The notes beneath the pieces were generated by a model, which was not told where the DNA came from, did not search any database, and saw nothing but the letters and a program-made list of their open reading frames with translations. 64,000 bases of DNA from Styela clava (lineage: Eukaryota): assembly GCF_964204865.1 (NCBI RefSeq), contig NC_135259.1, positions 14,012,001-14,076,000 of the forward strand, read 5' to 3'. Of this stretch, positions 1-64,000 are shown piece after piece. Numbering within the stretch: the stretch's first letter is position 1; every line of letters begins with the position of its first letter. The position numbers and the translations under genes were made by a program.

Positions 1-1014
1 GTCTGATGCCAATTTGTTTACCCAGTACAGCTAGGTATTTTGCCAACGTGAACCTATGGATGGTTTTTATATTTAAAAGCTAAAAACGATGAATAGTTGT
101 TTGCAATTGACCCCCGAAATATTGTTTTAATATTATTTACTGTCGAAACGTATAATGTTTGCGGATAACGTATTTGAAAAACTTTGATTTGTAATAAAGT
201 GTATCGCGACTTTTTCATTTCGTTATTATTGTGCCGTAGGCCGAAAAAGACTTGGAACCACTTTCTTAGGGCTTTTTAATCATCATCATTACATCTCATT
301 GTTATATCATAAACGTTATCGCAGCATTATTGCCTGTAGCTGCATAAAAGGTATAATACTGTAGTTCCCTTATTAGATTCAATTAATGCAAAGTGAGACG
401 AATAATAACTTTATCTGATATTGGTGCAAGAGAAAGGACCAGAAAAGACCAATTCATCTTCGCCATACTACGCCCATATTGAATGTATTTAGTTAGAAAA
501 ATTTTGAAGGTATTACGAGAAATAAGAAACCGCACTGAGGCACACTGAATTATCGCGCCTATCGGCTATTAATGAAGTCACGGGATGTTGAGATTTCGTT
601 CCTTTTTTGTATCCCCGCGGCCCAGAAAGTCCAGATACTGTACTTGTTGTCCGGTCGTAGGGTTCAAAAATACTGAAAACTTGGTATTTTTCATCCCGTG
701 TTCCTTTGACAGTAGCCTCTGTGTTCCAAATTACCTATACAGTAAATATATATATATATATATATATGTTCATTCATTACGGAGTTGATAATCTGATAAA
801 CAAAATTAGGAGGTTATAGTATGAAAACACCATTTTGCACAAAAAAATGTAAAATTATGCACGCGCACTCTTTTTATGAACGTTTTGCCCATGACCAGAT
901 TGAAGTTCATTCTAATCGGCAGAACATGCTATTTCTATATGCTTCTATGAATAGAAATCAACGTCTAGTATTATTTCGAAACTTCTAGCTTCTAAACTTA
1001 AAATAACATTTTGT

Positions 1015-1647
1015 ATGATGGCTATGAGTACTTGTAAAATTCTGGTTTTATTCAATGCCTTGTTTTACATTGTTTCCTGTCAAAACTGTGGCCTTCCGGA
1101 ACCCCGGGACAAAATCGACTGGAGGAGATTGAAGGGAATTTGGTATAGATCCATAGTGGAGAGAAATGGCGCCAATGATTGTGTTGCAATTGAAGATATA
1201 AAACCCACAAGTGATGGTTTTAGCTCTAATTTTTTTAATGTGAAATATCCTCAACATTTGGTGTTTGTGGACTGGATTCGCACTGGTTTCGAAGTATACA
1301 GCAGACGTGCAGAATTTGAAAGTTATATCCAAGACGTGTGTCTGAATGGTGGTCAAAACCTTATCTTGCGTAACGCAACACGAAATTCGAAAATTATTGA
1401 ATTCAGGAAACATGTCGTCTTAACCAACTATAAACATTACGTCATCGTGTTGGGCTGCGGTCAAGGACAAAGACACATCGTGGCCCATACTCAGCGCAAG
1501 CGTCCAACAATCAACGATATGCGCCTTATACACAACAGAATTGCAACCATCGGGCATGGCTGGAATGGAGAGCAGTTGTATTTTACTGGTTGTGTCAGTG
1601 GAACAACCGGGGCAAGCAATGAAACCCTTTTCCCAACTAAAAACTGA
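1015..1647 (+). CDS. Secreted lipocalin, apolipoprotein D-like (copy 1), intronless, 210 aa
   Basis: Hydrophobic signal peptide. SCR1 motif 'IDWRRLKGIWY', SCR2-like 'TNYKHYVIVLGC' and a C-terminal Cys. Four Cys follow the ApoD-type pattern. Clear paralogue of 3572-4216 and 5600-6181. Confidence 0.8.
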   Translation: MMAMSTCKILVLFNALFYIVSCQNCGLPEPRDKIDWRRLKGIWYRSIVERNGANDCVAIEDIKPTSDGFSSNFFNVKYPQHLVFVDWIRTGFEVYSRRAEFESYIQDVCLNGGQNLILRNATRNSKIIEFRKHVVLTNYKHYVIVLGCGQGQRHIVAHTQRKRPTINDMRLIHNRIATIGHGWNGEQLYFTGCVSGTTGASNETLFPTKN

Positions 1648-3571
1648 TCTAAATGGAAAGAATTTCAATAGGTTATAATATTTACAAGCATTTAATGGTA
1701 CTTATCTGGTAAACAAACTATAGGGATATATATATCTCATTGTTCTACCACAAAGTTGACATACTGTTTCCAATTTTAAGAAGTATGATCTTTTTGTAGA
1801 TTCCCTTTTTTTACTGTAATACAAATGTAGAATAAATATTAAAAAATTTTTCAATTTCTATAAAGTGAAGAATAGACGTACCACTCTGTCAAGAAAAAAG
1901 TATCCTTGTATGATAAGCCATAACATTGCCTGGTCTTTGAATCACTTTTGTTTTACAAAAGATTGTTACACAATAATTGTGTTACATATCAATCACATTT
2001 GTTTTGCGTATTTTGTGATGGGATGGTAAAGTTCACTCTTTCACAGCCCAAAGGGCTCTCCAACATGGTCCAGGTGAACCCACAGGGATCCACAGCGCGA
2101 TTACAGGCGGTCCACAGATAAAGTGCTAGGTATTGGACACGTGAGTGGACCTGTGGATCGTTTTAATATTTTGTTGTTGTTGTTCTTAGTAATTTTCGTC
2201 TTCATCATTATAAAATCGCTTTTCTCTTCGAATTTTGGACCAATTGCTTTGAAATTTTCAGTAGTTGAAGATTGATTTTTCTGCTAGAAGGCTATTACTT
2301 TTATTTCTTTCTAAATTTTCTATGAATCCTATGGGATCTAATATTTCATCCAATATTTAGCTGAATTACTTTTTAATATGGGAACACGGCTCATTCTACA
2401 AATTGTTGCTACTCGAAACTCGGAAGTTTTTGAGGGTACGGTACCGGTAACGTCAAAGGCAAGGACTGCTTCGCTCTGGGCCACGTGTCCATATATTTCA
2501 CCCAAAGTGGCGGTTTGTCCACTTTCGTGTATTCCCCGCGGTCCAGACAATTGAGATGCTTTGAGGAGTTAACTTGCTGTATTGTATACCGACCCTTGGG
2601 CTCAAAGTTATTGAAAATTTGATGTTCCTGATCCCATGCTCCTTCATTTGAAGAGATCGTGCGTAAACAGGACTGCTGTGAAGATCATAATTCATGTAGC
2701 TACATTGTTGCTACAGTATCCATATCCTTTCAAATTGCATATGCAGTATATATATTAATTTATTACGGAGTTGATAATCTGATAAAATAAAACGACAGCA
2801 GCAATTGCCACTGCGTAATGGGAACAATTTCCGACCTCCGACGTACGCTATTTTTATGATCTTTTTGCACATGAAAAGAAATAATCGGCGGAATGAATAT
2901 ATTGTAATAAGTAGCCTGAGGATTAATTACTTTATCAACAGCATCTGCAAAAAAGAAATTACTAATGTGAGCATATGGGCGTGAGGATATTGGGACTCAA
3001 CAACAATGATGTTAAAAAGGAAGTCATTATAGCAAATGCAGGAAGTGGAACCTAAAATGCGGGACGTCCAATAGAATTTTCAAATTTCAGCAAATCATTT
3101 TCAGTTGCTTCTGCAGTATCTAGCCAAAGAAGAATCAGTTTAAATTAATTTTCATATTTACTAAAATCGTAGGTTTAAATAATCTAGGAAGATGTTATAA
3201 AAGTATGTGTTTGCGAGTTTTATATAGTAAACTAAAAGACATTTATTGCAATTTTTCTGTGCATTATATTGATTTAGTCAAGACAGTTCATGATCAGTTA
3301 TGCGTGATAAGAACAATTTCAGCCCAACAGTCGGTGCGTCTCTTCAAATCAATTAAAGCCTATAAAGTTAGTATGAAATCAGCATTTTGCAAAGATACCG
3401 GTTAAATTATGCTCACACGTTTTATGATATATAATACGCAAATTAAGAAATTTGGATATTTTCTTTATCAGCGGAAGTTCTTGTTATTATTACTTCTATA
3501 TGATTCTAAGAATAAGAATGATTTATATATATGTTTATAGATCCTAGTTTCCAAACGTGAAATAGTGTATA

Positions 3572-4216
3572 ATGGCTGTGAGAATTTCTACAATTCTAGT
3601 TTTATTCAACGCCTTGTTCTACATTGTTTGCTGTCAAAACTGCGGCCTCCCAGAACCTCAAAGAAAAATCAACTTCAAAAGATTGAAGGGAGTTTGGTAT
3701 AGATCCGTATTGGATAGGGACGGGACCAATGATTGTGTTGCAATTAAAGATATAAAGCCAACGTGTGACGGTTTTAGCTCTAATTTTTTTAATGTGAAAT
3801 ATCCTCAACATTTGGTGTTTGTGGACTGGATTCGCAATGGTTTCGGAGTGTACAGTAGACGTGCAGAGTTAAAAAATTACATCAAAGAGGTTTGTCCAAA
3901 TGGTGGTCAAAACCTTATCTTGCCTAAAGCAACACGGGATTCGAAAATTATTGAATTTAGGAAACATGTCTTCTTCACAGACTATAAAAACTACTTCATC
4001 GTGCTGGCTTGCGGACAGGGAAAAAGATTCACTGTGGTACATACTCCGCACGAACGCCCAACAATCAACGATATGCGCCTGATACACAACAGAATTGCAG
4101 CCATCGGGCATGGCTGGAGTGAAGAGCAGTTATATTTTACTGGTTGCGTCAGTGGAACAAATGGGACAAGCAATGGGACCTTTTTTCCAACAAAAACTGA
4201 AATAAATCAGGGGTAG
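3572..4216 (+). CDS. Secreted lipocalin, apolipoprotein D-like (copy 2), intronless, 214 aa
   Basis: Signal peptide, 'INFKRLKGVWY' and canonical 'TDYKNYFIVLAC'. Aligns end to end with copy 1. Confidence 0.82.
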   Translation: MAVRISTILVLFNALFYIVCCQNCGLPEPQRKINFKRLKGVWYRSVLDRDGTNDCVAIKDIKPTCDGFSSNFFNVKYPQHLVFVDWIRNGFGVYSRRAELKNYIKEVCPNGGQNLILPKATRDSKIIEFRKHVFFTDYKNYFIVLACGQGKRFTVVHTPHERPTINDMRLIHNRIAAIGHGWSEEQLYFTGCVSGTNGTSNGTFFPTKTEINQG

Positions 4217-5599
4217 TTCCAGGACAAAATAAAATTTACAAGAAACCAATGGCATTTATATGGTGAAAGTGATATATTATTCAACCACAAATTTATGATA
4301 TTATTCTGAGTTCTATATAAAAACATGATTCTTTAGTATTCCTGGTTTGTCATACTGTATAAAAAATATGGAATAATTGTATGAGGTATTAATTTACAAT
4401 TTCTACAAATTGACCACCCACGAGGTCTCACATTTATGGACTCCTTGTCTAATAAAGTGCTGTCCAATGCCTTTTCCAAAACTTCTGATTTATTTATAAG
4501 GCATAGCAGTATTTAACAGCACATTTCCTTGTCCTTGAGGTCTATTGAATCATACAACGAGCCTACTTTTTTGGCTTTTCGTTACGAAAGATCAAACTTA
4601 ACACTTATATAGGAAGTATAGAATATTTTTCCTGATTGTTTCTTGTTTTTTGTGTGAAATCCAGCGATATAATGAAATCTATTATATCATGAAAATATAT
4701 TCGGGCTATCATGATGTTGGTCAGCTAATGAAAATGACTAATATTTGGCGATAGTGCATCAATTACTGGAGCACCAACAAGTTTTTTGGAAATGATAAAT
4801 TTATCGAAATCATTTTCTGAAAATCTCTGAAAAAGATGATGTATCAACAATTCCTAGTTTCCCTTTATACTGCAAATATATTAATCAAAACCAAAAGAGA
4901 AAAAGGAAACATAATTACAGCAATTGATTATGCAAACTAGTAAACAAATATAGTTTCACAAATCAAGTGCATTATCACAAAAAAAAAATTTAGTTGTTCT
5001 CTTTCAGTCTCTGTTTATATTCATTTAAATTGCATGGTAAAACCTACAAAATACTCCTAATATTTGGTTACGTTTGCTCCAGCTTAAAGGATTGATATTC
5101 AACGCAACCAATATTATTACATTAGGTCGGTTTCGCTTCCTTTGAAACAGGTAAAGAGGAGATGCTTCTAACAATAGCGTTCACAAACATGAAATTGCTC
5201 ATGTGAGCATATGGGCTTGAACATGTTGTATTTCAAAATTTTAAACTCAAAAAGGAAGTTCCTCTGGGAGCATTAGGTTTGCTACTTTTTCCCTTGACGA
5301 AAAAAATGACCAAATATAGTTTAGGGTTGCATCCGAAGAGTCTTCATTAGTCAATCGTGAACACGCCCGTTCAGAAAAAGAACATGAGAAGATGTTATAG
5401 GATAACTCTTGCCATGTTTTTTAGGGCGAACGTAGTGAGTGTAAATATTGGTGTCGTGCGAGAGACTTTTATGATGACACCTCACAAATTTCATCAATTG
5501 CTTTTGCAATATATATACAGCAAAAAGAGCATCTGCTAGGATAACTTTTTTATATTTACTAGAAACCTAAATTTTGACTATTGATAATTACTATCTGAA

Positions 5600-6181
5600 A
5601 TGAATAAATTCACGTGTCTTTTGGTATTCAACTTTTCGGTTTACTTCACACTATGCTATGGGTGTGGACTTCCAGAGCCCGAGAGAAAAATAAATTGGAA
5701 AAGATTGAAAGGAACTTGGTATAGATCCATGTTACAGAGGAACAACTTCAATGACTGCGTAGCAATCAAAAATATAAAGCCCACAAGTGACGGTTTTACT
5801 TCTAATTTTTACAATTTGAAATATCCTCAACGTTCGGTAATCGTGGATTATGTTTGAAATGGATTCAGAAAATACACGACAAGGTCGGATTTGAAAAGCT
5901 ATGTCAAAGAAGTGTGTTCGAATGAAGGCCGAAGCCTTATAATGCCTGACGCAACACGGAATTCACATCTAGTTGAATTCAGACAATACGTCTTCTATTC
6001 TGATTACAAAAACTACGTTATAACTCTTGCTTGCAATCAAGGAATAAGACGTATAGTTGGACATACTCCACATAAGCGCCCAACAGCCGAAGAAATCCGC
6101 TTGATTCACAACAGAATCGCAAAGATAGGACATGGATGGAGTGAGATGAAGTTGTACTTCACTGGCTGCGTGAAACCGTGA
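5600..6181 (+). pseudogene. Lipocalin copy 3 with one in-frame premature stop (TGA 5855-5857); otherwise an intact 193-codon frame
   Basis: ORF-track pieces 5600..5857 and 5891..6181 are in the same frame. 'VDYV*NGF' aligns to 'VDWIRNGF' of copy 2. GxWY and SDYKNY motifs are retained. AATAAA at ~6243. Confidence 0.75.
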
Positions 6182-6353
6182 CAACAAGGATGCTATCTTT
6201 CCTATGAAAAAGATTTTCAAAAACGCTCACATTTCACAGTTTAATAAAAAGATGACATTATTGCTGTTTCTTGAGCATTTTACAGAAATATATGTTAAAT
6301 TTTGGAACATGAAAATAATTGTCGCCAATGTGTCTGGTAAATTTTGTATGCCA

Positions 6354-6587
6354 ATTTTACGGACCATAAAGCGCTCCCCAAATACGTTTTTTTCTCAAAA
6401 TTCTATTCTGTGCCATAAGCCCGCGCACCTAAAGTATTTATGGATCAGTGCTTTATTGACTACATTCCAAAACCAGCACCAGTGCCAGTTACGCCTCATA
6501 GCCTGGTGATGTATGAATAAAAAACTAATCAGAGCCATTTATTGGCAGTGCGCCTCCTAACCCGGTGAGCCTTATGGTCCGTAAAAT
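6354..6587. mobile_element. MITE, Tc1/mariner-pogo-like
   Basis: Perfect 16-bp terminal inverted repeat: ATTTTACGGACCATAA (6354-6369) / TTATGGTCCGTAAAAT (6572-6587). Superfamily assignment is tentative. Confidence 0.6.
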
Positions 6588-7961
6588 ATTGTGATTTCGT
6601 TTTATTGTTGCTGTTCTATCAGTTTCCTTGTATGCTTGATTTATTAGCTTTGGATGATTTGATGACGTACATATAATTGAGTAATAAACGGAAATATAAA
6701 TGAACTTCAATTATATGTTTAAACTCATATCGTCGCTGCGTTATGTCAGTAATTTTTACACATTCAAAGTATAAAGCAACAATTTGGAAGTTACTGCTGA
6801 AGATATGTTAGGGTAAATTGTATAATTTTTGAAAAAATTCACATCTTTAATTTTCTGTTTTATCCAGTTTAGAGAAACAAACCACTTGAAGGAAAAAATA
6901 ACATGTAATATTGAATATCAGGGCCGAAAAAACTCCTTCAAATTTTGAAAATTCCCAATACACAATTTTTTCCCCTAAAAAATGAATTCCTCAGTACAAT
7001 TTTTATTCCTACTTAACTCAATAAAATTTTATTAGCGCAATGGAATTTATTCAGCTATTTTACAACTTTTCAAAAGATAACACCCAATGTAGAATGACGA
7101 CAAACCTTTTACGAGAGAAAGGTTAGAATACTAGCTTCACGTGAGAAAGGTGTACGAGTCCCTTTTTGTAACTATTGTTGAAGATCCGAGATTTCAATTT
7201 TAACCATGTCATTCATTTTTAAAATAACATAGAAAATTATAAACGAAAAATTGACAATGCAACGCATTTAGGAGTTTCGCTTATATCGAGGGCACTCGAT
7301 TGTCTTACCTGATAATTAGTTAGTTCCGAGTTATTCGTGTATTTGTTAATTATTCATATAAACTTTAGCTACAGTCAAGACACCAAAACACTATTTTTTA
7401 CAGAAAAACAGTCGCCTATAGAGATTTCTCAGGTGAAAATATTACCCAAATCTATCTTTTGTAAATGTGGATGCGCACATTAGCACAAAGAATGTTCCTA
7501 AATGTCGTTTTATTTCAAATAATACCTTTCCTTACCAGAACATTATTGGCAAAGCGCCTGGTTTACAGACAGCCTTGATCTATGGTAGGAACCACTCCCA
7601 AATCCAAAGACGACTGTGGAATGTCAATTAAAGCGTGTTAGGTAACGAATGCTAAATTGACTCACTGTCTTTTCATGGTAATCGACTGTAACCACCTACT
7701 TCCAAAATTTTTATTTCGCTCTATTGTGAGAATAGAAAGGTGTAACTCACTAAATATCTTTTATTTGCCACGTCAGATGCTTACCAGCTGTATACAAAAA
7801 GAAAATTGTAACTCACAAAACTTTTAGACTAAATGCAGTGATTTTATATTTGCTCCATACACATTTTTGAAAAAATTCAATTTGTAATGTTTCCTAAATT
7901 TCAAGTTTTCTCCGAATCTATAGTTTGTTTCATTGTGCATGAGCGCAAAACTTCTTCTCAT

Positions 7962-9850
7962 CTAGTAATCTGTCTTGGGACGCTTCTTCACCCATGCAGC
8001 AATTTCAGGAATTTTGTTTATGCTTTCATAGAGCTTGAACAATTTTGGTGCATTCTTGAACGCATCTTTATTCTGTCCAAGTGCAAAATACCCGTATGCC
8101 ACCAGTGTCAAGTCTGCAAGGCTGATCTAAAAAATAATATTGCGCCGTGAACAAATTGAATTTGGCTATTATTAGTTTGCAACGACTGAAAACAACTGAT
8201 TCGGGACAGTTCGCCTTTTTAATTTTTGAGATAAAATTGTTCATACTTTTTCAAAGATGAGTTAAAAATGAGCTTACCAATATTTTATATCAACTAATCA
8301 TCGCTTGTTTTTAAATGAAGTATAAGGAATCATTTTTATTATTTATTTGTGTAAACATGAAAATAGACTAGAGTTGAAACAATTTTTATTCTGAGAATAT
8401 TTGTGACGGGAACTACGGGTTTAAAATATTCAAAAACATTTGGCATATTTTTCTCGACAAAAAACTAGATTTGCAAAACTTTTACCTGTAATGTAGTATA
8501 TTCACTAATTTAGACGTCAAACTAAATTTCATTAAATCGAAATAGATTTTAGAGTCTAACAAAACCAAATCGACCATCCTTTTTCTGAAACTTATAGTTT
8601 TTTAAAAAATTGAAATAAAATTTCTCAGAATTTTAAAGTAGTTTTAAAATGGTATATATACTGTAACACTCACTTTCGTTCCGAAAAATCCTGTCTTGAA
8701 AGTATCTTCTTGGTCCACTATTTTTTCAATTTTGGCAAGCATACTGGGTATCGTTTCATCTTTGTATTCTTGCAGTTTCTATTGGTAATTGTAAACAGTA
8801 TTGAGTGTTATTAATCTTAAATTCTAATTCAACAGCAAAATGTGTTTCGATAACCCGGTAACAACTGTTTCATTTGACGCATGCAGCATTTATATATTTC
8901 ATTTTCAAATCATTAGAACAATCTAGGAATCTTTTATTTGTAATTCGACGAAGAAAAATAAACAACACTATATTTGTGAGCAAGTTTCAAATGAACGATT
9001 TAAACGAGTTTTCGTTGTGAGTTGACTTTATATTTGCCAAATTTTGACATAGGGCATATATACGATCAAGGGCAAAACAACATTTTATTAATCTACATTA
9101 TTTTCACTTTTTTTGACACCGTTTTTCAATTGTACTCAACAACATACAGGTTTCCAAAAATACTGAACCAGGTCATCTGAAAGATATTCATTCTATCTAG
9201 AATTCTAGAGTTAACATAACTTTTATGCAATATGTCCTAAATTAAGGAAACTTCTGGGTTCAGTTAAAAAGAAATTTTCTTCATTTTCGTAGACGTAATT
9301 AAAAAAATTGATGGGTTTAGATTTTTACTTCTGTGCCATGCGGTACTGGCCTCCAATATTGCCAAAATATCCTTACCTTTTCGTCTCCTTGCGCCTTCAC
9401 CCACTTGTCACCAAGGTCGTCCAAGCATCCACAGAACATGTCAACAAAGAATTGTTCCATGGTACATTCTGGAGTCAGCCCATATTCTCTGGCAAGATAT
9501 CGGGCAATTGCCCCTGATTGGCCGTATCTTACACCATCAAGTTCAAGAGCCGGCATTTGTTCAAGTGGCATTGCTGCAATAAATTAAAATATTTATATAT
9601 ATTATTGATTGAAAACCACTAAAGTTGGCTTAGTTACAAAAAAATCAGTCGATGACAAATTGCAATTGTTATATTATAGGTGCGGATGTCAGCAAAGTAT
9701 AGGCATCTCACATTCTTTGATTTCTTTAGAAGCAAAATCCTCCCATTTATATCTCTTATCTTCATATTCAACTCCTTTGTAAGCAAATATGAGTCTTATC
9801 ACTTCGGCACGACCTCTGGCATCAAAATAATGAAGCTTGTAGGCAGGCAT
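7962..9850 (-). CDS. Glutathione S-transferase, sigma class (HPGDS-like), 201 aa. Coding exons 9850-9712, 9573-9377, 8778-8674, 8126-7962
   Basis: Spliced translation [33 protein letters not shown]...[32 protein letters not shown]...ISLADL...[13 protein letters not shown]. Catalytic Tyr, cis-Pro, QS motif and N-cap SxAD are present. All introns are GT-AG and the total is 606 nt. Confidence 0.93.
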
Positions 9851-10090
9851 TGCTTAAAGACAGTTAAATACGATAATACGTGAGACCTACACGAAATAAA
9901 ACAAAATCTATTTTAATAAATATTCATTGACTATTAAAATGACAAAACGTTATTACTTCTGAAATTAGGGTTTTGGAAGAGATTAAATTTTAAAATTTTT
10001 ACAATCAAATGCGATTGCAGTAATTTAAAAAGGTAATCATGTAAACAGTTTTACAACTCGCAAGTTGCACCTTCGCGAAAGAGTGCTTAC

Positions 10091-10170
10091 CAGCAGACAT
10101 AATACCAAATTGTATGTGTTTTAAGATTTTCTGTTATAGAAAGAAAGAATATTATCAGATGATATATATT
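10091..10170 (-). promoter_or_regulatory. Probable GST TATA-like element and non-coding first exon
   Basis: TATATA at ~10162-10168. Strong donor CTG|GTAAGC at 10091/10090. Acceptor TAG|G at 9887/9886, 36 nt before the ATG. Confidence 0.5.
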
Positions 10171-11247
10171 ATGCAATGCCTAAACATATTCATGAGTTTC
10201 ATTCAAAATTTAGTTGCTTCGTAGCAGCGCAAAGCGCGATAAAAACGCACGGCCCATCCCACCTCACGTTCTGTCTGTCTGGGTACATTCGAATGTTTCA
10301 TCGACTTATATGCCGACCTGGGTGGAGTTTCCTTTTTTTAATATTGTCTACTTTAAGAAATGCACTCTTTTCATCACCTCGACCGAGACGATATTTCTTT
10401 CTCTTGAACAAAGTATTTTATTTAAGACGCCTGACAATGTTTAAATAAGTTTCTGATTAATTGTTTAGTTTAAGATTTTTGCTAACTAGTCCTACATCAA
10501 CCTTCATCTTAAAATAACGCGTTTCCAGGTAGAGGATATATATTACAGTTATCACTGAGTTGCTGACATCTATACAAAAATGTAGTTATTATGAGCTATG
10601 GAAAACAAAATATAGTTGAAACGTTGCAAATGGTTACCCTGAGGTAAAAAAAAAAGTTGACAAAAGAATTTTTCAATATGAATTCAATTTATCGAATGCA
10701 AAATTCGAATACGTTACTTAAAAAGTATCTATTTTTACTTTGACCGCTGTTTCTTCTTATGTATTCATAAACTAATTTGGCTGTGTACCAACTACTAACA
10801 TCTTCCATGGAACAATACCAATTCATTGTATGTCCATGCAAGTAATTGAGCTTGAATACTTATTTGAATTACCTTACAGTTTTACATAACAGAGGCAATC
10901 AGACATTTCATAATTACCGACAAATCTTTTTAAATAAAAGTATATATATATATAGTAAGTTATATGTACATCAAAGACGCTTGTTTGAAAATTGGACCCT
11001 TATTTTTGTACCTGATATAGGGTACATGCCATGGCCGAGAGTGTGTGAATAAGCTGTATAAATTTCATTTAAACGAATAGCAAATGTTCGTTATGACTTT
11101 CAACACAATGGGTGAATGTGAACAGGAATTTATTCCGTGGGCGTAGGCTAATAGTAAGGTGAATTGGGGTTCGTGACACCCTTGTGAGATTTTATCAAAG
11201 TTTGCATTTAGCCGTGAAAATCGGGTCACGGTTGAGCTGAAATTGCG

Positions 11248-11258
11248 ATGAGTCAGCA
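11248..11258. promoter_or_regulatory. Antioxidant response element / CNC-sMaf site (ATGAGTCAGCA)
   Basis: Exact match to TGCTGA(G/C)TCAT, ~1.1 kb upstream of the inferred GST transcription start. Confidence 0.45.
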
Positions 11259-12051
11259 ATACGTATTCTTACGAAATAAATCAGGGAATAATTTAAGCAC
11301 GGAACGATGATGAATATGTCATTGATTCTCCATTTTAATGGCCCTCTCATTCTTTATTTTAATTTACAAGTAAATCATACGGCAAAGAATTATTGCATAC
11401 TGTGTGCCAAAATTATGTTATCGAATGTCGAAGGCCTAAGTTCGTAAAAGAATATAAGTAATATTTGTACATTTCACTCAGATATGGCAACATTGCACTT
11501 TCGGCATAAATATTACATAATACTGTAATAAGTATTAACTCAATATCTATATTGTTAAACTAGTACACAAGATTACTTCCACTGAGTGGTAAATACCCAA
11601 ATAATTTTTTTTAAGAGAAATTGTTTCGTGCTTGTAGTTCTCATATATATTACAGTAGCAAAACGCAGCAACGCCCCAAAATTTCGCCTTTGAGGATAAT
11701 AAAATTCTTGTGATTTTGATTTTTCCTCGTGGAAAACGTAATTATCGTTTTTATTTATTTGCGATATGTTGATGTGATAAAACTGAAAATTTTGAAACTA
11801 ACATTTTTCTGAAAACATTATTGAAATTTGATTTTTGTAAGCTTTCTTTTTATTATTTTAGTGCGCCGTATTGGATGATTTTTTGCAATTTCACAAGTGT
11901 CAATATACAATATCGATCTCCATAAGATAATAACAAAGAATAAGGACAAAGTATCGCACATATTTAGCCAGTCGACAGATGTATCCAGTATGATTATTTT
12001 ACATTGAACGCAACTTCAATATGAAGTCCGATCCGTCTTGTCAACAAAATT

Positions 12052-12265
12052 GGGTGCTCCAGAAGTATATGTACCAACATGTGGGTAACTAACTTTGTTT
12101 GCCTATTTTACATCAAGTTGTGTGAAGGGACTGAAATCTATGGACAAGGGGTATATTCACTTGGCTAACACAGACAGTCCCCAAACTTGTAAGAGAACTA
12201 AAAGAAGAAAAATCGGAATAAAATTATGGCCTTACCCTAACCTGGTACACATACTACGGGAGTAC
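12052..12265. mobile_element. MITE-like dispersed repeat, GGTACTCC...GGAGTACC family
   Basis: Reverse-complement match to 48038-48248. Shares termini and a CCCTAACC motif with 62197-62429. Flanked by AAAATT on both sides. Confidence 0.65.
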
Positions 12266-15200
12266 ACAAAATTGACCCAAATAAAATCTATTAAATATTC
12301 AAATCAATTCATCTGATATGCAATTTAAAATTTTGTTTTTTTAGTATGAGATCATAATATAGCCCGATTTGTGGCTAGTATATATCATACATATATAAAA
12401 ACAATAACTATAATATAAAAAGGCAAAAGGACTCATCAGTTTTATAGTATTCTAGAAATGTAGCCAGGTGATAATGTTAAGCGTTGACAGGCAGTCAGTG
12501 AGATATTTTCTAACAGAAAAATATTAAAATCTTTCCTCATAGTTACTTATGCTATTGATAAAAATGAACACACGTGCAATACCATTTACAAACATGTTTA
12601 AGCACATATTTTCAGCTATTTATTACCATAATCAGGTCTTGACTTTATATTGAAAGTGGCAGTTATCACCCTTTCCATCATTCAATCAACAATTTCGAAT
12701 TCTTCAGTTCGCTCTATTACGACTGTTGTATCATAGTTCATCTGTGCCAAATCTGTTTCAGTCATAGTTGAGAATACATACGTAGAAAACAACATTTAAG
12801 GCCATGTCAGGAATTGCGATCGAACGAAATATATTAATTGTATGTAATACGGTATTGCATAGTGTCAGCAATCATTAAACATCACATAACTACTACGATA
12901 TTTATTCTTTGATTAACTACAGTGTTTGAGATGGAAAAAAAGAAGTAACATTATAACTTTATTTTGGGTCAAAAATTAAGGTTAAGTTAAGAAACTATGA
13001 TTATTTACAACGAGACAAGCTATTGCTAACGCGAAAGGGCTGTAAGCGATATTTCCATCTCACCATACTAGGCGGAACTCTTTGCTCCAATGACCTTGAC
13101 AGACTAAACAAAACATTTTATTCGTTATGGATATGAATGAATTAGGCGTAGACCTGGTAATCAATTTCAATGTGTGGTAATATTGAATAGTTTCAAAATT
13201 TACGCGTCTTAATGGAACCAGTTAAATGAATATATTGATGGCGAAATATATATGCTCGTCTGAGGACCCAAAGCGCTATTTCATTTGTGATGTAAATGAT
13301 CAACGCCAACTAAGATAAAGTATCATGCCAAACTAAAGCTGCCCAACCCGCGGTGTACGCCAGGCTAATTATTGTGGCCGTGCTATAGATGAGTTTGTAC
13401 TAAACTGCACTAAACTGCTAAAGTATACTTCGAGATTTAGTTGTGATTGTTCCGGCCATCCACATCCAAATGTCGGTTCTCCTTATCACACAAGTATCAA
13501 GTCTTGCGTCCTGGTGGTATCGATGTTCATTTTTTTTTTATTTCTCGCTGATCTGTGCGTTTTTTTTCGACAAATTCGAAAGCTATTGTGTGTTTATTGG
13601 CTACGAGACGATGAGAAAAATCATAGGAATAAATTTTGAGACCCTAAATGAATTTTCTGGTGTGAAAGTGGCTCGCGACACTACAAAGTTTGTGCAGGCC
13701 TGTGTTAAAACTACGCATGGTGACTGGTTACTGTAGAACATGGACGTATTTTCAAGCATAAAGCGTAATCAATCGCAGTTAGTAGTATTTCTAGTTTTAC
13801 TTTAGGTTGAGTCGGTATCAAACGCTTCATATCAAATATAAAACGTCTGGGAACGTTTTAAGTAAACTGAATATTTTATACAAAATACAGCTCTAATACC
13901 TGTAATTCATTTCAAATGTGAATGAAATTTTGTGTAAAAAATTCGACAATAAGTCATGATGAAATTAATGAATTTTTGTTTTAGTTGAAGTTCTGTTATA
14001 AGATGACGAGTGGCTCCCAAAATTAATGAATAATGTCACAACCAAGGCTGTCCAGAAGCATAGAAAATTTCCAATCAACTGCGATTTCATAGGCTCGGAC
14101 ACAATATCGGCCCAATTGACATTGTATTATCACAATAAATATTATTACAATGATATAGAGAACCACGAACTGGTCCGAAGTCAATTGCAATCTTTTTTAA
14201 CCTTAACAAAAGTTTCATTCCAATGATTACCCAACGAATAGACGATATGGCTTTCAACACTATGTGGGAGTATAAACAAAAGTTGTTCAAATCCCTTTCT
14301 CCTATAACAAAAAGAAATCCTAAGTTTTTATTTCCGTGGGCGTAAGCAAATATCAGAGCCAAATATGATTCATAGTCACGTTGTGATGTTTTATTAAAGT
14401 TTGCTTTCAATCGTGAACATCGGGTCATGGTTGAGCTGAAATACCGATATGTTTTCTACAAAAAATTAAGTGAATTTTAAGCATGAAACAATGATAAATA
14501 AGGTATGACGGTTTCCAATGGTCGTCACGGCCCAACTGTCATCTCTATGCAACCAGCATGGCCAAAATTTTTGAAAAATTACGTGTTAAAAACTTTGCGC
14601 TATTTTAAGTTAGAATGCCAAATGTTATCGGCAAAAGGTTCTTATAGACAGACAATTTATATTTGATAATACACTGAGATTGTAACAATGCATATTTGAC
14701 TTAACATTTTTTACAGAATAATAGTATTGTCGGTTCAGGAAGTACACTATACGTATGATTATTCCCATTGAAGGTCTCACTGTCTTATTTTCTCATTTTC
14801 TAGAGGAGATGAACATCGCATGACAGGGAGAGTTGACACGAGTTTGCATCAAGGTTCATTTCTCCAAACTCTCTTTTGTCACGAAAATGTTCGTCAAATC
14901 TAGACATCTGTTCTTTCTTGATGTTTTTATTTGCCTTCTTAACGTAAGAAAAGATGAACGTCCATGTTGGAACCTCAACCTCGTGCTTGTTTTATAGCAA
15001 TATTTTAAATTACTAATCCGATTTATAAACAACTGTATGTAATTCAAAAAATTGTATCCTGCACATAAATGTCACATGTATTTTGCCGGCTGAAAGATGG
15101 CTTCAGTATGAATATTTATTCGCAAATGCTCATTCAACAGGATGCCTGGACATGGAACAGTACATTGTGATTTATTCAAACTTACGATAACAATACTTGT

Positions 15201-15585
15201 ACAAAATATTTTTTTCTTGTTTTGCAATATTTGTAGTTTATTTATTTTTTTATCGGTGTAAGTTGAATAAGATCGTATCTAATTCTTTTCACGGTGAGTT
15301 TTATCCCTCGTTTAAAAGTAATATCAAATGCATCATGTTACATAGCCGACAGTGGAAAGATTTTTGTCCGGTTCTCACTCTACTTTATCAGTTTATTTTC
15401 GGGAAATAATAATAATTTCGTTCACAATAAAAAGAATAATTCTCTGCAAAAAAGTAGTTCAATTTAAAAGACTCCAAGGAATTTTTCAAGAGCCATGAAA
15501 GTAACTTATAAGGTAATATATTGGCAATATGCCCATACGCTCCTGTATTTCGTTTTTTCCATATCGATGCATTTCGTGCACCATT

Positions 15586-18500
15586 TTACGATATACCTTC
15601 ACAATCAGGGCGCTCGCAAACTATTGTATCTTTGGCGTCCCCCGGGCAGCCAGAAGCAAGGCCATTATCTGACCGACAAAATCTCATTCGTGAAATTTCT
15701 CCAGATCCACAAGTAACGCTACATGAACTTGATATCCATGGTCCCCACGAAGAATGTTCTGAAAATATATATTTGCATTGAGTTGTGATTAATTTGCACT
15801 GGAGTATTAAAATATTTTTGTTGACGTCTGTATAATTGATTACATCACTTCAATCACTTTGCCATCGTGTTGGCATTGCAAAAAATGATAAATATATGCA
15901 AAAGTGGGTTACAGAAAAATCTAAGATATAATTGACTACAGTCGTGATATTGGAATCTGTTATTGTTTGGGTCGCCTGATTAGGCTTCTCTACAACAATC
16001 CAGAACATGATATATTAAAAATGGGGTACTCCTGAAGAAAGCGCACCAAGATGTCGCACAACCTGAACCATAACCTGGTACACAACCTGAGTTCAGGCTG
16101 TGCGCCATCTTGGTGCGAATACTTCAGCAGTTAGGCGATCGATTATATACAACGAAAAATGAATGGATATCGATTGTCTTATACAAATAGACAACAGAAT
16201 ATTAATTACTATATTATATACGTTATTGTGCAGTTCAAAAAGTCACTTAGATTATAAAAAGTAGTAATTTCTTGCTTTGGCCTAAATATTGCTCAAGGTT
16301 TTTCAAAAGCCTAGATAGTATTGACATTACCAACCATCCAAAAAAAGAATTCAACCAAATATCCTTCTCGAATGTTATTTTTAAGATTGCTACACAAATA
16401 GTGACAGTGTCTGTGCGAAATGGAAATACTTTGATACATGCGAAGGCATTAAAGAAGCAGGAAATAGCACCGCGCAAGTAGTAATGGCAGACGTGTGGAT
16501 GAGTGTTTCAAGCCTTGGACGGGTTCTTTTTTTCTGTAATAATTACTGGAGAAAAAGTTAGGTTCACATTCTTCTGTGTAATCTTAGTTTCAGTGTCATG
16601 GAATGAATTATCGAAACTGTATCAAGATTAACTATACCCTCACATTCGGGATTTTCACACGCTATCTTATCTGTAGAGTCACCAAGGCAACCCACAGCTA
16701 ATCCTCTATCAGATCGACAAAACCTTATTCGTGAAATTTCTCCAGTTCCACAAGTGACGCTACACTTGCCAGCTATCCAGGGTCCCCAAGTAAATGCCTC
16801 TGGGAAAAGGTTTAATGGTGTATTCAACGACTACTTGGGTTTTTACATTTTCCAATGTTTATGTATAATGTTTCATTTATTTAAATTGAAATTATAACAA
16901 TTGAAGTTAAAATAAAACATGCAGTTCACATTGCGATATTGTTGGATTTTGCTGAATACAAATAATCGTTTTTGTTTCACTGGCATTTGAATTGAGGTCA
17001 GTGCTTACAATTCTTCTTTTATTGGTTAGCACGGGCTTGTCCTTTATCCATTTATGCACTATCTTCAAAAATAATAGAACCCGCTATCGCTATTTCAAGG
17101 CGATTCTCGAGAGTAGATAATTTCACTTAGTTTTATTCACCTTCACAAACAGGTTCTTCGCACGCGACTTTCTCTTCAGATATGCCAGGGCAGTCATCAG
17201 CCCTTTCTCCATTCAGCCTACAGTGTCGAAGTCTGAATATTTCCCCATTTCCACAAGTGACGCTACATCCGAACGACAACCAATCTCCCCAGGCAGATAT
17301 TTCTGTCCACGAAAGTATACATTTGTTGAAATCCAATAATTGATGATTAAAATAAGAGTTCAATGTTAAACGAAGGTCAAACAACGAAGATCAAAAACGC
17401 ACATTTTCTGATGAAAATCCCGATAGTGTGACCATTTTATCTTGAAAGAAGGCAAACTCTCTATATCACTAGAGTATTTTATTAACTCATTTACGTCAAA
17501 GTGAAGACAATTTTTAATGACATGTTAACATGTATTTGGTACATTCCATTTCGTGCTCACTTTCGAAATTAAAATGGGAAAAATGACGTGCCAGAGTAAA
17601 AAAAGCGAATTAAATAAGCTAAATTTCGAATATTGTAGGTCTCATGGGATATTGGAAAAAATAATAATGAATAATAAAAAAACTGCCAACGAGGTTTTGG
17701 ATAATATGCTACAGGATGATGAACATAATTGTGTTATAGTTACCTTCACAGCTGGGCTCGTAACACTTTTCGAACATGTTTGTAATGCCTTCGCATTTTC
17801 CATTGTCCACATTCCCGAGCGGCGATTCACAATGTCGTATTTTGATAACCATTCCTTCTCCACACGATACACTACATTTCGAAGATGACCATGAACTCCA
17901 TGCGTATGTAGGATCTATAAAAAGTATGTCTAAATTCATTTGCAAGTACAAGTTGAGTGATTTTGCTGAATTGGTCTCTATATATGTAGGCATATGCAAA
18001 TATGGAGACGGGGTGTGGCAATTTTAAAATTCGATGCAAGCACTACTCATATATACATAGCTTAATTTACAGACTTGATATTTCTCCGCCTTTAGTCCAT
18101 ACGTAGCACTGTGCCGTATACGTATGTTTCAAAATTAGGTATTAATTAGTAGTAGACTATACATAAGTTAGTGAAACCATGAAGTATATTGCCATTGTAA
18201 AAGTGCTAACGAAAATGGAATATACAGACTGAAGCAAAACTAAATATATGATTCTTTGATACCAGTAGTGTTAACTAAAAGTATTTCACTTATTCCAATA
18301 TGTTACATATTTTGTACTAATTACAATCAAAAGCATTCTTACCATAAAACACGATTGAAACTTCCCAATTTGAGTAGCGAATTGATGTAATTCCATTTCT
18401 CGTGGAACCTTCATACCTGGATAACCCGTCAGTTTTCCATACTGTAAATCTCCCACCCTCGTTTGCTATAAAATAATGAGGTATATAATGAGTTAATTTT

Positions 18501-20194
18501 TACCGATATTAGATTCTCAATTTACCTGGATATATAAAACAAAACACTCAACACTCTTAAAGTATACTTAATTCAAAAGAATAATATTAACTTTATCACG
18601 TTTTATATTAGTTTTTTAGATTTTTTCATTTGAATTTTATCGTCTGGCAACAGCACAAACTCACAACAAAAAGTTAAATGTAACAAAACAGAATTGTTTT
18701 CTAACTCCTATTCCCACCATTAATAACTCCACTGTGGGCAGCAGCAGTGCATATGTAGGAATCATCTGTATAAATATCAGTTCCCCATAACACAGGTTTC
18801 TCCCAAGTTGGAAGTGGGCATCCAGGTGGACAAATAACGTCAAACTTAGTTTCCAAGAATTCGCTCGATATTGAAGTACATGATACATTATCTTAAATAC
18901 AAGAGTAATATATGAATATATATAATTCAGTTGATTATAATAAATAATTCTCATAATAATTGTTCATTATTTACTATTTGAGGTACAAGTCTTATTATCC
19001 CGTGATATAATGCGTTATGGTTATTACATACAACCCTTGAAAGTAAAGAGATATGTGGCAATCTAGCGACCCATAGCACTATTGCAAAACTGCATATTTT
19101 GCAAAACAAATATAATGTAGCAAGTGCTGTAAAACTGTATTAAACGGTTCTAGGAAAATTCGCCGTAGGAAATTTCGCCGCATAGGAAAAATCGCCGCAA
19201 GAGCATTTTGCTGTAAAACAAGTATTTGTGAGAAAATCATTTGGGTTCTTGAAGTCCCTTTTTATTTAAAAAAGATTTGTTATTTAAGAGCTTACCCTTG
19301 TTTTTATCACAAATACTTATTTTACAGCAAAATGCTTATGCGGCGATTTTTTATGCTGCGAATTTTCCTATGCGGCCAAATTTCCTACGGCGAAATTTCC
19401 TGCCGCGAATTTGCGGTCACTGTAATAGACACCATAATATCACACATATAAATTTTTGATCGTGAAAAACAGCTTCTAACGTTTTTGATATCTGCAATAT
19501 GCACGAGAAAGCTGCAAAATAATACTGCAAAAAAATCTACACTGACCTGAGCATCTTCTAGAGTTGAAACATTTTGCGTACTCGATCGGCGACTCTTTTC
19601 CGCATAATCTTGAGAAAACGACTTTTTTTCTTTTCTCCAAACATTTTCGTGTTCTATTCATATAGCCTATGCCACAATTAACGCTGCATTCGCCTTCCCA
19701 TGCAGACCATAAATATTCTAAAAATTGAATGCAATGTATTATTAATGGAGCATGTAAATATAAATATCAATTTTCAACATTTGCAATGGCTTTCTACTTT
19801 TCAATGCTTTTGCTCTTTACAAATTTACGAAACTGACGACAAAATGTTCAGCAAGAGTTTCCTTTTAAACGTTCAAAACATTAATTTTGTATTTAGAAGT
19901 AAGAAAATGTTATGATATATGACAACATGAATTATAGAACTAATTTTAACTTGTTTCAAAAAAAATTTTCATTCCAACTCATTCATTTTATGGAATATAT
20001 GACTGATTTATTTATTGACTTTTGTGTTATTGAAATTATTTTTTGGATCCGGGTTAATATTGAGAATACCATTAGACTAAATCAATCGCATTATCATTTT
20101 GGTTTAATATGTAAGTAATTACCCATTCCCAAGAATATAGGTTTCAGAGAATAAAGTTCTTACTTTCTTATTATAAAACAACGTAAATTAGTAA

Positions 20195-20230
<36 letters not shown>

Positions 20231-23200
20231 GATTTAATTTCTATGTAACCATACAGCCTGTAATGCATTCAAATATATATGTTTACCAATATATTATACT
20301 GTATTGAAACACAGAATTTATATTCCAGTCTTACTTGGCACTCCCATCGCATCACAATTTGGCAGAAAGCACAGGTCAATGTCGAAATCAAATCCACCAC
20401 ATTTATCAGAATCAATTGTGTCGTTATCTTTATCGAGACAATATCGTTGCATTATCATTTCTCCTTCCCCACAAGTAACAGTACATGTTTCATCCCACGA
20501 ACTCCAATGATATCCTTCGTGAAAAGAGTTGATAATTTAATTTCTACGAGCTTTTATGAAAAACATACTAGTATTTTATCTGAATTTATTCTCACCTAGA
20601 GAAGCTTCTTCAATTGTTTCGTTGATCCAAGTCAAAAAATTTTGCACTTTTGTATAAATACCCGGTAGCTCTTTCGCCCCACAATGTATGGGCCCAAAAC
20701 TAATTATGCCGTACAGAAAACTTGTACCACTTGTTTTGCATATCAAAGGACCGCCGCTGTCTCCTCCACACGTATCTGCACCGCCTTCTGTGTGTCTGTT
20801 GAAAACTTATTTCATCACAATTGCGATTAATTAAAGTGCGAATAAGTGAAAGTTGAAAAATAGCAAGTTGTGAAATAATTACAAAAGTAATTGTGTCCCA
20901 ATGCAATCTATTGTAAACGATTTTCTTGAGTACGTAGTTTGTTGTTAAAAAAACAACTTTATTTCTGTCGGAAATTTAAAAAAATATTTATAACTTCAAT
21001 ATCGAACCTGGGTGATTGTTTGACTTGACTTTTGCCACCATGCTTTGTCAAAAATCAAAAAAAAAATAATAATAATTCACATCGATATATTTATATTGGG
21101 GTTTTACGTTACGATTGTACAGAATTGGTGGTTTCAAAAATAAGGGTATTGTGAAGTTATTTATCAAAGAAATGGGGGCAACACAGATTGTTTGGTACTA
21201 CCGTAGTATGTTTACCAATTTAGGGTTAGGCCATAATTTTATTTTGTATAATCGAATTTTCAATTGCGCTTCAGTGTTTGATGAAATAATTAGAGTTGGT
21301 CTGACGACTCAAACCTCAATATTGTCTCCATTAAAATAAATTTCGCTTGTTTTCTCAAGTAACATCTTTTCCCTCTGTAAATGTTTGTGGTCATGAGAAC
21401 TACTTTCAAAAAATAGCATAATTAATCATAATTTGGCCTTCAATCAATAATGAATCCTGAAACTGCATGTTTAATTTGAGATAACATGAAACACTAGTTT
21501 CAATATTATACTGTATATTATTATTATTAGGTACTTCTCATACATAGGGCACCAAAGTCTCAAGTGCCCGGGGTCTTTCAAAATGTTAAAAGCATGATCC
21601 GGCCCTGGACAGGATATACTGAACTTTTGAATTCTAGAAACCTTCATTACCGTATCGTCCACCATACAAGTATGAATACTGATAAGTTTATAACAATAAA
21701 ATGAGCTCACAGAAGAGAATTAAGTATAGTCGGTGTGTTAACACTTTTGTTAATAAGTAACTTAATTAACACTTTTCTGCTTAGAGTGGTTGAGAGGGGT
21801 ACAGCTACCATACCTATATCCCGGTATCGGTATTTCGGCAAAAAATCATTAGAAATATTGGGCGTCAATAAGTAACGGTACACTACATTTAAAAATACTG
21901 GTAAAGTATGTATAAAAAAACAAATATCGGATTTAGTGGCGACTGACGCCTTTTAAGTATTGAAGTTACAGTGAAATGCAATTCAAAACAATTAATCACT
22001 GATCTTTTCAACAGTAGTGTTAAAAAGCGTAAGTGGTTTAGCGTTTAAATGGCATTTCACAGTTACTTTCTGAAGTTACGAAAAAATGGTACTTAAAAAA
22101 AATTTAATGACTGACCGTTTTTAACAGTAACACTCAGTAACACTGTTAAAAAGCGCCATTCGTTCATTGTTTAAATGGCATTTTACCGTTACAATTCGAA
22201 GTTACTATAAAATTCTCTTTGAAACTTGTAATGACTGACGCTTTTTAACAGTAATACTGTTGAAAAGATCCAGTCATTCAACGTTTGAACAGCATTTCAC
22301 CGTAACTGTAAAATGGTGATAATATTTTATTTCACTGAAGATATTAGTTTGGGTTACACCGCTCTAACTCAATTTTAGTGGTTCCCAAACGGTGCCAATA
22401 CCTACAATACCCCATTACCTACAATAGAAAAGACACCTACAAAAGAATCAGACATCAACATTGTCTCGGTTGAAAAAATTTAGCTTGTTTTTCTTTCTCA
22501 AGTATCATCCTAAATGTTTATAGTCATGATAACTATTTTAAAAAAATATGAAAATAATCATAATTTGGCTCCAATCAGTATAAATACTGAAACTTACTTT
22601 CAACTTCAAATAAAACGGAACACTAGTTACATTCCTATTATTATATTTCATATATAGGACACCAAAGTCTTGAGCGCATATGGCCTCTAAAGGCAGGATT
22701 CGGCACCGGTTATACCGGGTGTACTCAAGCTTCGTTTACTGCATTGCTGCAGCACGGGTATGAGATAACCAACCTATGACCAAATGTCCTAAAAATCCGC
22801 ATTTGTTTGTATATAATCATTCGTTTTATGCCACTTCGTGGTCAGGGTTACAAACGAGAAGGCGCCGGATCTTTTGTTACGGGGTTTCATTATTAATATT
22901 CACTCTCTTCTCTAGATTTTTAGAATATGGTTTAATTTACTAGAGTACCTAACGAAATATAAATATATAGTCTCTTGTTCAATATAGAAAACTGACCCGG
23001 CACAGACAGTGTTTGCTGGAATCGTGGTTCCGTGTTTTTCGTGCCATTCCTGACATTGATTATTGTCTATTATTTTTACTTCGGCTTCTTGTAAATATTG
23101 ATGCAAATTTCCATCTGTTTTGAAAACAAGAAAATAATAGTGCAGATACAACTAGTAAATTGTAGAGAAAAGGTTAATTAGTTTTATTGTGACGAAACAC

Positions 23201-24474
23201 TTTTGTATTTGTTGTTGTATTTGTATGTTAAAGATACAAATATAATTTAAAATCCTGAACGGGAAATTCTGTTCTATTATTTTTTCATTTCTCGTGTACA
23301 TACGCTCATCATAACCCCATCCGGCAACGGTACACACTGTTCCTTCTGGTATATCAATTATTTCGTCAAATGCATACGGTACAGGTGAAGAGTATCCCAT
23401 GTATTCTGGCCAAGGAATTTTGATGAGACAAATATCATTTGTTAAGTCCCTTGATTGAAAGCCTGAAATAAAGAAAACATAGCTAAAAAAATTTTCGAGA
23501 TTTCATCAAATACAACACCATTCAATAACAGACGAGTAATATTAATATTTACCTTTGTGACAAATTACTTTTTCAGGCTTCGTATTAACTGCCGTGGCTT
23601 CTGGTGCGTCCTTGTCTTTAGTATTGAATGATATTCTTGTTGCAAGTTTTCTAAAAATGTTATTTTCGAAATGAGTTGTATAAGTTGTCAAATAGTTTCT
23701 ATTTTAAGGATAAAACAACAATAAAATATACGTAATGTCATCGAAGTTAATATTCTTGCCCAACGAAACGACAAAAGCTATGTTTAATTTTTATTTACCC
23801 GTCAAAGCAATGAGCAGCTGTTAGTATCCAGGTTTCTGATATTAGACTTCCACCGCATTGATCTGCACCATTGTCAAGCTCGATAAAAACCTGCCAAGGC
23901 CACGATTCCGCAACAGCTCTGACTCCTTTTGCGACCGGAGATAAATCATTTGTACAATTTACTTCGACTTTATACGTTCCGTCACAGTGTATTTGTTCCA
24001 CAGTTTGGTTTTTAACCAAGCATTGTCTTTGAGTTACTGTTACTGAATTCAAGTCAACTTTCCGGTAGGAGTCGCAGTCCGATGGTTTTAGCCATGCTCC
24101 CCATGTACCTCAATAAAAACAAACACTGAATAATGCTAATTTCGAACGTTTATGATTTGAAATGTAGACTTCTAAATACATATTCAACAATCACAAAAAA
24201 AATCGTGCTTATATTATAATAATTTTAGTATTAACTATTATCTTTTATCACAGTTAAAACACGCTCCAAATCATGTTGACCAAAGCCCATAAAGATGATA
24301 ACAATTTTCTAAACAGAACACATCAGAAAAAACTTTATAATTAATATTATCAAAACGATATAATGATTAGCAGCCTACACACATACCTTGGGCAAGGTCA
24401 GGTTCCGAAGCAAATGAAAGCGGCAATTTGGAAATTGATGAGAAACACAGAAAGATTAGTAAAATATTAAACAT
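15586..24474 (-). CDS. Secreted mosaic S1 serine protease: SP, TSP1-like, trypsin, TSP1 x2, LCCL, TSP1 x4 (~763 aa). Exons 24474-24387, 24108-23799, 23650-23553, 23462-23304, 23114-22997, 20795-20596, 20514-20335, 19717-19547, 19062-19032 (tentative), 18863-18718, 18465-18343, 17914-17744, 17302-17141, 16799-16638, 15758-15586
   Basis: Protease motifs [45 protein letters not shown]. Six WxxW..CSVTCGxG..R.R.C-type exons. LCCL motifs [38 protein letters not shown]. Intron phases are consistent throughout. The last exon may splice further (GTATAT donor), but it reads into TAA and has a minus-strand AATAAA at ~15392-15397. Confidence 0.85.
16022..16132. mobile_element. Short palindromic MITE, GGTACTCC family
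   Basis: Arms CTGAAG..CGCACCAAGATGTCGCACAACCTGAAC / GTTCAGGCTGTGCGCCATCTTGGTGCG..CTTCAG. Similar to the termini of 62197-62429. Confidence 0.6.
19145..19405. mobile_element. Foldback-type MITE with long inverted arms built from ~16-bp subrepeats
   Basis: Left arm has three (AGGAAAATTCGCCGYA)-like units then GCATTTTGCTGTAAAA..AAGTATTTGTGA. The right arm is the reverse complement. Lies in protease intron 8. Confidence 0.75.
20198..20226. repeat. (TA)n microsatellite
   Basis: Direct reading. A shorter (TA)n lies at ~747-767. Confidence 0.9.
21935..22310. repeat. Diverged tandem repeat, ~120-bp unit x3, each unit with an internal palindrome
   Basis: Recurring GACTGACGCTTTTTAACAGT..ACTGTTAAAAAGCG and GTTTAAATGGCATTTYACMGTTAC..GAAGTTAC. 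Confidence 0.7.
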
Positions 24475-24552
24475 TACAATATATATATCTCAATAGTAAG
24501 CTATGAAACTGAAATATATAAAATCTATTTATGAATTTGACACAAACGAGTT

Positions 24553-24561
24553 ATGACTCAT
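24553..24561. promoter_or_regulatory. AP-1 site (ATGACTCAT) ~80 bp upstream of the protease ATG
   Basis: Perfect extended TRE palindrome, just upstream of a TATA-like run at ~24515-24522. Confidence 0.4.
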
Positions 24562-26997
24562 GCGTGTTCATCACTTTTAGCGGTATGCTTCAGTTTCAGT
24601 GTAAAATATTTGAATACATATTAATAGTCGTTACGTTGCTTAGAAGTGCAGTATGTGAATTAGCATTGAAATAAAATAACTTGTTTAATTGATTGATTAC
24701 CCTCGCTCGGTGGCTCTTAACATGTTTCCCATTTTTGCTGCGCACTTCGCTTCTAGAGCTGCTTAGAAATAATAATGTTCTCAATCTTTAACGACTAAAA
24801 CTTTCAAAGCAATTGGTCTGGTATAGTTGATGAGAAGCGCGATTTCTTCATAACGATAAAAAGAAAATACCAACAACAAAAACAACAACATCATATATAA
24901 TTACAAAACGATCTAAAATACGTACATTTCGTGTCCAATAAATAGAAAAATTACATAAGTCGCCCAAGCATACTGCTGCCGTTGAAGCAATGAAACTCAG
25001 TGATATCTTGTTGCTTTTTTATTGTGCTGTTACTACTGACCTTACAAACTATACGAGTAGTTATCCTCTCTGCTCAGCCATTGAAATCCCTATAGAAGAA
25101 TATTGGAACGAATATATGTTGTTTTCCTGAAGTGTTTTGTTTCTAATTTCGCCGTAAGCAACTTTTGAATATCAGGCAATGAATTAAAATTTAATCTTAT
25201 TACAGAGTAACCGCAACATTTTTTGTTTCTTTCCTCTTACATACTTATATGTTGGATTTAGGCCAAGTAAAATGTAAACGTAAACGATACAATCTGCTAA
25301 TAAGACTGATCTCAACATCGTCGCATATGAAAATTATACAAAATACAAAACAAATAAAAAATCACTCGTCCCACATTTATTCACAGAGTGCGATGAAAAT
25401 ACAGAATAAGTATGCGTATGATGAAAATCAGTGAATTATTTTTGTATCACTTTTTTGGCTCATAGATGAGAAATATGTGCTATGCAGCAATTCTGATCCA
25501 TTTGAAAGCGAATTATAGAATGTGATGCCAGCACACAACTAAGCGACGAAAGTATACTTTTGTATATACTACAAGTTAGAATAGGTATATATATATATAC
25601 AGTACAAAAATAATGCGATAAAGGAATTCAGTTGGAGAAAAAAAAAAGATCCGGAAAATAAATGAATCTGTTAGCAGCGTCATCAGCCTCGAGTCCTTGA
25701 ATCGACTAGCTTCCTCGAGTATGGGCAGCCGTTTGGTGTATACAAAAGACTGATATAAAACGAGCATTTCGATAAATGAAGACAGTAAGTTTCTTGCACA
25801 GTAAGACCTTTGCCAAAACAACATTCGATTTTTGTGTCATTTTCCGGTTTTCTGTAAAATTTATCTCCTATTGAGATGACAGAGGATATCATCACCGTGT
25901 TGCCTAACTGTGATTTTTTTCGATAAAATGCTTTAGGTTTTTTTACTGAAGTTTTTCATTATTTGAGGTCTGATTTCTCACAGCAAAAGTAAAATCGTCT
26001 GCGTATTGGTCTAATTTGTGCTCGTGACGGCCTCGTTTTATCCCATAAATGTTTGAATTTTGGAGTACAGATCTTGCGGAATGCTCAACACTAATAGCGT
26101 AGAGCAGCATACTCACGAAGCGGCATTGCTTTAATGCCGCTGCAGATTGAGATATCACTTGTTAGTCGACCATTCACGTCAACTTTTTATACAACTTTTT
26201 ATGTCCGAGTACATATCTTTAATAGCATTACATTTCTTGCATCCATGTCCCATATGTTTCAAGACATGAAATAAGAAGTTATGGTTAACCTTATCGAAGG
26301 CTTTCAGGTTATCGATTAAGATGATTGTGCCGAGTGTGTCTTTTTCTTTGCGATGCTTTATTATTGCATCGATATTATGGTGAATTTCATACATGCTTCT
26401 TTCAGGAAGGGAGAATTTCTGGGTCGGTGTTATTATAATGTCCATTGTAGGTGGGAGTCTTTTAACTAAGATTTCGGAAATAATTTTATAGTCCATATTA
26501 AGAATCGTTATCGGTCTCCAGTTTTTTAGGTTTGTCTCGTCGTTTTTCTTAAATAACTTTTGAGATGGAGGATGGGTTTGAATAAGGGCCGAAACTGATA
26601 ATGTTATTATTATTTTGAGTGAACTGGATTTATATTAGGTCCCAAAAGGAAACATAGAATTCGTTGGAGAGCCCGTCCATACCTGGCGAGTTTCGAAGAA
26701 AGTTGATGGCCTCATATATCTACTCACTCGAGACATAATGTTCTGAGGTAAGGATTTTCTCTCTCAGAAATTTGGGTATGCCCCAGCAGTGCCAAATAGT
26801 GTTGCTGATATATATCATTGGTTTCATGTTCTTTGCCCCAAATGTTTAGTAGTATTCCTCTACCACCGACAGCATTTCATCCTATTCGCTGGCTACGGTG
26901 TTGTTTGAAGAGATTAATCTTTCTACCGTTTGTTGCTTAGCCCTTCTTTCGATTTTAACATAGAATGTTTTATTTGGTCGTTTATTTTGCTCTAGTA

Positions 26998-27517
26998 CAG
27001 TGGTTCCAAGACTTTTAAAAAAAAAATTCTATGACGAACCCCTAGCAATTTTTTCAATGATTCCCGGACTTGTGCACTAAAACAAAACGTTAAAAGATCA
27101 CAACAAAAAAACAATCCGCCGTATAGTGAAACGAACAAAAGAAATGGAGGGGGGCAACTCCAAATGACATGTGTGACATCCAGCCTGTTTCGATGTTTGC
27201 TAAACGCGAAAAAGGGCAGTCTTAGTTATAGGATAGCTCTGCAGTTAGTCAACTTGTGGTGACATGAATTGAACTCTTTCTGTGATCCCACAGCTTTGTG
27301 ACATCACCATGGGACAGCGTGACCGAAACAGAAAGTAAAGAATCGGGTTAGCGGTGATTGTAAAGCAGCAAAAGGCGACAAATGTGAATTTGCAAATTTA
27401 AGGACTTCACTTTTGTATTATCAAGCTATTAGCCATATTACAGATTTCCTTCTCGGACCCTCCGAAGGTGCTTCACGGACCCCGGAAGGTCCGCGGACCC
27501 TAGTTTGGGAACCACTG
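26998..27517. mobile_element. Non-autonomous hAT element nested in LINE ORF2
   Basis: TIR CAGTGGTTCC / GGAACCACTG. Perfect 8-bp TSD CTCTAGTA at 26990-26997 and 27518-27525. Confidence 0.9.
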
Positions 27518-27929
27518 CTCTAGTACATCCATATATATATTTGATATATGATATTTGCCAATATCAGGTCCAACTCTGTTCGCTCGTTTTGTAGGATTTT
27601 CAAATGAGATTTTAGATTTTCAATTTTAGATATATTTTCCGATTTCCCTGATAAGTATGTCCAATTGTTTTCTGAGATGAGCCGTATTATTCTTTTTGTT
27701 TTGTGTTTGGAATAGGCGACTGTTACTTTTTTAACTTTATGTTTCAATTTATCCCATCAGTCCTGTGTGTAGTCATAAATTTCCAGGTCGAATAAAGTAG
27801 ATTCATAGGTGTTCTTTATGATGTTTATATATTCTGGATCTTGGTACAACGACAGATTATTGCGCCATGTGCCCCTACCCGAGCGCACCTTCCTGGCTTG
27901 CTTCAGTTCAATTGTTGGACATATTAGAT

Positions 27930-28820
27930 CAGTGGTTCTTAAACTTTTTTGAGCGCGACCCAAATCTGAGTTTCACGAATACTCGCGACCCAATCCTAAA
28001 TAACGCAAAGTGTGTTTTTAATGTTAGTACAGTTTGACTCAAATACAGACAACTATTTATTAGAAACAGTCCATTGACTCAGTGAGATTGATGAAACTGA
28101 AATTTTCTTTTCAATATATATTCAATACACAGCTCTATTTTACTGAGCGCAATACGCAAGTTGTCACGGGAATCGATGCGATTGCGTGCTTAGTTTTAAT
28201 AACCGTCAGTGCCAAAAATCCTCGCTCGAACAAGTGCCTTGTCGCGAATTGTAGCAGAAACCTCGTCCGCTGTCCGTCGCAAACACGACATCCTAGCTGG
28301 CTTTTGATATCTCTCGCAATATACAACTTTTTACTCATCAAATGTGCACACACTGCTTCGTTCGCGGTAAATGGTGACTCGAGATGAAGTCACATTTTCT
28401 CTAGATATTGAATACTTTAATGTTGAGATGCGAGTTTTTTCATTGCGTCGTCTATTACAATTTACATTACCAAAAAGACACCCGTTTTTAGTTATTTTAA
28501 TCCACTAAGACGAAATTCCGCGAGGTCAACACAACGACAAGCGACGTGCATGGTTACCAATGCCATAAAATAATACACGTGACTGGCATATCAGAATTGT
28601 GATGTAACAATGAGCTCAAGACAGTTCTTTCCGTGAATGAAACTTTATATTCCATCAGTTTTAAATACCAGAGTTTAGAAGCTAAATTGAAACATTGGGA
28701 AAGCTGAAAATTCGTCCTTCTCCTCTTAGATTTCCCTTGCATTGACGACCTTGTCGCGACCCACTTTTAAACCTTCCGCGACCCATGTTTGGGTCGCGAC
28801 CCATACTTTAAGAACCACTG
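27930..28820 (-). mobile_element. Internally deleted hAT (Charlie-type) transposon nested in the LINE endonuclease domain
   Basis: TIR CAGTGGTTCTTAA / TTAAGAACCACTG. Perfect 8-bp TSD TATTAGAT at 27922-27929 and 28821-28828. Minus-strand transposase C-terminal remnant FATRHLFERGFLALTVIKTKH / RNRID..LRIALS..QFHQSH* at ~28330-28079. Confidence 0.92.
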
Positions 28821-30720
28821 TATTAGATGGTCGGATATAGCGTTCATTGAGAAATCTATGTTCGAAATTAAGTGTTCCAAGTTTAATGTGTTGTATATGT
28901 TGTCAATCCCACGACCATGTGATATGGAGATGAAAGTAAAGACCTGTTTTTTTTTAATATTTTTTCTGAAGGTGTCGAAAATGTTGTTTGTTCTGATGAA
29001 GTTTTGAAAATCTTTACTGATGTGCGAAGTTATTTATCAAGTTTATTTATTATTTTATTAGGTTATTTATATTTAGGATGTCAATTTCTTCCAAGATGAA
29101 ATTGAAGTCTCCCACTATAAGAAAGTCATGTGAGTCACAATAGTTGGTAAGGACATTCACCAGACTTTTATAGAAATCCCTATTGTGAGCGGGGCGTACA
29201 CGTTGAATATTTTTACTATTTGAATATCGATCTATATTTCGATGCTGTCAGGTCGATATTTATTGTGCACAGCATAATATGTTGTTGGCAAAATAGTATT
29301 TTCAATTTTCACCATGATTAGAGTTCCCTACCGAAATTGTGTATAATATTTATCAAATTTGTCCAATTTATCATAATCTATATTGTAGCCCAGAAAGTTT
29401 GCCCAAAGTGAGGTTAGTGATTGATCCACCCTGCGCGCTTCGTGAATGCATAGTAGGGTTTCCTTGCTCAGTAATGCTTTTCAAATCATTCAAATGATGT
29501 TGAACACCATTGGCGTTTATAGATATTACATTAAAGCCGGACATTGCTTACAAATCTCAGGTAGTAATATTATAGGCCCATATTGGAACTAACGTTTGTG
29601 GTAGTTATTGACATATTACGGCTCTAAAGTTACACGAGGTCATAAAAGGGGTCTAAATAGATATATGTTTATGAGTACGAGAGAATTTACAACCCACGCT
29701 TATGCATTCATTCATTTTTTCTTTTTTCCAGTCATTTTTCCTGCCGAGATTGTCGAGAAAGATGACTCCGATGACGTAGTTTCCCTATTTCTTTTGCTTG
29801 TGTATTTCGAATTGTCAATATTTTTGCCCGTTAAATCTACAATGCTTGTTGAAGTTGTGTTATTTTCCAAATTAGTGGGCGCTGACAAGATTGGCTAGGG
29901 TGAATCACTAAACAACGACGGTGTTGAGTCGTGTCTTTCATAAATATGTACCAGTACTCTGACGTACGCTCTTCCTTTCGGAGGGGCCGAAGAGGCGTAT
30001 TACCTATTGTGGACGTTTGTTTTAGTCTTGATGACATTCTAGTTTGTCTTGATTGTTGTGGGGTAGTTTTTACCGGGCTGATGACGTCTCCGGCGCCGGC
30101 GTCCTCACATTCTGGCCAGTTACTCAATTCGTTCAAATCAGAGCTCGAAGTTGAGAATTCGTGTATCTAACTTTTTGTCATATTTTGATTGTCTTTCGTG
30201 TTTTGTTTCTCTTTTATCGAACCGGTAGTTGATTGTTTTTGTGCCTTGTCAGGGTCGGAAGTGTCTTCTTCCAATGCGGGGGCTATTTCTCCGCTTTTAT
30301 CACCCTCATTAGGGGCGTGGTCGTTCTTTCATTAAGCGACGTGGTCGTTCCTCATGGTTGGGTGAATTTGGGTGTTAGTTGCTGTATGTTGTCTGGGGGA
30401 TCCTTTTGTACAGCGGGCAGTCGAGGCTTCAAATCTTTCTTTTGGTGCTGCCTTAAGGCTTTGTCTTGGGATTGCCCATGTTCCCGCACCTTGTAGGTCA
30501 GAGAAGTCTTTCTCTCGCACGGCACAGTTTTTCCGAAGGTGTCCGGGTATACTCTCAAGATATTCAGGGTACCATACCAAAAGTTTGCCACACCATGTTA
30601 GATGACGCGACTTTGTGTGTTTTAAAACTTTGAGTAATATTACGAATCTTTTCGATTTGCTTTTCATATTTAACCTCTTTCCCGTAATTTAACCACGTGT
30701 CCTTTAAATACCTTTACAGG

Positions 30721-30745
30721 CTCTCTCTCTCTCTCTCTCTCTCTC
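30721..30745. repeat. (CT)n microsatellite inside the LINE ORF1 remnant
   Basis: Direct reading. Confidence 0.9.
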
Positions 30746-31434
30746 AATGTTCAAATTGCAGCCCGTTATTGCCCGCAAGAATTCCTGATTTGATTTGTCG
30801 TATTTTTTCCAGAATTTCAACCGCGTCGCGCCGATATTTCACGAAACCTGTAGCCTATGTCCAAGAGATCTCTGTTCACACATAAAATTTGTGACTACTG
30901 CATATTTAGATTTTGACGCGTTACGCGCTGGAAGATCATTACCTATATATATTGAATAGCTAGGTCGATTGATTACGCGAGTTCTACGATAAAACTAGTG
31001 TAATTAACGGAGTGTTCCGTTTTGTCCCCTAATTAGATTCCCTGAGTGGAACTGACGCTGAATAGGCTACTGCTCGCGTCAGTGGTTCCACGTCCAGCGT
31101 GTAGTGTGTACTCGTGTCTATGTTTTTAAAATAGCTTTATTCATGGTTCCGCTTCCAGGAGCATCAGTGACCTAACAAATAGCAAACTTGTGAGCTACCA
31201 ATTATGGTGATTCATTACCATTTGGGATTGCACCCTACATTTAAATGACCTGGCAAATGATGTAAGAAGTGCTTTTCGTAGATTTCAGACATATTTGCCA
31301 TCATTTACACTCACTGAAGCTATACGTTTGTTTCATATTCAAATATACCCAAAATAATGCCGTCAACCTTATTGGCTTGTTTCGTCAACGTACGCTTCAA
31401 TTATCTCATTGGCATACCCGAGTCGTATGAAACG

Positions 31435-31812
31435 AGGGTCGAGGACAGGAGGTTTGAGAGAAATAGGACAGTGGGCTGAGGATCGAGGATAGGAAAATGG
31501 GAGAGGTAGGACATTGGGTCGGGGATAGAAAGGTTGAAGGAGGTATGGCAGTAAAATAGGTAGTGGGCTGAGAATAGGAAGGCTGACAGTGGGTTGAGAA
31601 TAGGATAGGAAGGTGGGAGGATAGCACAATAGATCTGGAATAGAAGTGGTGAGAGAGAAAGGGAAGTGGGTCGAAGGTACGAAGGTTAAGAAAGTAGGGC
31701 AGCGGGTGGAGGTCAAGAAATTGAAGGAGATATGACGGCGGGTGGAGGATGGGAAAGTTGAAGGAGATAGAGCAGCGGGACGATAATAGGAAGGTTGAAG
31801 GATATAGAGTAT
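31435..31812. repeat. Purine-rich (G/A) degenerate repeat tract
   Basis: Recurring AATAGGAAGG, AGTGGGYTGAG, TTGAAGGAGATA and GCGGGTGGAGG. Very few C on the + strand. Confidence 0.8.
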
Positions 31813-31954
31813 TCACAGTAGTGTGTTAAGGGTTATAGCTATATGGTAACGGGTCGATCTCCCCGAGGATCTCTACTTTAGTTGCAGTTGTCTTAAATAG
31901 GACTCCCAGACTATGCTATGGATATAAAATAGGCTAAATTTAGCTATCAGTATT

Positions 31955-32350
31955 GTTAAACGGAAGTATCGGAAGAAATTTTCTGGGGTCAAAGTTCGGG
32001 GAAACGTTATTAATTATTATTATATATAATATTTCCCATGGTTATTTTGCAAAGGGTTTTTAAGTTCCGGCGTGTGCCGACAGGCATGGTTTACTATCGC
32101 GCTAGAAAATCTGTCGGATCTGAAAAAATTTCGATTGTTACGCGCCGGCGGGCTTTATGAAAATACAGTATGCCGTTTTAAGGGAAAAAATCACAACTTG
32201 GGGAAACCTTATGCGGTCATAATTTTGAGGGAGTTCTATTTTTTATTCGAAATAAGGCATAAAAACTTACATTTTCAACAACGTTGTCATGAGTCGGTCA
32301 TTCAATTTTTCGGAAGTGAATCTAGATGGCGGTAATAGGACGCGCCGTGA
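31955..32350 (+). promoter_or_regulatory. Probable GARRE1 promoter: CpG-enriched, with ETS and YY1 motifs
   Basis: CGGAAGT and CGGAAG at ~31961-31976. CGGAAGTG at 32311-32318 is followed closely by AGATGGCGG (32324-32332) and a possible GT donor. CpG density is locally high. Confidence 0.55.
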
Positions 32351-34071
32351 CAAATAACTCCAGTGTGACTTTTGGGTGTCTGTCTGTCTTGAACCTCCTT
32401 GTTGTGCTGTTTATTTCGCATATTGACGAGTCGGTGAGATATTTTATAGCGAGTGATAGGCCAGGGGTTCCCAAATTGGGTCGGAGTGATAAGTAGGTAG
32501 GGTCGCAAACAGGTGATGTGGTCGCTGAGGTATGGTACCATGTTAAATTTAGCTGTTTGTACTACCGGTATGGCTCACTGTAAAACTGGCCCATAGCAGG
32601 CATCGCTCCATGCTCAGGCTATAGAAAATGTAGATGTTTATTGCAGTATTGTGACATCACTGTTTGGTTTTAGCATATTTTACTTGATACCACCACATGA
32701 CCAAACTCAAAAGTCCAGTAAAAGAAGCTCTAAAGTTTCATTGAAAATATATATATACCGTATATATTGACCTGCGGTCGCACTGGACACTTGAAAGTTG
32801 TCCTTGTGGTGTCATGAAAAAAGCTTGGGGACCCCTGGCCTAAACCAATACCGGTAATCATTGTGATAAAGTCTGGAATCGACGAGGGCAATTTGAGATA
32901 TCACTATTCAAAATCCAAGTGTAGTAGACTAGGGTCATTGATCCAAGTGCAGAAGTGTGATAGTAGACAAGGGTTACCACTGTACCACTACCACAAGTGT
33001 TAAAGAGTCTTCTGGTCTTTGAAAGGAGTCACATATAAGATTTTGAACCACTGGCATAACTGCATTTACATACAAAATTGACATGACAAAGAGCGAATGT
33101 TAGAAACTTCAAAAAAAATTTAACATTAATTGAAAAATCTACAAAGATAAAGCTTCTATTTGAGCTGATTTTATATTCAAAGTTTGGAGCTGTTTTCACT
33201 AAAGTATTTCTAAGTTTATTTCAAGTCTTTACCGTTTCGGTTACAACCTTCAATAAATAAGACTACCGGTTGAAATAATGTCAAATTCATTGCCTGTTCC
33301 AGTATTCACTAGGGCGCTAGCTATATCTGTATATACAGGAGAGCTCAGTTTCTAATTCTGAGATGTCCCAATTTTTGATTCAATAAAGCAAACAATCTAT
33401 TGTCTCTATCGAGGGCGTCTGGCATGACTGCAAATGCAACAGATAACATATTGTCGGTTTGTCAATTTGTGTCTATATATGGATGTGATCTTGTAAATAA
33501 GGGATTTGCACTCACTGTTTTAGTTGATGTCTTTCAATGTGGGGCTATTTTTGGAATCGAACAACTGTGATATGCTGATATAACTGTTGAAAATCCTTAT
33601 GTGTCTAAACTATTCAACTATCCTAAATCATGTGTGATCAGGAAGTTTAAATCAGTCCAACCTGGTAAAAATGTGTTTTGATTTGCCTCGATTTTACCAA
33701 ATGCGTTTCAATGATAAAATGTAAAATGTGACTTCATAATATATTGTTTATTTTTGAATAATTAAGTAAAAATATATTTGTCCTAATAAAAGCATCTTTC
33801 TGAGCTTATTGATATCAAAAAGTTTACAATCAAAATTAAAGCAGCATTTCATTTTCAAATCATAGTTTGAAAACTCTAATTTCTGAATTCTGGAAAATTT
33901 AAACCAAATTAATTTATGAATTTTTATATTTCTAAACATTCAGTACCTCGCAGTATTATTATTTTACTGAAACTTCGTGAACTAACTAGTATGGTGGAAT
34001 AATGGATACTTGCGTCACATGAATGTCAACTTCTTATTTTTTGGAAACGACCAGTCCTAAAACAATAATCA

Positions 34072-37000
34072 ATGGAGTTAGGGCGTCGACCTTTCCCATT
34101 TGGATCATTTAATCCAACTCGACAAAAACAACAAGTTGCCCAGCAACAGAATGTAACAAGACAGCCAAGATATATACAAGCGATGAGGTATGTAACTAAT
34201 AACTCTTTTTTTAGAGTGAATTCCTTCGTACTGTACTATTCATTGGTTTGGATTTCCTATTTTGAGGAGGCTCTAGTTGTATTTTCAATGATCTTATCAA
34301 TTAGTATATTTTCAGAAATACTAATTTAACACTGATTGCAAAATTTCATGTATTTTTATTTTTTGTCTATTTTTTCCTCCTATTTTAGTAAAAAACATAG
34401 AGAGACTAGGGAAAAAATGTATAGCATGTTCGCAAAATCCTGCATTAAATTAGCTAAAAGAGCTTTGTGTGCTTTGTGCAACTAATAGTGACCACATAAA
34501 AGTGCTGCTTAAAATAAAATGAACCTTGTTAAGATAGCCCATTGAGAAGTGATTTGATAAGCAAATTTTGACTGTAATAGGACTTCATGAACACTCTGTA
34601 TATCTCAATCAAACAATACTCCTTGTTCCTTTTCTGGAAAGTTTCATCAGTTTTTTTTTTGTCATTCTTGTTTTCCAGCCCTCCAATGAATGGTGGAAGT
34701 GCAGAGTCACAAATTGCAAATTTACAACAATGTATATCAGCATATCTCGATTCAATCCAGGTGCGAACATTTGTTTTCTATATGTTAGCCTTAGACGTAC
34801 TGTATTGTTAATTTATTCAACTTGTTTTTGTTTGTGACTGACAATGTCTGGAAGACTTTGTGTGAACTGAGTGTATTGGTTAAAAAATCTTTTTAGAGAA
34901 AATTTGAAATTTTCGTTGAAATGAAGTTTCTTTCAAACTCTTTGTTTTGCGTGAGCATCGGTTAATTCAAGTGTGTATTCCTTTATTGTTCAAAACGAGG
35001 GTGTAATAAACAAACTATAATTTCTGATTACCCTGTGTGGATTAGAGGGTTCGAATCGAGTGGGAAATAATTATGTGTGAGATGATTGCTTGTCAGATAC
35101 AGCTTCCTCCACCATCAAATCCAATGTTCCAATAGGCTGAGAAAAGCGGTACCGGTAGTTGTGATATTTATAAAATAAGTATAATAAAATCACATTTCAT
35201 TTTTTAGAAATTTTTGTAATCAAATAACGAATAGCTATCAAATAGCTTAGTAATTTATATGATAATGTAGTTTCGATGAAAATCTTATTGAATATCAATA
35301 AGGATGATTATATGAAATTTTCTATTGGCTAAGAAGAAAAGCATTTAATTTGCTATCAATGGAACCAATGCCAACTTCGGTTTCGATTTAATTATAAGCT
35401 ATTCTGTCAGAACACATGATCATTACGAGTTGGTCACTGCTTGTATATAGTTTTGAAGATATAATTTTTCTGTAGTTGCCATGTAATATTTTATACAGCA
35501 AGTAAACTATTATATACAAATGACTGATTATAGACTGACAATACTCTTTGCAAATCATTTTATCAACCATTATTTAAGATTGCAATAATGCCTGGTTATG
35601 ATTTCAAACGATTACACCAATATCCTATTATTATAAAATGTGTATGGCTCAATTATGGCCCGAATGTAAACAGCACTCGTTATTATTATTAATAATGGCC
35701 TTCTCTGAATGCGTGTTGATTTGGGAATGAAAGTTGTGAGTTCTCAGTGAGTGAACTCATGATGCATTGAGTTCATTTTCATTACTGAGTTTGTTTACAA
35801 TGTTGACTATTGTAGTAATAATTAACTCTCCTCCATTTTTCTTTCTCGTTTGAATTTTCTGTGTACAAAATTGAATTTTCTTATTTACGAAAACACTGTT
35901 AGCTTTAATGTTTTTTTCACTGTTGTTTACACTAATCTCGCTCAAGGCTGCGTAAAATGCCAGATGAAAGATAAAACCAAAATTAGCCCCGTTGTGTTCG
36001 CAAATCACCACAATTATGCTCTTTACATAGGTGTGTTCTTGATACCAATCTCTAGTTTTGAGGCACGATCTATTAATGAATAGTAGTAAACCTTATTAAG
36101 ACATGAAAAATCTCAGATGCGTTGGTCAAATAAGTTCATTGACGTATATATTTTTAGTTGGAATGTCAATATCACATATTTGTGGCATTTATTTTTCTAC
36201 TGTTCAACATTTTTCATTTTATCTAAAATACTTTTGTATGAATAATCAGTTTTTCAAATATGTTCATATCTAACTTAAAGTTATAAGTTAACGACTGCCA
36301 ATCAAGTCCAAAAGAAATCAAATAACAAAAGTAGATTTAAAATAAGTTAATTTGATAAGGTAACATTCTGATTTTATGAATAATTTGGAATCTTTTTATA
36401 TAAAAAATTTTCAATTTGATGCATATAATATCTGATGCTCAAAACAAAAAAATAGACTTTGCTAGCTTTTATATGAAAATAAAAATTAATCGAAACTATA
36501 ATGGTCATGTCAATTTTCCTGCAGTTTCATTTTCTATAAACTTACATTAGTTTATGCAAATTTATATTTGAAGATGATCAAATTTGAAATATATTCTGTA
36601 TTTCACAATCACAGAATAGTAAATTATTTGTGCCAGTCTTGTCTTATGACATAGGCAAATTGCAATCAAAACAGATAGCATATGTAAAATAATTTTTTTA
36701 TCGTACATTTATTCATATGTGACCCAACAAATAATTAATTTGCATTTGCTCTGTTATTCAGATGGTTTGCCGAGCTGGTTCTTGGCTTTCAGAAACATTT
36801 TCTTATTTACTCCATGAATCATCCAGTGGTGCCTTGGCTGACGACATGAAATCAAGGTTTTCAGGAATGCTTCAGCTTTCTGTTTCTACAACCGTTCAGG
36901 TATTTGTGGATGCTTTTACCACTTATTTTTAAATTTGAACAGAAAAACTAGTAGCAAGGTTTTGTATGTACCGTTATGTCTTGTTTCATTTCTGAAATGC

Positions 37001-40000
37001 GTTCGAATTACTATGATGTTATCTCAGGTTAAAGTCTCAAAACCTCTGGTTCAAATCTTATTCCCAGCACCTCACCCTAGTGTAATAAATTGGATTGACA
37101 CTGCCAAAGCAGAAAGATTTCCATCTTGCCAAATGATAGTAGCAGCTGCTTGTTCATGACCGTGTTCAGAGAGAGATGAGTGTATAAAAAAAAATCTGAT
37201 TACGTAATGCGCCTGAAATTTGGTCATTTGGTATCGACTTTGAACATGGCTCCATTTAGTAGTGTGTAATACGATATAACGAAATTGAAACGTTTGGATG
37301 AATTGTTATATCTCATCCAACTATTCATAACAATTTAAAATTTTTTTTAACTGTTTGTGCACTGATGAAAATTTTTGAAGCATTTTGTGTAAATTATGTT
37401 GTAGTTCCTAATATGAGTTGTTTGGATTTCAACCTGATGCCACTATAGTTGAGTCTGACGCTTTATTAACCACTGAGCCACCACATCGATAATTGTGGAT
37501 CAATGCGATTTGGCTATTTATAGAAAGTCATGTACAATTATGACTGTGCATCTGCAACTATCAGGATGTTTTCTATTCCTATACAATAGATGATATCTGG
37601 CCTCATTATATGCTTTAACTGGCTCATCAGATTTTCTTTATTTCAACATATTTTTACCTATGGGTACATAAATCTTAAATTTTTGTCATTTCCAGGCAAA
37701 GAACGAACTGGCTAGAATCCTAATGGAGTTGTCTCTTCCTACGTTGAATAACAATAATCAAGTGCAAGCAATAAAAGATTGTAAAGCTCATAACGCAAAG
37801 GTAATAGTTTATTTCAGCTGCTCTATAGATGCTATGTAATGATTGGTCTTCAATATGGTGTATAGGTAAACTTATCACTCACTTATATATAGGTGATGTC
37901 CAAAATGAAGTTACCAAAATTCGAAATCCATTCTGTATTGAAAACTAGTTAATTAATGTAATTAAAAAACAATTGATTTGTCTCAAATATGACATTTAAC
38001 AATAGTAATTTAGCAAGTGTAATTTGTGTAAAATTTTAGGAATGGGCATTTCGGAATAATTTACTGTACTAGATAATTAAAATATTATTCAGGATAGCGG
38101 ATCCTATTCTATTTTAAATTGCAACCTAAAGCTGGATTGAAATTTTTAAAAAGCAAAAATTCAAAAGTATTAGCGTCATTGTATTTATTAACAGAAAATA
38201 TTCTGGACATCGGATTTTATTTCATACCAAACACCAAACAGGCATATCTGGTCTTAATAAATTAAACTGAGCAGGCCTATATACCAGTAGCTTAATTTTG
38301 CTGTATCCCAAATAACAATTGAAAATGAATTGAAACAAGAAATGTGAAGATTTTAGAACAAATTTTTTGAAAAATGATATCAAGTTATACCGTGATCGCT
38401 GTAAAATCATACTGTTAGGCTGGGGTTATGGTATATGGGGTTTTATAACATCAGGGATTGTTAATTTGACTTCACTTTATACACTTTATATTAAGGAAGG
38501 TTTGTGACTGAACACCATTCTATATCATTGATAAAATCCTATTCAGATTTCATGCGTACTTTTTGTTCTGGAATGTTCAATAGCCTATACTTGACATCGG
38601 GCTATTTCATGGTGAAAAATGGTTTGAATGGTGAAAAATGGTATTTTTAATGTCAGAAGCATTTCAATGTGTGTATACAATATTTAAATCAGTAAGCCTA
38701 TATTCCTTGTGCAAATTGATAGCTATTCATATATGCAAAATTTTTCGGCTAAGTTTTGCTAAATGACAGGTTTATTATCACGTAAAACCCAAAATAGCAG
38801 CTATTCATTACGGTAATTCACTATTAACGTTAGTCTAATCAATAACTATTGGAACAACTTTTCCATATCTAGTTTGCTTTTTCGATATATGTATTAATCT
38901 TAATTTATTGTTTCAAACCCGTAAAAATTATAATTACGAATTGGTATTGCATGGCATTGAATTAAATTTGTGATGACAAAGATGTCCAAAACCGAACCAA
39001 TTTATAATATTAATCACAAAAAATTGATTTTGAAATGTACCATAAGTAAGTAGTAAGCTGAATATTATCCTGTTAACTTTATTATTGAAATTTTTATCAA
39101 AAGTGAAACCTTTAATCTTGTGTCATTGTGTGTCAGATTTTAATTGCCTAATTAAATGGCAAATTGTTGAGGATATTATTGTATATCCTCAAATCAAAAT
39201 AATAATTTTAAAATGAGTTTGAATATACGATTTGTCTTAAGATTTGATGTTTTATTTAAGGATGATTACGAATTAAAAACAATATGCAACAAAATGCTGA
39301 GATACTTTTCCAAGTGAAATTTTTTTCTGAATAAATCAGCCTAAACTTATTCTTAAATCATTTAATATAAAAAAGCTGTAAATGTCCAAAGGGATTAAAG
39401 ATAAAATCAAATGAAAATCAACACCTCCATGACTGACTAAAACTTACCAAAACAAAAATTTTCGTATTTCTTCACACAATTCATCATGAGGAATTTGTAA
39501 TCTTTTATCCAATTGTTAATATAAAAAACAATTTAGCTTGTTTATTCATTTTTTATTTTTGAATGTACTATTGTGCACAATGTTCAAGCAAGCAAAATGT
39601 GGGAATTTTTCGAAAATCAACTTAACGTAATGCACAAATGAATTATTAAAATGGAGCCAAAACCGCTGTACAGTCTTACGTCACGTCTGAATGGTGCCGT
39701 AACTTCATCTTGCTTCATTACTGTAACGACCTTTAAAATATCTATTTTTAGCTCATCCCTGTTTTTTTATTTTCGCTTTCCCTTATGTGGGATTTCAGGC
39801 CATTTGCAATATATCTTGATTTGCCGAACAGTAAGATGAATGTTCTAAATTTTAATAAACATTTTTATAAGGTATGGTTGGTTATCTCAGCTTTGTCAGC
39901 AATACAATGTCTTATAATTAGACTTTTATACTATTTACAATTCAAAGATGGGTCGTTACTGATGAAGTATTTCTTGTCATAACTAGGAAGATCTCTGGAT

Positions 40001-43000
40001 AATTTATAGTTAACCTGATAAATAAATGCTTTCTATAATAATAAAAAGATGGACCATATTGGATAAAAAAAATCATTTTTTATCTACTGAATATATTTCA
40101 ATTCCTAATTTTTTTTAAATCGGTCATTTTCAGTTTATCAAAGTTTCAATTTCGAGTTTATTTTAAACTCTGAATTATTATGTCCAGTCTTGTCATGCTT
40201 GAATTGAGATCACCTTGTAAACAACAATGTCCGGTAGCCTTACCATAATAGTCTACTTATTGGTTTGTAAACCTGATACTTTAAATTTCTGTAGTCATCA
40301 CATTATTGTCTAGTGACTCATTGACTTATCCCTACCTGATTTTAAAGAAAAGTATTTTCTCTTTGTTTTATGCCTGACTGGCATTTCTGTTTCAGGAATT
40401 GTTCACTGAGTGTTTCAACATTACATTATCCGCCACATTTTAAGGCTAATATTCATATTATCCTCTTTATTTGAGAGCTAAATTTTCGCTATTTTGCCTT
40501 CGGTTTATGTTTTTTTAGTCAAAATTTAATATCATTTTTTATCATTTTTTCCTTGTCTGAACTCAGAGTGACGAATTAGTTAAAATTTATGACCGCGGGA
40601 CGTAAAACCGACTGGAATATAATTTTACTTGTGTTATACAGTTTCATAAAGTTTTAATATGAACCCATAATTTTCGTTTTGGTTGCTTACGGGTGTTGAA
40701 CAAATATTTTCCCAGACTAAATCCCCATGAATCTTTCATAGAAAGGAAGTAGAGCTGTTGCCAAAGGCCAATGGTCATTCTCATGCTTGAATACTTTAAA
40801 TGAGAAATTAAAATTCCATTAGGTTGACTATCTTCTGTAAACATTTTTTTGACAACTTAACCAGATATAGGAAAAGATAATAACCTTATCTTATATTATC
40901 ACAAGCTTTCAATAATAAATATATGGGACAGGGCAATCGGCCAAGAAAAAGTTTTTTGTTTCAACTTCAAGTTTATATTATATATAAGATATTGATTGAT
41001 CAATTCAATAAAGTTTGAACTAAGCTCATTTTTGGGAATTGAACAATTTGATATATTCAGAAATTCCTGATTTTACAGAAAATTTTACGCATAAAAATTG
41101 ACTAACATCACTATACTGCATTCAGTCAATATTTTTGACCACTGCACTCTTGTTTTGATATTAACTTAAATTTTGCTTTCAACATTGCTCAGTTTAATTT
41201 GGTCTTTTTTATTCAGGTTTTAGAGAAATGTATACACTGCCTTTCCATTGTTCACAATTCATTTTTCAAAGTTCAACTTAATCTAAAAGATATCAACTTG
41301 CAGGTAAGATGTGGAATTGTTTATAAAGTATTTTCTAGCTATCAATGAGGCTTTTATAAGCAAAGTTTTCCAGGTAAAAGGTTCTTGTGACTTGCTCATT
41401 GAATTCCATTGATTAGAAAACAAGTTGACAACCTTTTTGCATTGGGAAACAGTTTGAAACCAATTTTTTTGTAGAAGGACTTTTTAAAAGACACTTTATT
41501 TAGCTTTTTTTCGTCTAACCCAACTCCATAATAACAGCAATTACAGCATATTCAAGTTTTCGATATTCTACTATCTAGCAGTTGCCTATCACTGTACAAG
41601 AATCAATAAGAGAGAATCAATTGTCATTTTGTACTCTTCATCTGTATGCATTAATGAACTTCTTCCATTTTGAATGATTTTGTTAATGCATTTAACAATA
41701 TTGTTGATTATATATTTTGGAATGACATTAACATACCCGGTTTTGTCATTCTTTATTTCAGAGATGTTAATTTTGTTTTTGTTTCATAAACATAATATGC
41801 AATGCAGGATAATCGAAGACGTGTTTCCTAAAAATTCAAGTTATATAAATGAATTTGTTTTACTCAGATTATAGTTAAACTAACAGTCTTATATGTAATT
41901 TTTAGTGGGAAATAAGTATCCTGAAACATTAAATAAAAATAATGATAGAAACAAAAATGAAAACATCCATGATACACCGGTGGTATAGCAGTTTTTCTAT
42001 TTGTCTTGTAACAAACTCATTTGTTTGATTTCCTGCTTTATTTTCAATATTCAATCATATTTTTCCTACCATGCTTCAGGCTGAGTTGATACCATCATCA
42101 GAAAGCAATGATACCCCGACACAAGCACCAACGTTGCCTTGTAGTAATGATACCACAATTCCTTCTTCTATTGAAACACCTACAATTGATTTTACATCTG
42201 AATGGACATCATTATGCGATACACAATCCAATATCAAATCTTGGTTTGCTCTGAAAGAGGTATTTGTTTGTTTATTTGCTTTATTTATTTCTTCTATGAT
42301 TATTTTATGAACTGTTTTTATCCAAACATGACTTTCGGCGCATCGAGGCTAAACTCGACACTTTCTGACTTTCATACTGCCATGGCAATTTAGATGGGTT
42401 TATTAATAATAGACCAGGAGTTCCCCAACTGCTGGTATTATGGAGACCGTGAAGGTGTTGACTATTTGCGAGCCCCACAATAAAGTTAAATTACTTTATT
42501 TAATGGCTCGGATGTATTTGCTGCTTTATATTTAGGAAATACACTTGACAAACATATTAATAAAGTAGGCCTAGTGTTGACATGCGGCAAGTATGGCGTT
42601 ACCTTGCGGAACTAATAGATAATGTCATACTGAGATTACTGCCTTGTTGGCACATTTTGACACTATTGTAATCAAATTTTATTAAAGCCATTATTGCTCT
42701 TATGGACAGTTACAAAATTAGCAGAGTCAGTATTTTAATAGGAAAACAAATAGCTTGAGGAGCTCCCTGGTTGCTCTCACATCTTTAGAAACTTTAATAA
42801 ATGCAAGTAAAAATTTCAATTTGACAGAAATGATCAAATTGTCTACTTCCTGCCAATTTTCATATGTTATTAAAATCAAATTCTGCACATTGTATATTCA
42901 CCAACAATTGCATTGATACTTATTGCATTTCATGATACTCAAAATTTGGTTTATTGAAATTGTTAGAAAAGTTTGTTATTTCATAATTAATAAAATTGAT

Positions 43001-46000
43001 TTCTAAATTATTTTTGTTTGTTACAGCGAAATGGATCACTCAGAAAATACATCGGACTCACCGATCCTGAGATTCAAAATTTATTGAAATCGGACTCTGT
43101 ATCGGACTTGTACATGAAAAAACTAAACCAGAAAATTGATACTGCACTTAGAGTAAGACATTCTTTAATATTATAGTTTCAATAAAAAGTTAATAAAACA
43201 GTTTTGGAATGAATAAATCAATGTTGGATTTCTTTGACAATATTGCTATCTTTCATTAGTTTGTTGATAAATACCAAGTCTTTTGAATGAGGTTTGAGCT
43301 GAATTCATTTAAGAACTTTCAAATATCTGTAAAACTGTTGTGTAGTTTCAAAGGTTTGTGTTTAAGTAAATTTTAGTTTAAATGAGCTAATTGGCAAATG
43401 GTATTTTGTCTAATTGAAAATCTTTAGATAATGGGTGACTAGAATCTACCTTGCCAATTATGGGAATATATAGCGCGTTCATAAAGTACTGTTTTAAATG
43501 AAATTAGGTAAAATAAAATGCGTTTTGTGCAACTAATGGTGGCCATATAAAGGTATATTGAATGAAGTAAAAAAACTAAAATGAACACTGATTAAAATAA
43601 AAACAAACCCAATGAGATAGGAGATATTGCGAACTGACATCATACCAAAATTTGTAATAGTACTTTATGGAAAAAATCCGTACTTATGTTAATATATATA
43701 TAGAGAGTGTCCGGTTTTATATTCATTCACTTTCAACAAAGAAATCATAAAAGTCTATGTAAATTCAATTCATTTGAATTCGAAAGTTAATAAGATAAAA
43801 AGTGAGTTTATTACTTTCAATATTTTATAGAATTATGAAGTTGGTCTCCGTGGATTGCCTTCTGAATCTGTCATTGTGTTTGGTGGTTTTTATTCTTCTC
43901 CTGACAAAGCCAGACTTGCTTTGAAAGGTTGTTGCTCCCAAATGGAAATGGAACAAGTAAGCAGAATTATTATGTCTCGACGTTATGTGGTTTTTATGTG
44001 TATTTCTCATGTCTTGAAATGTAAAGCACTCGTAGTCAAATTTAAATACTAGTTTGTGTATGCGTTTCTTTCATCTGAAAAATTTGAACAATGTAGATAT
44101 AAAAAAGTAACATACAGGTAAAATAAAATGTGTCAATAAAATTTTTCCTTTGGATTTTTCTCGACTATAAAATATTAAATATAGATGTTTCGTAATGTAA
44201 TTTTGTAATATTGTTTTGTAAGCATTATTATAACACTGCATCCACCTATTTTTTTTTTACAATTTATCCCCTTTTTTTTCTATTGCTCAGGACATTCAAC
44301 GATTACCTGTATCTCAATTCTTACATTGTGAACTTCCGCTCATGACACTCACAGTCAACAAAAAAGATTTTCCAGCGAATGCAAACAATTCATCTTCGAA
44401 TATTAATCAGAAAAAGGTGAGCCTGCAGTCTTTATTCATTAAAAAAATGATTGTATATACCTTACTGTATAGGATTATGTGACTGGAGCAGGGGTCCTTA
44501 AACTGGCCCTAGGGGGCCTTGCAATGGTTTTCTCGGGGTCACCTACGAATGCGTGTACTATGAACCTTTTGCAAGAATTTAAAGTGAATTTTCCTAGATT
44601 TGTTTTTCTTATATTCATAAATACCTCACTTCAACTCGTCAAATAAAATAACTGAAAACCTCGATGAATTGAAATTAGTTTCTATATTGTTATTGGAGAG
44701 CAGAAGAGCATAAAATGTTAAGAGTATTCTGAAGGGGACCATGGATCATGAAAGTATGTGATAACCATCGAACTATAGACTTGAAGTAGCTTCTGAAGTT
44801 GCCTAGTTGTCTGTTTTTTTAAATTTTTGGGTGGATGAAATTTTCCATTTTCAACTTTGCCAAGAAAATATACCGTATTTGCTCGTTTTGTAGCCCGGGC
44901 CCATATTTTTTTCAACCAACCCACTTAGGCCGGCCCTTATTCAAGCACGGGCGCTTGTTAATTTCGATCGTTACAATAACTAATATATTGTTATTTCCAG
45001 TTCTCAAGTACGATTTAAACGAGAATAACGAAAATTTTGACTTTTTCTACGCACCGCAGGTACAAAGGGCAACCGCAGGGCAAAGTCGCTTTAAAAATGT
45101 CAAATTTTATAGGGTTAAATTTTGTACATGTCATGATGATACTTCAAAATACATCTGTTTTAGGATTGTTAAAAAGTGAAATTCGCCAAATAATTAACAC
45201 CAACCTATCTGATATAAGCATCTCAAAGGTGGATTAAGAATATCTTAAGATTACTCATATGACTTCAGTGGTTTCAAGAATAGTTCTGTGTGAATATAAA
45301 GTGAAGATTCTTTGAATCAAAAATTTGAAAATGGGTCTTCTAATTACCAGGGTATACTTGAATACACAAGATTGCACTAGTCGTAATATTGTTGACTATA
45401 TGAGAGCAAAATCAATAATTGCTCCCAGTAAGTGTAGATTTATACAGAACATATATACAGCGTTACCAGTATGCCAGTATCTAAAAATACTTTCAATCAG
45501 TACTGACTTTATTTTCAACGAGGCGTAGAATTTCATATATTGAAAAAAGTTATGTATATCATACATGATATCATTTTATTCAAAATATGGGGAAATAAAT
45601 TAGGATTTAATCGAAAATTGGATTGAAATACTAGAAAATAACTTTGAAATATCTTGATACATACCATCAATATGCCCAAACACCTCTCTAACTATTGTTT
45701 CCCATTTATTCAGAATGCCATTCGCCAACTGATTCAATCAACCAATCAGAAACTTAGCATCAGTGAGACAGATGAACTATCATCGGAAATACTCGGAGAA
45801 ATTTGTCCTGCTAGATGGAGAACACATGTTAAAGCTAGCTTACAACTTCTATATGGAAATTCAGGCCTTGTGAGTGTTTGATATTTCTTACTTAAATTGT
45901 TATTATGGCAACCTTCGGGAAGCAAACAATGGTATATATCAGCTCAAACTTTTTGTTCGTGCGGCGCTAAATTATCACTGAATCAAAACAACTCACAGCG

Positions 46001-49000
46001 CACTGACACGAAAAAAATTGCTGTCTTTACTCTTTACATAAAACTCAATTTTGTAATCGGTAATGTGTACTTTATGTCTCTTATAGTTTGTAAACCTGTA
46101 GGCCTAAAAAAAAAATGCAAAAGGTCAACTCCTCTTCCTCATCTCTGCCTGATTTTTCTTGGAAATACTAAAAACTCACTCGCTAGTGGTGTATATCATT
46201 ATATCACCATCAAGGGAGTCTAAAACGGTCTTATTTTGGACTGATGTTCATTGATATTTCAACTTCATAATTTTAGGAAAAATTGAAAATAAATTCATTT
46301 GAATATGTCATTTGCAAAAATTATTTGTCAGATTTAATGAGCGTGGACAACTAATTTCCAAATCATTTAATTGAAGGAAATTTCATTTTGTTCATTATTT
46401 GATGAGTAATATGGCTGCTGGTTAATGTGGCTACTGGTTTTTACTGTATACTTATACAATGCGAACACGTATTCAGAAATCGCATCTGAATTTTGAATCG
46501 AATCATAATTTGATACATATTCCATTTAAGGTTATTCTGGATACCATGACCAGTGAATCAAAAGACAAGCAAAACGCCATCATTTGTCGCAAAGATTCTT
46601 TTATAGTTGTTGCTGTCACTTCAACTTGGTAAGTGTATATTTAGAATTGTGAATTTGAGGAAATTTTTTTGATATTTTTTTTAACTGTGTCTAATTTAAA
46701 AACTTCAAAGCATTAAGATATGCTCCTGTTATTGATCACGGCTAGGTGAATTTGCTCATGATGACTTTCATGGTATATGAAGTGCTTTAACTTCATTGGC
46801 ATTTTTGTAATTTCTATGTTTTTTGTTTACTCTCGCATTGTTTATCACGTTACTCTGCACCTGGTTGGCCTATTGTCAGCTTTTAAATTCATCTAAGTTA
46901 GCATTGTATGTTAGAGATTTTTGATTTATGTTCTGATAGGTTCCTCCTCTTCTCACAAAAATAAGATAGTTTGGGTGAATCCTAAGAGATTGAAATGTTT
47001 TTCACATCTCAGCTGACCTGCAGAATCTGGGAATATTTACATCAGACTCTTACTCAAAGACTCTTTTGAGTTTAAAAATAAGATTTCTACTCCCAATATA
47101 AATAAAAGCATGTTAAATTCATGCTCCATAGTCATGTATCCCTGTATTGATCCATCTCTTCATATTTTATAGGTGTATCAAAGAAGATCCCGGTACAATG
47201 TCATTGTTGCAACGCAATCTTGATCCAGAAAAAACTCTGGCAACTATCAATGTACGATACATATCAGTGTTTAACAATAAAGCTACTGCTGAAAAAAGGT
47301 CAGTTGCAGGATATTTCGAATAAAAATTGCTTTGTTGTGCTCTCAGAATCATACAATTTTTTTATACATCTATTTATGTGATATTATGATACGAAATGGA
47401 CACCCAATCAAGCTTTGGAAATATCTTAATATATAAAGGTGTCTAGTGATGCTGTAATAATTCAGTTATGTAATTTTTAAAATCAATAATTTACTATTTC
47501 AATTATAACCAGTTTCTAATGTTACCCTGTACGTAATGTTAAAATATTTTTTATGTATTCAGATCCGAACCTGGAGTATTTGTGGAGACGTTCGTTCAAA
47601 CAGGAAGTCAAAACAGAAGAAGAGCATCCCAATCTCTTCGGGCTTTACAAACATTATCTGGAATGCCTTTGACCCCAATGTCATCATGTTGGTTGACCAA
47701 TCAGCCTCCAACAGAGAATTCACCCGTTTTATCCACTCGTGTCCTGTCCGGGTCCGATGTGGAGCCTAAAAGAGAAAGTCCGCGGACTACAAAATTAGTG
47801 AAAAAGACAAGTTCGGTGAAATCGGAAGGCGGAGAATCAAATTCGGGATCGGAAAGACGAAGGAAGAAGAAAATTGTAGTTGAAATCAAAGAGGGCGATA
47901 CTGCTAGCGAAGAAGGTATTTTAAATTCGTGAATTTATTCCGTGATGTATTATCGTTTTGAGGAAGGCTGCGATTTTATTTTCAGTTTTCTATTTGTAAC
48001 AAATTCATAAAAATGTACCATTGTATTTTTTTTTTTGGTACTCCCATAGTGTGTGTACCCGGTTAGGGTTATGCCATATTTTTATTTTGAATTTCCTTAT
48101 TTTAGTTCTATTACGAGTTCTGGGACTGTCTGTGTTGACCAAGTGACTGTGTTAGCCCATGCCCATAGGTTTCATTCCCTTTACACAACTTGATGTAAAG
48201 TAGGCAAACATAGTAGGCAAGTTAGTTACCTTCGTATTGGTACACACAATTTTAATTCATAGGCATGAATCTTAATAAACCATGACTTAGCTAAAAATCA
48301 CTCCAGATAAACCATGACTTTTTTCTCATAAATTGTTAGCTGTATATTGCCATTTGGTATCTTAATAAGCAACGCAAAGATCTTTGAAAATTTTTGAATA
48401 TCAACTAAATTGATTTGATAACCTATATTTTAGTTTGTTAATGCTGTTGTAACAGTTTGCAGAAGTCATTAAATATTTTCTATTAAATAACAGAAAAATC
48501 ATCTGACAATGATGACTCTGTGAAAGATGTCATTAATTTATTATCTGGAAGTTCACGACGTGCGACTCGCAGAAGATTTCAGATTGAACGGGAAGCTAAG
48601 GAAGCTGAAACAGACGTAAGAAAAAAATTTTTTATGATGAAATTCGATTTTGTTTATATTTGAACAAGTCTGTTTGAGGGATTCCAAAGGGGATGACCAA
48701 AAACCAAATAATCCAATATATCGAATATATTCTGATATAATGTTTTTGAATATGGAACATATTCTAATCAGGCTATGTTGAACTAAAAGGACATAGGATT
48801 CAATCTGCGCATTGAGTTATAAGTTTGTTTTGGCCTTATTTATTTTTGTTATGGAATTAGATGATTCGCTGATTTTTAATCTCTTACACAGTAGTTTGTA
48901 TTTATCACCAACTCCTAAAATTTCATAGGTAACGGAAGTTCAAGTTTACAAAATAAACTTAAGCATGACATCACCACTTTAGCAAAAAAAATTTGAAAAT

Positions 49001-52000
49001 AAGCTTTTTTATGTTTATAGCTGCTTAGAAGTGAACATGTCTATACTAAAAACATGTGATTTGGCGATTAAGTCGTGACATGTTCACGTAACCTTTTTAT
49101 CGGAAGTGACCTTGATTAACATTTTGAAAATTGAATAATGAAATTTAACTATGGACCTTTGATGACAGGGCAGTAAAATTTTTCATGTTATTGATGAACG
49201 ATCATAATATTAATTTTATTTGTTTTGGTTGGTTTTTCAGGAGATGAGTGAAAACATTGAGAAAATTCTTGACTCCGATATTCCGCAATTGCCTGAAGAG
49301 GAAGCGCAACCTACTTCCACGAAGGATGAAAATGTAACCAATCTGACCAGTGATGATATTCAATCAAAAACGGTAACCTTCACAATATTTTTTTAATTTA
49401 AAGTATCGTTTGAAAGACTTATCTCTCCAATTTAGCATTGGCTACCCAGATTACTACACCGATTCTAAATGGGATGATTTTTCTAAAGAAAATTGTAGTA
49501 AATTCGATATAAAATTCTTTAAAATGAAATACTTTTATACAGTGTTCCCTCTAAGGTGTGCGCGTGCGCGAGCGCACACAGCTTTCAGAGGCCGCGCACA
49601 TGCATAGATTTACTGCGCACAGACGTATTTCGATGTAATGTAACAATGTGCTCGGTTGGCAGGTTGAGAAAGTTTGTTGTTGGCCCACTTATTATCCGGT
49701 TAGAACGCCAAAATTTCTTCATTGGTTTTTGCACAAATATTAGTCATTTCCAAAAAAGTGCGCACACACCAAAATTTCTGCGCACACATACTACAAAAAA
49801 TTAGAGGGAACATTGCTTTTATATCAAATTTTGACATTTTTGTTCAATTGAATCCAAATTACAATCTTTTAAATATTTCGGATATCCTTTAAATAATCTT
49901 ATCTGTATTTATCAGTTATTAAACTTCACCTATTAATGAGATTTATATGGCTAATCGAGACAGTGGCTATGTCTAGATATATATCATTATGTTATTTTGC
50001 ATTTAGTAAACAGACTGCTTATCAGCACATTTTTCGTTTTATAATGTAGTCAGATATGTATCAGCGCCTACCCTTTGTTGCTGAGTTAGTATCTTTACGA
50101 GCATGGTACATTGCTAAGAGTGTGTACACCATTAATGAGTCATACTCAATCGTTGATAACCAATCCAAATTATTGAAATCTGGTGTCTTAGTCTGCTTAT
50201 TTCCTTGGCATGGCTCATTGTTAAAGTATACCTAGATGGTGCTTTCACAATAATTCATGCTTGATTGTCAATAAAAAAATTAAATCGCTGAAACCAACTA
50301 TAATACAGAAGGAGAAGAAGTTCATTAACGCACGGTAGCGTTGGTATTATCAACACCTTAACATCAGCCTAAGGCTACATTCTTGTGTACACAGGAATTT
50401 TGATTACGGATTTTAAAAATTTTAATTGTGGTCCGGTGTGTTTTCTAAATCATAGAATAATCTCTGACATTAGATCGTGTGATATTGATTTTTCACAAGT
50501 AATAACTTTTCAATCCTTTATTTTTTCGACAGACCTCAACAGCTCTGCGAAATGATGAAGGAGGAGCCTCGAACCCTGTTTTACCAATTACAGGTTAGTG
50601 AGTGAAAATATCGAAAAATGTATATTTTAGATTTTAATACATGCTTGAAAATTAGAAAGCAAAGATATCAAAGTTTTTTTTAATTCATAATTTGAATCTA
50701 AAATGCCTAAATAAAAATAAATAAAAAATTTGTGTTATCAGAAATGTGCCTGGTTTTATTCCAAAAATAAATAAGGTAGTCATCAATTTTAACATATTTT
50801 TTGCTTGGTTCAGCATTCGCTTTGAACTGCTGGTGAACCGCATAACTGTGGCTTATGAAGCCAAGTAACCCTCCCATGTTTTGTCGGTGGGTAACCGTCA
50901 AGTCTCCCGATATTGGAGGAAAGCTTACAAACAGTTCAGTGGTCAAAAAAGCTGGTCTTAATTCATTTGGTCAATAAATGAACTACTTCAGTGTGGTACA
51001 AGTACTGTCTACCATATTGAGCTGTAGTTGTTAATGCAAGAAAAGTTGCAAGAACAAGTTTCTCATTTATACAGACTTTGATTAAATCTTCAACACACAT
51101 TTTTCTTCTTCGTAATAAATATATTATGTGTCACCAAATCAGTGAAAAAAAGTTTTCCCTTACTGACATTCATCCTATCCTGAAACAATCCTGCAGCTTA
51201 TTAAAATTACCTGTATTTTATTCTACTTTGAAAAAGTTTGAAATATATAAATATTAAGTTTCATATTTTTCTATTTTCAGATGTTCATTCCAAAACAGAC
51301 AACGCCATCAATGTCACTCATTCACAATCATCGATGTCGCAATCCCAAATTAATTTGTCTCAAACACTTGACGTCATGAACCAACCCCCGTCACCATTTC
51401 ATCAAAAATCTCGATCTCAAACATTACCCGTGTCTTTCAATAGCGTCCAGCCTAACATTCCCATGCATCAGTTTCCGAAGTCATCGTCAAATACTTTACC
51501 CCAATTACGGGGTCAAAACATGGGACCACCCCCTCATATGGGACCACCAGGACATATGTTTCCTAATTTAGCCCCAAAACAAGCAATGACTCTACCGAGT
51601 AACTTACAAGCGACTTTTAATATGAGAATGCCCCCACCTGACCCACGTCAATATTTTCAACAGGAATTCAGCCCCCATCATGTCCCAATGTTCACCCAGC
51701 TTCAGCAGAGTTCATCACCCAGACCATCAACCCCAATGTATCCCAACTTGAATCCGAATTCCTCGATTTCTTTACCCCGTACCCCTAGTCCCGCACCCAT
51801 TAGTCAGCAGCACCATCCACGACAAATGGTTAGACCACCGAGTAATAGACCACCCATGCAACATGAGGCTCCGCCAAATATGGGGCCACCCATGACCCGT
51901 TATCCGCCACCCACTGGTCAAGGGGACGGGGTTCAGAGTGCGTCTCCTGGTAATGTACAAGCCTTACTCCAGCATTTCAATAGTCTTGCTGTGAATGCCA

Positions 52001-55000
52001 ACATAAAACAACAAAAGCAACAAATCATGAACGAAAATCAAAGTTATAATGAAAATGTAGCTATACAGCAATTACTTTTACTGAGTAAGTACCATTAGTG
52101 ATACCAATTTTTGTGAAATTTTATGAAGCCAAGTATTAATAAGGGCTGGTTTACGAATACTACATACAGTTTTTCTGGTAATCAGGGAACTGAGTTTTTC
52201 TTCATGTTTGAAAATATGTTGGGAATGGCGAGTGAACTGCAAAACTCTTTTCATGCTTATTTCATAAATATTATAAAGAACTGTGATCTTCGGAACTTGT
52301 TTTTCCAAATTGTTTTCAGAGTGTCATTCTCTTTGGCTGTGAACTCTCATCCATATGAAGTTTATTTTTGGAACTTCAGTTATTTACTACCTGTAGCTGT
52401 TTCCTGATTGTATTTACATCAACTGCTTTCAAGTATCACGTTGTTCTGTATTCACTAACCCGCAATTCTGAATTCTTTATCGTCTATTCTTCTCACTAGC
52501 TCTTTGCACTTCAGTGCTTTGAGCAGATTTTGTGAAAAAAATGAATTGAAAAGCAATTTTCCTTCTTTTAGGCCAGAATCAACAAAACCAGGAAAATTTG
52601 GGCCAAATGCAACAAAACAGCAATAACAACAACATTCCACCTTCTATGGTACCCGGTCCTGCATCAGAAATCTGTCAGAGACCTCAGTGGGACTTGGCAG
52701 GGAATCGTTACCCTGTTAATGGCAGTCCGAATCATCAGCCACACCCAGAAAGAATACAAAATCCGCAAATGATGGGAGGAAATTTGAGTGGATTAGGAAA
52801 CAACATAAACGATAACACTAATTTAATAAGAGCTGCATTGCAGGAACAAATGAGACGACGCGAGGTAAAAAGAATCAAAAATTTGTATATTTGATAGATG
52901 CTTTTTACTCTGTACAAGGCTCTTTACAAGCAGCTACTGATATTGGCTGTCTAATTTTAGTACGCACTGGGGAAGTGGGTTGCATGGGGTTTTAACCCAA
53001 TAGTTGTAGCCTGTGATACAAACATGGTTATTCAAAAATAGGAATTAAACCTGGGATCGCCAGACGCTGAATTTATTGAATGTAAAAATAAGTTGAGCAT
53101 AGTTATTTGTTTGTCTGAGAAATATACCTGTGAACAATTTGTAGTTTTGCATTGAATTTTTATCATGGGTGTAAAATGTTGCCGAAGCCAACTTTAAATC
53201 TTGAACCATTGAGATAGAAACCTATTTAAACATATTGCAACCAGGCTTATTTATAGTAATACATGCATTCATCTCCAAAGTTATTTATTTAAGGAAATGA
53301 CAAACAAGGAAGGATTGATGAGATCAGAAAGTCCTAATGAAATGGATCAGTTTGTAAATGTTTCATCAGCGCAAGGATCTTTGGGTTTGTTTTTTATACC
53401 ATTCATATATCAAAAATGTATTCTGGTATAGAAGCTTAGTTCAGATGAGCAATACTGAACTGAATGGACTCTGTCTTTCAAACACAGTAATTTCTTATGT
53501 ATCAGTGGATGGTTGGATAAAGAGTTTTCTTTTTCAATGTGTAAAAATATGTCTTTTTAACCAACATACGCTTGTGTGAACAAGGCTTCGCAATTGGGTA
53601 GTTCAGCAAACTTTTTGCATATCAAGTGTTATCTCACAGGATTGGAACCTGCAGATCCCATGTAATATCAGATCAATATTTGTTGAAAATATAATATTCT
53701 TGTATATATCTTTCTTACTAACGAGCTTAAAGCATAAGCTGTCTTTGAATTATTTCATTATTGAATTATGTTATTCAAATATAGGTCCGATTGGAAGTCC
53801 TGTAATTACAAGACGTAAAACAAATGAAATGTCACCGCCATTACATCTTGCAACTCAACAACAACAACAAGGCAGTAATACTTGGCCGTGCATTACTGAT
53901 CTTCCTGAGCAAACAGTACAATTTTCTGGAGGTAGGCGTAAAATGTCTTGTATGTTTTGTAAAATCAGTAATATCTTAGTAAGTACAAAGTGCATTATCA
54001 ACATGGTTGTATACAAATGATTTGATTAGAAAGGTTTCAAAAAAAAATCATCAAAGTTGACATATATCAGAATAATGCTTTAAAATATTTAATATTGAGA
54101 ATATGAGGATTACAAAAAAAATTTAAAGGGAATCATAAAATATTTCACAAAAGGTTAAAAAATAGTACCTTGAATGATTTCAATGGAATTTCATTGTGAT
54201 TACAATTTTTGCAGTTGATCCTGAATACGAACAATATGTTGCTGGAATAGCAAGAAATGCGATTCATCGGAAGTTGACTTCACAACAATCTATTGATGAA
54301 CAAGATGGAAAAACAAAATGTAATACTTGGGATTTTAATAAACATAGGTAAGTGAATATAATGCAATTATTATTCTATAGATCGGGGACAGGGGTTCCTA
54401 AACTGAAATACCTTGGTCAAGTCATGAGATATTTTTGAGTGAATTGGAAATAGCAAGGCATTTTGTAGAGCCTTTTATCTGTCCTAGAACAATGCAAGAT
54501 ATATCAATTTTGTTAAAATAAATTATGAGATAAAAGTATGATACATAGCATTATGATAGTTTATGTGCACAAAACGAGGTTCCTGAGGTAATGAAAAAAA
54601 GTTTGAAGAACACTGGCTTAGATGAATGTAGGCTGTTCTAACTATGTGATTTTTATAGATTACTTAAATCATATTTCTTAGTTTACGGATTGGCTTTTAT
54701 TACTTTCAGTGATTCATGGCAGCAAGGTGGAGGAACAGATGAACTTGGAAACAATTTATTCACTGTTTTCAATACTCCTGACATTGTACAACATTTGAGA
54801 GGGTATGTTTTCTTATGAAATGGCTTTTTGCTGTATATATGATGTTGCCATCTTGAGGGATTTCCGCTCCCCTGGGATAAATAAGTCAATAAAAAAGCCA
54901 AATAAATAAACCTTGTGTTTGATTTTTATTGTTACTAATCGGTTTTGTGATTTGTATTATCAGACGAGAATTGATTGAAGATACTCAAGCTGGAAATCCA

Positions 55001-56510
55001 CCGGATATTACTGTAAGTAACTTTTACAGTTTTTATTCACTGAGAAGCGGAGCGTGATATTTCAGAATTCCTTTTTAAAATATATCATGAAAAAAAAGGG
55101 GTTAATCATCTAGACTAGGGGTGGGCAAATTATGGCCCGCGGACTTTGAAGCCCACAAAAGTGTTTCATCCGGCTCACTTGTGTCTGCGGAAATTACGAC
55201 TAAAGTATTATAATAGTATAAATTTCCGTTCAAAATATAGATCTAAATCACGTCATAATAGCTCCGATTGTTACATTGGGCTTCTTATCCACAATAAACT
55301 TTATCCTGGTTGTTGGACTAGCTGTTACTCGTAAATAAATGTTTTTTATCATTTTTCATATTGAGCTTCGAGCCTCCGGCCCAATAATCAAGTCTATTAT
55401 CTGTAACCGGCCCACTCAGAAAAGTAATTGCCCACCCCCGAACTACACCTATCATAAACAAAAATAACAAGATGGCGGCAATTTGAAAATTTCTTCTGGT
55501 CCGAGTAGAACAGGGGTGGGCAACCCCTGGCACGCCTGCCGAACTTGACACACGAGCCCATTTGGCACGCGAGCGAGGCCTCGGAAACTAGATAATTCTC
55601 CTTCACATAAAAAATTTTAAGACTCTGAATTATCTGATGAAACTCGGTGTTCGTTTATTCATTATCGTTTAACAATCCGTTATCTATTCAAACTCTCTTT
55701 GTTCTTTCATGACATCTGGCTACAAAAAAAAATATTATGATGTAACAAATGAGTGCTCTGAGAAGAGCGATTCATTTGGTTACTTTCTTACATAATATAG
55801 TTCGTCTGTGCCACCCTTTTTCCTCATTTCTGCTTGATTTATGAAGTTGTAAAGGTCATGTTGATTAGAGTTTCTTGCTAAATTACTGTTATAAATTGAT
55901 TTCGAAAGAAATATGAGAAATAGGGAAGGGAATACAAGAGAGGTGTGCAGAAAACGAACTATTGCGTTGGTTGCATTGATTGGAATGCTATTCCTGAAAA
56001 TTTTTCATGTCTTAAAAACTTTGCAACTGCATTACTCTCTGTTTTCATCTACATGTGCTTGTGAATCTCTGTTCTCAGTTATGAACTTTATTAAGTCTCG
56101 TAATAGGAGTAGTGAGTAGTTCGTGTATTTCTCTGAAAGTTACAAAATATAAACCCAATGTAAAATCTCTATCAGCGGTAATGCAGCAGCAGAAGTCTCA
56201 CTGATATAGAATATGAAAAGTAATCAATTTGTCGGACTGATATACTGAATCTGTCTGTACATTTATAAGGTTTATTATTGTGTATTGTTTTTAAATTTGG
56301 CTGGCACGCGGAAGAGTTTTGTCAGTAAATTTAGCCGTTTGATTTACATTAAATTTTTGAATTTTATAGGATGGTAATGTTGACGCATCACGCACAGGTA
56401 CTTGGCCACCGTGGCAGCTCTGGTCTAATGGTAATACCAATCTCTGGAACTGGGGTAATGATCTGCTGGGCAGCTCACCTGGTAATGGCAACAATGAAGG
56501 ACACACTTAA
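34072..56510 (+). CDS. GARRE1: GARRE1/KIAA0355 orthologue (granule-associated Rac and RHOG effector), ~1294 aa. Exons 34072-34187, 34679-34760, 36762-36899, 37696-37800, 41217-41303, 42080-42259, 43027-43152, 43831-43956, 44291-44416, 45714-45869, 46531-46628, 47173-47298, 47563-47915, 48494-48615, 49241-49372, 50533-50593, 51281-52084, 52572-52864, 53294-53384, 53785-53931, 54215-54347, 54710-54802, 54964-55012, 56370-56510
   Basis: 24 GT-AG exons join into one open frame of 3885 nt. Several blocks match vertebrate KIAA0355 as I recall it, in the same order: IANLQQCISAYLDSIQMVCRA, ELARILMELS, LKGCCS, CELP, ICPARWRTHVKASLQLLYGNSGLV, STWCIKEDPGTMSLLQRNLDPEKTL, DVINLLSG, DPEYEQYVAG, LFTVFNTPDIV, TWPP. 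Confidence 0.9.
48038..48248. mobile_element. MITE-like repeat, GGTACTCC family, in GARRE1 intron 13
   Basis: Inverted copy of 12052-12265. Starts GGTACTCCCATAGTGTGTGTACCCGGTTAGGGTTA. Confidence 0.65.
49540..49815. mobile_element. Non-autonomous hAT MITE in GARRE1 intron 15
   Basis: TIR CAGTGTTCCCTCTAA / TTAGAGGGAACATTG. Perfect 8-bp TSD CTTTTATA at 49532-49539 and 49816-49823. Subterminal GCGCAC repeats. Confidence 0.92.
55116..55440. mobile_element. hAT (Charlie-like) MITE in the last GARRE1 intron
   Basis: TIR TAGGGGTGGGCAA / TTGCCCACCCCCG. Degraded TSD ATCTAGAC / AACTACAC. Subterminal GGCCC motifs. Confidence 0.75.
55511..56330 (+). mobile_element. Truncated hAT (Charlie/GTF2IRD2-type) element with a transposase dimerisation-domain remnant at 55981-56204
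   Basis: Left TIR CAGGGGTGGGCAAC and TGGCACGC subterminal repeats. Frameshifted WNAIPENFSCLKNFATALLSVF / SSTCACESLFSVMNFIKSRNRS / CISLKVTKYKPNVKSLSAVMQQQKSH*. Right TIR not found. Confidence 0.8.
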
Positions 56511-57478
56511 AAATATTAAGACTTTTGAAAACAAACAGTACATTTAATATGATTTTCTAGTAATCTATCCCATAAAGAAATTCTATTTTCATATTTCAGT
56601 TTGCTGGAAACAAGTAAAACAAGTACAATTCTTGGCGTTAGGCAGTGGTATAATTTTAGTTTTGTAATCTGTTTTCTGATTATTACACTGAAAAGCATTG
56701 CCTTCTTGAATACAGGCATTTTGTATTATTATTTTTATTGTTGTTTTAGAATTATCGTTGTAAATAGTCAGTTGTACTGCTGTTGAAATTTTCCTTTTGA
56801 ATGAAAGTTCCTGATTTTTTTTTTGTAATTTTTAATTTTTTTTTTCGTTTGTTTAAAATTTCCTTAACTACGTCATGTTCCTATCGAGCTGAGCTCCTCT
56901 ATTTTACTCTGTTGCTTTTTATCTACATATTGTGCTTTAGATTTACCATTGTTATTTTCCATCTTAATTCCATGTTTCTGTGTTTGTATTTGGTCGAGCA
57001 ATACTTTTTTGCATTCAACGTACAAAATATTTGTATGCATGGGTGTCCAGTTTGTTGAACCAATGAAAATGATTCTACGAGTAATTTCACATTAAAAAAA
57101 AAAGTTGAAATTTCTGTATGATATTTGAATTGCTCAAAATGTGTTTTATAATATGCTATTATAGGAAACATATTTATCATAAACACATTCTTATTTTTGA
57201 TGTATCTGAAAACAAATAACTGGCCAACTAATGTTATACTTGACATGGACTGGGACCCATACGAAAGGCTGTGGTTCGCTATAATATTGAGCCATCTATC
57301 GACTTTCCTCTCCCATGGGATAAATATGTAAATCCTATATTGTTGATGTAATCCGCTGTTTGTTGCAAATCATTCAACTGAAAGGTTATAATATTTCTTC
57401 ATCTTGGTTTGGCTTTTGTCATTATATCGAACATGCATGCATTAATTTTCAGGAGTTAATATTTGAATATATAATATT

Positions 57479-57612
57479 ATAAGTAAAAATAACATGATCT
57501 CTTTTAACGAAATAGTAAGTATATTTGTGAGCTTTCGTTAGATCATGGTCTAACGAAAGCTCACAAATATACTTCCTATTTTGTTGAAAGAGATCATGTT
57601 ATTTTTACTTAT
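57479..57612. repeat. Near-perfect 134-bp palindrome downstream of the GARRE1 stop codon
   Basis: ATAAGTAAAAATAACATGATCTCTTT...GTGAGCTTTCGTTA-GATCATGGTC-TAACGAAAGCTCAC...AAAGAGATCATGTTATTTTTACTTAT, with few mismatches. Confidence 0.9.
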
Positions 57613-60600
57613 CACTTTAATACTATCTCGTTCAAGCATCCTTGTGGTGAGTACCACATACGGATCCGAAGTAGAAAGTAAACAAGGAGAAAAGACCTGC
57701 AGTTCAATACACAATATCCGAGTTCCCTTAGTATATAATATGAGTTGAATATTTCAATCAAATTTTAGTCAAGATATTTAGATTGTTAATTGCATTCAAT
57801 AATTGAACTATTAGCTAATTTTAAAGTGACCGTCAATATATCAGGTCTCTCAAAAAATTAGCTTTTGGCTCTGAGAGCATTTAGATGTTGCTGATTTACT
57901 AGTATGAATATCAGAATTATAATGAATATAATATTTTAGATGTTAGTCTCTATTGATTTACGTATTTATATCTACATATCATTGTAAATTAAAGTGAATA
58001 TAAAGATCAAATTCCATGGTTGCATATACACAAGAAATATCCGGTTTCAACTAGTTTTTACTAATGTTTTCTTGTCTTGATTTTTTTTATTTGCCAGCCA
58101 CAGGTGGCTGTTTTTGATTTTAATTTTGAAGTGTTCCTTCTTAGTTTTTTTTTATGGAAATTAAAACCAAGCAAATGACATTTTTTTTGTGCCATGTTAC
58201 AGTGAATTTAATTACTTACATGTGTAAATAGACATTTTCTTTTAGTAACACAAGAGCAATTGATGACTTGAATTTTCATGTTTTAAATGAACTAGGGGTG
58301 TTTCCTAACTCACATTTTACTAGTCATGTTTTAATTATATTCCTTGATTAAATTTGTTCACAAAATTGGATATAAGAACCCAATGTATTACATTCGTTTC
58401 CATAATTTATATCATATATAAGAATTACGGTATAGTACATACAATGCAGCATAGATGGTGAATCGGACTGTTATGTTGGATATTCAATCAGTTCTATGTA
58501 GACTTCGCAAGTTACCATGGTTTGAATCCAATGCCCACCATTTGACCATCTGTGTAATAAATTGGGTAGTCATCGCCGAACCCTTGTGGTACTAAATAAA
58601 TAGTTTCTTCGTACATAACATTGGAGCTAATTTGCTAGGACCAGGATCTTCCCAGTGTCCACCCAATTTATTTCACCCTAGCCCCCCTGCATGATGTGGT
58701 TTGCCCCTGAGATATTGAACCTGCGATTAAGGCTTAAAAATTAGACAAAAATCGATTTTTAGACAAAAGATCATAAACCAACAAGAAAAAAATATTTCTA
58801 AGTGCCATATTTCATTTTTTGTTAATTTTGTTTGCCTTTTAATATTATTGATATTCATATTCCATGATTTTGATTAAGTTTTATCAACAATACTAAATAA
58901 TTCAGTTTTGTATGCACAAGGCATATAAAATTGTGAGAAATAATTATTATAATAACATTTTCGTAGGATAAAAATTGAATTCAAATAAAATTAAGTGTTT
59001 AATGGTATAAAAGCAAGCAATTTTGTTTTTTGAAAAAAATTGCAATAACAATAACATATTTACAATTTTTGAGCAAAACATTCTATTTAGAATACTTAAG
59101 ATCAAAATTTATTGCAATTTTGAATTCTAGATTTCTACATGAATTTTAGGAAGAGCCACACTTGCATATTGGTTTAATAATGTTATGAAAGTTGTTATGC
59201 CTTGTGGACCTTTCTTCCTATACATATGATATTGTGGTAAATACTTTATTTTTGTGTGTGTACCTATTAAAGAAACTTATTATTATTAACAATATGCTCT
59301 AATAACTTGCTTTGGCTGGTCCTCTGTCCTTTTTTATTTTTGATTATTTCCATTTTTATTATTTGTAGAATATAATAACGTAGTACTATTGATATCCTTG
59401 GTTTCTGTTTTTTAATTTTAAACTGATAATTGATTTTCAAAACTACGTTTTCATTTTTGAGACGCCCAGGAGGCCTCTCTATCTCTCTTTCCTAAAAAAA
59501 AATTTGTCTCAGAGCATACTTTCGATAATAAGAGCATATTTTATTAATTTTTTGACAAATATAAAATGTGGATATTTGTTTCTCAAACTTTTTGTAGGAA
59601 TACCCGTGGAAGTTAAAAGAGCAAGAAATTTACTCCATAATCATTTTACACATCTTTTCCTTTTTTTTTGTATGAGGGGATTCCACATTGTCACTCTGAA
59701 AAGGGCTTTTGTAAGCATTCCGTTGAGAGACATAGAATCCAGATTTCTCACCATTTTAGCATATTACACCTCTAACAAATGGAGGATTTGGGTTGACTAC
59801 TGCATGATTTTGGACGTTTTTTTATTCATTCACCTTCGTAGTGAAGGTGTCGCTATCCAGCAATATAGTTAGTACCTGTACATCTGTTGTAATAAAAACA
59901 ATGAATGAAATGAAAATAAAGTGCGTCTTCATCATTTGGTTCCATAAAACTTTCGACTCTATTTTCCGAATCTTGATAATGAAATGTTGTCGGACTATTA
60001 AATCTATTGGTCTGATTCCTTCAAAAACGCCAAATCCGGGGCCTTTGTTTTATTGAGTGTCTTCATATCGTAAAATAACTTTAAATATTATATGTCTCCA
60101 ATTAAAAAATTCAGATCATAGTTGAGATTATGATTTAAATCCTTACAATACAACGAGATTAGTCTTCATTTTTTTGGGGGTTCTGTTGTATTATGACGCC
60201 ACAATATGTTTTCCGTCTCCGGTATTTCATCATGCTTGTCCAAACCTGAAAAGTAAAAAGTTCCTCGCCAGGTCGGATTTGCCTCATGTTAGCTTTTCTC
60301 CGATCCGATCCTACTTGCCTTGATCGTTGATGACGTATATCTGGTGCTTTATTTGCATACATATGTTTCGGTTCCCCTTTTTGCCAACTAATATGCATTT
60401 TTATTTGTGCAACTACTAATATTCCTTACATTGATTACTAATATAATACGTTGGTGATGATAAATAATGTGACAATCGTATTATTGTTTTGTATTAAAAT
60501 GCTTAATAATGAAAGCATCGAAATGTGTGTTAATTCTTAGAATGTTTGGTGTCTGGTTTGTATACAGAACTGCGCGATACGGCAGACCATCGTACTTGGC

Positions 60601-60689
60601 TTACACACTGGTATTTTAATTTTAGGACGTTCAAGTCGTAAAATGCTGCACTGCGGGAGTAGAGGAATTGGCGATTAGTTACGCGATCG

Positions 60690-61026
60690 AATTATGACAC
60701 AATCGGCATATCCAACCGATCCCCCGGCTTGCCGCACCTCTGGTTACCCTTTGTGGTTTCGCAGGTGCGAATCCGTGTGGGGTAATTATGTGCTAGACTA
60801 GAGGATTGCTGGACTATTCTCAGTAGTGACGTGGTTCACGTAACCGCTGGTCAGTTACGGCTTCATCCACCATCAAGTCCATGCATTTAAAAACTGGCTA
60901 ACTAATTCCGTACCCGACATGGGCTGGTAACCGGACAGGAGGCGGTGGTTCGCCAAATGATCAAGCCGTCGTATCGGCGGGTTCCTCTTCCCAAGTATAG
61001 ATGTCTTAATTGTATCCTAACCCTAA
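60690..61026 (+). mobile_element. tRNA-derived SINE-like element
   Basis: B-box-like GCAGGTGCGAATCC at ~60761-60774. The 3' part (GTGGTTCGC...GCCRTC.TATCG..TTCCTCT.CC) recurs at ~57250-57340. Ends in ATCCTAACCCTAA. Related B-box heads lie on the minus strand at ~53640-53660 and ~58710-58730. Confidence 0.6.
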
Positions 61027-61580
61027 TAAGAGTAGCCGGATGGCTCAAATCAGGGATCGGTCGGCAACCTACGGCCCGCGGAGTAAAATGATCCGCCCCG
61101 CGATGCTTCACTGAATTATAGCGAAAAAACGGCGGTTTTGGCGATGCATTTTTTTATAATCCACGCTTGAGCAGTTGATTATATTCTTCACGTAAAATGT
61201 TACCAACGTGGTTTCTATTGTCGTTGGCACTCGCTACTCGGAAGCACTTCTAAGTTCACCACTTTCCCTTGTGTTCAAAATACGAGTTACGCCTAGGATC
61301 ATTACAGATTCTCAGCTTAAAAGCAATCAGCAAAGCTCTCATTTTATTTGCTATATTTCAACATGCCAGGAAGAAATATTAAAGCCTTTTCCGAATCAAA
61401 AGATCGATTTTAACAGCACTAATATAATGTGTTTTTCACAATATACAATTGATTTTAGAGAAAAAATATACATAAATTGGAAAACATGAACGAGCATCAG
61501 TTTAGCACTGAATCTTTAATATGATATATATTAATGTTAGATGTTTTTGTATGTAAATAAAACAATATTTCTTTTTGCTT

Positions 61581-63395
<1,815 letters not shown>

Positions 63396-64000
63396 CTAAA
63401 AGAAGAGAAGAATGCGAACGTCTACATCTGGGATGGGCAATTACTTATATAATATGCTACAGATAATATACTCGGTTACTGGGCCGCAGGCACAAAACTC
63501 AATATGAAAAACAGAATAAAAAACAGTTCATTTACAACAGCTAGGCTAACGTTTATATAATAATAAGAAACACAATGTAACAATCAGGGTCACTATGACA
63601 TGTTTTTCAATGATGTTTTCAACGGAAATTTATATCCATAAAAACTATGGCCATCATTTTCAGATGTCACAAGTGGGCCGTAATTTGCCTACAAAATCGT
63701 CTACATAGACGCGAAAGTAGAATGACTTGTGAGTAGGGTTGCCAACTATGAAAAGTCTCAATAAAGGACATAGATTACCGTCATCATTTATTTTGTAACT
63801 TGCAGGAAAGAACAATATAAAACAATAAAATACAAATTTTATATACAAGCTAAAAAGATTTAATAAAAAATCTTCATGTGTTTTTCATTTAATGTTTATT
63901 TAACACTGACCCAATCAAGCTCTAAATTTCCAGTTGCATAATTTTATCATTGTTAAAGTTATATATGTTAGGACCCTTTGCTGACTTCAGCAATTGTGGG

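Follow-up and report, generated by a model that had tools for sequence, protein, structure and literature searches.

LOC120337114 of the ascidian Styela clava encodes a predicted secreted serine protease with a C-terminal tail of TSP1 and LCCL modules

The window analysed here, a stretch of 64,000 nucleotides of Styela clava DNA, contains a 14-exon gene on its minus strand, running from 24474 to 15586 (Table 1), and every element that a preliminary description had placed there is present in the DNA at its coordinates on that strand. The locus corresponds to LOC120337114, which is named "uncharacterized protein" by NCBI and for which a RefSeq prediction already exists; the database protein of 708 amino acids, P0002, is a 100% match to the gene and contains 13 of the 14 predicted exons, in order. 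Exon-by-exon Pfam scans and the database protein together give a polypeptide that begins with a signal peptide and a putative degenerate TSP1 repeat; an S1 protease domain comes next, and behind it lie two TSP1 repeats, a single LCCL domain and more TSP1 repeats. Within P0002, Pfam places Trypsin at residues 90-315 (3.8e-55) and LCCL at residues 440-536 (1.9e-22). The signal peptide was judged by eye from the hydrophobic N-terminus, and there is no membrane anchor, the protein ending five residues past the last TSP1 cysteine. All introns are of the GT..AG type and the module exons are in phase 1-1. The junctions of exons 1 to 5 are based on splice signals, paralogs and the RefSeq model; for exon 3 the longest open reading is too long, and only residues 16/17-48 of that reading were aligned at the matching paralog loci.

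Table 1. Exons and 3' UTR of LOC120337114, in window positions; X1 to X4 are the public runs whose contigs contain the joint.
Feature	Position	Strand	Description
Exon 1	24387..24474	-	ATG at 24474, hydrophobic signal peptide; donor GTATGT, phase 1; P0002 residues 1-29
Exon 2	23799..24108	-	Putative degenerate TSP1 (24108-23936, WxxW and four Cys), then start of S1 with His57 (TAAHC); Pfam Trypsin 1.5e-13; P0002 residues 31-132
Exon 3	23553..23650	-	S1, short form (KLATRISF...VICHK); no Pfam match scanned alone; P0002 residues 134-165
Exon 4	23304..23462	-	S1 with Asp102 (NDICLIKI) and GWG; Pfam Trypsin 2.5e-4; P0002 residues 167-218
Exon 5	22997..23114	-	S1, Cys168-Cys182 region; Pfam Trypsin 1.5e-3, 18.8 bits, below cut-off alone; P0002 residues 220-257
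Exon 6	20596..20795	-	End of S1: Asp189, GDSGGP (Ser195), SFG (Gly216), PGIYT (Gly226); Pfam Trypsin 8.7e-16; joint to exon 7 20595/20513 (X1, X2)
Exon 7	20335..20514	-	Tail TSP1 repeat 1; Pfam TSP_1 3.5e-6; contig joints on both sides
Exon 8	19547..19717	-	TSP1 repeat 2; Pfam TSP1_ADAMTS 1.7e-6; joints 20335/19717 (X1, X4) and 19547/18891 (X1)
Exon 9	18718..18891	-	LCCL, first half; Pfam LCCL 1.1e-12; joint 18718/18465 (X1, X2, X4)
Exon 10	18343..18465	-	LCCL, second half; Pfam LCCL 5e-6; joint 18343/17914 (four of four runs)
Exon 11	17744..17914	-	TSP1 repeat 3; Pfam TSP_1 4.1e-9; joint 17744/17302 (X3; near-identical in X1)
Exon 12	17141..17302	-	TSP1 repeat 4; Pfam TSP_1 2.2e-8; joint 17141/15758 direct to exon 14, skipping 1382 bases (X1, X2)
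Exon 13	16638..16799	-	Intact TSP1-coding exon, AG/GT sites; Pfam TSP_1 1.1e-8; unused in transcripts seen and in RefSeq
Exon 14	15586..15758	-	Last TSP1 repeat, end ...CEGIS; stop TAA 15588-15586; Pfam TSP_1 1.9e-9; X1 contig unspliced through stop
3' UTR	15071..15585	-	To limit of X1 contig

In the 3' UTR, a non-canonical gap of 74 bases (15247/15322) sets the X1 contig apart from the assembly, and AATAAA/ATTAAA sites start at 15397, 15246, 15176 and 15120. One X3 contig touches 16748-16799, inside exon 13.

Transcription of the protease and the TSP1/LCCL exons as separate units, an outcome for which the preliminary description had allowed, is contradicted by contigs that join both. These spliced contigs come from four public runs (X1-X4) which are labelled only "RNA? 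(a guess)", without tissue labels, and which were taken as RNA because the contigs lack introns. Their joints fall exactly at the predicted GT/AG sites between exons 6/7, 7/8, 8/9, 9/10, 10/11, 11/12 and 12/14; one X1 contig continues through the stop codon and a second carries 808 more bases upstream of exon 6. Since the last protease exon is spliced to the TSP1 and LCCL exons in these contigs, head and tail belong to a single transcript.

Scanned exon by exon, the tail gives TSP_1 or TSP1_ADAMTS matches on six exons (E 1.7e-6 to 1.9e-9) and LCCL matches on two. The order proposed earlier, two TSP1 repeats, LCCL and four more TSP1 repeats, holds for the DNA, where all four repeat exons after LCCL exist, but not for the expressed tail, which has three. 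Exon 13 is left out of both contigs that span it (X1 and X2) and is absent from both RefSeq models, P0002 and P0356, from which it follows that the expressed protein is the 708-residue form with three repeats after LCCL; its tail is of about 386 residues rather than the roughly 440 first estimated. Exons 13 and 14 are 72% identical in nucleotides and have no 20-mers in common. Exon 13 may serve as a cassette exon or may be in the course of being lost, and tissues outside those sampled may use it.

The catalytic domain is recognised as Pfam Trypsin in four of its five stretches (23798-24109, 23155-23502, 22915-23151 and 20579-20806, with the E values of exons 2, 4, 5 and 6 in Table 1), the third of which scores alone below the cut-off of 20.6 bits; the fifth, 23545-23703, gave no Trypsin match when scanned alone. 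The motifs TAAHC, NDICL and GDSGGP supply the His57-Asp102-Ser195 triad that defines the chymotrypsin-fold S1A proteases. When the domain is aligned by HMMER with plasma kallikrein, the Asp that precedes the Ser by six residues, SFG and PGIYT are matched to the kallikrein residues which we take to be Asp189, Gly216 and Gly226 in chymotrypsin numbering, so that the intact triad and specificity residues of the preliminary description are borne out by motifs, Pfam and alignment alike. The Asp189 pocket is of the tryptic type, and cleavage after Arg or Lys is predicted. Every aligned family row retains the catalytic motifs and Asp189 where it covers these columns, the Asp102 stretch being missing from P0185, and an extra pair of cysteines, in VICH and NDICL, covaries in the Styela family, both being present or both absent across the paralogs. 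Among solved chains the best matches, at E values of about 1e-42 to 1e-36, are the catalytic domains of plasma kallikrein, factor XI, enteropeptidase and prostasin. The first three share with this protein the triad and the Asp189 pocket and also, by inspection, four conserved disulfides; their accessory domains, however, lie N-terminal to the protease and they are activated at Arg-Ile, whereas here the accessory domains are C-terminal and the site reads Pro-Val.

This activation site departs from the canonical Arg/Lys-Ile. Pro-Val-Ala-Lys-Gly aligns with Arg-Ile-Val-Gly-Gly of kallikrein, and a basic residue at position 15 is missing in 10 of the 11 rows of the Styela clade. Proline in place of Arg15 implies that a trypsin-like convertase would not activate the enzyme, which, to judge from its sequence, could stay zymogen-like and weakly active. 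With the classical tryptic cleavage unavailable in this way, one could suppose that the protein is catalytically silent, or never leaves a zymogen-like state, and that its protease domain serves as a binding module in a matrix or adhesion protein. We consider this very unlikely, given that this protein, like the rest of the family, preserves His57, Asp102, Ser195, Gly193, Asp194, Asp189, Gly216 and Gly226. Val16, Gly19 and Asp194 are also retained in the LOC120337114 protein, and the conservation of Val/Ile16 and Gly19 throughout the family both speaks against a silent domain and suggests that the mechanism of N-terminal insertion is still under selection. The near-universal loss of the tryptic site, with every catalytic and insertion residue kept nonetheless, poses a puzzle in protease regulation.

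The 58 residues in front of the protease give 90.5% in hhalign against the gene's own TSP1 repeats (E 1.4e-6, 49 columns), although Pfam makes no TSP1 call there. A TSP1 repeat is marked by WxxW, the CSxTCG pair, RxR and six cysteines; this stub possesses WxxW and four cysteines only, the CSxTCG pair being missing. In the paralog P0152 the corresponding position is occupied by a true TSP1 repeat.

The preliminary description had put this gene forward as the best candidate for a novel system in the window, but it does not stand alone: at least nine loci in Styela clava, this one included, combine a protease head with a TSP1 tail. At all eight further loci examined, TSP1 exons come after the protease exons and share their strand, the exon-by-exon matches are collinear for that order and exon boundaries are shared; the N-terminal stub (query residues 1-50) matches at five of the eight. 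The family is expanded, with variable repeat number, and its paralogs are tandem and fast-changing. LCCL occurs in a single paralog besides this gene, 56% identical to it; the two are sisters (99/98) within a Styela clade supported at 100/98, and they are the only proteins with both TSP_1 and LCCL among the matches listed (120 and 86). A literature search, mostly of titles and the starts of abstracts, found no published description of this architecture, which agrees with the earlier suggestion that the combination is not known from a characterised protein, even if the gene itself had already been predicted in RefSeq. The NCBI pipeline names some paralogs "ADAMTS gon-1-like" and "ADAMTS 9-like"; ADAMTS identity was rejected, as the reprolysin, disintegrin, Cys-rich and spacer domains are absent from Pfam scans of P0002, P0008, P0023 and P0096. 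It is the TSP1 repeats that gave rise to these names, which are wrong and should not spread further.

Considering what such a protein might do, the presence of LCCL in Limulus factor C and in cochlin raises the question of innate immunity: an LCCL/TSP1 tail could sense microbial surfaces and switch the protease on, in the manner of factor C or the lectin-pathway proteases. Factor C and a set of amphioxus proteins likewise have LCCL and an S1 protease on a single polypeptide chain, and expanded families with varying repeat number are common among immune genes. The amphioxus proteins have four to nine LCCL domains and then the protease, and some are named MASP2-like by NCBI. According to PMC7526977, the cleaved LCCL of cochlin regulates antibacterial innate immunity. 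In factor C and amphioxus, however, the protease comes last, the reverse of the order seen here; TSP1 was not found in the amphioxus proteins by Pfam family lists and a motif scan, and the amphioxus protease falls outside the Styela clade in the tree. Pfam detects only Trypsin, TSP1-type and LCCL domains in P0002, with none of the EGF, CCP (sushi) and C-type lectin modules of factor C, and a factor C type was rejected on these absences and the position of the protease. In factor C it is the N-terminal region, and not LCCL, that is known to bind LPS, which counts against an immune sensor here, as does the fact that LCCL is linked to LPS sensing by shared domain occurrence only. LCCL is moreover limited to two family members, and the lack of a tryptic activation site makes a cascade of like enzymes improbable. 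On balance, an immune pattern-recognition role seems unlikely. A bolder combination, to which we give very little credence, would have the Styela tryptic proteases give up the Arg15-Ile16 switch and gain a new means of turning on, the two LCCL members being surface- or microbe-triggered in a way undescribed in chordates; a non-tryptic partner might cut before Val/Ile16, or the degenerate N-terminal TSP1 might restrain the enzyme until the TSP1/LCCL tail engages its target surface.

Ascidian gametes offer another comparison. PMC11673157 describes Tast, a sperm astacin followed by two or three TSP1 repeats, and ascidian proacrosin, whose C-terminal CUB domain binds vitellogenin on the vitelline coat, and notes that trypsin-like activities act in ascidian fertilisation. 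These are, like the present protein, ascidian extracellular proteases with their binding modules C-terminal, and a gamete or egg-coat protease tethered by its tail to vitelline-coat components would also suit the tandem, fast-changing paralogs. By Pfam content, the only level at which they were compared, Tast differs in its astacin head and proacrosin in having CUB and, as far as that source goes, neither TSP1 nor LCCL. With a different catalytic fold the gene has no sequence relation to Tast, and we give a role in fertilisation a low probability. Also comparable are the "SCO-spondin-like" XP_026692088.1 and H2Y1T3 of another ascidian, Ciona intestinalis, where an S1 protease likewise precedes TSP1 repeats; they differ by their cEGF-type modules at the front, their activation site is the canonical GR|IVGG, they lack LCCL, and their proteases lie outside the Styela clade, grouping with TSP1-first/protease-last proteins (94/93).

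The interpretation given in the preliminary description, a pattern-recognition or matrix-tethered protease of innate immunity, tunic remodelling or fertilisation, is partly supported. LOC120337114, for which gene structure, splicing, domain content and membership of the Styela head-protease/TSP1-tail family are established, is in our view probably one expressed gene for a secreted, soluble mosaic serine protease, an ADAMTS-like tryptic enzyme tethered by its tail and not dependent on activation by a trypsin-like convertase. By analogy with TSP1 and LCCL binding in other proteins, the tail would hold the enzyme on matrix, glycan or substrate and so set where and what the tryptic head cuts, while a non-tryptic protease may free Val88, or the enzyme may work as a single chain. 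If this is correct, ascidians arrived independently, with a serine-protease head, at a plan in which a catalytic head is combined with a place-setting TSP1 tail, and an LCCL module was inserted into the TSP1 tail by exon shuffling. The likeness to the ADAMTS proteins lies in secretion, a catalytic domain that comes first and a tail of TSP1 repeats behind it, and the difference in the head itself, a zinc metalloprotease in ADAMTS and a serine protease here, so that the ADAMTS principle would have been realised with a different head.

LOC120337114 is a single spliced, expressed gene encoding a secreted mosaic S1 protease of a Styela-clade family, and one of two members of this family that carry an LCCL domain. 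Stop-to-stop translation of 14000–26500, together with a splice-signal scan, resolves 14 exons from an ATG at 24474 to a stop codon at 15588–15586, with GT..AG at every intron and phase 1 on both sides of each module exon. A protein search with exon 2 returned, at 100% identity, the 708-aa P0002, named by NCBI “uncharacterized protein LOC120337114 [Styela clava]” (XP_077973431.1), in which 13 of the 14 exon peptides are found in order with one junction codon between them; an older 713-aa model from another assembly has seven residue differences and five extra residues at one acceptor site. The junctions of exons 1–5 are based on splice signals, paralogs and the RefSeq model, and a long form of exon 3 was ruled out by comparison with paralog loci and the RefSeq protein.

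Scanned exon by exon against Pfam, six exons match TSP_1 or TSP1_ADAMTS and two exons make up the LCCL domain, while four of the five catalytic-exon stretches, each scanned alone, match Trypsin (the match of one falls under the cut-off, and another stretch has no Pfam match when scanned alone; see table). In P0002, Pfam places Trypsin at 90–315, LCCL at 440–536 and five TSP1-type repeats. The protease contains the motifs TAAHC, NDICL and GDSGGP, and an Asp and two Gly residues align with Asp189, Gly216 and Gly226 of plasma kallikrein (chymotrypsin numbering). Together, the Pfam matches, motifs and kallikrein alignment bear out the domain content that the preliminary description had read from the sequence, and tryptic specificity would be expected of this enzyme.

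Evidence that these exons belong together comes from four public sequencing runs from the same organism, X1–X4, which are labelled “RNA? (a guess)” and contain 6–15% of the sequence words in the 9.6-kb stretch, a share that fits exons only. Contigs from these runs were aligned to 15000–20999, where six joints coincide with predicted introns, the skipped segments having CT..AC ends on the plus strand, i.e. GT..AG on the gene strand. X1 contig 2 (1261 nt) spans exons 6 and 7 and enters exon 8 for 72 nt, with 808 nt more upstream of exon 6, near the 773 coding bases that exons 1–5 should contribute; X1 contig 1 (1345 nt) extends from 82 nt inside exon 8 to about 15071, and the small gap between the two, within exon 8, is spanned by X4 contig 19. 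Since the X1 contigs are joined in this way, the protease and TSP1/LCCL exons form one spliced RNA. The alternative of two neighbouring genes is ruled out by contigs with splices from exon 6 into exon 7 and beyond, and the claim that head and tail lie in one protein has thus withstood the test for separate transcripts. At the 3′ end, exon 14 is unspliced at its CEG/GT site and continues through CEGIS and a stop codon into the 3′ untranslated region; further exons beyond 15586 are ruled out by an X1 contig that runs unspliced past the stop with about 500 bases of 3′ sequence.

Features of the LOC120337114 locus and its surroundings (window positions)
Feature	Position	Strand	Bases skipped	Location or match
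LOC120337114	24474–15586	minus		
Catalytic-exon stretch	23545–23703			no Pfam match alone
Catalytic-exon stretch	22915–23151			Trypsin, under cut-off alone
Contig joint	20595/20513		81	predicted intron
Contig joint	20335/19717		617	predicted intron
Contig joint	19547/18891		655	predicted intron
Contig joint	18718/18465		252	predicted intron
Contig joint	18343/17914		428	predicted intron
Contig joint	17744/17302		441	predicted intron
Contig joint	17141/15758		1382	exon 12 to exon 14
Exon 13	16799–16638	minus		one of four TSP1 exons after LCCL
Palindromic repeat	16030–16125			intron between exons 13 and 14
Second repeat	19186–19340			intron between exons 8 and 9
Open stretch, 151 aa	26182–26634	minus		RVT_1
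Tandem copy	955–1644	plus		
Tandem copy	3566–4213	plus		
Tandem copy	5588–6178	plus		
Exon	9320–9583	minus		glutathione S-transferase N-terminal, weak

The tail had been described as TSP1 x2, LCCL and TSP1 x4, all of which is coded in the DNA, but one of the four repeats after LCCL, that of exon 13, is skipped in X1 and X2 and is present in neither RefSeq model. The frame of exon 13 is open, its splice sites are good, and it codes for WxxW and all six cysteines; in both of the contigs spanning the region, from X1 and X2, exon 12 is joined straight to exon 14. An assembly slip between like exons is ruled out as the source of this joint, because exons 13 and 14 are 72% identical in nucleotides and have no 20-mer in common. 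One X3 contig touches 16748–16799 and then continues into unlike sequence, and exon 13 could conceivably be used now and then.

Two introns of the gene contain repeats. The first is a 96-base near-perfect palindrome, which reaches a very high summed contig depth (6,000–13,700) in all four runs and is dispersed in the genome, with 912 first-look candidates and 93–100% identity on the best strand at all 40 places scored; it looks like a MITE-type element. A search for a tRNA or Rfam RNA behind the very deep RNA signal at 16041–16117 found none, leaving the dispersed palindromic repeat as its source. At the second repeat, each of the four runs shows an elevated contig depth (185–453) and numerous loose ends. 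Elsewhere in the window, the open stretch with an RVT_1 match (2.5e-13), 1.7 kb upstream of the gene start, looks like a retroelement fragment, and three tandem copies encode a small secreted-looking protein with a signal-like start and the pattern ...CQNCGLPEP...GxWYRS..., for which no Pfam family was matched in the three stretches scanned. The match to glutathione S-transferase (7.9e-4, 20.2 bits) is slightly below the cut-off.

A 58-residue stub, carrying WxxW, an Arg before Cys and four cysteines, separates the protease from the signal peptide. When its profile, built from four paralogs, was compared by hhalign with that of the six TSP1 exons of the gene, the two matched (90.5%, E 1.4e-6, 49 columns), and at the equivalent position P0152, a paralog, has a genuine TSP1 repeat; from these two comparisons the protease appears to sit within a TSP1 array and not strictly first. 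At the expected activation site, Pro-Val-Ala-Lys-Gly aligns with Arg-Ile-Val-Gly-Gly of plasma kallikrein. In the family alignment, a non-basic residue precedes the conserved Val/Ile/Leu-x-x-Gly in 10 of 11 Styela-clade rows (the other has Arg), all three Ciona rows read GR/IVGG, and Asp194 is conserved throughout; activation of the Styela enzyme may be non-tryptic, or the protein may act as a single chain. By eye, P0002 has no Cys at the expected Cys122 position. A family-specific pair of cysteines (VICH and NDICL) is either wholly present or wholly absent across paralogs, a co-occurrence which suggests an extra disulfide beside Asp102.

Six-frame genome searches with exons 2 and 6 located paralogs on contigs 1 and 6, and eight of these loci were compared with each exon peptide separately. 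All eight have protease exons followed by TSP1 exons on the same strand, with about 4 to more than 20 TSP1 exons, and one, encoding P0008 (contig 1, 5.197 Mb), is collinear with the gene: protease, TSP1 x2, LCCL in two exons, TSP1. P0008 is 56% identical to P0002 over 99% of the latter. In a maximum-likelihood tree of 18 protease domains, hand-picked from 277 stored proteins with polyserase-type hits left out, the Styela rows and one Logan fragment form a clade (100/98) within which P0002 and P0008 are sisters (99/98), so that LCCL was gained once, before their duplication. A Factor-B-type origin is unsupported, the closest solved chains being kallikrein, factor XI and enteropeptidase, and vWA and CCP domains being absent by Pfam.

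At least 49 LCCL matches occur in the genome, and after the paralog (64%) the closest LCCL exons lie in an array at 5.42 Mb on the same contig as the gene (45–56%). Tandem arrays of LCCL-coding exons, the closest kin of the gene's LCCL after the paralog, are found on contig 13 at 5.42–5.43 Mb and contig 14 at 9.745–9.758 Mb (loci L003–L012 of the searched genome, G000). Contig 1 of this genome holds two clusters of protease-head/TSP1-tail paralogs on both strands, at 15.68–15.75 and 5.05–5.21 Mb (L033–L046), in which one gene has about 24 TSP1 exons; adjoining repeats of P0008 are near-identical, and exon duplication seems to be still under way in these clusters. Several of these paralogs are called ADAMTS-like by NCBI, and Pfam found no metalloprotease domain in the three Styela paralogs scanned (P0008, P0023 and P0096).

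Among the 120 whole-protein and 86 tail matches listed, TSP_1 and LCCL occur together only in P0002 and P0008. The word searches reach proteins whose length is 0.55–1.75 times that of the query and which have exact words in common with it, in collections without unannotated styelid genomes, and for these reasons absence of the combination elsewhere is weakly supported; an LCCL-only word search, with 21 candidates, missed the paralog and is uninformative on absence. In the literature searched (supplements and subscription journals lie outside its scope), LOC120337114, its family and its architecture are undescribed, the gene identifier has no match, and Styela clava, thrombospondin and serine protease are not mentioned jointly.

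Trypsin and LCCL also occur together in amphioxus proteins, where four to nine LCCL domains stand ahead of the protease, whereas in LOC120337114 LCCL stands behind it. Ciona protease-then-TSP1 proteins have the same order as the Styela family, but differ in their GR/IVGG site and in the tree, where they fall outside the Styela clade, beside TSP1-first/protease-last proteins (94/93). The nearest ascidian analogues, described in PMC11673157, are the Tast astacins, with two to three TSP1 repeats, and proacrosin, whose C-terminal CUB domain binds a coat component. For LCCL itself, cleaved cochlin LCCL is presented as a regulator of innate immunity in PMC7526977; glycosaminoglycan (GAG) binding by cochlin and Plasmodium LCCL adhesion complexes are the subjects of PMC9987951 and PMC10892792, respectively. 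The tail of LOC120337114 may target the enzyme, which would amount to the ADAMTS principle with a serine protease as its head.
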